In this document: positions 1-64,000 of the stretch, piece by piece
Numbering within the stretch: the stretch's first letter is position 1
Layout of the letters: every line of letters starts with the position of its first letter
Source: Eledone cirrhosa
Taxonomy: Eukaryota
Assembly (NCBI GenBank): GCA_964016885.1
Contig: OZ024749.1
Span: forward strand, 18,104,001 to 18,168,000
DNA: 64,000 nucleotides
Direction: 5' to 3'
Notes under the pieces: generated by a model
Told to the model about the DNA's origin: nothing
The model's input: the letters and a program-made list of their open reading frames with translations, nothing else
Databases searched by the model: none
Position numbers and translations under genes: made by a program

Positions 1-3000
1 ATTTCAAAAATTGATTTTTTTTCAAATATTTACTTCTGATTCCAAAAATCTAAAATAATCTATTTTTCGAAAAACATAAAATAATCTATTTTTCGAAAAA
101 CCTAAAATAATCTATTTTTCGAAAAACCTAAAATAATCTATTTTTTTATACTTTTCGAAATATTTCAAAAATTGATTTTTTTGAAATATTTACTTCTGAT
201 TCCAAAAATCTAAAATAATCTATTTTTCGAAAAACCTTAATTAATCTATTTTTTTATACTTTTCGAAATATTTCAAAAATTGATTTTTTTGAAATATTTA
301 CTTCTGATTTAAAAAACCTAAAATAATCTATTTTTTTATACTTTTCGAAATATTTCAAAAATTGATTTTTTTGAAATATTTACTTCTGATTCCAAAAATC
401 TAAAATAATCTATTTTTCGAAAAACCTTAATTAATCTATTTTTTTATACTTTTCGAAATATTTCAAAAATTGATTTTTTTTGAAATATTTACTTCTGATT
501 CCAAAAATCTAAAATAATCTATTTTTCGAAAAACCTAAAATAATCTATTTTTTTGTACTTTTCGAAATATTTCAAAAATTGATTTTTTTTGAAATATTTA
601 CTTCTGATTTCAAAAACCTAAAATAATCTATTTTTCGAAAAACCTAAAATAATCTATTTTTCGAAAAACCTTAATTAATATATTTTTTTATACTTTTCGA
701 AATATTTCAAAAATTGATTTTTTTGAAATATTTACTTCTGATTTCAAAAACCTGAAATAATCTATTTTTCGAAAAACCTAAAATAATCTAATTTTTTATA
801 CTTTTCGAAATATTTCAAAAATTGATTTTTTTGAAATATTTACTTCTGATTTCAAAAACCTAAAATATTCTTATTTTTTTATACTTTTTGAAATATTTCA
901 AAAATTGATTTTTTTGAAATATTTACTTCTGATTTCAAAAACTTAAAATAATCTATTTTTCGAAAAACCTAAAATAATCTATTTTTTTATACTTTTCGAA
1001 ATATTTCAAAAATTGATTTTTTTGAAATATTTACTTCTGATTTCAAAAACCTAAAATAATCTATTTTTTTTATACTTTTCGAAATATTTCAAAAATTGAT
1101 TTTTTTTGAAATATTTACTTCTGATTTCAAAAACCTAAAATAGTCTATTTTTCGAAAAACCTAAAATAATCTATTTTTTTTATACTTTTCGAAATATTTC
1201 AAAAATTGATTTTTTTGAAATATTTACTTCTGATTTCAAAAACCTAAAATAATCTATTTTTCGAAAAACCTAAAATAATATATTTTTTTATACTTTTCAA
1301 AATATTTCAAAAATTGATTTTTTTGAAATATTTACTTCTGATTTCAAAAACCTAAAATAATCTATTTTTTTATGCTTTTCGAAATATTTCAAAAATTGAT
1401 TTTTTTTGAAATATTTACTTCTGATTTCAAAAATCTAAAATAGTCTATTTTTCGAAAAACCTAAAATAATCTATTTTTTTTATACTTTTCGAAATATTTC
1501 AAAAATTGATTTTTTTGAAATATTTACTTCTGATTTCAAAAACCTAAAATAATCTATTTATTTATACTTTTCGAAATATTTCAAAAATTGATTTTTTTTG
1601 AAATATTTACTTCTGATTCCAAAAATCTATTTTTTGAAAAACCTAAAATAATCTATTTTTTCGACATATTTCAAAAATTGATTTTTTTGAAATATTTACT
1701 TCTAATTTCAAAAACCTAAAATGTATTTTTTTTATACTTTTCGAAATATTTCAAAAATTGATTTTTTTGAAATATTTACTTCTGATTTCAAAAACCTAAA
1801 ATAATCTATTTTTCGAAAAACCTAAAATAATATATTTTTTTATACTTTTCAAAATATTTCAAAAATTGATTTTTTTGAAATATTTACTTCTGATTTTAAA
1901 AACCTAAAATAATCTATTTTTTTATACTTTTCGAAATATTTCAAAAATTGATTTTTTTTCAAATATTTACTTCTGATTCCAAAAATCTAAAATAATCTAT
2001 TTTTCGAAAAACCTAAAATAATCTATTTTTCGAAAAACCTAAAATAATCTATTTTTTTTATACTTTTCGAAATATTTCAGAAATTGATTTTTTTTGAAAT
2101 ATTTACTTCTAATTTCGAAAACGTAAAATAATCTATTTTTCGAAAAACCTAAAATAATCTATTTTTCGAAAAACCTAAAATAATATATTTTTTTATACTT
2201 TTCAAAATATTTCAAAAATTGATTTTTTTGAAATATTTACTTCTGATTTCAAAAACCTAAAATAATCTATTTTTCGAAAAACCTAAAATAATCTATTTTT
2301 CGAAAAACCTAAAATAATCTATTTTTTTATACTTTTCGAAATATTTCAAAAATTGATTTTTTTGAAATATTTACTTCTGATTCCAAAAATCTAAAATAAT
2401 CTATTTTTCGAAAAACCTTAATTAATCTATTTTTTTATACTTTTCGAAATATTTCAAAAATTGATTTTTTTTGAAATATTTACTTCTGATTTCAAAAACC
2501 TAAAATAATCTATTTTTCGAAAAACCCAAAATAATCTATTTTTTTATACTTTTCGAAATATTTCAAAAATTGATTTTTTTGAAATATTTACTTCTGATTT
2601 AAAAAACCTAAAATAATCTATTTTTTTATACTTTTCGAAATATTTCAAAAATTGATTTTTTTGAAATATTTACTTCTGATTCCAAAAATCTAAAATAATC
2701 TATTTTTCGAAAAACCTTAATTAATCTATTTTTTTATACTTTTCGAAATATTTCAAACATTGATTTTTTTTGAAATATTTACTTCTGATTCCAAAAATCT
2801 AAAATAATCTATTTTTCGAAAAACCTAAAATAATCTATTTTTTTGTACTTTTCGAAATATTTCAAAAATTGATTTTTTTTGAAATATTTACTTCTGATTT
2901 CAAAAACCTAAAATAATCTATTTTTCGAAAAACCTAAAATAATCTATTTTTCGAAAAACCTTAATTAATATATTTTTTTATACTTTTCGAAATATTTCAA

Positions 3001-6000
3001 AAATTGATTTTTTTGAAATATTTACTTCTGATTTCAAAAACCTAAAATAATCTATTTTTTTTATACTTTTCGAAATATTTCAAAAATTGATTTTTTTGAA
3101 ATATTTACTTCTGATTTCAAAAACCTGAAATAATCTATTTTTCGAAAAACCTAAAATAATCTATTTTTTTATACTTTTCGAAATATTTCAAAAATTGATT
3201 TTTTTGAAATATTTACTTCTGATTTCAAAAACCTAAAATATTCTTATTTTTTTATACTTTTTGAAATATTTCAAAAATTGATTTTTTTGAAATATTTACT
3301 TCTGATTTCAAAAACTTAAAATAATCTATTTTTCGAAAAACCTAAAATAATCTATTTTTTTATACTTTTCGAAATATTTCAAAAATTGATTTTTTTGAAA
3401 TATTTACTTCTGATTTCAAAAACCTAAAATAATCTATTTTTTTTATACTTTTCGAAATATTTCAAAAATTGATTTTTTTGAAATATTTACTTCTGATTTC
3501 AAAAACCTAAAATAATCTATTTTTCGAAAAACCTAAAATAATCTATTTTTTTATACTATTTTCGAAATATTTCAAAAATTGATTTTTTTTGAAATATTTA
3601 CTTCTGATTTCAAAAACCTCAAAATAATCTATTTTTTTATACTTTTCGAAATATTTCAAAAATTGATTTTTTTGAAATATTTACTTCTGATTTCAAAAAC
3701 CTAAAATAATCTATTTTTCGAAAAACCCAAAATAATCTATTTTTTTATACTTTTCGAAATATTTCAAAAATTGATTTTTTTTTAAATATTTACTTCTGAT
3801 TCCAAAAATCTAAAATAATCTATTTTTCGAAAAACCTAAAATAATCTATTTTTTTATACTTTTCGAAATATTTCAAAAATTGATTTTTTTGAAATATTTA
3901 CTTCTGATTTCAAAAACCTAAAATAATCTATTTTTTTATGCTTTTCGAAATATTTCAAAAATTGATTTTTTTTGAAATATTTACTTCTGATTTCAAAAAC
4001 CTAAAATAGTCTATTTTTCGAAAAACCTAAAATAATCTATTTTTTTTATACTTTTCGAAATATTTCAAAAATTGATTTTTTTGAAATATTTACTTCTGAT
4101 TTCAAAAACCTAAAATAATCTATTTATTTATACTTTTCGAAATATTTCAAAAATTGATTTTTTTTGAAATATTTACTTCTGATTCCAAAAATCTATTTTT
4201 CGAAAAACCTAAAATAATCTATTTTTTCGACATATTTCAAAAATTGATTTTTTGGAAATATTTACTTCTAATTTCAAAAACCTAAAATAATGTATTTTTT
4301 TTATACTTTTCGAAATATTTCAAAAATTGATTTTTTTGAAATATTTACTTTTGTTTAAAAATTGATTTTTTTGAAATATTTACTTCTGATTTCAAAAACC
4401 TAAAATAATCTATTTTTTTATACTTTTCGAAATATTTCAAAAATTGATTTTTTTGAAATATTTACTTCTAATTTCAAAAACCTAAAATAATCTATTTTTC
4501 GAAAAACCTAAAATAATCTATTTTTCGAAAAACCTAAAATAATATATTTTTTTATACTTTTCAAAATATTTCAAAAATTGATTTTTTTGAAATATTTACT
4601 TCTGATTTCAAAAACCTAAAATAATCTATTTTTCGAAAAACCTAAAATAATCTATTTTTTTATACTTTTCGAAATATTTCTAAAATTGATTTTTTTGAAA
4701 TATTTACTTCTGATTTCAAAAACCTAAAATAATCTATTTTTCGAAAAACCTAAAATAATATATTTTTTTATACTTTTCAAAATATTTCAAAAATTGATTT
4801 TTTTGAAATATTTACTTCTGATTTCAAAAACCTAAAATAATCTATTTATTTATACTTTTCGAAATATTTCAAAAATTGATTTTTTTTGAAATATTTACTT
4901 CTGATTCCAAAAATCTATTTTTCGAAAAACCTAAAATAATCTATTTTTTCGACATATTTCAAAAATTGATTTTTTGGAAATATTTACTTCTAATTTCAAA
5001 AACCTAAAATAATGTATTTTTTTTATACTTTTCGAAATATTTCAAAAATTGATTTTTTTGAAATATTTACTTTTGTTTAAAAATTGATTTTTTTGAAATA
5101 TTTACTTCTGATTTCAAAAACCTAAAATAATCTATTTTTTTATACTTTTCGAAATATTTCAAAAATTGATTTTTTTGAAATATTTACTTCTAATTTCAAA
5201 AACCTAAAATAATCTATTTTTCGAAAAACCTAAAATAATCTATTTTTCGAAAAACCTAAAATAATATATTTTTTTATACTTTTCAAAATATTTCAAAAAT
5301 TGATTTTTTTGAAATATTTACTTCTGATTTCAAAAACCTAAAATAATCTATTTTTCGAAAAACCTAAAATAATCTATTTTTTTATACTTTTCGAAATATT
5401 TCTAAAATTGATTTTTTTGAAATATTTACTTCTGATTTCAAAAACCTAAAATAATCTATTTTTCGAAAAACCTAAAATAATATATTTTTTTATACTTTTC
5501 AAAATATTTCAAAAATTGATTTTTTTGAAATATTTACTTCTGATTTTAAAAACCTAAAATAATCTATTTTTTTATACTTTTCGAAATATTTCAAAAATTG
5601 ATTTTTTTTGAAATATTTACTTCTGATTTCGAAAACGTAAAATAATCTATTTTTCGAAAAACCTAAAATAATCTATTTTCTTATACTTTTCGAAATATTT
5701 CAAAAATTGATTTTTTTGAAATATTTACTTCTGATTTCAAAAACCTAAAATAATCTATTTTTCGAAAAACCTAAAATAATCTATTTTTCGAAAAACCTAA
5801 AATAATATATTTTTTTATACTTTTCAAAATATTTCAAAAATTGATTTTTTTGAAATATTTACTTCTGATTTCAAAAACCTAAAATAATCTATTTTTCGAA
5901 AAACCTAAAATAATCTATTTTTCGAAAAACCTAAAATAATCTATTTTTTTATACTTTTCGAAATATTTCAAAAATTGATTTTTTTTTAAATATTTACTTC

Positions 6001-6461
6001 TGATTCCAAAAATCTAAAATAATCTATTTTTCGAAAAACCTAAAATAATCTATTTTTTTATACTTTTTGAAATATTTCAAAAATTGATTTTTTTTGAAAT
6101 ATTTACTTCTGATTCCAAAAATCTAAAATAATCTATTTTTCGAAAAACCTAAAATAATCTATTTTTTTATACTTTTCGAAATATTTCAAAAATTGATTTT
6201 TTTGAAATATTTACTTCTGATTTCGAAAACCTAAAATAATCTATTTTTCGAAAAACCTAAAATAATCTATTTTTTTATACTTTTCGAAATATTTCAAAAA
6301 TTGATTTTTTTGAAATATTTACTTCTGATTTCAAAAACCTAAAATAATCTATTTTTTTTATACTTTTCGAAATATTTCAAAAATTGATTTTTTAAAAATA
6401 TTTACTTCTGATTTCAAAAACCTAAAATAATCTATTTTTCGAAAAACCTAAAATAATCTAT
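1..6461. repeat. AT-rich tandem satellite: ~82-bp monomer with an optional ~26-bp sub-module
   Basis: Continuous repetition of cctaaaataatctatttttttatacttttcgaaatatttcaaaaattgatttttttgaaatatttacttctgatttcaaaaa, with 0-2 interspersed cctaaaataatctatttttcgaaaaa modules. Runs off the window start and ends abruptly at about 6461. Confidence 0.97.
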
Positions 6462-7422
6462 TGGCCGTCTAGGTCGTTTGGCGGCGCCGCACTGTGAGTA
6501 CGCGACAGGAGAACCAGAAGGGCTGCGAGGAGAAATATCCCGCTGTAGTGTTCGATGGGTTGTTCGATGGGTACACCAACACTGAAGACCAAAGTGGGCT
6601 GCTATCAACACACATTTAAGGGAGACATTAGGAGCGAGAGGTAGAAAGATGGATTGAGGACGGCATACTGCTTCCCTGGAAAGTGTTAATGGCGGTGGTG
6701 CAACCCACGAAGAACAAGGTGAGGCTGGTACTGGACTTTCGGGAGCTGAATGAGCACGTATCATGCCACACGGGTGGCGAGGTCATGGATGTCTGTGGAG
6801 AAACCCTGCGTGAAGTGGAGACGCATGACGGGGGCTTCCACAATCGTCGATATAAAGTCAGCATACTTACAATTACACATAGATGAGAAGCTCTGGCAGT
6901 ATCAGCTGGTCAGGTATAAGGGCCGGACATATTGCCTGACCAGGCTCGGTTTCGGGCTGAGCTCTGCACCGAAGATCATGGCGGTGGTCCTGAAGACCAT
7001 TCTGGGGAAAGGCCGACAAGATGAAGAGGGCCACTAATTCCTATATTAACGACATCCTAGTGGACGAGTCTGTAGTGTCGGCGGCGGAGGTCACGATCCA
7101 TTTACAGGGGTATGGACTGGCTGCGAAGCCGTCAGAAGCGTTGGAGGGAGGAGCCGCGCTGGGACTTAGGCTACGGCGAGACAGGACGGGCGTGTTAGTA
7201 TTCCATAGGGGAAATGAAGTTCCAGAACTGGGCCCAAGTATGAGTAGGCGGGAGCTTTTCTCGGCGTGTGGAAAGTTGGTGGGTCACTACCCGATTGCTG
7301 GGTGGCTCCGGACGGCATGCAGCTCTGTCAAGCGGGCGGGGTGACTTGGAGTGACATAGTGGGAGAGAGGACGGTGGCCATGATGCAGGAGATCGTGGAG
7401 AGGGTGAAGTCCGACGACCCAA
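6462..7422 (+). mobile_element. Frameshifted reverse-transcriptase relic of an LTR-type (Ty3/gypsy-like) retroelement
   Basis: ORFs 6683-6886, 6750-7037 and 7021-7344 join to give RT motifs KVRLVLDFRELN, IVDIKSAYLQL, YCLTRLGFGLSSAP and SYINDILV (YxDD position degenerate). Much more GC-rich than the flanks. Confidence 0.85.
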
Positions 7423-7428
7423 TGTCTC

Positions 7429-8145
7429 TGTGGAATTACTGTGTCAACTGTCTCCGAGGAACAGGAAACCCAAAGTGCCGCCCCAACACTGCGGAGATCG
7501 CAAAGAAGTCGCAAACCACCAACCTGGACAGCAGACTTTCATATGCAGTAGGACGAGGGGGAAATTGATCCTTGAGATCAGGGGGGCGTGTGGGTATGGT
7601 GTGGTGTGCGGTGGCCGAAGGCTGGGGAGTGCTCGACCGGAAGGGCCAGCAGGTCTGCCTCTCTCTAGGGTGGTCAGCGAAGTGGTGGACGTCAGTTTTG
7701 GAGCTCCCGGTTAACGAGTTGGATTTGTAGCAAGAGTTGCCTTCCTTGTTGTGGCGATCACATCACCAGTAGAGTAACGCTCTCGAGACAGGAAGTAGCT
7801 GGAGTTACTTCCCGTTGTGGTTGCCTTCTTTGTCACTTCTTCCAGGGACCATATAAAAGGGACAGCTGTCTCCAAGCTGTCTCCCTCTCATTTGCCCTTT
7901 CGGCTGCTGGCCTTCGGCCAGGCGCGTTCGCAACCCTAATAACTCTCTGGCAACCCTAATATGGTCTCTTGCGAGCTCACTTCAAAACGGTAACAAATAA
8001 CTTTACTTCATTCTTTCATCTACTCTTGACATGTCAACAATTCTGCACTACATAACTTCAAATTGTTAATTAAACTTTATACACACAACTGAGTCTCCTG
8101 TTATATTCATACAACTCAGTATTTTGTTATAAGCGGTGACCCCGA
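7429..8145 (+). mobile_element. Probable LTR followed by a primer-binding-site-like motif
   Basis: Starts TGTGG; TATAAAAG at about 7852; followed by GGTGACCCCGA (8135-8145), matching the tRNA-Trp-type PBS TGGTGACCCCGA except the first base. No clear terminal CA. Confidence 0.45.
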
Positions 8146-8789
8146 AAAAAATACCCATTTTGGTTGGAATGTGTGGACCAACATTTCGAACACGCAGCAA
8201 ACTTTATTAACAAACTAGGAAAAATACGCAGACACAGAAACGAACACACGCACATGTGAAATTCTCGTTCAGACAGACTCTTTTTCTCTCACCTAACGTG
8301 ATATATTTTTTTTTCGGACTAAGAAATCGCTCGTTAGCTACCGTCTGAAACTGCTGAGAATACATAGTATTTTCAAATGTATACATCAGCTGATTAGCCT
8401 CATTTGCATACAGAGCGATTTTATGGCCGGCTTTGCCGAAAATTAAAAAACAAGATTTGTATTTGCTCTTAACAAATACCAAATGTACTCGTGAGTGAAT
8501 AATAATAATATTATTATATAATATTATTAATATTTGGTTTGTTTACAAATACCAAAATGTACTCGTGAGTGAATAATAATAATATTATTATATAATATTA
8601 TTAATATTTGGTTTGTTTACAAGTAAACAGCCTCATAAAATGGTAGATGACAATGCCATCCTTTTGTTCCAGCGATTGTTTTCTCTCAGCTACCGAAGGA
8701 ACAAAAGGATGATCATATTGAACTATTTCTGGCCTGGTTTCTACAGCTGGATGCCCTTTCTAACGCCAGGCGCTGAGTGCTTTTTATCA

Positions 8790-9075
8790 TGGAACCAATA
8801 TGACCACTTTACAATGTAGACTGGGAACTTTTTGTCGTGTCACCAACATGACCACTCTACAAGTTGGACTAAGTACTTTTTGTTACCTCACTATCACGAC
8901 CACTTTACAGGATGGACTGGGAGTTTATTGTTATGTCACTAACATGACCAGTGTCACCAACACGACCACCTTATAGAGGAGACTTGAGGTTCTTTGTCAT
9001 GTCACCAATCTGACCACTCCACAGAGCAGACCAGGCACCTTCTGTCATGCCACTAGCACAACCACCTTGCAGGCA
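8790..9075. repeat. Degenerate ~40-bp tandem repeat related to RTE 3'-UTR repeats
   Basis: Units like catgaccactttaca..tggactggg..ttttgt..gtcaccaa, preceded by ttctacagctggatgccc. Confidence 0.7.
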
Positions 9076-9670
9076 GGGTTTTGTCATGACACCTTACCTC
9101 TCGGCATGGACATACAAATGTTGATATTTATAAGTATAAATATCAACATTTGTAGCATCCCATATTATGTATCCTCCTAATGTTCTTGTGACAAACTTCT
9201 GATATTATATTTGTGTTTGACCTGTGTTATCTACTCCGATGATTCTGGCCTTGTGTTAGGATGAAACAATCGTAAGAGATTAAATGTTTTAAACACTCTT
9301 TGATTGTCATTTACATTGTATTTTGGCTCTGTAATATACTTTTTATTTTACATTGAGCTATTTTCATACTTGCAATTGGGTAATATTTATTATTACCCAC
9401 ATTATAATTATATAGCTGCAATTATATATATATATATGTATACAGGTTCGATAATTCAATAGTATAAAGACTAAAATAGTTTTAAACTGAATATGATTTT
9501 ATAGTCTGCAATATGATAGGTAATAAGCAGTTCAAAGTTTAATCCAATGATCAAAATTTCAATCACAGTAGTGTTACAATTTCACAGAGCATATATACAC
9601 CAGTAGAAGAAAAAAGAGAATGTAATAACGTTCCTATCACCACCCACACACAGTTTATAAATTTAATAAT

Positions 9671-9784
9671 TGTTTCTACTTTTTGGCACAAGGCCAGCAA
9701 CAAACCCAGTACATTACTGGTACTTTATTTTATTGACCCCGTAAGGATGAAAGGTAAAGTTAACCTCGGCGGGATTTGAACTCA
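9671..9784 (-). mobile_element. 5'-truncated SINE (family A) with a 16-bp TSD
   Basis: Shared block cattactggtactttatttt..gaccccgtaaggatgaaagg..aacctcggcgggatttgaactc; direct repeats ttataaatttaataat at 9655-9670 and 9785-9800. Confidence 0.85.
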
Positions 9785-10149
9785 TTATAAATTTAATAAT
9801 ACTTATTAATTAAAGTTACTTTTAATATTAACAATATAGTATATTAAGAAAAACAGTATAAAACTTATGGAAGCTTAATTTAGTAATAATGTATCAATCA
9901 CTAGGATGGTTTCTATTTATCAAGACTAATTGCGTAAAAACCAGTATTTATAGAAGTGAAAAGGATTATTTATAGAGGGGGTTGGGGGGACAACGGCCCG
10001 CCAAGTATTTGGTGAATTAATAAAAATAATAAAAATCAACAAATTTTCGTATATAATACTTAAGCCGAGACTAGATCTTGTTATGTTTTGTACCAGAGGG
10101 CTGGAGAGGACATTTTACAGAGGGCTGGAGAGGACATTTTATTTCAAAC

Positions 10150-10710
10150 TAGACCACCTGTGACTCGTTGGGTCACATTCACTTAAAAATAAGTTTTAAA
10201 TAATTAAAATATACACATACATGTATATAATGTGAAATATAATGTGAAATGAAACTGGAAGGCCCATATATGTGTGTGTGTCTGTGGGTGTCTGCAACCA
10301 ATATATACACCGGTCACAGGCACACACACACATATATATATTGTGGGGCTGCTGTGAGGGAGATTGCTGGAAGTTGGGGGATGCCTGATTGGAAGTGAGC
10401 GGACAAGTGACGTCACAAGAGGGTTCAGGGGCTACTGACTGGCTCTTTTCGCTAGTAGTTTGTGGTCGAGTGAAGACGTGTGGTGTGAAGCAAAACTGCG
10501 AGAGGCTCTGATACTCTGAAGTCGGATGTACCGCACGTGGACGGTGGAACGACTCTGCCCAAAATGAATCGAAGATGCAAGATAAGTCCGAATGTTTCCG
10601 GTTACATATAATATATATTCAGACACACACACTTAGATTTACACACTATTTATCAGGATACAGTAATGCTGTATTCGTTTCTTTGAAGTTATATTTTCAT
10701 TCAACAACAC
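10150..10710 (+). mobile_element. LTR-like interspersed repeat; a second partial copy starts at ~51819
   Basis: agaccacctgtgac.cgttgggt..c.ttcac..aaa and gaaactggaaggcccatata occur at both 10151-10270 and 51819-51912, where the copy begins TGTAGACC. The 3' boundary is uncertain. Confidence 0.45.
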
Positions 10711-11092
10711 CATCAGATCTCTCTTTCTCTCTTTCATTTTCCTTTTCTGTCTCCTTCTCTCTTTGTCTCTCAATCTACTCTCTCACAACCACTATGTATT
10801 TCTCTCTATCTTTCTCTCTCTCTATTTACGAAGGTATCCAGAAAACCTAATATCTTGGGAACCCGTGCTCCAATTTATTCCATTTGTATTCCCATTTCAG
10901 GGGCAACTTCCTTTCAAAGTATTTTCCTATTATGCACCGTGTTGGCTGTATTACATTATAGACAAGCAAACAATCACAGAGTTTTAGTAGTATATAGATA
11001 ACAGGCACAACATAACTGTACATGCACAGCTATTGACATTCGCATTTCATTTCCACAACAATGCCGTGACATAATTTATTCTGATCGTATTA

Positions 11093-13461
11093 ATGACTTT
11101 TGCTAAAAAGCGCAAAATTGATCAAGAATGTTGGGTATCCCAAGAAGATTGGTTACGCAAGTATTTCTTTACCAGTGCCGAGAATAAAGTGGTATGTTTG
11201 TTGTGTCAAGAGACAATCACTGTGTTGAAAGAGTACAATTTAAAGCAACATCATTAAACAAAACACAAGGGTTTTAGTCTCAACATGTCCGATGAAGAAT
11301 GGAGGAGAAAGGTAATGGATTTTGTGACAAAACTGAACAAGCAAAAAATTATGTTTATAAAACTATAGTCACATCATGAGACTGCCATAGAAGCAGGTTT
11401 CATTATAGCATACAATCGTGTAAAAACAACAAACTATTCTCGGATGTAAGGTTTCTAAAACAATGCATGATGGATTGCACAAGTATTGTGTACCCTGAAG
11501 TGAAAGGTAAATTTGAAAGCATATCATTATCAAGATGGACTATTGTGTGACGCATTGATGTAATAAGTAACGAGTTGATTCAACAGCTGGGGGCTGCTAC
11601 CAAAGATTTTGTGTGGTACTCTGTAGCCCTAGATGAGAGTACTGACATCCAAGACACTGCTCAGTTACTCATCTTTATTCAAGTGAATGAGAATTTTCAT
11701 GTCACAGAAGAGCTTCTTTCACTAAAGTGCATGAAAAGCACAACAGGTCAAGATTTGTTTCAATATATGGTCAATTGTGTTGATAAAAATGCTTTATCAT
11801 GGGATAAGTTGGCAAGCAGACGGTGCCCAGGCATTAACAGGAAAAAATGTCGGCATGGTGAAACTCATTGAAAATAAGATCAGAAAAGGCCATGTGGTCT
11901 TCCCACTACATTTTGCACCAAGAAAGCCTGTGTAAAGCTGCACTGAACTGAAGATCAGGTGGTAAATGTAGTAAACTCTATTAGGACAAGGGCATTGAAT
12001 CACCGACAGCTCAAATCTCTACTTGAAGACATGGAGATATACTCTACCACAACAACGTGTGGTGGGTGAGCCTGGGCAAAGTGCTGAAGAGAGTATGGGA
12101 GTTGTGAGAAGGAATCCTTCTCTTTCTGGACATAGAGGGAGTTTCTTGTGACTTTGTAACAAAAATATCCTGAAATATGAACTAATGTTTGCAGTTGACA
12201 TTTTTGATAAACTGAATGACCTGAATGTGATATTGCAGCAAAAGGATCTGTTTGCATATGATATGTACATATAGCAATGTGTTTTTGAAGGTCGTGATGT
12301 TAGTTGATTGTGTTGTGGTATTGATTTGTTTGTTGAATGTGTACTCACTTATAACTTGCTGTGTGGTGTGGTCACTGTTATGTGATACAGTATGACCAGA
12401 GGTTGTATGTGTGCATGTAAGTGAGTAAGTGTTCATTAAGATGATGATCACGCAGAAAATGAATATATATAAATGAACCACGATAACACCAAACCACTAT
12501 ATTATTAATTTATTGAAAATAGCTTACACCGAAGCTATACGAAAAATACACAGGAATTATGGATGTTATTTGTTTGTTTGTAAAAGTAGAATTAAATCGT
12601 ATTTACCAAGAAAACTTCATGAACTTCACTGGCTGGGTTGAGAGAGAAACCAAGAGATAGATATTGAGTGAAAGAGAGAGAGTAAGAGAAAGTAAGAGTC
12701 TGTAAGACTCCAAGGGTCTGTAGAAAGCAAATGTTTTACATGTTTACTCTATTAAGAACTGCTCCGAACTGCTGCTGGCCTGATCTAAGGCAGGCTATTT
12801 ATCCGTGTTGCTTCCTCTGTCTCAAGACTTGAGGTCATCCACTCTCAGACCTGTTAACGCCCGAAAGTAGATAACCCAGAAAATGACCGTTAAATGCCAC
12901 CCAGGGGTCAAGGTGTGGACAGATTTCGCTACATACAAGCATGTCAAGTCTTTTCAGGCAAAACTTACTTTGTTCTCTAGGCAAGCAGATAAAGGCAAGT
13001 TCTGCCAGTTTTCTTTAAAGGAGAAAGTGGCTGCAAACGTCTCCTCAAAGATCATGCAGCAGTTGATGAGTTTAAAGGAGGAGTTTGAATGAAGGTTTAC
13101 AGATCTCAAAAAGATTGAGCCTGAATTCAATTTGTTAACTTTCCCTTTCGCTGCTGATGTTGATGCGGTACCTGAAGAAATACAGCTTGAACTAATTGAC
13201 ATGCAAACAGATCATTCGTTGAAAGATATGTTTGAAAAATTTACATGTTTGAGAAGCTTTGCTACCAGATTGTTTCCTATTTTGGGGTCAACTTACATCT
13301 GTGAACAGAGTTTTTCCTGACTTAAAATAAACAAATCCAAGAACAGATCCATGATTTCAGACACAAACCTGCATCCAATGCTGAGAATTTCTACCAGCAA
13401 CCTTGTGCCAGATTTTAAAAAAATTGTAACAAATTGTGATCAGTTGCATTTGTCTCATTAA
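11093..13461 (+). pseudogene. hAT-superfamily transposase pseudogene (SPIN/Charlie/GTF2IRD2-like)
   Basis: N-terminus MTFAKKRKIDQECWV..W..KYFF..VCLLCQE..KEYNLK.H; catalytic block SVALDESTDIQDTAQLLIFI; C-terminal GSTYICEQSFS and QLHLSH*. Many stops and frameshifts; interrupted at 12270-12933. Confidence 0.92.
12270..12933 (-). mobile_element. Solo LTR inserted in the hAT transposase
   Basis: Termini TaTAGC...GCTACA; 4-bp TSD TACA at 12266-12269 and 12934-12937. Removing it restores the frame AYDMY-KHVKSFQAKL. TATA-like and AATAAA motifs lie on the minus strand. Confidence 0.8.
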
Positions 13462-13688
13462 ATTGCTTGTTCTGGTATGTTTTGTGATGTACAGAAACAA
13501 ATTAAAAGAAAACTTTGTTTCAAGAATTTTGTATTAAATCATTTTATTAGTTTATGTATGCAGTTTATATTTTATATTTTCTAAATTCTAATTGAAGAAG
13601 AGTAAGGTTACTGGCGTACTATATCCAATAATAAATAGTGCAGCTCTCTGGTGTTCATGACCCAGTCAATGTGGCCCCTGATCTAAAA

Positions 13689-13704
13689 GGTTTGCCCACC
13701 CCTG
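13689..13704 (-). mobile_element. 3' terminal inverted repeat of the hAT element
   Basis: Reverse complement reads CAGGGGTGGGCAAACC, typical of Charlie/SPIN-group TIRs; lies ~240 bp after the transposase stop. No matching 5' TIR found. Confidence 0.75.
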
Positions 13705-14275
13705 ATTTATAGAATAAAGTTATGATTGTATATTAAGCATACACATTCAGCTACATATTCATACAAATATGTACACTCATATTCTACCTATTCATACAAA
13801 TATGTACACTCATATATAAATACATATACACCCACACAGATACCTATTTATATATTTGTGGTGCACATATGCACATTTATACGTCCACACACACATACAC
13901 ACATATATATCACCCCTTTTGAATTCATTACTAACGGTGATTAATTCGGAGTCTCTTGAAAAGATCTAAGCCTCATGGATAATGCAATGGTTAGACATTT
14001 CCACAAAGTACGATAGTCAGGACTGGGAGAAATTTTGGTAATGCTTATCTATTTTTTTAGACTTAGCACCATTTAATTGATTATTTGTCTAGTTAATTTC
14101 TACAGATACATTTTATCTGACTGCTCCTCATTAAGGAATATCAATAACATTTATCTGTTATTTCTTCAAAGTTACATTCTAAACTTAACCCCATTTAAAT
14201 GATTATTGTTCTGGTTAATTTCTACAGATTGAGAAGAAAAAATTGGATAAATAATGACTGACTATTCATCAAACT

Positions 14276-14324
<49 letters not shown>

Positions 14325-14920
14325 ATGTGGCCCCTGATCTAAAAGGTTTGCCCACCCCTGATTTATAGAATAAAGTTATGACTGTATATTAAGCATACAC
14401 ATTCAGCTACATATTCATACAAATATGTACACTCATATTCTACCTATTCATACAAATATAGTTATAATAATAAATATGAAGACTAAAATCCGAAGTTTCA
14501 GAAGATCCATTAAGGGTGAAAGCAGCGATTCTTTGCTTAAACTTTAATCTGATATTTGAATATATATATATATATGTATATATATATACACACACACGTA
14601 AAATATATATATATATACACACACATGTAAAATTCGAAAAAATTAAAAAATTAAAAATTCTAAAAAATGAAAATTAGAAAAAACGAAAAAAATCAAAAAA
14701 TGATTAAATCGAAAAATATTGAAAAATCGAAAAATCGAAAAAGATGAAAAATTCGAAATAATCGAAAAAAATGAAAAAATCTAAAAGATTGAAGAAATGA
14801 TCGAAAAGATGAGAAAATCGAAAAAAGGAAAAAATCGAAAATTCGAAAAAATGAAAAGGAAAATTCGAAATAAGTGAAAACTTAAAAAAAATGAAAATTC
14901 GAAAAATCGAAAAAATGAAA

Positions 14921-15068
14921 TAATTGTTTCTACTTTAGGCACAAGGCCTACATTACTGGTACTTTATTTTATCGACCCCGTAAGGATGAAAGGCAAAGTC
15001 AACCTCGGCGGGATTTGAACTCATGTTGGAAAGCATGACGTCCGACCCTCTACCGATTACTGCCAATC
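14921..15068 (-). mobile_element. SINE family A copy, internally deleted
   Basis: Same conserved block and tRNA-like head as 23745-23931. Confidence 0.8.
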
Positions 15069-17532
15069 ATAAAAAATTCGAAAAAAATCGAAATATCGAA
15101 AAAATGAAAAAACTAAATAATGAAAAATTCTAAATAATGAAAAAATGTGAAAATCGAAAAAGATTGAAAAAATGAAAAAATCGAAAAAATGAAATGAAAA
15201 AACTAAAAAATGAAAAATTTGTAAAAAGTAAAAAAAAGAAAAAAATGGACAAAATGAAAAAATCGAAAAAATGAAAAAACCCTAACCCTAACCCTAAAAC
15301 TTAACCTAACCCTAACCCTAATCCTAACCGTAAAAAATTCGAAAAAAATCGAAAAATCGAAAAAATGAAAAAACTAAAGAATGATGAATTGGAAAAAAGC
15401 AAAAAAAATCAAATAATGGTGCACGACGTAACCTAATATGCTAAAAAGTGAACAGGGCCACACCACAAGAGTTGAAACATTATCTCTCAGTATCCGGATT
15501 ACAACAAAGTGACCTTGAATGACTTCAATCATTAAATTAGTATTCATAAATGTGTCACACAATGTAACACTCTTTACATCCAGGCCGTGTAGGTGTCACG
15601 ACAAAAAAACACACGGTAATGAATCCTAACCATAAAAGATTCGAAAAAATCGAAAAATCGAAAAAATTAAAAAAATTAAAAAATGATAAATTGGAAAAAA
15701 GCAAAAAAAAATTTCTACAGCGCTTCCTAACACCAACTACATTTACACCAACCACATTTACATGTTGTGGTAAAAAATCGAAAAAATGAAAAAATGAAAA
15801 AAATCGAAAAAAATTCAAAAAGTGAAATAATGAAAAAATCAAAAATATTCGAAAAAAATCGAAAAATCGAAAAAATGCAAAAAACTAAAAAATGAAAAAT
15901 TCTAAATAATGAAAAAATTGAAAAAAATGAAGAAACCCTAACCCTAACCCTAACACTTAACCTAATCCTAACCATAAAAAATTCGAAAAAAATCGAAAAA
16001 ACTAAAGAATGATAAATTGGAAAAAAGCAGAAAGAATCAAATGAAAAAATTTAGTGTCGTTTATGACATGCTAGGATATGGTGCACGTAGTAACCATGCT
16101 AAAAAGTGAACAGGGCCACACCACAAGAGTTGAAACACTATCTCTCAGTATTCCGGACAACTGTGCTACTGATTACACCAAAGTGACCTTGAATGAGAAG
16201 GGAGATAATCAATTGGACAAACTTGGTGATATTTCGTTTTGAAAGAAAATTTTAACATGTGTGAGAGATTTGCCAAAGAGATTTGCCAAAACACAAGATA
16301 CCAATGTTACTATATCTCAAAATATTTTTTGTATATATACGATAGACCATCAACAAATTCATTGTTCACAACTCCTGGAGCTGATTTTCGATTTTTTCAT
16401 TTTTTCATTTTTTGTATTTCTTTATATTTTGATTTTTCCATTTCGATTTTTTAATTTTTTCATTTTTTCGATTTTTTCATTAATTCATTTTTTAAATTTT
16501 TTTCGATTTTTTCATTTTTTCATTTTGAAAGAAAATTTTAACATGTGTGAGAGATTTGCCAAAGAGATTTGCCAAAACACAAGATACCAATGTTACTATA
16601 TCTCAAAATATTTTTTGTATATATACGATAGACCATCAACAAATTCATGGAGCTGATTTTCGATTTTTTCATTTTTTCATTTTTTGTATTTCTTCATATT
16701 TTGATTTTTCCATTTCGATTTTTTAATTTTTTCGATTTTTTCATTAATTCATTTTTTTAATTTTTTTTGATTTTTTCATTTTTTCATTTTTTCGATTTTT
16801 CATTTTTTCGATTTTTTCATTTTGTCCATTCTGTGATTCTTTTTGCTGTTTTCCAATTTTTCATTTTTTAGTTTTTTCATTATTTCATTTCGCTTTTTCG
16901 AATTTTCCATTTTTTTCTTTTTTCGATTTTTTCATTTTTTTTTAGGGCTAGGGTATTTCCATTTTTTTCGTTTTTTTAGATTTCATTTTTTCATTTTTTC
17001 GATTTTTGTTGGTACCACAACATCCAGGCTGTGTAGGTGTCATGACAAAAAAACACACGGTAAAAACCTCCCAGTCCCACACTGTAAATGTGGTTGGTGA
17101 TAGGAAGGGCATCCAGCTGTAGTAAACCCGCCAGACAGTTCTATGCGAGCAAGACAACCACTCTTGTGTGAAAATTCCCGTCCAAACCCATGCAAGCGTG
17201 GAACATGGACGTTAAACGATGATGATGATGATGATGATATATAAATGAAAATATCTGTCTGTATGCAGTCTATGCATTTCGATCAGATTTTGTTCAAATT
17301 TTTCGAATTTTTCTTAATTTTTCTTTTTTTAATTTTTTTAATTTTATTATAATGTTCGATTTTTTCATTTTTTCGTTTTTTCGAATTTTTCATTTTTTTC
17401 GAATTCATTTTTTTCGATTTTTCGATTTTTCGATTTTTCAATACTTTTCGATTTTTCAATACTTTTCGATTTTTTTCATTTTTTGGATTTTTTGACTAAA
17501 AATCATAATTCTGTCCAAATTCGAAAAAAATC

Positions 17533-17967
17533 TGTAGTGACGTACATTCCGCGGGCTCACATACATTCTCTGTGCGTGATTTGGCTCAGCGCCAGAGGAA
17601 GAGGATGTATCCCCACGCGCCCTGAGGAAGAAATTCCCCGCGAAGATTTGATGAATCTCGCTCTTGTCCCGGAAACTTCAAGCGAGCAACACGCATAATG
17701 TAGCAGTGAGATATTGCATCCCTAGCCTCGCCGGTAATGTAACTTCAACCATATAAATAAACAAACATTTCATCTCTAATTACTGCAGTTGAAGTCTTTG
17801 TTATGTTACTCGTGTCTCAATGACATCTTTAATCCAGGCTGCTGGAATTGGCGACCTGACGAAAGGAATATTGTAAATAGATGGTAAATAGATCGAGGGA
17901 CCTTCCCTCACGTCTATGTCAACAAGATAATCCAACGAGGATACTATCACTTACCACACTGGCAACT
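17533..17967 (+). mobile_element. Candidate LTR with an adjacent PBS-like TGG
   Basis: GC-richer island starting TGTAGTG (17533) and ending TTACCACA (17958), followed by c-TGGCAAC; internal TATAAATAAA at about 17752. Confidence 0.45.
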
Positions 17968-19059
17968 AACGACCACCCCGCTAAAGTGGCGATAACATCT
18001 ATAACTAATACTGCTAAAAATTGAAAGATCGAAAAAATGAAAAAAACTAAAAAATAATATATTCGAAAAAATGAAAAAATCGAAAAATGTAGAATTCGAA
18101 AAAATTAAAAAAATTGAAAATTCGAAAGAATGAAAATTAGAAAACTAGAAAAAATAAAAAATGAAAAAATAAAAAAATATTGAAAGATCGAAAAATTCAA
18201 AAAAATGAAAAAATGAAAAAATCGAAAATAATAAAATTCGAAAAAATGAAAAAAAGAAAAATTTTTCGATCTTTTCATTTTTTCATTTTTGGGCTATTTT
18301 GGATTTTTTCATTATATCCCTTTTTGAATTTTTTTCGATTTTTTCATCTTTTCATTTTTTCGATTTTTGTTGGTACCACAGGCCATGTAAGTGTCACGAC
18401 AAAAAAACCTTCCAGTCCCACACTGTAGAAAACCCGCCAGACAGTCGATTTATTACGATGTTTTAATTTTTCACTTTCTCGATTTTTCCATTATTTCATT
18501 TTTTCAATTTTTTCGATTATTTCGATTTTTTCATTTTTACTTTTCGATTTTTCGAATTTTTTTATTTTTTTCTTCTTTTTATTTTTTCGATTTTTTCATT
18601 TTTTCGAATTTTTCATTTTTTTCGATTTTTTTATTTTTTTATTTTTTCTAGTTTTCTAATTTTCATTCTTTCGAATTTTCAATTTTTTTAATTTTTTCGA
18701 ATTTTACATTTTTTCATTTTTTCGAATATTTTATTTTTTAGTTTTTTCATTATTTGATTTCATATTTTGATTTTTCCATTTCGATGTTTTAATTTTTTCA
18801 TTTTTTCGATTTTTCCATTAATTCATTTTTTGAATTTTTTTCGATTTTTCAAATTTTCCATTTTTTTCTTTTTTCGATATTTTCATTTTATATTTAGGGC
18901 TAAGGTATTTCCATTTTTTTTCGTTTTTTTAGATTTTTTAAGTTTTTCATTATATCCTTTTTTTTAATTTCATTTTTTCATTTTTTCGATTTTTGTTGGT
19001 ACATCCAGACAAAAAACACACGGTAAAAACCTCCCAGTCCCACACTGTAAATGTGGTTG

Positions 19060-19817
19060 GTGGGTTTTCTACAGCTGGATGCCCTTCCTAACACCAACCA
19101 CATTTACAGTGTGGGACCGTGTGTTTTTTTGTAGTGACACCTACACGATCTCATTTGTTTCGGCCTGGATGTTGTGGTACCAACATAACTTTACATTGAA
19201 AGGGGCGGTGTGGATGGGTTTTGGGGTGTGGGACGGGGGTGTATTTTGTTAGAGGTGCCTACTGTAGTAGGTTTTACTTTGTATTTAGGTAAGGCGGGTC
19301 TTCTCTATTACTGAGTACCGCCAAAGATCTCGGTCCAGTGACATTATCTTGGAGAGGTGTAAACTGAACTTTTTCCATCCCGTTCTGACTCTAGCTACTG
19401 TACTTTCAGAGCACCCTCCCCCTGCTGATTTTGTCACCCAGGTAACGGAAGCTGTCCACTATTTCTATAGAACCCTCTGCGCAATTGAAAGAGCTAGTAT
19501 TTTTGTGGGCACCAGACCACCGGCCACATGTAAAATCTATGTTCTTACCTGTGATCCCACTACATCTTTTATGCACCCATACTTTGCATTTGGGACATAA
19601 AATGGAGTTTCTACCTACGCCTTTCCTACACACTGAGCATGGCCATTTCCCGGAAGGGACCGGCGCCTTATTTTCTTTCCTACAAACTAGAATTTTAGTC
19701 TTAGCCAGGTTAATTTTAAGGCCTTTTGATTCTAGGCCGTGCCTCCATGTTTGGAATTTCTTCTCTAGCTCGGCCATTGATTCAGCTATGAGCGTTAGAT
19801 CATCTGCGTATAGGAGT

Positions 19818-19822
<5 letters not shown>
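19060..19822 (-). mobile_element. RTE-clade LINE 3' fragment
   Basis: ELLYADDLTLIAES..GLKINLAKTK..WPCSVCRKGVGRNSILCPKCKVWVHKRC..FRYLG, followed by the family 3' UTR. Confidence 0.9.
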
Positions 19823-19848
<26 letters not shown>

Positions 19849-19890
19849 CTAGCTGGCCCCGTGCCGTCAAAAATGATGACTAATTGTAGT
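19849..19890 (-). mobile_element. Helitron-like 3' terminus
   Basis: Minus strand has an imperfect GC hairpin (gtcatca-tttt-tgacggc) about 10 nt before a terminal CTAG|T, next to (TA)n. Confidence 0.55.
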
Positions 19891-20101
19891 ATTTTACATA
19901 TAAAAAGCGTACAAAACCAAGTTTTTAGTTTAATAATCTTCTATTACAACATTTTTTGTGAAAAATCTTTCTGCAACTAACATGCACTGACTGCTTGTTT
20001 CCTTCAAAATATCGTGTGTGTATGTAATATGTTTTCTAAGTGTGTCTATTTCCCCTTCACTCTCACACCCACCATATATAAATATATTTTTACATTTTCA
20101 G

Positions 20102-20520
20102 TACATATTGCTGCATATCTCGGGAATGTAGACATATTAACGATGATGGTAGATTGTGGAGCTGATATGAAAGTTGTGGATTGTGAAGGTGACACCCCAC
20201 TACACTGGGCATGTAGTAGTGGGGTAAAGATGCTATTGTCACTGTCAACAGTGGATGTGAATGTTGTGAATGATAATGATAACACCCCACTACATCTGGC
20301 CTGTAGATAAAGGCTGTGAAAATGTTGTTGTCACAGTCAACAATAGATGTGAATGTTGTGAATGTTGATGGTGACACCCCACTACATCGGGCCTGTAGTA
20401 GTGGGAAGAAGCAACAGAGTGTGTGAAAATATTGTTAGAAATGTCGACAATAGATGTGAATGTGGTGGCCAACGATAGACATTACTCTAAAATAGTGGAG
20501 TTGTCACATGTCAGCCCTGT
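20102..20520 (+). pseudogene. Ankyrin-repeat exon (about 4 repeats), disrupted
   Basis: Acceptor ttttcAG at 20100-20101; HIAAYLG..GDTPLHWAC..DNTPLHLAC..GDTPLHRAC; stop at 20308-20310 and frameshifts between repeats. Confidence 0.88.
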
Positions 20521-21411
20521 GATGTATATAGGCTAGAAATGAAGTCTATGTCCAGAGTGTTTATAATGTAGATACGATAGTTACTATAGTTTCTCACACA
20601 TGAAATAGTAGGATATGTTGTTGGTGACAGAGCTGTAGGAGAAAAAGTTGAACAGTAAGTTAACAATGATCTGGAATATCAACATTTGTTTCATCGTTAT
20701 GTTGTCTTTTTAATAATGTAACTTAATAAATATACTTACTGATGTAATCATCATTATTATTATTGTTAGTTGTGGTGGAGCTGTTTCCACAGTACACTCT
20801 GTAAAATGCTGACAACTTCAAATCAATAACACAAGATCAATGTAAAGATCTCGGCTCTCCTATCACTGCAAACTAACCCCTTTACCACATTTCACATGGA
20901 TTACAATATTTATTAATATAACTGTTTCTACTTTAGGAACAAGGCCAGCAATTATCCAGTGCATTACTGGTACTTTATTTTATCAACCTCGGCGGGATTT
21001 GAACTCAGATCGTAAAGGGACGTAACTATGCTGGAAAGAACTATTTTTAATATAATATCATTAAACGAAGTAAATTGAAGATGACCAACAAACAAGGTGT
21101 AGACATCATGAATGAAAATAAATCCCTGTCTCGTATGAATCACTATAGGGATCACTGCAAGTACATCCCAAATTCTCTAAACAACAACATATCCTACTAT
21201 TTCATGTGTGAGAAACTATAGTAACTATCGTATCTACATTATAAACACTCTGGACATAGACTTCATTTCTAGCCTATATACATCTCTTAATTATATATAC
21301 ATGTGTAGATCTTTTTTATATACACACACACATGGAATAGGAAAACAGAAAGAAAATATATTTTATTTATCTCCTTAACAAGTGTGATATACTTAGACAT
21401 ATCTATCTGTT

Positions 21412-21875
21412 TACCTATTGTATTGTATGGATGGACAGACAGAACATAATTGCTATGGTGACATCCATAGATGAGGTGTGTGTAATAAAACTGTTCACTG
21501 TTCAAAAATAGAAGATTGCCAGGAAAATCATGTCTGTCATCTATGTACAGAACCCAAGAACTATTTTCAAAATAGATAGATTCAATGTGGTAAATGCCAT
21601 GTTTCTGTCTGCCTTCAATGTGCCATAAACTTTCCTAAGATCTCAGGTCAAAAAAAGAGACACCATATTTCTATGATGGATGGACACTGGGAAAAGGTGC
21701 AGCTACCAAATTAGTCCTTTCAGTCACTGGCCTGTGTGTCTTCCTATACCATTGTTGTTGAACAACAACACAGACCAACGACCGTGTCTTCCCCTACCAT
21801 TCCTGTTGAAAAACATCAACAACAACAACAAAAATCGACCATCAATAAAGAAGTTGCGGAAGTTCGACTACTGAT
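21412..21875 (+). pseudogene. Cys/His-rich coding-like segment plus Q/T-rich linker of the same gene
   Basis: One frame reads ..HNCYGDIHR*GVCNKTVHCSKIEDCQENHVCHLC..*IQCGKCHVSVCLQCA..HHISM..*SFQSLAC..QQQQQKSTINKE; stops at 21472, 21577 and 21712. Exon borders uncertain. Confidence 0.55.
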
Positions 21876-21894
21876 TTCTGCTTTAAGCCAAGAA

Positions 21895-22180
21895 ATAGCA
21901 GGAAAACAGTACAGACACCATGACTTTCAGAAACATCTTTTCATACTCAGAGTTACTGAAGCATGGAACCAACTACCTGCATCAGTTGTTAGCTGTCAGG
22001 AACCAACTACCTGCATCCTTTAACACCTCCATCCTTCCTAAAATGCGCCAACACTACACCTCCATACATTCTCACCTCCATACATGCATGTGTGTGTGTA
22101 TATCATGACTCAATCACTGATATTTGTACATTACTCTATGCACCTGAGCATTGTACACAATAATTTTCATTATTATTATT
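21895..22180 (+). mobile_element. 3' end of a CR1/L2-group LINE
   Basis: KHLFILRVTEAWNQLPASVV resembles the C-terminal FF..RV...WN.LP..VV motif of these LINEs; ends in (TAT)n. Confidence 0.6.
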
Positions 22181-22552
22181 GATTATGGATTGGCAGTATC
22201 AGTAGAGCGTCACACACCATGCTTTGCAGCATAGAGTTATGGCCATGAACGTTCTGAGTTCAAATCCCACCTTTTATTATAAATCATCAGCACTGTTGAT
22301 TTAATCATGGCACCAGCACCAGGGATGTTGTCATGTCTTTGAAACCACTACAGAACCCTCTCTATCCTTTGTTTGGAAAGTCCTTCCTATTACCAACCAC
22401 ATTACAGAGTGTACTGGTTGTATTTTATCATGTCACCAATACTAGAGAGGTTGTTATACCCTTCACACATAATCTCTGTAAACTTGTATACAATGTAATA
22501 TTGGGTGTAAATTAATGTTGTTGGTGGGTTGTATCTTTATTTTCTTTTACAG

Positions 22553-22699
22553 AGCTGTATGTCCCCCATGTAAGACTAATGAAGCCACCATAACATCCAA
22601 TCCATGTCAACATAAAGTTGCATGTGAAAAATGTTGTTCCTCAAGTGAACAATGTACCCAGTGTGGAATGACTGTATGTACGGTGAATGGATTTAGTCA
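22553..22699 (+). CDS. RING-HC (C3HC4) finger exon
   Basis: ttttacAG acceptor and GTAATT donor; open frame CPPC..NPCQHKVACEKC..CTQC with Mind-bomb/IAP-like spacing. Confidence 0.82.
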
Positions 22700-23144
22700 G
22701 TAATTATTTGATAATCTGTCTGTATATTTCCATTCATGACTTAATGGTTAGTGTGTTTGTCTCATGAACATATTGTATCTTTGAGCAAGACACTTTATTT
22801 CATGTTACTTCAGTCTACTCAGATGGGAAAATGAGTTATATTTGTAATTCAAAAGGCCAGCTTTGTTTCATACTTTGTTATGCTGAATCTCCCTGAGAAT
22901 TATAATAATGGTGACTGTTATTGTTGCTGTAATTCAATGGTCCAGCTATATCTCATACACTATATCACTGAATCTCCCTTAGAATCACGTTAAGAGAACA
23001 TATGTCTGTGGAATACTCAGCCACTCTCACTATAATACAAGATGGACTGTACCTGTAATTAAAAGGATCAGCTTTGTCACACACTGTGCCATACTGAATC
23101 TCCCTGAGAGTTACGCTATGGGTGTACATGTCTCTCATTGTTAG

Positions 23145-23188
23145 AACTGACAGATGTCTAAAAGATGTCTACTTCCTCAGATTTTCAG
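23145..23188 (+). CDS. Putative short linker exon (44 nt, or an 8-nt variant from 23181)
   Basis: AG acceptors at 23143-23144 and 23179-23180, donor GTAACT at 23189. Either form converts phase 2 to phase 1 without a stop. Confidence 0.4.
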
Positions 23189-23744
23189 GTAACTGGCTTC
23201 TCCCGCTACTGATGTCCATTGTATTGATAGAGAGGTCAGCAAAGATTTGAGAAACTAGGATTTATTTATATATGGGGTCTGTAGGAGATAATTTATAATG
23301 TTGGGGTCATTTCATGGATCCCTTTGTATTAATGTCAAGATGACTTGTTAATGGTAGCTAATGAGGATTTGTGTAAGTGTCTGTTATCACTTTCCTTCTC
23401 ACCTGTATAGAATAATCAGTGCCCACATGGAGGACATGTGACATGTAAATATTTGTAAATATTACATGAATCGGATGACATTCTGGTGAACACAGATGTG
23501 GTCAGTTTAAACTAAAGATTACCAACATCGACCTTTCTCAAGGAAAGCAGGTGTATCTACTCCTATTTAATGTAGGCTATCATGAATGGCTAGGTATTTG
23601 ATAACCAGCTTGGCTGATATTAGAATTAAGAAGAAAATAAACAGAATGTTTGTTAGTGATTTGCTATATTGTAGATTTGGCATAAATGAAAGACAAAGCT
23701 ATGAGAAAAACAAATGGAAAGTGAAATGAGATAATTACAATAAT

Positions 23745-23931
23745 TGTTTCTACTTTTGGCACAAGGCCAGCAATTACTCAGTGCATTACTGGTACTTTAT
23801 TTTATCGACCCCGTAAGGATGAAAGGCAAAGTTAACCTCAGCGGGATTTGAACTCAGAATGGCAAGGGCCGTAACTATATGCGTCGAAGCATGGCGTCCG
23901 ACCTTCTACCGATACTGCCAATCCACCGCCC
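23745..23931 (-). mobile_element. Full-length tRNA-derived SINE (family A) with TSD
   Basis: Minus-strand head ggcggtggattggcagtatcggtaga with B-box-like gagttcaaatccc and a conserved ctttgcctttcatccttacggggtcgataaaataaagtaccag block; TSD ttacaataat at 23735-23744 and 23932-23941. Confidence 0.9.
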
Positions 23932-24156
23932 TTACAATAATGATAGAAAATATTTATAAAGTTTAACATATTTTGTTGTGGGCCTAAATACTCAGATATG
24001 ACCTGATATAACAAGAAGAAAAAATATTGACTAAAGCCATTGTGATCACTAGTTGACTTCTGATGATAGGAATGTCTGAAAATATAAAATATAGATTATA
24101 AACAGGAATAGAAAATCTTTACAGTAAAATGAAAAAACTTGGAAATATTTTTTCAG

Positions 24157-24228
24157 GGTCTCAAAAGCTGAATGAGAAAGTCCTTCGGAAGGTAGCAAAA
24201 CAATTAGGAAGAAAATGGCTTGAAGTTG
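24157..24228 (+). CDS. Death-domain exon 1
   Basis: ttttttcAG acceptor and GTGAGT donor; 72 nt, phase 1/1; SQKLNEKVLRKVAKQLGRKWLEVG matches Death-domain helices 1-2. Confidence 0.85.
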
Positions 24229-26157
24229 GTGAGTATAAGATTACAGTATCTTGTTGATTTCTATAAAGTTTACTTTTAACTGAATTGGTAAAAATGGATA
24301 AATTAGAAGACACAATATAACTAATATTGTCAAAACAGGGAATAAAAATCTGTTGTTAATGGGAATGTTTTTGTTTGTTTTTATTGAAACATATTAAATT
24401 TACAGATAGGTTGTTATTGTTATTTAGTCTCGGTTCTGCCATGATCAGCAGATTTATAATGGAGGGCATTCCAGGTGTGACCATCCTACATTATTTCTAT
24501 GTTCAGAGAACCCACAATCACATTATCCAACATGTCCTTTTAAGGTGTTAGGGTACTCAATGTAAAGAATGAGTACACAAGAGGTTTAGTAGAACCATAA
24601 GCAGGATAACAGAAAAGGAAGACTTTGTATAGAGTAAATATGAATGAGATGGTTGGGTCATGTGTTGAGGAAGGACAAAAGGGACTGCGTGAGAGGAGTG
24701 AGGAAAATGAATGTGGAAGGAAATAGAGGAAGAGGAAAACCAAGAAAGACATAGCTAAAAATGATGGATGAGGAAATGAAAGCCAGGGATGAGGAAGAGA
24801 TGCTGATGATAGGGAAAAGTAGAGAAGCTTGTCATGTCCCTGCCCTGTAAGGCTAACCCTGTTGTCATCTAGAGAGTTATATTATAGATGTGTATATTTA
24901 CAGGGCTGCTTTGTTCTTTGAGAACATTTACATGAATTTAGTAAAAATTACATAAGTCATGAAAGAAGAGCTTTATTTGAAAAAACTTTGCCATGAATAA
25001 TGTTGAGTCTTCTTGACAAATCTTCTCAATGAATCAGCCATTAGTATCGATGACTCCTTCAATACAAGGTCTGAAATGTTAACATGCCTGAATCAGTTGA
25101 TTTTTATTTATTTTGTACATTGTGCTAGTTATGGCAGACTTCAGGGTTTTTATAATGTTATGGAGGTGTTGATTGACTTCCCTCTTGACTACTCTCCATA
25201 TGTAGTAGTCTAACAGATTCAGGTCTGAAGAGCTAAGAGGCCATATGTTTAGGCTGGTGTGATCATAGAGATTGTTACTCTTTCATTCTTTAGTCATCTT
25301 GGTCTTATGAGATGGTGTAGTCTTATTGTTAAGGTTATGGTTTTCCTTTGTCCACACTTCTCTATCAAAGGATTCCTTCTCTGGAAAAAGATTTTATAAT
25401 CACAACCATCTGTCCATTTGTTTTCTGATGAGAATAAAGTTAATCTAGCTTGTATGTCTACCTGATCAAATGAGTGGCTGATATCTTGAAGTTAGTGTTG
25501 CAAATGGCTGTCATTTACATTACAGAATTGTAGGAGTCTTGATCCCTCAAGCCATACCTCTAGCCATCATGTACTCCAAAAAGAGCCATCTTGATGCTAC
25601 TCAACATGTCCATTAAATTTAGCAGCAAGGATGAGGAAATGTTTGTCACTTGTCATTGATGTCTTGGTACATTTTAGGCAGAATCATGACTATTTCAGAC
25701 ACTGATCTTGTGATGTTAATGAGGGGTCTTCAATCTCATCCTTTAAACCATTACTATGGATGACATGTTGTGAATGTTGGTTATCAATGTTGGATCTTTA
25801 AATTCTGAACCAGTTCTGACAATACAAAAGCTTCTTCCATTATGTCTATTTTCTTTAATCTTGTTCTTTCTTCTCCTCACTCCAACTTCTTTATTTTTGT
25901 TGGTATCCTTGGAAAATACAACAATGTTTTAGAATTTTTATGTTAATTATTTCTATTACCCTACAGCTAGTTACTTGTTATTTACTTCTATTTACTTGTT
26001 ATTTACTTCTATTACCCTACAGCTAGTTACTTGTAATTTTAGAATTTTTATGTTAATTATTTCTATTACCCTACAGCTAGTTACTTGTTATAAAATATGT
26101 ATACCTATTTAATGTTGTTGTTATAGTATTGGTTTCTTATTGTTTTATATTTTACAG

Positions 26158-26360
26158 GTATTAAATTAGAAGTTCCAGCTTATATACTGAACAACATTGA
26201 ATATAACTATAGTGATATTGACAAACATGCTTTTCAAATGTTACTCAAATGGTGTGAAATTTGTAAACCAGAAAAATGCACCATAGCCACTCTGAAAGAA
26301 GCTTTAGAGATGACAGAATGTTTTGAGGTTCTTCGTTGTCAATATTTAAAGGAAAACTAG
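26158..26360 (+). CDS. Death-domain exon 2 (terminal coding exon)
   Basis: ttttacAG acceptor, phase 1; IKLEVPAYILNNIEYNYSDIDKHAFQMLLKWCEICKPEKCTIATLKEALEMTECFEVLRCQYLKEN*, open to TAG 26358-26360. Confidence 0.88.
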
Positions 26361-26617
26361 TCTCTATCATCATCATCATCATCTTATATCTGTGTTCCAT
26401 TCTAGCATTAGCTGGATGGCTTGTGTTGTCATGGAACAAGACTAGACATTGCTGGATGACGTTTTCAATGACAACCACTTTACAGAGTGGACTGGGTGCA
26501 TTTTATAGTGTAACCCTTATGACTACTTTACAGAGTGAACAGGGTGTATTTTATTGTGGCAGCAACACTATCACTTTACACCACCACTTTATACCCTTGT
26601 GTGTGTATATATATATC

Positions 26618-26661
<44 letters not shown>

Positions 26662-26664
<3 letters not shown>

Positions 26665-27582
26665 TCATCATCACCGTTTTATGTCCGTTCTTCCACGCTA
26701 GCATGGGTTAGACGGGTTGTCCTGTTGTGGGCAGTGTCTGGTCGGCTGACCATGCCTTGCTCATACAGGAACTGATTTGGCTTGATTTCTACAGCTGGAT
26801 GCCCTTCCTAACACCAAGCTCATTTACAGTGAGTGCTGGGTGCTTTTTCGTGGCGCCTACACGTCCACTTTACAGTGTGGACTGGGTGCTTTTTTGCCGT
26901 GGCACCTCCACGACCACCTTGCAGTGGGAGGGTGTGGGGGCATATTGTCTATATGCTTCAGCTTGTACCCATGGGAGGTCGGGTACTCTGTATTACTGCG
27001 TGACGCCAGAGGTCACGGTCGTGTGTCATCGCCTTTGAGAGGTGTAATTGGGTAAGGTCGGCTTTTATCACCTCATCCCAGGTCATCTTGGGTCTCCCCA
27101 CTCCGCGGTTTCCATCGACTTCTAGTGCTCTGCACCTTTTTATGCAGCTGTCATCCTTCATACGCATCACATGTCCATACCAGTGCAACCGCCTCTCCTG
27201 CACACAGCATTTGATTCCTCTTATGCTCAGTCTCTCTCTCAATTCATTTATGCTTTGTCATTTGCGTATATTACTATTACACATCCACCGGAGCATGCAG
27301 GCTTCGTTTCTCTCTAATCTACGTAAGTCTTCCACCTTCAGCGCCCAGGTCTCGCTACCATGCAACATCGCTGTTCGGATACACGCATCATACAGTCTGC
27401 CTTTTATTTTGATGGAGAAGCCTTTTGCAGCTAGCAGTGGCAGTAGTTCCCTAAACTTCTTCCATCCCGTTCTTACCCTAGTTATTGTACTTTCTGAACA
27501 CCCACCTCTGCTGCTAATTCGGTCACCTAGGTAGCAGAAGCTGTCTACTGTTTCTACAGAGCCCTCCCAGAGATTGGTGGTA
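26662..27582 (-). mobile_element. 5'-truncated RTE LINE with intact 3' UTR and (ATG)n tail
   Basis: RRLHWYGHVMRM..GRPKMTWDEVIKADL; only scattered differences from 49851-50763. Confidence 0.93.
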
Positions 27583-27613
<31 letters not shown>

Positions 27614-27750
27614 GAAAAAGGATGGAAAGAAAGAAAGTGTGAAAAAGAGAATTACTTTTACCAAAAATTATGAATAAATAAAATATTATATTTTGGTAGA
27701 TTCAGTCATTTGTTAAATTTATTTGATTTATTTTGATATGTTGTATATAT

Positions 27751-28083
27751 CATCATCATCATTTTACGTCCGCTTTTCCCTGCTTGCAAGGGTGGGACGG
27801 GAACTGATTTTGGCTTGATTTCTTGGTGCCCTTCTTTCTTGATGCCATTCCTAACACCAACCTCATTTACAATCAGTGCTGGGTGCTTTTTTCTCCATGG
27901 CACCTACACGTCCACTTTATAGTGTGGGCTGGGTGCTTTTTTACCGTGGCACCTCCACGACCACTTTGCAGTGGAATGATAGGGACCCCAGTCTTATCAT
28001 TTCATTTCTACAGCTGAGTAAACTGGAGCAATGTGAAATAAAGTTTCTTGCTCAAGGAAACAACACATCACCCGGTCTGAGAA
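27751..28083 (-). mobile_element. SINE family B, 5'-truncated
   Basis: Reverse complement of the body and tail of 38841-39183. Confidence 0.85.
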
Positions 28084-28159
28084 TATATATATAATTAAGT
28101 AGTGTATATTTTTGTATACACACACGCAAATATATACATACAAATATATATGTATGTGT

Positions 28160-29100
28160 ATATCATCATCATAATCATCATCATTTAATGTGTTATTTCA
28201 CACTTGATATGTTAGACAAGGTGTCATGTTATGAAATATGTCAGGTGATGTGAACATGTATTGCTCACATGGATCTGTATTTTGGTTTGGTTTCTACAGC
28301 TGGATGCCCTTCCTAATGCCAACCACATTACAGTGTAGACTGGGTGAATGGTGAGGTGTAGGGAGAAGATTGGTGCAGACTACATGTTTGTTTCATATCA
28401 TTTTGTGCACATGGGAGGTGGGGCAGGTCTTCTGCAGTATAGCATGATCCAGAGATCTCAATACTGTGTAGTCTCCTTTGAGAGTTTGTGTGAGGTCAGC
28501 TTTTATCACTTCCTTCCAAGTTTTCCTAGGTCTTCCTCTTCTAGAGCTACCATCAACTTTGAGAGCCCTAAATATATTTATACAGCTGTCACCCTCCATA
28601 CACACCCCATACCACTACAATCTCCTCTCTTGCACACTGCACCTGATCCCTCTTATGCCTAGTTTCTCTCTCAGTTCTCTCATGCTTTGACGATGTAGTG
28701 GCTGTGTTTTTACAGTTGTAGGATGCCCTTCCTAGTACCAACCACTTTTACAGTGTGGAACTGGGTGGCACTGTCTGGCCAGCTGGCCTTGCTGTACCCT
28801 GCTCACAGGGGAACCGTAATTTGGGAGCTGAGCGGTCCCATTATGAGGGATGTCAGGCCAATTGGCCGCACCATGCCTTGCACCTCGTTAGGTTCACTCT
28901 GGTCCTTTATTGTATGTTGTAGTACCAGATCTCAGTCCTGTGTCATCTCCATTGAGTGGTTCAGCTGAGCCAGGTCGGCCTTTTGTCATTACATCCTACT
29001 TCTACCTAGGTCTTCTTCTTTCGAGGTACCCTACAGCCTTGAGTTCCCTGTACCTTTTTATACAGATGTCATCCTTCATTTGCATCACATGTCCATATCA
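28160..29100 (-). mobile_element. Degraded RTE 3' fragments
   Basis: GRPRKTWKEVIKADL, catcacatgtccata (YGHVM on minus) and ttctacagctggatgccc motifs. Confidence 0.7.
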
Positions 29101-29219
29101 AAAGATTTCCCACATATTTCAAGATGATATGCATTCTCTCCAGTGTGTGTGAACAGTTAAAACCTTGTTACTGCCAAAATATTTCCCACATATTTCCCAG
29201 GGTTTCTCTCCAGTGTGAC
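29101..29219 (-). pseudogene. Degenerate C2H2 zinc-finger fragment
   Basis: Minus strand encodes HTGEKPWEICGKYF and HTGENAYHLEICGKSF. Confidence 0.7.
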
Positions 29220-30689
29220 TACTGTCCAACACTTGGTAAAACAAACATCACCCAATAAAATAATTATTACATATCAACGAAGCAGTCGCTTACCTTGTTA
29301 CTCGATGTGCTAGAAATAGCAGCCAACTCACTTTTAAACGTTTTAAATTAAGAGAAGTACACATCTGGCTGTGTGTGTGTAGACATGAAGGAAAGTTAGT
29401 GGTTGTTATGAAAGAGGATGATAAACACGACAAATACCAATAATTCTGGTTAGATATATAAGTTTACTTCACTTCAGCAAAAAGGTTAAAAAATCTGATT
29501 ACTACAAATCATAAATATAAAGTTTGATTGTAGTATTTACAAATGAATATAGTGTTGTATAATAAGGCTTCTGTGTTGTGCTGGAGAATCTTTGTATAAT
29601 ATGTTATGTATGATTAAAAATTGACAAGTTGTAGTCAGACAGTATGTACCAGCAGAGGTAGTAAGCAGTGGTAATGGAGCTGTGTTGTTTATATGAAGAG
29701 GCAGATGACTGAGTTAGGACCACAGGACAGCCTATTTATAATGACAGCTAGTTATTTTTTATAAATAACAGATGGCCCCAGAATATGTTCTCCTTTGTAG
29801 GAATGGTGCTGTAAAACCTAGCATCCAGAAAATTTATCTGTTGTCTTCTCTGCGAGATCACAGGTCACGTCTTGGTGGCCATGTCCATAAGAGGTGGGAA
29901 AACATTTCTTTTACTACACACACATATACATATATTATCATCATCATCATCGTTTTAATGTCTGCTTACCTTGCTAGTAAGGGATAGATGAGTATAGATA
30001 GACTAAGTCAGTACTGATGCACGGCTGCTGACCTTCTAGGATGGTTAGGCGTCTGTTATCTCTCTTATGTATGATCTCACATACTATCAAGTGGGAGAGG
30101 TTGTCATGTCTTTAACACAAGTGAAGGGTCCTCCCAGCACTTTGTATGGCAAGCTTTCTATGGTTGGATACCCTTCCTAGCACCAACTTTATAGCATGTA
30201 GTGGGTGTGTTTATCGTGTAGATCACCAGCACTAGGAACATTGTCCTGTCTTTGACACCACTGAAGGGTCCTCTTCACCTGTCTCCTGTCTTTTTCCATG
30301 AAGATGAAAACACCAAAGTGGTGGGGGTGGCACTCACCAATGTCAGAAACAGGGAGGTGTAGTGATGGAGAAGGGGGCATGGTAGCTACTAAGGTGTGAT
30401 AGTGAAGGGTTCTAAGGGTTTATAGTGGGGGAGACAAGCTAAGGGATAAATACTAGAGGGAGGTGGCATGGATGGAGTGGGGGTATTTAGTGAAGATAAG
30501 GAGAGCTGCTAGGGAGTACTAGTGGAGGGGGCATGGATGGAGTGGGGGTGTTTAGTGGTTATGAGGAGAGCTGCTAGGGAGTTCTAGTGGAGGGGGCATG
30601 GATGGAGTGGGGGTGGTGTAATGAGAAATACCTGTTAGAGAGTGCTAGGGAGAGGGAAGATAAGGGGATAGGTCAGGCCACACTGTATG

Positions 30690-31150
30690 CTGTTGACCAG
30701 GTCTTCACTATCATAACATAGTGCCAGCCCTTGTGGTCCTTTGTCATTTCCGTTGTGAGGTCTTTTAAGGTCTTCACACACTCATCCCATGTCTTCCTGG
30801 GTCTGCCTCTTCCAATGGTCCTAACCACATCAGTTTTTCTCCATTTCTTTATTCAGCTGCTATCTTTCATACACATCACATGTCCATACCAACGTAGTCT
30901 TCTCTCTTGCACACTGCATCTACTTTCTCTTATACCAATTTATTCCCTCAGTTTCCTAATACTGCTCATCCATCAGAGCATACATATATATAATACCAAT
31001 ACCTCCTCTATGTTGTGAGTCTCTATATCTTCTTCTTTACTGTGAAAAGTGTCAAACAAAATATCTCTAAATTTGTTACTGGCTGAGGGCTCCTTTATCT
31101 TCCTTATTCTTCTTCTCCAGGTTGCCCTCTGTCTCTGAGTTCCTCTAGCC
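30690..31150 (-). mobile_element. Degraded, internally deleted RTE LINE
   Basis: RRLRWYGHVM and GRGRPRKTWDE near 30780-30910, joined to WRRRIRKIKEP linker sequence. Confidence 0.75.
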
Positions 31151-31444
31151 ATAACTACTAGGTTACACACTCATGTCACAGGTATGTTTTTACCTTCCTC
31201 TATACCCACTCTACTACTTCACATCAATAGAGTACTCCCTTGATTTGTTATCTCAGCATCGTAGACTTTCATCATAATCATCATCATCACTGTTTAATGT
31301 CCATTTTTCCATGCTAGCATGGGTTAGATGAGTTGTCCTATTGTGAGACAATTAAGATCAGATGATCGCGTCTTGGTTTCCATGACCGGATGCCATTCAT
31401 AACGCCAACTACATTTGCAGTGTGTACTGGGTGCTTTCTGCAGT

Positions 31445-31800
31445 ATCACCAAAATGACTACTTTACAGTGTGGACTGGGTACTATCATGGCACCAACATA
31501 ACTACTTTACAGTGAGGACTGGGCACTATCATGGCACCAACATGACTACTTTACAGTGTGGACTGGGTACTATTTATTGTGGCACGAACATGACTACTTT
31601 ACAGTGTGGACTGGGCACTATTTATTGTTTCACCCAAATGAATACTTTACAGTGTGGACTGGGCACTATTTGTTGTGGCACCAAAATGACTATTTACAGT
31701 GTGGACTGGGTACTATCATGGCACCAACATGACTACTTTACAGTGTGGACTGGGCACTATTTGTTGTGGCTCCAAGACAACCACATTATAGTGTAGACTA
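31445..31800. repeat. ~40-bp minisatellite (8-9 units)
   Basis: atgactactttacagtgtggactgggcactat...tggcaccaa repeated. Confidence 0.9.
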
Positions 31801-32989
31801 TAGGCTGGGGTGGGGGAGATGCATGGGATTGATCTAATATGGGGCACTTATCTGGTGAAGGGTGGAGTGTTAGGGTGTATGTGGAGTGTTAGGATATGGG
31901 TAGAGGGAGGTGTGTTAGGGCGTGGGAATTGGGTGAATGGGGGAGGATATGGTAGGGTGTGCATACTAGATGTATACTTATGTGTGCATACTAGATGTGT
32001 GCATACTAGATGTATACCATGCCCATTGGAGGGCAAGTTCTCGGTATAACTACATAACGCCAGATATCTCAATCCTGTGTCATCATTTTTGAGATGTGTA
32101 ATTGTGCAAAGACTGCTTTTATCACCTCATCCCAAGTCTACTCCATAGCTTCGATCAACTGTGAGTAACCTGCACCTTTGTTGTCAACTTCGATCAACTG
32201 TGAGTAACCTGACACCTTTGCTGTCAACCTTTATACACATCACATGTCCATATCAATGTAATCTCCTCTCCTGCATACAGCATCATATATATCATCACCA
32301 TCATTATCCTTTTTACAACAGTTTTCCAATACTTGCATGGGTTGGATGGGTCCATTTCAGCACAACATCTCTCCACTTTTCCCATTCCTATGTCATCTCC
32401 TCTGTGAATCTCAGTAATTTGAGATCAGCTTTCATCACCTCTGTTCAGGTCTTTCTTGGTCTATCTCTACTGTAGCTTCGTTCCACTGGGATTCCCTGGC
32501 ACTTCTTCACGCAATGATCATCATCTATGTACATAAAAAAATACACTAGAATATCCGGATTAATTTACGAACAAGATTTACTGAGAGTGATCTCCCTTGG
32601 CTGACTTTAAAATCTTTTCTTCAAATTAATTTGTTTCATGTCCGATTGAAAGACTCTGGAGTTTTTACCTGTCTGGGGTTTAATTAATGAGGAATTTAGA
32701 GGTATTTATAACAACTATTAATTATTTCATTACTGAGATATCATTTGAAAGATGTACTAAAGTTTTTAATTATTAATTATTTTATTAGTAACTTGTATAA
32801 AATTATGTTGGAAGATTTTAGGAAGAAGATATGTAGCCGGTCTCAGTAAAATAGACTCCGAGGCTATGTAGACGGTAAGTGTGTCAGACACCATGTGTTG
32901 CGGCTCTTTATGGTCTGAGTTGAGACAATTTTAATTTTTTTCCACCATCAATTGTTAAAAATCATTTAGTTGTCCATTCGTACGTTACA

Positions 32990-33185
32990 CTTTAGTTACA
33001 TACACACACGTCTACTATGTTACATACACAAACATCTACTGTGTTACATACACACACCTCTACTGTGTTACATACACATATACTGTGTTATATATACACA
33101 TACATCTAGTGTGTTACATACACATACATCTACTGTGTTACACACACACACACATCTACTGTGTTACACACGCACATCTACACAT
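32990..33185. repeat. ~20-bp minisatellite
   Basis: acatctactgtgttacatacac repeated. Confidence 0.85.
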
Positions 33186-34008
33186 ATTCATAAATAGACA
33201 CAATACAAAATAATTATTACATACACACACATCTATGTAATGATTGAGGAAGGGGCTGGTGAAACGCTATAGCGATGTGTGTGTTGCGTACCTTTAAGGT
33301 TTACCGGCTTCGTAGCCTATTCGAAGATTTTATTATAATTATGAACCTTGTATTTCAATTAATTATGAATAATTTTGAGCTATTTATCACAATTGTTAGT
33401 TAATTACTAACATAGTAACTTAACATATAGTTGTTATATAGAATTTCGTTGGAAGACTTTAATTTAGATATGAACCATTTCCATAGAACGAGAACCAATT
33501 TTGGCTGGGTTTCTACCAAAAGGGTTAATGAAGAATTTTGAACAGTTTACTAAAATTATTATTTATTTCATTACTAAGACAATGTGTGGATACACAATTA
33601 TGTGTGTTTATATATATATATATATATAAACAGTATATATACAGTATATATATAGTATACAAAAGATGTAGTGGGATAATGAGTAGTTTTAAGACAAGTC
33701 AGTCCAGATAGCTGCGCTGTAACTTATTGGGACTGTGTGTTGGCTCGCAGGCCTGTATTTTAGGATCTAGCTGGTCCATTATGAGGGAGGTCTGGTTAGT
33801 TGGCAACACCATGCCTTACTTGTGGTATATGTATGTATAGAAATAAGTTATTGTATATGTATAACTGTCCATCTAAATGTATATACATGTATGTTTAAAT
33901 GTGTGTTTACATACATATATACATTTTCAGATGTATGCACGTAAGAGTATATATATCTTTATATATATATATATATGTATATTTATAAGTATATATACAT
34001 ACATATGA

Positions 34009-34049
<41 letters not shown>

Positions 34050-34054
<5 letters not shown>

Positions 34055-35084
34055 GGAAGCAGAAAATTGCTTTTTGTGATCCAGTTCTTGGTTAAGAAAG
34101 CCAGTTTCATGGACGGTTTCAACGTACGGTTAGGCGTAACTCCACAAGTTTGTAAGAATTCCGTTCAATCTTGGAGTATAAAGTATAAAAGAGAAAACAC
34201 AGGTAAGCATTAAGAGAAGGCTTTTATCCAGGTATTTACGACCGTTTCATTGGTTAGTGCAACCTTATATTGCTATACTGCAAATAGCAGCCACACAGTC
34301 CAAATTTTCAAAATAGTGAGTAAGTTACTTTTGAAATAATTCTTAATATATAGAGAAAAACATTTATTTTCAATGAGGAAAACATTTATTTTGAGAGAGG
34401 AATCAGAAGGTGAGGGGACAGAGGGAATAGTATAGAGAGAGAGGAAGGGGGAAGAGTTAGGAAGTAGAGTGACAAACTGAGATGGAGGGAGGGGTAGAGG
34501 TGGAAGGATTCCTTGATCAGTTTTGATAGCAGACTTCATGTCTTGGAATGTAGTGAGTTAAAGAGAATTAAATTGATCATAGTGGGAGGGAGGGATATAA
34601 AGAGATAAATATATATATAAAAAATAAAGGTAAAGATAATAATGACAAAAATAAAAGATAGCCAAAAAGGGGAGGGAAGGAAGAAAACGAAGAAATAGAA
34701 GAGGAATGAAGGAGAAGGGGGTGATATAGGTATTGGTTCTTGTGGGTAATTAAAAGGGTTTAGATAGAACAAGAGGGTATAAAGTCTAAGTATATGCAGT
34801 TTGTCAGTTGGTAGTAAGAGGTTAAGGGTTCAATTTGCACTTGTAGTGCGAAAACTCTTTAAGTGTATGGTTACAATAAATTGATCTTTCGATTTTATTG
34901 TTAAGTAACTTATTCTTTGAACTCAAGATGTGGAACAGCTCAAGGTCGCATAATTGACAGCTTCTCATACCACATGGGGGCGCGTTCGATAATTGTTTCC
35001 ACTTCAGGGTGTATTGATGGTTACTTTCCCTCAGTTGCCAGGTCTTGTTTGCAAGGGTAGTTACATAATGATGCTGGGAATGTT
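34050..35084 (-). mobile_element. Penelope-like element 3' end (GIY-YIG endonuclease C-terminus plus pyrimidine-rich 3' region)
   Basis: TTLANKTWQLRESNHQYTLKWKQL..CQLCDLELFHIL..LLNNKIE..CNH matches the PLE endonuclease tail pattern; half-hammerhead GAAACggtcGTA on minus at ~34232-34248. Confidence 0.75.
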
Positions 35085-35840
35085 TCTTTGTAGCAGTTGA
35101 CAATGATGCTACTGCAGCAATCCTTTGGTATGACACCTAGTATTACCTGGTTAACAATACGTGTGGTCAGTGTGATCTACCGACCCAGATGCCTTCAGCA
35201 TCTCGGCAGCTATACCCGATGGACCGGTTTCCTTCCCCATCTTCATATCTTTGATTGCCTTACTTACTACGCTGCTACTGACTTGTACTGCTAGCCCCTC
35301 TATAGTGTCTACTTAGGGTAGGGTCTCTTCTTCCCAGGCATTCTCCTCATTTAGTAATCTATCATAATGGCTCTTCCACACATCTTTCTTCTCAGCACTT
35401 GTGAGGGCAAGCTCACCTTTATCATTCCAGATACACTTCTCTCCAATGGCATCACAATTCTCTCTGACACACTGCCTCGCAATCTTGAACACCTGTTTCT
35501 GGTCTTCACATTGCAAAACATGCCTGAATTTTCTATCCTCTGCTTCCCTCCTAGCTAAGTATACTTGTTGCCTAGCTTCCCTCCTGGTCTCTATGTAATG
35601 TACCCTGCTTCCCCCGTTCTTCCATTCTTTCCATGCCTGTCTCTTGGCTTTAACTGCCTCATCTACCTTATTGTTCCACCAACAAGTCACTCTCCTCCAG
35701 CCTGTGGTCTTACTCCAGCCACAGATCTCATCCGTTGCCTCTAGTAAGTTATTTTTTAGGAACTCCCAGTGCTCTTCTACATTGAATGTCTCTATCTGTT
35801 CTTCTTAACTGTCATAGGCGTTGAGTAAAATATCTTTAAA
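35085..35840 (-). mobile_element. Internal RTE LINE fragment
   Basis: Closely matches 48355-49103 in reverse orientation (WWNNKVDEA..GPSGIAAEMLKASG). Confidence 0.9.
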
Positions 35841-35880
35841 ATATATCTTTTAATATATATATGTATATATAAAATATATA

Positions 35881-35950
35881 CAGGGTCTCCCCCAAGAAGT
35901 GTATACAACTACATTCTATGTAAATGTGTATACATATTTTAGGGACCCTG
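35881..35950. mobile_element. 70-bp Tc1/mariner-type MITE
   Basis: Ends CAGGGTC..GACCCTG with internal inverted tgtataca arms; preceded by TA. Confidence 0.6.
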
Positions 35951-36433
35951 TGTATATACAAATCATGTAATGTGACTCCTACTATTATTGGTTGTACAGA
36001 TCGTCACAGATTAAATATTTAATGGAATTAAGTGGAATTAGGAAATAAGACAATAAAGCAGTGAAATGAAGACATAAGAGGTAGAGTAAAAGAAGAAGAG
36101 GGGGAGAGAGAATTAACACAGTTATGTCTTTCTATCTCTCTCACTCCTCCTTCCATATTTTATTGTCTCTTACTACTCCTCATAAAAGCAGGTCTGACCC
36201 TTAGTCTGAATTATATCAACTAACGTAGGTTTAACTTTACCAAGATTACCGAATCACTGCTCGAACTTGGGGCTTCTGAAACTAACTTATTGTGTTAGCA
36301 GATGTTGGATGAGAATCTTCACCAATAAAAATGCGGAGAAGCAATACGATAGATCTTTCTTTTTGTTTGTATTTGAATTGCTTTTTCCGTGTTTTCTTTT
36401 CTTTTCCTTGTAAATGCAACCCACGTGTTGTAA

Positions 36434-36810
<377 letters not shown>

Positions 36811-37688
36811 CATCTGCATATTCATCAAAATAATTTGAAATATTTGTTTTTCCTTTCTTCCCTTTCTCTCTTTTTCCTTTCACTATCCAGGAGAAACTTG
36901 AACTGTTAAGGTATCATTCCTGGGTATGTCACTATTTATAAAACAAACTTTGTATTTTATCTGATGAGAGCGTACCAAAGTAGTAGTACCTTAACTAGAC
37001 ACAAATTCGGCCTACTTATGAGGTGATGAGTTAGCAAAGCACTCGATAAGTTAGGTTCTTAGAGTAATAACATATGTTTAAATAGCTTGACAAATCTAAC
37101 ATTGTGGACCTAACTTATCGAGTGCTTTGCTAACTCATCACCTCATAAGTAGGCCAAATTTGCTTGCAAACCGCCAGAGATTCGATTTTACTAAATATCC
37201 AATTATATTATTCTCCTAGATTTAATAATTAACTAATTAATTTAATTAGACAATTCTATTGATTGGTTAATTATTTATGTTTGTTTTATAACATCTGGTC
37301 GAGAGCTTATTCTGATGATTAGCGGGAATTAAAATATTTCCTTTGTCTAACATTTTGAATGACCCACCAAAAAACCGGGGGTTATTTCCCTTGCTGGAAT
37401 TAACACGTGACAGCTATAGATACGATACGCCACGACACAGCAGCAACATTGGTAGAACGAAAACCTGTTGATAAAATGAATCCTCTGTTCGATTAAAAAT
37501 ACCCGGAGCTTGCCAGTCATGTAAGTCTGATATTTGATTTTGGATTCATAGAAACACTTTTAAGCATATAATCGTTTGATTTGTCTAGGTGTATTTTTCT
37601 CAACCTGTTAGTTCTATCGTTACTTTGGTATGTTATTGTGGGTTAGATTTTGCCTACCACAATGTTAGATTTGTCAAGCTATTTAAAC

Positions 37689-37728
<40 letters not shown>

Positions 37729-37832
37729 TTGCAAGAGATGTCAACATGAAAGGACCTGTTATTTTTATCTAAAGACATTTTTTTCCAATTCCATCCCGCC
37801 CGTCCCTTCAATCTATTTTATTTCTCATTCTT

Positions 37833-37868
37833 TCTTCTCATGAAGGACTAGCGTCCAAAACGTTAAGA
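37833..37868 (+). ncRNA. Degenerate minimal hammerhead ribozyme (Penelope type)
   Basis: TCTT-CTcATGA-A-GGAC tagc GTCC-aAAACGTT-AAGA. The paralog at 44979-45006 supplies CTGATGA and GAA. Confidence 0.65.
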
Positions 37869-38247
37869 CCCTCTTCCTGCTATATCAATCGTTTACCTAA
37901 TATATCCCTTCCATATACTGTACCGATTGTGTTGTTATTTCTGTTTACCTTTTATATATGTATGTATATATATATATATAGTATGTATGTATATATACTA
38001 TATGTATATTGGTGTGTTTTTCATTATGTATTTTCCCCTTCCTCAATGCTACTCTCTATCATGCACCCTATATTGAGTACTAAACTCTTGTCAACATCAC
38101 AGCTGCCAGCTACAGTTGTAAGTAGAAGCTTTAATCACAATTAGGCGTAGATTATATACATTATTTATTATATACACACCTCTCTAACTATATATATATA
38201 TATACACACACACACACATATATATATATACACACATATATATATAT

Positions 38248-38282
<35 letters not shown>

Positions 38283-38679
38283 CACACTCACACACATATA
38301 TATATATACACACGCACACACATACACATATATATATATATATACACAAAGACACACACACATATATATATATATACAGATATATACACACATACACATA
38401 CACACATATATATACACACACACATGTACACATATATACACACACACTATTTAACTTGTGCAACAGACTCTTCATGAGGACTTGATCTGATTAGATTTGA
38501 CCAGCTTTTAACATGACGTGTACATTCTTCAGCATCTGGTGGATGTGGTATTTCAGGATGACGGTGTTGTGATCATGATCTAGGAACTGGTTTATGAAGG
38601 AATGGTAGACACAGGCATATATAGGGAAACAAATGGGTATGTTATATACACAAGATGTGGAGGTGGGCGGTAATTAAAT

Positions 38680-38812
38680 TTCAACCAGCTAATCCCATAT
38701 TCCTGGTTTGTGTCCTTAAGCTGCCAGATTTTATTGGCCAGCGTTGTTGAGTTCTCTAGTCTACGGTTCTTCATAGAGTGTCTGTGAACATACCATCTTT
38801 TTTAAATCTTTT
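38680..38812 (-). mobile_element. Penelope-like GIY-YIG fragment; paralog at ~45720-45850
   Basis: FKKRWYVHRHSMKNRRLENSTTLANKIWQLKDTNQEYGISW. Confidence 0.7.
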
Positions 38813-38840
38813 ATGTATATATATATATAAATATATACAT

Positions 38841-39183
38841 GGAGGCACATGGCTTAGTGGTTAGAGCATTGGCCTTGCAATCGAAAGGTTGTGAGTTCAA
38901 TTCTCAGACCGGGTGATGTGTTGTTTCCTTGAGCAAGGCACTTTATTTCACAGTGCTCCAGTTTACTCAGCTGTAGAAATGAGATGATAGGGACTGGGGT
39001 CCCTATCATTCAACTGCAAAGTGGTCATGGAGGTGCCACGGCAAAAAAGCACCCAGCACTCACTGTAAATGAGTTTGGTGTTAGGAAGGGCATCCAGCTG
39101 TAGAAATCAAGCCAGAATCAGTTCCCGTCCCACCCTTGCAAGCAGGGAAAAGTGGACGTAAAATGAAATGATGATGATGATGA
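38841..39183 (+). mobile_element. Full-length tRNA-derived SINE (family B) with RTE-derived tail
   Basis: A box tggcttagtgg, B box gagttcaattc, CORE-like ttccttgagcaaggcactt, tail ggaagggcatccagctgtagaaa..gacgtaaaa(atg)n. Confidence 0.9.
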
Positions 39184-40003
39184 TATATATATGTATATAT
39201 CATCATCATCATCATCATCATTTCATTTTCATATATATATGTATATATATATTTATGTATGTATATATATGTATATATATATATATGTGTATATGTATAT
39301 ATGTGTGTGTGTGTGTATGTATGTATATATATTTATATATGTATATGTGTGTGTGTATATGTGTATGTGTGTGTATATATATTTATATATGTATATGTTA
39401 AACCGGTGTTGACATGTCACCAGGAGAGGAGATGATAGCTACGTTAGAAAGTCCTATCAGAATGAATTTTTCACTAAACTACCATAGAGTAGACCTCCCA
39501 AGAGATAGAAAGATATAATTTATAGAACATGCTGGAATACTACTGTTTACATTGGAGAGAATTACTCTGGACAGGAAAGTTTATATCTACAGTTTATCAA
39601 TATAGAAATATAAAATTTCCACTGTTAAGCCTATCTCTGCTTCTGAAGTATTCTCTATTATCTCATACTGTTTCTTTTTCATTTCAGAATACCAGATGAC
39701 ATTGGGATAAATTATTATTTTCAATCTCAGATACATCAACTCTATTTATCATCATTTGAAGACTAAAATATTTTAAACAGAAATTATATAACAGTTTATA
39801 TAAATCTATAGTTCAATTACTGTGAACTGAGTTTATTTTCATCACTATGAGATTATTTTGTATTTTAACTAAGCTTGGGTGAAACATAAGTTTGTATTAT
39901 CTTCAGATATTAACTGAAATCACAGAAGAAGAAATATTTTTAGGAATATAATATAAGAAATATTACAAGTAAAACATTTGTATATTCAGCTGAAGAAAAT
40001 ATC

Positions 40004-41180
<1,177 letters not shown>

Positions 41181-41500
41181 CAAAGTCATATCTCATTATC
41201 TCAAAATGGTGAAATAATTAAACAAATACATTTATATGAGTGATATTGGGGAGAAATTATTCTCTTTCATTGCTACATCAACTACATAGAAACATATATA
41301 TACTAGAGAAAAGCCATATCACTGTAATATTTGTGGTAAATTATCATCTGCATATTCATCAAAATAATTTGAAATATTTGTTTTTTCCTTTCTTCCCTGT
41401 TTCTCTCTTTCCTTTCACTATCTAGGAGAAACTTGGACCGTTAAGGTATCATTCCGGGATATGTCACTATTTATAAAACAAATTCTGTATTTTATTTGTA

Positions 41501-41560
41501 TTTTATCTGATGAGGGCGTACCAAAGTTTTGGTATCCTTGAAATATATATAATAGAATAA
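41501..41560 (+). ncRNA. Hammerhead-like motif in a Penelope-like terminal repeat
   Basis: CTGATGA-gggcgtaccaaa gt tttggtatcctt-GAAA-tatata. Related copies at 36961 (truncated), 61160-61200 (minus) and 61346-61385. Confidence 0.5.
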
Positions 41561-41620
41561 ATATGGTTTAATAAATAAAGTTTCCATTTATTAATATCAT
41601 TGATATATATATATATAAAT

Positions 41621-44600
41621 CATCATCATCATCATGGTTTAACGTCCATCTTCCACGCTAGACGGGAGTTGTGCCACTTGAGGCAAAGTTGGTCGGGTGA
41701 CCGTGTCTCGCTCGTATAGGACTGGCAGGCTTTCTACAGCTGAATGCCCTTCCTAACACCAACCACCTTTACAGTGTGGAACTGGGAACTTTTTACCGTG
41801 TTACCTACATGGCCACATTACAGTGTGGACTGTTTTTTTTTCTCGTGACACCTACACGATCTCGATCTCATTATCTCATTTATTTGGACTGGATGTTGTG
41901 GTACCAACTTTACAGAGAGAGGGTGGTGTTGGTGGAAGTGGGAGGATAGGGTATGTATAGTGGATTGGGGTGTATATTTGGTTAGGAGGTCCCTACTGAC
42001 TGTAGGTTTCGATTTGTACATAGGCAAGGCGGGTCTTCTGTATTACTGCGTAGCGCCAAAGATCTCGGTCCAGTGACATTGTCTTAGAGAGGTGCAAGTG
42101 TGTAAGGTCGGAATTTATCAGATCCTCTGCACGTAATGCCCATGTCTCACTGCCATGTAGCATTGCTGTTCGCATACAGGCATCATTCAATCGGCCTTTC
42201 ATTTTTAGAGCGAAACCTTTTGTGGCCAACAGTCGTATAAGCTCTCTGAACTTTTTCCATCCCATTCTGACTCCGTACTTTCAGAACACCCTCCACCACT
42301 GCTGATTTCATCACCCAGGTAACGGAAAGTGTCTACTATTTCTATAGAACCACCTGGGCAATAGAAGGAGCTAGTATCCTGTGGACACTTGCTACTTATT
42401 GCACCTGAGCATTGGCCACATATAAAGTCTACGTTCTTAGATAGTTTACCTGCGATCCCACTACATCTTTTATGTACCCATACTTTGCATTTGGGACATA
42501 AAATGGAATTTCTGCCTACTTCTTTCCTGCACACTGAGCATGGCCATTTCCCAGAGGGCACCTGTGCCCTATTTTCCTAGAACTTTAGTCTTAGACAAGT
42601 TAACTTTAAGGCCTTTTGATTCTAGGCCATGTTTCCATGTTTGGAATTTCTTCTCTAGTTCAGCCATTGATTCAGCTATGAGCGTTAGATCATCTGCATA
42701 TAGGAGTTCCCATGGGCAGCCGGTCTTGAACTCCTCTGTTATAGCCTGAAGGGTAATAATAAATAGGAGGGGGCTAAGGACTGAGCCTTGATGAACGCCA
42801 ACTTTTACACTAAATTCTTCACAATATTCATTGTTAATTCTAACCTTACTGACTGTTTCATTATACATAGTTTGTATAGCTCTCACAAGCCATTCATCTA
42901 CACCTAGTTTTCTAAGAGCCCACCAGATAATGGAGCGGGGGACTCTGTCAAAGGCTTTCTCCAGGTCTACAAAAGCTAAGTAGAGGGGTTTACTTTTAGC
43001 TAGGTACTTCTCTTGTAGTTGTCGTACAAGAAAAAGAGTGTCTGTGGTACTTTTACCTGACACAAACCCAAACAGCATTTCATCTAGATTAATTCGCTCT
43101 CTGATTAGTTGCGCTATAACTCTTTCTATGACCTTCATGACCTGGTCAACTAACTTAATGTCTCTATAGTTTCCCCTATCTAGAGCATCCCCTTTACCCT
43201 TGTAGCAGTTAATGATGCTGCTGCTATGCCAGTCTTTCGGTATGACCCCATTCTGTATTACTTGGTTAACTATACGGGTGACCATAGTGTGTCCCACCAT
43301 TCCAGATGCCTTCAACATCTCACCAACTATCTCCGAAGGCCCAGCTGCCTTGCCTTCATATTTTTGATTGCCTTACTTATTATACTACCTTTAACTTGCA
43401 CTGCTGGTCCTTCTATTGGAGCAGACTATCTTTTTCCCATTTATTCTCCTCATTTAATAGTCTCTCGTAGTGACACTTCCAGGCTATCTTCTTATCAATA
43501 TCAGTGAGGGCAAGTACACCATTATCATTATGGACTCACTTCTCCCCGACAATATCACGGTTTTCCTTGACACATTGTCTAGCAATCCTGAACACCTCAT
43601 GTTTTTGGTCCTCACGTTGTAGAACATGCTTGAACTTTCTATCCTCTGCTTCCCTTTTTGCAAAGTACACTTGTGTCCTAGCTTCTCTCCTGGCCACTTG
43701 ATAGTGCTCTCTACTTCCCCCATCCTGACATACTTTCCAAGCCTGCTTGTTGGCCTTTATTGTCTCCTCCACCTTACTGTTCCACCATCAAGTTACTCTC
43801 CTCCTGCCAATAGGTCTGCTCCAGCCACAGATTTCATCCGTTGCTTTCAGCAGGTTCACTTTCGGGAATTGCCACTGTTCCTCTATATCGCACGTCTCTA
43901 ATTGCTCTTCCTTATTGTCAAAGGCATCAAGTAATAAGCTTTTAAATTTGTCACTGGCTATGGGGTCCTTCAACTTCCATATTCTTCTCCTCAAGGTAGG
44001 CCTCCTCTGTCGTTGAGTACATCTATTCCTGACTATGAGGTCACTAACTACTAGACTATGTTGGGAGGTGCATTCTTCATGGGGGAGGGATTTAGTGTTT
44101 ACAACAGATACTTTGTCCCGTCTTCTAGTAAGGATATAATCTATCTGGCTGGCGTGTTCCCCTGATCAAGTGGATTTCACATTTTTTAAAATTTGTGTTA
44201 CAGATAGTGAGGCTATTTGCGTCACAGAATTCCAGGATTCTGAAGCCTTCCTCATTTCTATTTCCAACCCCATAGCCTCCATGGATTCCATCATAGCCAT
44301 CACTATGTTGTCCAACGTGACCGTTTAGATTGCCAGCGATAATTAAGTAGTCGCTGTCGGTTATTTGGGAGGTAGTGTGCATTAGCATCTCATAGAACCT
44401 GTCCTTTATAACATCAGGTAGACCAGATTGTGGTGCATAAGCGGATATTATTGCCACAGTAGTTCTATTTAGAACTAGTCTTAATTTAATTATTCTGTCA
44501 TTCACACTATTTATATCAATTACCTTATCTACCCATTTTTCAGCTAACATAATTCCTACACCACCCTGTCCTCTTGTCATTTCCCACCAAGAAAAGTTTA

Positions 44601-44858
44601 TAGCATCATTTTTTTACCCACGATGAATCTAGCAGACCCCACTCTCCACCTAGTCTCTTGAATACAACAAACATCAACTTCTTTACGTTCATTCATCTCT
44701 ACAACCTCATTTGAGTGACCTTTCAATGTGCCTACGTTCATGGTACCAACTCTGAAGTTGGGAGGGTGGGATGGATGGGTTGGGGGGCAGGAAGGGGTGT
44801 GGGAGACGGAATTTTGTTGGTCATCCGTGTCTGAAATAAAGAGGGGTCCTTGTATTCT
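41621..44858 (-). mobile_element. Near full-length RTE LINE (APE endonuclease + RT), inactivated
   Basis: VGTMNVGTL, CIQETRW, SAYAPQ, GNLNGHVG, AFVDLEKAFDRV, GVHQGSVLSPLLF, LLYADDL; (ATG)n tail at 41621; frameshifts. Confidence 0.96.
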
Positions 44859-45051
44859 CTCTATATATATAATTTTGCAAGAGATGTCAACATGAAAGGA
44901 CCTATTATTTTTATCTAAAGACATTTTTACCAATTCCATCCCGCCCGTCCCTTCAATCTATTTCTCATTCTCATTCTTTCTTCTGATGAAGGACTAGCGT
45001 CCGAATATCCCTTCCATATACAGTACCGCTTGTGTTGTTATTCCTGTTTAC

Positions 45052-45104
<53 letters not shown>

Positions 45105-45409
45105 TCATCATCATCATCATCATATATATATATATAGTATATATGTTTATATACTGTATATATATTGGTGTGTTTTTCATTATGTATTTTCCCCTTCCTC
45201 AATGCTACTCTCTATCATGCACCCTATATTGAGTACTACATTCAACATCACAGCTGCCAGCTACAGTTGTAAGCTGCAAAGTAGAAGTTTTAATCATGAT
45301 TAGGCATAGATTATATACATTAGTTATTATATACACACCTCTCTAACTGTATATATATATATATACACACACACACATATATATATACACACACACACAC
45401 ACACATATG

Positions 45410-45441
<32 letters not shown>

Positions 45442-45880
45442 CACACACACATATACACACATACACACACACATATATATACACATACACACATACTATT
45501 TACCCTGTGCAACAGACTCTTCATGAGGACTTGATCTGATTGGATTTGACCAGCTTTTAACATGACGTGTGCATTCTTCAGCATCTGGTGGATGTGGTAT
45601 TTCAGGATGACGGTGTTGTGATCATGATCTAGGAACTGGTTTATGAAGGAACGCTAGACACAGGCATATCTAGGGAAACAAATGGGTATGTTATATACAC
45701 AAGATGTGGAGGTGGGCGGTAATTAAATTTCGACCAGCTAATCCCATATTCCTGGTTTGTGTCCTTAAGCTGCCAGATTTTATTGGCTAACGAGTTCTCT
45801 AGTCTACGGTTCTTCATAGAGTGTCTGTGAACATACCATCTTTTTTTTATCTTTTATGTATATATATATATATATATACA

Positions 45881-46210
45881 TAGAAGCACATGGCTTAGTG
45901 GTTAGAGCATTGGCCTTGCAATCGAAAGGTTGTGAGTTTAATTCTCAGACCAGGTGATGTGTTGTTTCCTTGAGCAAGACACTTTATTTCACATTGCTCC
46001 AGTTTACTCAGCTGTAGAAATGAGATGATAGGACTGGGGTCCCTATCATTCCACTGCAAAGTGGTCGTGAAGGTCCCATGGCAAAAAAGCATCCAACAGT
46101 AAATGAGGTTGGTGTTAGGAAGGGCATCCAGCTGTAGAAATCAAGCCAGAATCTGTTCCCATCCCACCCTTGCAAGCAGAGAAAAGCAGACGTAAAATGA
46201 TGATAATGAT
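45881..46210 (+). mobile_element. SINE family B (duplicate of 38841-39183)
   Basis: Same head, body and tail, and the same upstream flank. Confidence 0.88.
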
Positions 46211-46504
46211 AGTTCTGGTGATAAACACAGTGAAGTAGGCAGAATCTGGGTCAAATCTGGCCCTAGTTGGCCCCCATTGCGCTTTGCTCCGGTGAGGACT
46301 GTTGGGTATTTTACAGCTGGAGGCCCTTCCTAACACAAACCACACAAAGCAGGAATATAAATAAAGGGAGACTTTACCTTGATGATGAGCGAAAGTATAG
46401 GGTCAGAAAAATCTGACAGTTTGTGACCCCTAAACAGGACATCAAGTAATACATGGTTCCATGGTTGAGAAAGGATCTGCCTTTCTAGAGAGAGAGAGGA
46501 AGAA

Positions 46505-46830
46505 AAGCTTTACCTCACATATCATTTACATTACTCTATATATACTATTGTATTTTCACAGTAAAGGTTTACCTCACATAATATCTCATATAACATTCAC
46601 ATTACTCTATATATACTATTGTATTTTCACAGTCAAGTCTTTACCTCACATAATATCTCACATATCAATTACATTACTCTATATATACTATTGTATTTTC
46701 ACAGGAAAGGTTTACCTCACATAACATCTCACATAACATTCACATTACTCTATATATACTATTGTATTTTCACAGTAAAGTCTTTACCTCACATAATATC
46801 TCACATAACATTTACATTACTCTATATATA
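46505..46830. repeat. ~72-bp minisatellite; resumes at 50764-50950
   Basis: tttacctcacataatatctcacataacatttacattactctatatatactattgtattttcacagtaaag; period 71-72 (46571, 46643, 46714, 46786). Confidence 0.9.
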
Positions 46831-46934
46831 CATGAAGTTATTGAAGAGATACACTCTACTCTGAAAGGCTAAAATGAATCACTAGAGCTGATTAGCCACG
46901 TTCCAGCCATCCATCCATACATATCTTGTCAGGT

Positions 46935-47645
46935 ATCCCTATTTCCCCAATTGCAAATGTTCTGCTCGCAACTATTGCTGTATTTATCACTTCGCTAGTT
47001 CCCACAACGCATTTATTTTGTTACCCTCATTTTCTCTACCATGCTGCCTCTCTGTCTGTCTACTTTTCCATCAAAGGCCATGACTGGCTACTTTTATCCT
47101 TACGGGGTCGATAAAATAAAGTGCCAGTAATGCACTGGGTAATTGCTGGCCTTGTGCCTAAAGTAGAAACGATTATTATTGTAGCTGCATTCATTTCTAT
47201 CGGTTATCTTGCCATGCTGTATTCACTTCTATCGGTTATTTTGATATCCATGACTCCCTATTTCCCCAATTGCAAATGTTCTGCTCGCAACTATTGCTGT
47301 ATTTATCACTTCGCTAGCTCCTACAACACATTTATTTTGTTACCCTCATTTTCTCTACCATGCTGCTTCTCTATCTGTCTACTTTTCCATCAAAGGCTAC
47401 AGGCCATAACTGGCTATTATTATTATTGTAGCTGCATCCCTTTACAGTCTGAGTTCAAATCCCGCCGAGGTTAATTTTGCCTTTTTATCCTTACGGGGTC
47501 GATAAAATAAAGTACCAGTAATGTACTGAGTAATTGCTGACTTTGTGTCTAAAGTAGAAACAATTATTATTGTAGCTACATTCATTTCTATTGGTTATCT
47601 TGCCATGCTGTATTCACTTCTATCGGTTATTTTGATATCCATGAC
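46935..47645. repeat. Local tandem duplication containing SINE A pieces
   Basis: tccctatttccccaattgcaaatgttctgctcgcaac at ~46936 and ~47255; SINE tail plus flank at ~47093-47254 and ~47484-47646. Confidence 0.8.
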
Positions 47646-50600
47646 TAGATGGAGTGGAGAGTCTGCTAGAGTCCTTGTAGGAAAAAGTCAGTGTTACAAA
47701 TCTGGGTGGGAAATGACGATGGGATGGGTGGTGTAGGTATACTACTAGTTGACAAGTGGGTAGATAAAGTAATCTCAGTGTACAGGGTAAATGCAAGAAT
47801 CATTAAACTCAGACTAGTCCTGAATAAAACAATTACCACAATAATATCAGCTTACGCACCCCAATCGGGGTTGCCAGACGAACTTAAGGATAGGTTTTAC
47901 GAGTCCCATTAGGGACTACTGCTCTAACAAATGACAATGACTTCCTAATCATTGCAGGAGATTTTAACGGACACGTAGGTAAACACTGTAATGGCTTCAA
48001 TAGAGTCCATGGAGGCCACGGGGTTGGCACAAAAAATGAAGAAGGATTCAGACTTCTAGAATTCTGCGACACCAATGACATGTCGATATGTAATACAAAC
48101 TTAAAAAAACCCAACAACCACCTGATCACCTATAGATCAGGGGAGCATTCTAGTCAGATAAATTTTATCCTCATCAGATGACGTGGCAGATGGATGGTCG
48201 TAAACACAAAAGCCTACCCTAGTGAGGAATGTACCTCCCAACATAGCTTAGTTGTCAGCGACCTCACGGTCAGAAGTAGACAAACCTGGAAACAGAGGCC
48301 AACCTGGAGAAGAAAGATCTGGAAGCTGAAAGACCCCTCAGCGAGTAACAGATTTGAAGATATTTTACTCAACGCCTACGACAGTAAAGAAGAACAGATA
48401 GAGACATTCAATGTTGAAGAGCACTGGGAGTTCCTAAAAATACCTTACTAGAGGCGATGGATGAGGTCTGTGGCTGGAGTAAGACCACAAGCAGGAGGAG
48501 AGTGACTTGGTGGTGGAACAATAAGGTAGATGAGGCATTTAAGGCCAAGAGACAGGCATGGAAAAAAATGGAAGAATGAGGGGAGCAGGGTACATTACTT
48601 AGAGACCAAGAGGGAAGCTAGGCAACAAGTATACTTAGCTAGGAGGGAAGCAGAGGATAGAAAATTCAAGCATGTTTTGCAACGTTAGGACCAGAAACAG
48701 GAGGTGTTCAAGATTGCGAGGCAGTGTGTCAGAGAGAATTGTGATGTCATTGGAGAGAATGATAAAGGTGAGCTTGCCCTCACAAGTGCTGAGAAGAAAG
48801 ATGCATGGAAGAGTCATTATGATAGATTACTAAATGAGGAGAATGCATGGGAAGAAGAGACTCTACCCCAAGTAGACCCTATAGAGGGGCCAGCAGTACA
48901 AGTCAGCAGCAACGTAGTAAGTAAGGCAATCAAAGATATGAAGATGGGGAAGGCAACCGGTCCATCGGGTATAGCTGCTGAGATGCTGAAGGCATCTGGG
49001 TCTGTAGGTCACACAATAACCACACGTATTGTTAACCAGGTAATACTAGAAGGTGTCATACCAAAAGATTGGTGCAGTAGCATCATTGTCAACTGCTACA
49101 AAGGTAAAGGTGATGCACTAGATAGAGGTATAAAGCTGATGGACCAGGTCATGAAAGTAACAGAAAGAGTTATAGCACAGTTGATTAGGGACCGGGTTAC
49201 AGGAAAACTACCTAGCTAAAAGTAAGCCACTCTACCTGGCATTCGTAGATCTCGAGAAAGCCTTTGACAGAGTTCCACGTGCTGTAATCTGGTGGGCTCT
49301 TAGAAAACTAGGAGTAGATGAATGGCTTGTGAAAGCTGTACAAGCCATGTATAGGGGAGCAGTCAGCAAAGTTAGGATTAGCAATGAGTATAGCGAGGAA
49401 TTTAGCGTACAGGTTGGTGTCCACTAGGGCTCTCTTCTTAGTCCTCTCCTGTTCATCATAGTCGCTTCAGGCAATAACGGAGGAGTTTAAGACCGGATGC
49501 CCATGAGAACTCCTGTATGCTGATGACCTCGCACTTAGAGCTGAATCTATGGTAGAACTAGAGAAGAAATTCCAAATTTGGAAGCAGGGACTAGAAAGAA
49601 AGGGTCTCAAAGTCAACATGACAAAGACTAAGGTCCTTGTAAGTAGACGAGAAAACAGAACCCAGATCCCCTCAGGGAAATGGCCTTGCTCAGTATGTAG
49701 GTAAGGTGTAGGTAGGAACTCCATTCTCTGCCCCAAATGCAAACAATGGGTACACAAGAGATGTAGCGGGATCTCAGGAAGCTTAATTAAGAATGTAGGC
49801 TTCACATGCAGCAGCTGTGCTGGGACAGCAAACAGCCACAGGAAACAAGTACCACCAATCTCTGGGAGGGCCCTGTAGAGACAGTAGACAGCTTCTGCTA
49901 CCTAGGTGACCGAATTAGCAGCGAAGATGGGTGTTCAGAAAGTACAATAACTAGGGTAAGAACGGGATGGAAGAAGTTCAGCCACTGCTAGCTGCAAAAG
50001 GCTTCTCCCTCAAAATGAAAGGCAGACTGTATGATGCGTGTATCCAAACAGCAATGTTACATGGTAGTGAGACCTGGGCGCTGAAGGTGGAAGACTTACG
50101 TAGATTAGAAAGAAATGAAGCCTGCATGCTCCGATGGATGTGTAATAGTAATATACGTGAATGACAAAGCATAAATGAATTGAGAGAGAGACTGAGCATA
50201 AGAGGAATCAAATGCTGTGTGCAGGAGAGGTGGTTGCGCTGGTATGGACATGTGATGCGTATGAAGGATGACAGCTGCATAAAAAGGTGCAGAGCACTAG
50301 AAGTCAATGGAAACCGCGGAGTGGGGAGACCGAAGAAGACCTGGGATGAGGTGATAAAAGCCGATCTTACCCAATTACACCTCTCCAAGGCGATGACACA
50401 CGACCGTGACCTCTGGCATCACGCAGTAATACAGAGTACCCGACCTCCCATGGGTACAAGCTGAAGCATATAGACAATATGCCCCCACACCCTCCCACTG
50501 CAAGGTGGTTGTGGAGGTGCCACGACAAAAAAGCACCCAGCCCACACTGTAAAGTGGACGTGTAGGCGCCACGGAAAAAGCACCCAGCACTCACTGTAAA

Positions 50601-50763
50601 TGAGGTTGGTGTTAGGAAGGGCATCCAGCTGTAGAAATCAAGCCAAAATCAGTTCCTGTATGAGCAAGGCATGGTCAGCCGACCAGACACTGCCCACAAC
50701 AGGACAACCCATCTAACCCATGCTAGCATGGAAGAACGGACGTAAAACGGTGATGATGATGAT
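47643..50763 (+). mobile_element. Near full-length RTE LINE, inactivated
   Basis: GGVGILL..SAYAPQSG, AGDFNGHVG, AFVDLEKAFDRV, LLYADDL, RWYGHVMRM; 3' UTR and (ATG)n tail; stops and an internal deletion near 49198. Confidence 0.96.
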
Positions 50764-51938
50764 GTTACTATTGTATTTTTACAGTAAAGGCTTTACCTCA
50801 CATAATATCTCACATAACATTTACATTACTCTATATATACTATTGTATTTTCACAGTAAAGCCTTTACCTCACATAATATCTCACATAACAATTACAATA
50901 CTCTATATATACTATTGTATTTTCACAGTAAAGGCTTTATCTTACATAATATCCAATCTATGAGATTTTGAAAGTATTTATTTTGAGAACAATACCATAA
51001 CATCAGTTTGAGTGACCAGTTACAGCCAGTTTCAACAGAAAGAGGTAGAGAATTCTGGCTGGGTTTGGCCGGTTTGAACATTAAAGGATTAATAGGCTGA
51101 TAGGACAATAGTTCCCACAATCAAGTCTGCTACCTTTTTATCTGCTTTCTTGAACATGTCTGGGCTTTTTTCCTGTAGTGATAAAACAGTTAAAAAGATG
51201 TTGAAGTACTTTGATAATTGCTTCACCTCCAGCTTTGATGGATCTGTACTTACCTGTGAGAGGATCGTTGGTGTTGAGGTAGTCCAACATATGAAGGAGA
51301 CACTGTACTGAGTCTTGTTGTCCAATACAGAGATTCTGTGGAAGAGAGAGGAATCACCAACAAATTCTTGCTTGATATATATATATATAGAAATATATAT
51401 ATCTAAAGTCTGTCTTAAGCCAGAAGGCTCATTTGGCCGGAGCTTATCCCGGTTTCATGGCGTGAATCGACTGAGAGTACAACCGGTCCATCACAGGGTT
51501 ATGTAAACTATATATTAAGCAACTGAGAGTACAAGACTCCCCCCTGGACAGGACACCAGTCCATTGCAGGGTTATGTAAAGTATATATTAAGCAAGTGAG
51601 AGTACAAGACTTCTCCCAGGACAGGACACCAGTCCATTGCAGGTTAAACCTCCAGCTATTGCTGGTACTCATTTTCAGCTGAGTATACTGGAACAACGTG
51701 AAATGAAGTGAAGAACACAACACGCAACCCAGGAATCGAGCCCACAACATTATGACCGTAAGTCCAACACCCTTACCACTAGGACACGTGCCTCCACACA
51801 TATATATATATATATGTATGTAGACCACCTGTGACCCGTTGGGTAACGTTCACCTCAAAATAATTTTATACAGACATGTACATAATGAATGTGAAACTGG
51901 AAGGCCCATATATATATATATATACGTGTGTGTATATA

Positions 51939-52605
51939 TCTATATATATAAAACTGAGGATGTCTGTCTGCGTGTGTGTGTTTGAATGCCTAAAACTCGA
52001 GAACTACCCAACCGACTGTTTTCAAACTTTACACATGTAATACTTATGTTTCAGGGAGTGTTCTGAGCAAAATATATTTCAAATTTTCAATGCCCTAGAG
52101 ACCGCATTAGGCGATTTAGCGATCCCTCTCTATAATTCTTAGTCTTTCTCTTTTTAGATAGCAGGCCCTTACAATATCTGGCTGTCTGCATTACGTCACT
52201 TCCCTGAGGATGACTGTGTGTGTGTTTGTGTGTGTATGTGAGTTTGAATCCCTAAAACTCGAGAAGTACCCAACCGATTTTTTTCAAACTTTACATGTGT
52301 ATTACTTATGTTTTAGGGAGTGATATGCACATAAACAATTCAAGATTTTGTCTCCTATGGTCTGCATTAGGTGAAAAACTGCGTATTTTAAGCTTTTTAG
52401 GGTTTTTTTGAGGCGTTACGTCAGACCGATTTCCTTGAAATTGTAACTATGTGTTAGTCAGTCTCTTCTTCATACTGTAAGCAAAGAAAATCCAACTTTT
52501 TTATGGCCTAGGGCCCGCATTAGGTGAAAAACTTCATTTTTTTCAGCTTTTTAGGGCTTTTTGGAGGCGTTACATCTAGCTGATTTTCCCAAAATTTCAA
52601 AGCAT
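51939..52605 (+). mobile_element. Non-autonomous Helitron-like element, 5' part
   Basis: Starts A|TCTATATATATAAAA, then a tgtctgtctg/gt microsatellite; internal duplicated modules cctaaaactcgagaa.tacccaaccga. Confidence 0.55.
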
Positions 52606-52639
52606 ATTATGCATATATATATATGTATATACATATACA

Positions 52640-52930
52640 TGGCTTAGTGGTTAGAGCATTGGCCTTGCAATCGAAAGGTTGTGAGTTCAATTCTCAGACC
52701 GGGCGATGTGTTGTTTCCTTGAACAAGACACTTTATTTCACATTGCTCCAGTTTACTCAGCTGTAAAGTGGACGTGTAGGTGCCACGGCAAAAAAGCACC
52801 CAGCACTCACTGTAAATGAGGTTGGTGTTACACGCAGGGCATCCAGCTGTAGAAATCAAGCCAGAATCAGTTCCCATCCCACCCTTGCAAGCAGAGAAAA
52901 GCAGACGTAAAATGATGATGATGATGATGA
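52640..52930 (+). mobile_element. SINE family B copy
   Basis: Same head and tail as 38841-39183. Confidence 0.88.
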
Positions 52931-53011
52931 CTGATAGCAGATGTTCTGGTGAAATAGTAGTTTTACTACTACAGATTGTAATGGCACTCTTAGTATACAC
53001 TATTGTAAAGT

Positions 53012-53450
53012 CATCATCATCATTCGTCGACTACTGTCGAGATGATGGATCTCACTCTCATGCCCCAGAATTCCCTATCCTCAATCGCTGCCCCCCAGGT
53101 CCCGTCTACTGATTCCCGTATCCCTAGAGATAACGTCAGGGAATGACAGCTTCCTACTCCTAGTCAGGCTGGAGTCAGGGTTCCAGAGCAAGAGAGCGGA
53201 TATGATTTCATTGCTGGCACGGTGACAGTGGCCAGCAAATTGAGCTCTCCGGGATTTTAGAAGGGCAGAGGCTTGTGGGAGTTTGCCATAGATTTTAGAC
53301 AAGGTGGGATGTCGTTTCCAGGATAGGTTTTGCACTCTCATTAAGAGGCGGGTATATGTGCCATCCAATCTCCTCTCAAGTTGTGATGTTAGTGTCCAAG
53401 TTTCGGATCCATAAAGTAATATGGGCTTAATAGTTGCTTGGAATATTTCC
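53012..53450 (-). mobile_element. 5'-truncated LINE of a second RTE-like family, with a 5-bp TSD
   Basis: LLYGSETWTLT..RLDGTYTRLL..RRAQFAGHCHR; (ATG)n tail; AAAGT at 53007-53011 and 53451-53455. Confidence 0.85.
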
Positions 53451-53561
53451 AAAGTAAGAATAGATATGACAGTGTAAGACTGATGTAGGGGAGAGAAAAT
53501 TGTCTATATATATATATATATAATTGTTACACAAGAGATATAATTAGATTAATTAAAGTTA

Positions 53562-53975
53562 TAATGGTTTCTTATATAGGCACATGGCCTGCAATTTGGG
53601 GGTAGGGGAAAGTCGATTAAATCGACTCCAGTGCGTGACTGGTACTTTATTTTATCGACCGCGTAAGGATGAAAGGCAAAGTTAACCTCGGCGGTATTTC
53701 AACTCAGATCATAAAGGGAGGTAACTCTATGCTTCAAAGTATGGCGTCTGACCCTCTACTAATACTGCCAATCCATGGCCCGAGGTATTTTAAATAATTG
53801 TTTCTACTTTTGGCATAAGGCCAGCAATTACACAGTGCATTACTGGTACTTTAATTTATCGACCCCGTAGGGATGAAAGGCAAAGTTAACCTCGACGGGA
53901 TTTGAACTCAGACCGTAAAGGGACGTAACTCTGCTGGAAAACATGGCGTCCAACTCTCTTCCGATACTGCCAAAT
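53562..53975 (-). mobile_element. Two adjacent SINE family A copies
   Basis: Conserved block and tRNA-like head at ~53562-53782 and ~53794-53975. Confidence 0.85.
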
Positions 53976-54138
53976 AATAAAGAGTCATGATAACAATAAC
54001 CTGAAATATAGGATTACGTCGAGTGCTCTCCCTAATATTACATCAAGGTTGACTATACGGAATGACCAGTTCTATCCAGTGGTGAACCAACAAACCATAA
54101 TGTATTGGCATTGATAAATATGCTGGGTCCGTCAACCC

Positions 54139-54206
<68 letters not shown>

Positions 54207-54519
54207 CAAGGAGAATGATATCCTGGCGGTCTTCCAGTTTAATCCGAAATCTGTACAAAAGATTTGCTGTTGATTGTATAACTAAACTTTGGAGATTTTA
54301 AACAAAAAACTAAGTTGTAATGGATAATATCACTGCTATTTATTTAGCATTTAGAGACACTACGTAGAGGTTTTCTTATTGATATATAATTGATATTTTA
54401 CTGACTTACAATAAATTAAATACGATTGGAACTGTGTCTGAATGTATTAAATTATATCAGGGACTTTTAACGTATGACACCGGTACGAGTGTTGAAACAT
54501 TCCCAACGACACCGAGTAC

Positions 54520-54697
54520 CTGCTGTATCGGTAGAGAGTCGGACACCATGCTTTCCAGCATAGTTACGTCCCTTTACAGTCTGAGTTCAAATCCCGCCGA
54601 GGTTTACTTTGCCTTTCATCCTTACGGGGTCGATAAAATAAAGTACCAGTAATACACTAGGTAATTTGCTGGCCTTGTGCCTAAAGTAGAAACAATT
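54520..54697 (+). mobile_element. SINE family A copy
   Basis: gagttcaaatcccgccgagg..gcctttcatccttacggggtcgataaaataaagtaccag. Confidence 0.85.
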
Positions 54698-54734
54698 ATA
54701 ACTTTAATTAATCTAATTATATCTCTTGTGTAAC

Positions 54735-54779
<45 letters not shown>

Positions 54780-55562
54780 ATTTTCCGACATCAGACTTAC
54801 ACTGTCATATCTATTCTTACTTTACAATTGTGTCTACTAAGAGTTCCATTACAATCTGTAGTAGTAAAACTACTATTTCACCAGAACATCTGCTATCAGT
54901 CATTTATAGACAATATATATATATTTTATCAACCTGATATATATATATATTTCCTATCAAATCTCTGGCTAAAGACATAAAGTCAGCCTCACTACTTCAT
55001 TCTGACAAGATATCAATTTATGACTAAAGATGAAGAAGATACACCAACTTTAATGTGAAATAAAGCTGATAACATCTTTGAAACTTCTAATTTCATAACA
55101 AAAAGATTATTTCTTTGGTTGTTTAGTAAAAACTAACAACACAACACATTGATTATATCTGAAGGAGGTAAGTTGACAAATATTTACTTAATGTCTATAT
55201 TAATGTGTGTAAATAATATAATTATGTGAACCTTAAACTATCCAGTAATTAATTCCACTGTTACAAGTGATATAAAATATATTGTTGTCATGACACTTTA
55301 TTATTTAAAATACCTCCGTCTATTTAATTATCTTGTTCACTACCTTACATTATAAAATATATTTTATATTTAGCTGTACCTTGTTATTGCTTTAAGTAAA
55401 TTAAAGATATATTTATTATTTAAAATACCTCCGTCTATTTAATTTATGTGGTTCACTACCTTACATTATAAAATATATTTTATATTTAGCTGTATATTGT
55501 TGTTTCAGGGAAGTTTTGTTCGTTTTAGTCTAAATCTATTTTGATTTAATTTACTTCATCTA

Positions 55563-56900
55563 CATCATCATCATAGTTTTACGTCCGTTTTTCAATCATG
55601 GCATGGGTCCTTTAAGCACATCTCCCCACTCGCTTGTTCCTTCGTCATCTCCTCTGCGAGTCTCAGCATTTTGAGATCAGCTCTCACCACATCTACCCTG
55701 GTCTTCCTTGGTCTACCTCTAGTATGGCTTCCCTCTTCTGGTATTCCGTGGCACTTCTTTAACCAGCGATCACCATCCATGCTTATCACATATCCGTATC
55801 AAAGCAGTCTTCTCTCTTGCACACCACTTTGGTTTCCTCTGAAGTTCAATTTCTTCCTTATTTTATCCAAGCTCTACCTTCCTCTCACATTTACGTTGCA
55901 CATCCAACGAAGTATGGTTGCTCCATTTCTCTCCAGCTTATTCATGTCTTCTGCAATTACTGCCCATGTTTCACTTCCATGCAGTATTGCACTTTACACA
56001 CAGGTATTGTACGGCCAAAGTTTTTGTACGTAGGGAGAAACCTTTATTTGCCGACAGTGGAAGTAGCGCTCAAAACATATTCAATCCTATCCTCTCTTAC
56101 GAAGCACCCTCCTCCACAGCTAATTAGGTTACCTAGATAGCGGAAGCCATCATTGTGTACAGTTTATGCCTACTCCTTTTCTATATATGCAGTAGGGTCA
56201 CTTATTCTCTAGTTCTTTTATGGAGTCAGCTATAAGGACCAGATCATTCACATAGACTGTTTCCCATGTCTTAAACCCGTTGGTTATGGCCTGGAGAACT
56301 ATGATGAATAGCAGTGGGTTGTGAACTGAACCATGATGAACACCTACCTGTACATTGAATTCCTCACTAAACTCCCTTCCTACTCTCACTTTACTGTGAC
56401 AGCTCCCCTGTACATGGCTTGCACTGCTCTCACAAGCCATTCTTCTACACCTAAACTTCTGAAGGACCACCAGATAACAGAGTGAGGTACTCTGCCAAAG
56501 GCCTTTACTAGATCTATAAAAGCTAAATATTGCAGCTTAATCTTGGCTAGGAACCTCTCTTGTAGTTGTGTCACTAACAAGTTTCATCATTAATTCCAAA
56601 GAGAATGTCATTTATATGTGTATGTGTGTTGAACAATGAACATAAAACAAAAGTCTAGGATTGCTTCTTAATTTATTCTCTACATTCATCAATCTCTCAT
56701 AGTAACATTTCCAGGCCTCATTTTTTTAGCATCAGTGGTGCTAAGTGTACCAGTGTCATTTCTAACACACCTTTCCCTGTCTTGCAATGTGGAACACTTC
56801 ACACCTCTGATTCTCACGTCTCAAGACTTTGGCAAGCTTTCTTTTTCAGCCTCTCTCTATGTTATGTATACCTGTCTTTTACACCTCTTTCTGTTCAAAC
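55563..56900 (-). mobile_element. Older, deleted RTE LINE
   Basis: AFIDLVKAFGRV, GVHHGSVHNPLLF, VYVNDLVLIA, GRPRKT. Confidence 0.85.
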
Positions 56901-57624
56901 TGGCTGTAACTCGCAGCTCATATTGATGTTAATGTATTGTCCTCAAAATAAGTAATATCAAAGTCTCATATATTCAATATTATGTGAGATAAAAACTTTA
57001 CCATGAAAATATAATAGTAAATGCTACAAGGTTAATAGCTCTATCTACTGTGCTGTTTCACCACTGGGTCACCCTCTGCCTGGCTGGTACTTTGTTCCAG
57101 CCACAAGTCTCATCAATTATTCCAAAGAAATTGTCAATTATATATGTGTGTTTGTGGGTATTGAACATTGAAAATAAAACAAAAGTCTGAGATATGGTTC
57201 ATTGTTTTATGATCATTTCAGAGGGTTGATTGATCATGGTAAATCAATATATTGATACGGTGTGATTGATCAGGAATTTTGAGACTAGAAATAGTTATTG
57301 ACATAACAACTACCTGTTTGTCAGTATATCAATCTACCATGATCAATCAAACCTCTGAAATGATCGTAAAATAATGAACTAATTAAGAACATATCTTTGT
57401 CTCTAGTTTTATTTTCATTGTTCAAAACACACAATATATATACATGACTCTGTAACTCTAGAAGAATCTTTGAAGGAACCTTATGTGATGAGATCCTACT
57501 ACAAAAACTATAACTTTCACCATCCAACCTCGTTGTAACCATCTCTTCAAGGCTGCAATGAGTTCTAACAATGTTATCGGTCTCTCCCTAAACACTTGAA
57601 TACTAATATATATATATATATATA

Positions 57625-59440
57625 TCATCATCATTTTACATCCACTTTTCTCTGCTTGCAAGGGTGGGATGGGTCCTATTCAACACAGCATCTCTCCACT
57701 TGTCACGATCCTCCATCATCTCCACGGTGAGTTTCAGCGATCTGAGGTCTGCTCTCACCACCTCCGCCCATGTTTTTGGTGGTCTTCCTCTACTGTGTCT
57801 TCCTTCAACTGGGATTTCTTGGCAATTCTTTACCCAGCGGTCATCCTCCATGCGCATCACATGTCCATACCATCTCAGTCTTCTCTCCTGCACACCACAA
57901 CTTATCCCTCTTATACCCAGTTTCTTTCTCAACTCATCTATGCTTGGTCGTTCACGCACATTGACATTGCACATCCAACGGAGCATGCGTGCTTCATTTC
58001 TCTCCAGACCATCCATATCCTTTGCAGTTGCTGCCCATGTCTTACTACCATGCAGCATCGTGCATCTCAGACAGGCATCATATAACCGTCCTTGCGTATG
58101 CAAGGGAGAAACCCTTCTTTGTCAACAGAGAAAGCAGCTCCCTAAACTTCTTCCAACCCATCCTTATTTTGGATATTATAGCCCCCCCCCCCCCCCCTTC
58201 CATGCTAATCTGATCACCTAGGTACCGGAAGCTATCAACCACTTCTATAGAATCCACCTGCATTTGAAAAATGTGTCTATCACTGCGATTACTACTGCCA
58301 ACTTTCCATGTACATCTACTGCATACATAGTTTTCCCTACCTGTTAGTTTGCCTGCTATCCCACTACATCGCTTGTGTACCCAAGATCTGCATTGCGTAC
58401 ATTTTATGGCATTTATAACAGTTCCTTTCCTACATATCGAACATGGCCATTTCTCTGATGGAATCAGAGTATTGTCCTCTCTTCTACTTCTCGACACTTT
58501 TGTTTTAGCTATGTTCACTCTCAGGCCTCTTTGTTCCAACTACTGTTTCCATAGCCAGAATTCTCTAGCTCCTGTACTGATTCTGTTATAAGAACCAGAT
58601 CGTCAGCATAGAGAAGTTCCCATGGACAGCCAGTCTTAAACTCCTCTGTTATGGCTTGGAAGACTATAATGAACAAGAGTGGGCTGAGGACGGAACCTTG
58701 ATGTACTCTTACTTGTATCTGGAATTCCTCACTCAACTCCATTCCTACCCTGACTTTACTGACAGCACTTCTGTACAAAGTTTGCACTGTCTTCACAAGC
58801 CATTCCACAACACTTAGTTTCCTTAGGGACCACCAGATGACAGATCGGGGTACCCTATCAAAGCCTTCTCTAGGTCAACAAAGGTTAAGTGTAGTGGCTT
58901 ATTCTTCTCTAAGAACCTCTCTTGTAATTGTCTCACCAAGAAGAGGGCATCTGTTGTACTTTTCCCAGGCACAAAACCAAACTGTGTCTCATCTAGTTTA
59001 ACCCTTTCTCTAATTAGTTGTGCTAATATCCTTTCTGCCACTTTCATAACCTGATCCATCAGTTTTATACTCCTATAATTGCTGCTCTCTAGAGCAATTT
59101 ATGAGAATACTGCTGCACCAGTCTTTGGGTATGACGCCACCATATCTAACCTGATTGATGATGTGTACATCCAGTTTAGTGCCTACGTCCCCTGATGCCT
59201 TCAGAAACAGGGCAACCATCCCCGACGGTCCAGCAGCCTTACCATTTTTCATTTCCTTAATCGCCTCTTGGACCCTATATTCGTCAATCTCTATAGCTGG
59301 TCCCTCTGTCGGATCTAGTGAGGGTAATTTCTCTCTCCCATTCGTTCTCCACATTCATCAGTCTCTCAATGACATTTCCAGGCCTCCTTTTTCTGATCAT
59401 TCATGACACTAAGTACACCGGCATCATTCCGGACGCATTT
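57625..59440 (-). mobile_element. 5'-truncated RTE LINE
   Basis: QFGFVPGKSTTDA, VHQGSVLSPLLF, LLYADDL, RRLRWYGHVMRM; (ATG)n tail. Confidence 0.93.
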
Positions 59441-59452
59441 ATATATATATAT

Positions 59453-60630
59453 ACTAGCAGCTGAGGCTGGTTGCACCCGGGGCCACTTTTTGTTAAGTTA
59501 ATAATTTGAAAAATATTATTGAAAGTTTATTATAAAGAAGCAGTTTCAGGAAAAAAAATAGAAATATGCACTTGGGGCTGGACGGCGTACAATGAGAAGT
59601 GGAGCGACGTGAAAAGTGTTGTTTATTAACAGCGAAATATCAATGTCGATGATATGCAATTTGAAAAATACTACTTACTGTTAGTGGTGGTTAACATGTA
59701 TTAGAATTAAAATAAAAACACGCGTCCCTTCTTCGCAATTTAAGGGTTTGGCGATACTTGGTTTTAGTGTCCTAAATTATCATCATCGACATTCAATTAT
59801 TAGCTCCACCCACTACACGATACGTCACGACACGTCATCAGCTGCTGCTGCGGCTTGATTTTTACATGTTCATTTTCTTACATTCTTCATTTTTACACGA
59901 AAAAACATTGAATTTTTAGAATAAATATTTATTAAAATATTAACAGAAAAAATTAGATTTTTGATTTATTTTTTGAACAAAATAAATATTTATTTACAGT
60001 TTTTCACAGAAAAACTATGCTTCATTTTTACATGAGTATTTATTTACAGTTTTTAAGTTTTTAACTGAAACACTGCTTCATTTTTACATGAATATTTATT
60101 TACAGTTTTTAACAGAAAAAAAATTGCAGCGAAATACATTTTTTTAAAAACAGATTTACAGTTTTTAACAACAGAAAAAAAATTTCTTTAAACAATATAT
60201 TGTTGCGATATACAGTTTAAAATGTTTTCGAAACATTTACCTTCGTGACGTATCGTGTAGTGGGTGGAGCTAATAATTGAATGTCGATGATGATAATTTA
60301 GGACACTAAAACCAAGTATCGCCGAGGGTTTTATTTCTTTTGATGGAAAACAGTGACCGTACTGCAGAATCGCTTTCATAAAACGGTACTGTATGATCGT
60401 TAAATGTAGAAAGATGATGAAATTGTAAATAAGACAAAAGTATTAGAACAGGGGGAAATAACTCACCGAACGCGATAGTTTTGGGGCCCCAGTTTTCAAG
60501 TTAGAGATTTGAAACCGTGTCTATTTGCTTCCTTGGCACTTTTTACATAGGTGTGTAAATTTTCATATCAGTCCGACCACGTCTACTACCATTTAACCGT
60601 GCACATTTGAATTTCAACCACCACTCATTT
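59453..60630 (-). mobile_element. Helitron-like non-autonomous element (3' end at 59453)
   Basis: Minus strand ends in a GC-rich imperfect hairpin then CTAG|T in (TA)n; AT-rich internal repeats. The right boundary is uncertain. Confidence 0.45.
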
Positions 60631-60640
60631 CACAAATATA

Positions 60641-60979
60641 TTTCATTTTATTTCATTTTACGCCCACTTTTCCCTGCTTGCAAGGGTGGGACGGGAACTG
60701 ATTCTGGCTTGATTTCTACAGCTGGATGCCCTTCCTAACACCAACCTCATTTACAGTGAGCGCTGGGTGCTTTTTTGCCGTGGCACCTCCACGACCACTT
60801 TGCAGTGGAATGATAGGGGCCCAAGTCCCTATCATCTCATTTCTACAGCTGAGTAAACTGGAGCAATGTGAAATAAAGTGTCTTGCTCAAGTACACAACA
60901 CACCACCCGGTCTGAGAATTGAACTCACAACCTTTCGATTGCAAGGCCAATGCTCTAACCACTAAGTCATGTGCCTCCA
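60641..60979 (-). mobile_element. Full-length SINE family B
   Basis: Reverse complement of 38841-39183. Confidence 0.9.
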
Positions 60980-60993
60980 TTTATTTATTTATT

Positions 60994-61131
<138 letters not shown>

Positions 61132-61424
61132 CCAAAAAACCATATTTATTCTATTATATATATTTCAAGGGTACCAAAAAGTTTGGTGCGCCCTCATCAG
61201 ATAAAATACAAAATGTTTTATAAATATTTGACATGGCCAAGGATAATATACCTTAACGGTTCAAGTTATCCCTGGAAAGTGATAACTTGACTTTCCAGAG
61301 ATCCTTGGTCATGTCAAATATTTATAAAACATTTTGTATTTTATCTGATGATAGCGTACCAAAATTTTTGGTACCCATGAAATATATATAATAGAATAAA
61401 TATAGTTTCCATTTATTTAATATC

Positions 61425-61491
<67 letters not shown>

Positions 61492-62031
61492 TAATATATG
61501 TAGAAATAAACACAGTAAATTCTGTGTCTAATATTACGAGGGTAGAGACTATCACATTTGTTTTATATATCATATGTATCATACTGAATCATACGTAAGA
61601 TATAACATTTTTTTATACAGACCGTACCAATAACTATTTCATCTCTCGGACAGATTAGAAATTTAATCTGTGTCGCCCTGAAAATTGTGTTTGTAACAGA
61701 TAATCCGTAGGCTTTCCTCAGCGAGAGATAAGATCAAATGGAACAAAACACATGTAACTACAATTTCAGAGAGATGAAATAGTTATTGGTACGGTCTGTA
61801 TATTTCAGAGAGATGAAATAGTTATTGATATGGTCTGTATAAAAAAATGTTATATCTTTCGTATGATTCATCCAGCTATCAGCTGAGTTCATCGTGAGGA
61901 CTGCCCCACCCTCTTACTTTAGCCGGGAAGGGCAGTTCAGCTTAAATATATAAAATAAATGTGGTATTTTCTACCCTCGTAATTTTAGACACAGAATTTA
62001 CTGTGTTTATTTCTACATATATTAGTATAAT

Positions 62032-62192
62032 TGTTTCTACTTTTGGCACCAGGCCAGCAATTACCCAATACATTACTGGTACTTTATTTTATCGACCCCG
62101 ACTTAGCGGGATTTGAACTCGGACCATAAAGGGCCATAACTCTGCTGCAAAGCATGGCGTCAGACCTTCTCCCGATACTGCCAATCCACCGC
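62032..62192 (-). mobile_element. SINE family A with a 19-bp TSD
   Basis: ctacatatattagtataat at 62013-62031 and 62193-62211. Confidence 0.9.
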
Positions 62193-62281
62193 CTACATAT
62201 ATTAGTATAATGCTCAGTATTTATACTTTGAGCTTGTTAATTGCAGGGTATCAATATGAGTTAGTAACTCTGTATTTTATT

Positions 62282-62332
<51 letters not shown>

Positions 62333-62334
62333 AA

Positions 62335-62745
62335 AATCACCGGGAGAGATGACCCCTTAGCCTTTGTCAAGGCAGAATTCTAGGAGAAGGAAAACTCTGA
62401 TATAACACCTGCAACCCTGATGGTATCCAATGTTGACTTGTTCTTCTTTTTGGTAAATATCATCTTGGTTAAGAGAGTGGGACTGGCTTTGTGCAGTGCC
62501 TTTGCTCACTATAAAAGCTTCACGGCACAGACATTGCTTTATATCTGGAGATCTCTCTGCACTTGTCGTCACATGGTACCATGGGCCCAGCACTATGTGT
62601 CAATAATTGTCACAGGTGTAGTGTTTGTACCAGAGTTTTCAAGTCGCTGGCTGGACTAAAAAGTCACTCGTTCAGCGCATCGGTAGGGGCTCTCCTACAT
62701 GGATATAAAGTAGTGGCCGTACTCGAAAACGAGTTGGCAGCCACC
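62335..62745 (+). mobile_element. Possible LINE C-terminal relic with a C2H2-like knuckle
   Basis: CSVCTRVFKSLAGLKSH at ~62617-62667 resembles the C-terminus of BovB-like RTE proteins; flanked by (TA)n. Confidence 0.4.
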
Positions 62746-62784
<39 letters not shown>

Positions 62785-62787
<3 letters not shown>

Positions 62788-64000
62788 TGATACCTTGAGA
62801 TACGAGTTTAATTCATTCCGTGACCGAGCTCGTAACTCAATTTACTCGTATCTCAAATCAATTTTCCCCATTGAAATTAACTGAAATGCTATTAATCCAT
62901 TCTGACCCCCCCAAAACCACACCAATTTATTTATGTTACGTTTTTTTAATAAGCAAAGTATACTTTATAAAAAACAAATAATGTATAATGAAATAACATA
63001 ATAAAAGAGAATGTAAAGAAATAAACTGGATTTATTAAGTCTATTTACCTTCAAGATGAGACGAAAAAGCTGGCGGTGGTGGAGGAGAATGATGGGGGAG
63101 GCTGTAAATGTTTTTCGTTTTGCGCTCTTATCTCTTAACTTGACTTACTCACTATGCAGTTAATGCTATATTTTATTGCTAAATTTAACTTACACATTAT
63201 GCTACACTTAATCGCTAAACTTAATTTCTATTTTTTTTTACTTTTTGTTTCTATACGTACCGTACGGTACTTCAGTTACTGTCATCATCATCTGCACTGA
63301 CTTTTGGCTTTTTGGCCACACTTTCCTCGCCTTCGCTTTGAGGGCGTTTCAATAAAAACCTGTCCAAGGAGGTTTCTTCCTCCCTTTTAAAATGTTTCTG
63401 AAATGAGTGAGGCAAGTGTCGTTAAACAGTGCCGACGCACGACTTGTTCCAACTTTTTCTGGATGATTTTTGTCAATAAAATCATTAAGTTTCTCCCAAA
63501 TTCCCAACATTTCCTTAATTTCACTTGAAGGGATTACTACCTCCTCTGACTCTGGCCCCTCATTAATTTCCTGCCAAATCTCTGTATGCTGCTGGTCCTG
63601 TAGCTCCTTTAATTCCTCTGTTGTCGAATCCTCATTGTGCTCTTCGACGAGGTCGTTGATGTCTCCTTCATCCACTTCCAGGCCCATGGATTTTCCGATG
63701 GACACGATTTCCTCCTCCACTAACTCTTCGGGTTCGAATCCTTTGAAGTCCCTTTCAGACACAACCTCAGGCCACAGCTTAGTACATATTGTAGAAGTAC
63801 TACGATCGTACTCCTTTGGCAAGTGAATAAGAAGCACACCACGCTCATGTTTTTCTATATTTTCGTGCATAATATCCATAGACATCATCCTTTTCTTTTT
63901 CTCGCCAGTGTTCTTGGCACTCACTTTCTTAGGACTCATGGTTGAAACGAAGATTTTTATCGAAATAAACCAAAAGCAACTAAAATCACAACAGTAACAC
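62785..64000 (-). mobile_element. Tigger/pogo (Tc1-mariner) DNA transposon, internally deleted
   Basis: TA|CAGTGATACCTTGAGATACG TIR at 62785; the other end lies beyond the window. Confidence 0.88.
63349..63939 (-). CDS. 196-aa fusion ORF: CENP-B-type N-terminal HTH joined to the acidic C-terminal part of a Tigger transposase (no DDE domain)
   Basis: MSPKK..KHERGV..EYDRSTSTICT fused directly to KLWPEVVSERDFKGFE..ELKEL..CLTHFRNILK. Confidence 0.75.
   Translation of the reverse strand: MSPKKVSAKNTGEKKKRMMSMDIMHENIEKHERGVLLIHLPKEYDRSTSTICTKLWPEVVSERDFKGFEPEELVEEEIVSIGKSMGLEVDEGDINDLVEEHNEDSTTEELKELQDQQHTEIWQEINEGPESEEVVIPSSEIKEMLGIWEKLNDFIDKNHPEKVGTSRASALFNDTCLTHFRNILKGRKKPPWTGFY

What the first reader, a model, noticed from the sequence alone, without database searches (positions are those of the whole stretch)
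20102..26360. Hidden multi-exon ankyrin - Cys/His-rich - RING - Death-domain gene missed by the ORF track
Seen: same-strand exons with canonical splice sites encoding ankyrin repeats (20102-20520), a RING-HC finger (22553-22699) and a Death domain over two phase-compatible exons (24157-24228, 26158-26360), plus a Cys/His-rich frame with uncertain borders (21412-21875). Established: ankyrin+RING is the Mind-bomb-type E3 ligase layout, and Death domains mediate immune/apoptotic adaptor binding; canonical Mind bomb has no Death domain. Inference: a lineage-specific, exon-shuffled ubiquitin ligase/adaptor family. The 5' half is broken while RING and Death exons remain open, so either pseudogenisation is recent or a shorter RING-Death product persists.
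Basis: partly seen in the sequence, partly recalled or inferred. Interest (0 to 1): 0.72.

Follow-up and report, generated by a model that had tools for sequence, protein, structure and literature searches.

The report
Broken copy of octopus ankyrin-RING-death gene
This is a broken, rearranged copy of an octopus gene family that joins ankyrin repeats, a zinc finger and a death domain; the family was likely stitched together from two older genes, and its intact copies change their predicted binding surfaces so fast that they likely act as immune sensors or adaptors, but this copy is likely dead and its 'Cys/His exon' is likely a retrotransposon remnant.

Summary
The ankyrin, RING and two death-domain exons are real; two borders are wrong (ankyrin exon ends 20654, RING donor 22695). 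The Cys/His frame is not an exon: it is part of a dispersed, likely LINE-derived repeat in the intron and is absent from an intronless retrocopy that joins Ank-RING-Death. The window copy is likely a pseudogene: four frame-changing indels in the ankyrin exon, the upstream exon 62 kb away on the other strand, no in-frame ATG before the RING. The family is real: 27 death-exon loci outside the retrocopy array, 8 with an open frame from the first ankyrin exon to the stop, and Ank-RING-Death proteins in three Octopus species, auto-named 'MIB2-like'. Intron positions and trees point to MIB2's ankyrin-RING1 part fused to the two-exon death domain of a RIPK1-like adaptor gene; the terminal RING (the catalytic one in MIB1) is gone, so ligase activity is doubtful. 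Exons differ far more than introns; ankyrin and death-domain codons look positively selected. Expression is untested. This scan described the family before on other DNA of this genome; five literature searches found no description.

The parts
19822..20009 (+). Left limit of homology to paralogous loci (intron before the second ankyrin exon); likely inversion breakpoint, next to a LINE fragment at 19365-19823
   Evidence: blastn against paralogs; the matching upstream unit lies on the - strand at G000:C9:18191114-18198789
20102..20654 (+). Decayed ankyrin exon (five repeats in intact paralogs, 554 nt): deletions of 34, 15, 10, 1, 30 and 3 nt and a net 92-nt insertion; four of the seven change the frame
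   Evidence: Pfam; alignment to three intact paralogs; donor
20521..20623 (-). Inverted copy of window 21182-21284 inserted in the ankyrin exon, with in-frame stops
   Evidence: sequence
21037..21904 (+). Intronic dispersed repeat holding the 'Cys/His frame'; likely the ORF1 zinc-finger/coiled-coil part of an old LINE
   Evidence: 22 copies at 90-100% beside family RING exons and 18 scored copies at 76-84% elsewhere; 1.5-1.7 kb shared unit among 10 fetched copies; endonuclease frame next to it in one copy, Exo_endo_phos_2 E 1e-8
22553..22695 (+). RING exon (C3HC4_3 type, phase 2 to phase 1), open; donor GTCAGT where paralogs have GTAAGT; in-frame ATG at 22668 would start a 100-residue death-domain-only frame
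24157..24228 (+). Death domain exon 1 (72 nt, phase 1 to 1), open
   Evidence: joined to RING and exon 2 in the retrocopy
26158..26360 (+). Death domain exon 2 with stop codon, open; last coding exon

Best explanation
The window holds the 3' part of a likely dead copy of an octopod multigene family whose intact members encode ankyrin repeats, one RING finger and a C-terminal death domain; the family likely arose once by fusing MIB2's ankyrin-RING1 exons to the two-exon death domain of a RIPK1-like adaptor gene, and its intact members likely work as fast-diversifying intracellular sensors or adaptors rather than as Mind-bomb-type ligases. Shown: exons, splice phases, the lesions, the paralogs, the spliced order in a retrocopy, matching intron positions in both candidate parents, exon divergence above intron divergence. 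Inferred: that the split from the upstream exon is a real inversion; that the ankyrin face binds variable (likely pathogen) ligands; that the death domain passes the signal to a death-domain adaptor by like-with-like binding; that the RING is a non-catalytic spacer; that gene conversion keeps introns alike while selection keeps exons apart. The Cys/His frame is a passenger: a repeat that sat in the intron before the family spread.
For: Family: 35 matches to death exon 2, 27 outside one retrocopy array, clustered on C18 and C27; RING exons lie upstream on the same strand at most of them. Splicing: an intronless, poly(A)-flanked copy at C1:208.684-208.690 Mb joins ankyrin, RING and both death exons with no Cys/His part. 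Intact members: 9 of 11 models from 9 loci read open from the first ankyrin exon to the stop; a tenth failed on my search anchor and its exons are each open; the eleventh (C12) is broken. Other species: 9 of 35 scanned hits have Ank, zf-C3HC4_3 and Death in that order, one more; all 10 are Octopus vulgaris, sinensis or bimaculoides proteins. Origin: the ankyrin and RING parts of one such protein map best on this genome's MIB2-type gene on C24; that gene has a phase-2 intron before RING1 and a phase-1 intron at the same codon after it; a single death-domain gene at C24:15.36 Mb has the same two exons, phases 1/1. Trees: family plus Octopus death domains form one branch (95/99) next to the RIPK1-like rows; MIB2 RING1 falls with the family RINGs, apart from MIB2's last RING, MIB1 and IAP RINGs (95/85). 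Diversification: death exons of 18 copies, dN 0.19 and dS 0.18 against 0.03 in flanking intron; positions 1 and 2 differ more than four-fold sites (0.18, 0.16 vs 0.08); site model M2a over M1a, LRT 33.6, 23% of sites at omega 3.2; ankyrin exon of six C27 copies, positions 1+2 0.092, four-fold sites 0.000. This copy: seven indels in the ankyrin exon, upstream unit on the other strand, six private death-domain codons, all amino-acid changing.
Against: No RNA data: the three runs found behaved as genomic DNA, so neither silence of this copy nor expression of intact copies in this genome is shown. No start codon upstream of the first ankyrin exon was found; the one upstream exon seen in a retrocopy closes that frame with a stop. 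Overall omega is 1.00, which neutral decay also gives, and recombination among copies (p 0.0005) inflates the site test; the tree-free count gives more variants per synonymous than per non-synonymous site (0.79 vs 0.58, p 0.075). Synonymous sites in the death exons also exceed the intron, so part of the excess is not amino-acid selection. Trees rest on 92 and 49 columns; the branch joining the RIPK1-like rows to the family is weak (84/90) and long branches meet there. This genome's subfamily lacks the MIB-specific last ankyrin segment seen in the Octopus proteins. The immune role has no direct evidence. The LINE reading of the Cys/His frame has no PHD hit in Pfam or the Atlas. The inversion could be an assembly error.
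Confidence: 0.7

Rival explanations
1. This copy still makes a short product: a RING-Death protein from an unknown first exon, or a 100-residue death-domain-only protein from the ATG at 22668, which would act as a decoy on death-domain complexes.
For: RING and both death exons are open and in phase; no indel in 418 coding bases against about 2.7 expected (P 0.065 for none at all); several copies with no ankyrin exon within 20 kb keep an open death domain; short death-only proteins are annotated in Octopus.
Against: P is 0.16 for no frameshifting indel; no in-frame ATG before the RING; weakened RING donor; all six private codons change the amino acid, one in the conserved W-F/Y pair.
Confidence: 0.12
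2. The family is an active ubiquitin ligase family: the death domain replaces MIB2's MZM/REP substrate module, docks on death-domain complexes, and the RING ubiquitinates them, as MIB2 does to RIPK1.
For: Eight zinc ligands kept in 13 of 23 RING exons and in Octopus proteins, where Pfam scores pass the cut-off; human MIB2 binds RIPK1 through MZM and ubiquitinates it (PMC5912950, passages); death-domain oligomers could supply the dimerisation that MIB1's coiled coil gives (inference).
Against: The RING kept is RING1; MIB1 ANK-RING1-2 has no activity in vitro; RING exons of all six C27 loci carry in-frame internal duplications or a deletion while ankyrin and death exons stay open.
Confidence: 0.2
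3. The whole subfamily in this genome is mostly neutral cargo of segmental duplication inside zinc-finger gene clusters; exon variety is old variation reshuffled by gene conversion, with no current function.
For: Omega 1.00 overall; many truncated copies, retrocopies and tandem arrays; C2H2 zinc-finger frames beside several copies; no start codon found.
Against: Eight loci keep an open frame of 300-380 codons through in-frame indels only; ankyrin exon changes in C27 copies are all at positions 1 and 2 with none at four-fold sites; the architecture is kept in three Octopus species.
Confidence: 0.1

Closest known systems
Mind bomb 2 (MIB2) / MIB1 E3 ligases
   Same: Ankyrin repeats followed by a C3HC4_3 RING; intron phases on both sides of RING1 match the MIB2-type gene of this genome; RING groups with MIB2 RING1.
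   Different: No MZM or REP module found at any family locus (MIB_HERC2 hits lie elsewhere; none in the Octopus proteins); no coiled-coil plus terminal RING; a death domain ends the protein; many fast-changing copies instead of one.
Octopus RefSeq/GenBank 'E3 ubiquitin-protein ligase MIB2-like / MIB1-like / ankyrin-3-like' models (e.g. XP_029652081.1, XP_036355694.1, CAI9744078.1, XP_014780589.1)
   Same: Same domain order, related death domain (one branch, 95/99), RING ending at the same G-F codon.
   Different: Only about 40-50% identical; they keep MIB's last ankyrin segment and often a repeat linker before the death domain, which this genome's subfamily lacks. These are automatic names, not a described family.
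RIPK1-like death-domain adaptor of octopods (XP_014771875.1; gene at G000:C24:15.36 Mb)
   Same: Closest outside death domain (about 43-45% identity), same two exons and phases.
   Different: Long low-complexity N-terminus, no ankyrin or RING. A RHIM-like stretch is my reading by eye; Pfam gives no RHIM hit.
Type I plant resistance-gene clusters (RGC2, Pi2/9)
   Same: Copy-number variation, sequence exchange between paralogs and positive selection (PMC3492116, passages).
   Different: Unrelated domains; function shown there, none here.
PHD-bearing ORF1 of CR1/L2 LINEs (for the Cys/His frame)
   Same: Cys-rich finger, then a coiled-coil-like stretch, then an endonuclease frame in one genomic copy; such ORF1 types are described in PMC4120745 (passages).
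   Different: No PHD hit in Pfam or the Atlas; clade not determined.

Membership tests
Mind bomb E3 ligases | N-terminal MZM (MIB_HERC2-ZZ-MIB_HERC2) and REP substrate module | tested here: not met
   PF06701 matches lie on C24, C4, C14, C28:79/94 Mb, none at a family locus; absent from the 35 proteins
Mind bomb E3 ligases | Ankyrin repeats followed by RING1 | tested here: met
Mind bomb E3 ligases | Coiled coil plus terminal catalytic RING | tested here: not met
   Death exons follow RING1 directly in the retrocopy and the models; MIB2's last RING lies on another branch
Mind bomb E3 ligases | Ubiquitin transfer activity | not testable with these tools
   needs an assay
Death domain superfamily | Sequence profile match | tested here: met
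   13 of 20 second exons hit PF00531; full Octopus domains pass the cut-off; Atlas 27 of 30; the window's second exon alone misses
Death domain superfamily | Six-helix fold | tested here: inconclusive
Octopod Ank-RING-Death family ('MIB2-like' models) | Domain order, shared death-domain branch, shared exon borders | tested here: met
Functional gene (this copy) | Open frame with start codon across the ankyrin exon | tested here: not met
Functional gene (this copy) | Transcription and splicing | not testable with these tools
   no RNA run was listed
LINE ORF1 remnant (Cys/His frame) | Dispersed high-copy repeat | tested here: met
   614 candidates, 40 scored; shared 1.5-1.7 kb unit
LINE ORF1 remnant (Cys/His frame) | Followed by endonuclease/RT frame | tested here: inconclusive
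   endonuclease frame downstream on the same strand in 1 of 10 fetched copies; only that copy's frames were scanned for it
LINE ORF1 remnant (Cys/His frame) | PHD profile match | tested here: not met
   no PHD hit in Pfam for the frames; Atlas gives only scores under 0.9

The most novel reading that the evidence does not exclude
Octopods built their own diversified intracellular immune receptor from Mind bomb 2 and a RIPK1-like adaptor: ankyrin repeats as a natural, antibody-like binding repertoire, a dead RING as spacer, and a death domain that also diversifies to escape pathogen blockers or to keep paralogs on separate partners. Broken copies such as this one would serve as a reservoir of death-domain and RING variants for gene conversion into the working genes.
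Probability: 0.25. Interest if true: 0.8.

Novelty: new variant of a known kind. Interest (0 to 1): 0.5.

Why it matters
Cephalopod intracellular immune receptors are poorly known (my knowledge). A family with a traceable birth by exon shuffling, hidden under 'MIB2-like' labels, with selection on both its ankyrin face and its death domain, is a concrete candidate that infection RNA-seq and pull-downs can test. The copy in this window adds little itself: it is a decayed duplicate, useful as a record of how copies die and perhaps as a conversion donor. The result also warns that 'MIB2 expansion' counts in octopus annotation mix one true MIB2 with many proteins that lack its substrate and catalytic parts.

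Tried and rejected
Word-index protein search with death exon 2 found nothing (28 candidates); with an ankyrin exon it returned generic ankyrin proteins (best 120 of 323 listed). No RNA holder was listed; the three runs laid covered introns and repeats like genomic DNA and showed no exon joints among the rows printed. An alignment of separate death exons on the retrocopy frame misaligned and was dropped. Complex prediction of an Octopus family death domain with the RIPK1-like death domain gave no verdict (score 0.13). A structure job was not finished. PDB search with a full Octopus protein gave ankyrin repeat proteins only. I first read the Cys/His frame as a piggyBac C-terminal domain (recalled pattern); dropped when genomic copies continued into coiled-coil-like and endonuclease frames. 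RNA-editing-fed conversion as the source of exon variety: A/G pairs are 43 of 112 biallelic exon sites and 25 of 82 intron sites, no clear excess. No shared repeat at the two putative inversion ends. A second N-terminal domain for the copies without ankyrin exons: long frames upstream looked like transposon and zinc-finger frames by eye (output partly cut; not scanned with Pfam). The death domain 100 kb from MIB2 (C24:25.93 Mb) is not the donor. Literature: no paper for octopus + mind bomb + death domain or cephalopod + death domain + ankyrin + gene family expansion; some searches listed 1, 3 and 7 papers, none about this family by title or abstract start; only PMC8998645 of these was opened (passages). 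The library lacks most subscription papers, and supplementary gene lists were not searched.
Full report
Setting. The window is G000:C9:18104001-18168000 of a 3.0 Gb genome. The closest named relatives of its proteins are from Octopus, at about 40-50% identity, so I call it an octopod.

Observation. Ankyrin repeats start at 20102 (Pfam Ank_2 E 1e-14). The RING exon has all eight ligands and a weak zf-C3HC4_3 hit (E 1e-4). Both death exons have canonical borders and read open to TAG. The window's second death exon alone misses Pfam Death; 13 of 20 paralogous exons hit it, their profile finds PIDD, FADD and RIPK1 domains weakly, and the Atlas gives Death for 27 of 30 hits of the retrocopy frame. 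Two borders need correction: the ankyrin exon ends at 20654, and the RING donor is 22695; 22699 breaks the frame.

The Cys/His frame. It has three stops. A DNA search gives 614 candidates; of 40 scored, 22 are 90-100% copies beside family RING exons and 18 are 76-84% copies on other chromosomes. Ten of the latter share a unit of 1.5-1.7 kb; in one, an endonuclease frame follows on the same strand (E 1e-8). PHD-bearing ORF1s are described for CR1/L2 LINEs (PMC4120745, passages), but neither Pfam nor the Atlas calls this finger a PHD. An intronless retrocopy joins ankyrin, RING and death exons without it. It is a repeat in the intron, likely a LINE remnant, that was there before the family spread.

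The family in this genome. Death exon 2 has 35 matches, 8 in the retrocopy array and 27 elsewhere, mostly on C18 and C27. The gene plan is a first ankyrin exon, a second ankyrin exon, RING, death 1, death 2. Nine of 11 models from 9 loci are open throughout; one failed on my anchor and its exons are each open; C12 is broken. No start codon before the first ankyrin exon was found; the upstream exon seen in a second retrocopy ends that frame with a stop. Many copies have no ankyrin exon nearby.

This copy. Against three intact paralogs the ankyrin exon has deletions of 34, 15, 10, 1, 30 and 3 bases and a net insertion of 92, an inverted copy of nearby intron. Homology to paralogs ends at 19822; the unit that should precede it, with the first ankyrin exon, lies on the - strand at C9:18191-18199 kb, as one inversion of about 67 kb would give (inferred; a misassembly is not excluded). 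No in-frame ATG precedes the RING; the first is at 22668. About 19 indels in 2.9 kb of downstream intron (my count) predict 2.7 in 418 coding bases; none has P 0.065, no frameshift P 0.16. The six private death-domain codons all change the residue. So the open 3' exons need no selection to explain them.

Other species. A profile of 20 second exons found 62 proteins. Of 35 scanned, 9 have Ank, zf-C3HC4_3 and Death in order, plus 1 of 13. I looked up 30 of the 62: all 10 with the full architecture are from O. vulgaris, O. sinensis or O. bimaculoides, named MIB2-like, MIB1-like, ankyrin-3-like and the like. No squid or cuttlefish protein was among the 30; 32 were not looked up.

Origin. The genome has two Mind bomb genes. 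The ankyrin and RING parts of an O. bimaculoides member map best on the C24 gene, which has two RINGs. Its intron before RING1 is phase 2 and the one after is phase 1 at the same codon as in the family. A single gene at C24:15.36 Mb, matching Octopus 'RIPK1-like', has its death domain in two exons with the family's borders and phases. In trees, family and Octopus death domains form one branch (95/99) beside these rows (weak, 84/90), and MIB2 RING1 sides with the family RINGs (95/85) (31 and 29 rows, chosen subsets, few columns). A phase-1 join of the two parts explains the gene (inferred).

Activity. In human MIB1 only the last RING transfers ubiquitin, ANK-RING1-2 is inactive, and MIB2's second RING is the homologue of that last RING (bioRxiv 10.1101/2024.03.01.582834, abstract and passages). 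MIB2 binds RIPK1 through MZM and ubiquitinates it (PMC5912950, passages). The family has lost both MZM and the last RING. Only 13 of 23 fully aligned RING exons keep the ligand pattern, and the C27 copies break it in frame. A non-catalytic RING is the likelier reading.

Diversification. Among 18 copies open through the death domain (of 22 with both exons; 4 dropped for a stop, frameshift or lost stop), dN is 0.19, dS 0.18 and flanking intron 0.03. Peaks lie at 24197-24220 and 26188-26217. M2a beats M1a (LRT 33.6) but overall omega is 1.00 and a tree-free count does not put non-synonymous above synonymous variants; recombination is present (p 0.0005), so the test is inflated to an unknown degree. 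The ankyrin exon is clearer: six C27 copies differ at 9.2% of first and second positions and at no four-fold site. This is the pattern of exchange plus positive selection known from type I plant resistance clusters (PMC3492116, passages).

Mechanism, committed. Intact members likely bind variable ligands with the ankyrin face and signal through death-domain contacts to an adaptor such as their donor gene; ligand, partner and pathway are untested. The window copy likely does nothing, or serves as a conversion donor.

Novelty. Searches found no description of the family; subscription papers and supplementary tables were not covered. This scan reached the same family reading on other DNA of this genome (e1-8827124, e1-8877839, e1-9563818). 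I saw those notes after searches had given the family, the Octopus relatives and the exon-intron contrast, and before my origin and RING tests and the ankyrin exon test; they are not independent support. Interest 0.5: a real, apparently undescribed family, met here in a dead copy with one claimed domain removed.

Noticed in passing
window 54697-55167 (+): A copy of an exon-like repeat ending in a strong donor (GGAG|GTAAGT), 771 candidate places in the genome. A retrocopy at G000:C10:48627.6-48628.2 kb shows it spliced to the family's first ankyrin exon. It may be a shared non-coding first exon of zinc-finger cluster genes that the family borrowed.
   Followed up: partly
L060 (G000:C1:208684-208690 kb): Poly(A)-flanked retrocopy of the family, then amplified in tandem: eight death-domain units, six of them at a 325-base period.
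   Followed up: partly
L062:9118-9260 (G000:C9:18197118-18197260, - strand): The RING exon of the split-off upstream unit is about 98% identical to the window's with flanks and shares its GTCAGT donor, unlike the two units in other double loci; likely recent conversion within the locus.
   Followed up: no
L074, L082, L083, L086, L112, L116 (C27 cluster): RING exons carry 1 to 6 extra in-frame copies of a 36- or 54-base piece, which break the finger while the rest of the frame stays open.
   Followed up: partly
G000:C12:9023-9048 kb and L152 (C25:7448-7455 kb): Tandem arrays of pieces of the family's ankyrin exons (24 matches on C12). An earlier scan note treats the 24-fold array.
   Followed up: no
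C26:23560-23582 kb, C18:12626-12643 kb, C27:15047-15076 kb: Double loci with two ankyrin-RING units before one death domain. RING1 cannot splice in frame to the next unit, so the units would be alternative cassettes.
   Followed up: partly
window 40128-40712 (+): C2H2 zinc-finger frame of 195 codons; the locus sits among zinc-finger genes, as do several paralogs.
   Followed up: no
window 1-6200: AT-rich satellite, 16% G+C.
   Followed up: no
P0121 (CAI9744465.1): An Octopus vulgaris model with RING, death domain, LRRs and a second death domain; either a further shuffle or a fused gene model.
   Followed up: no
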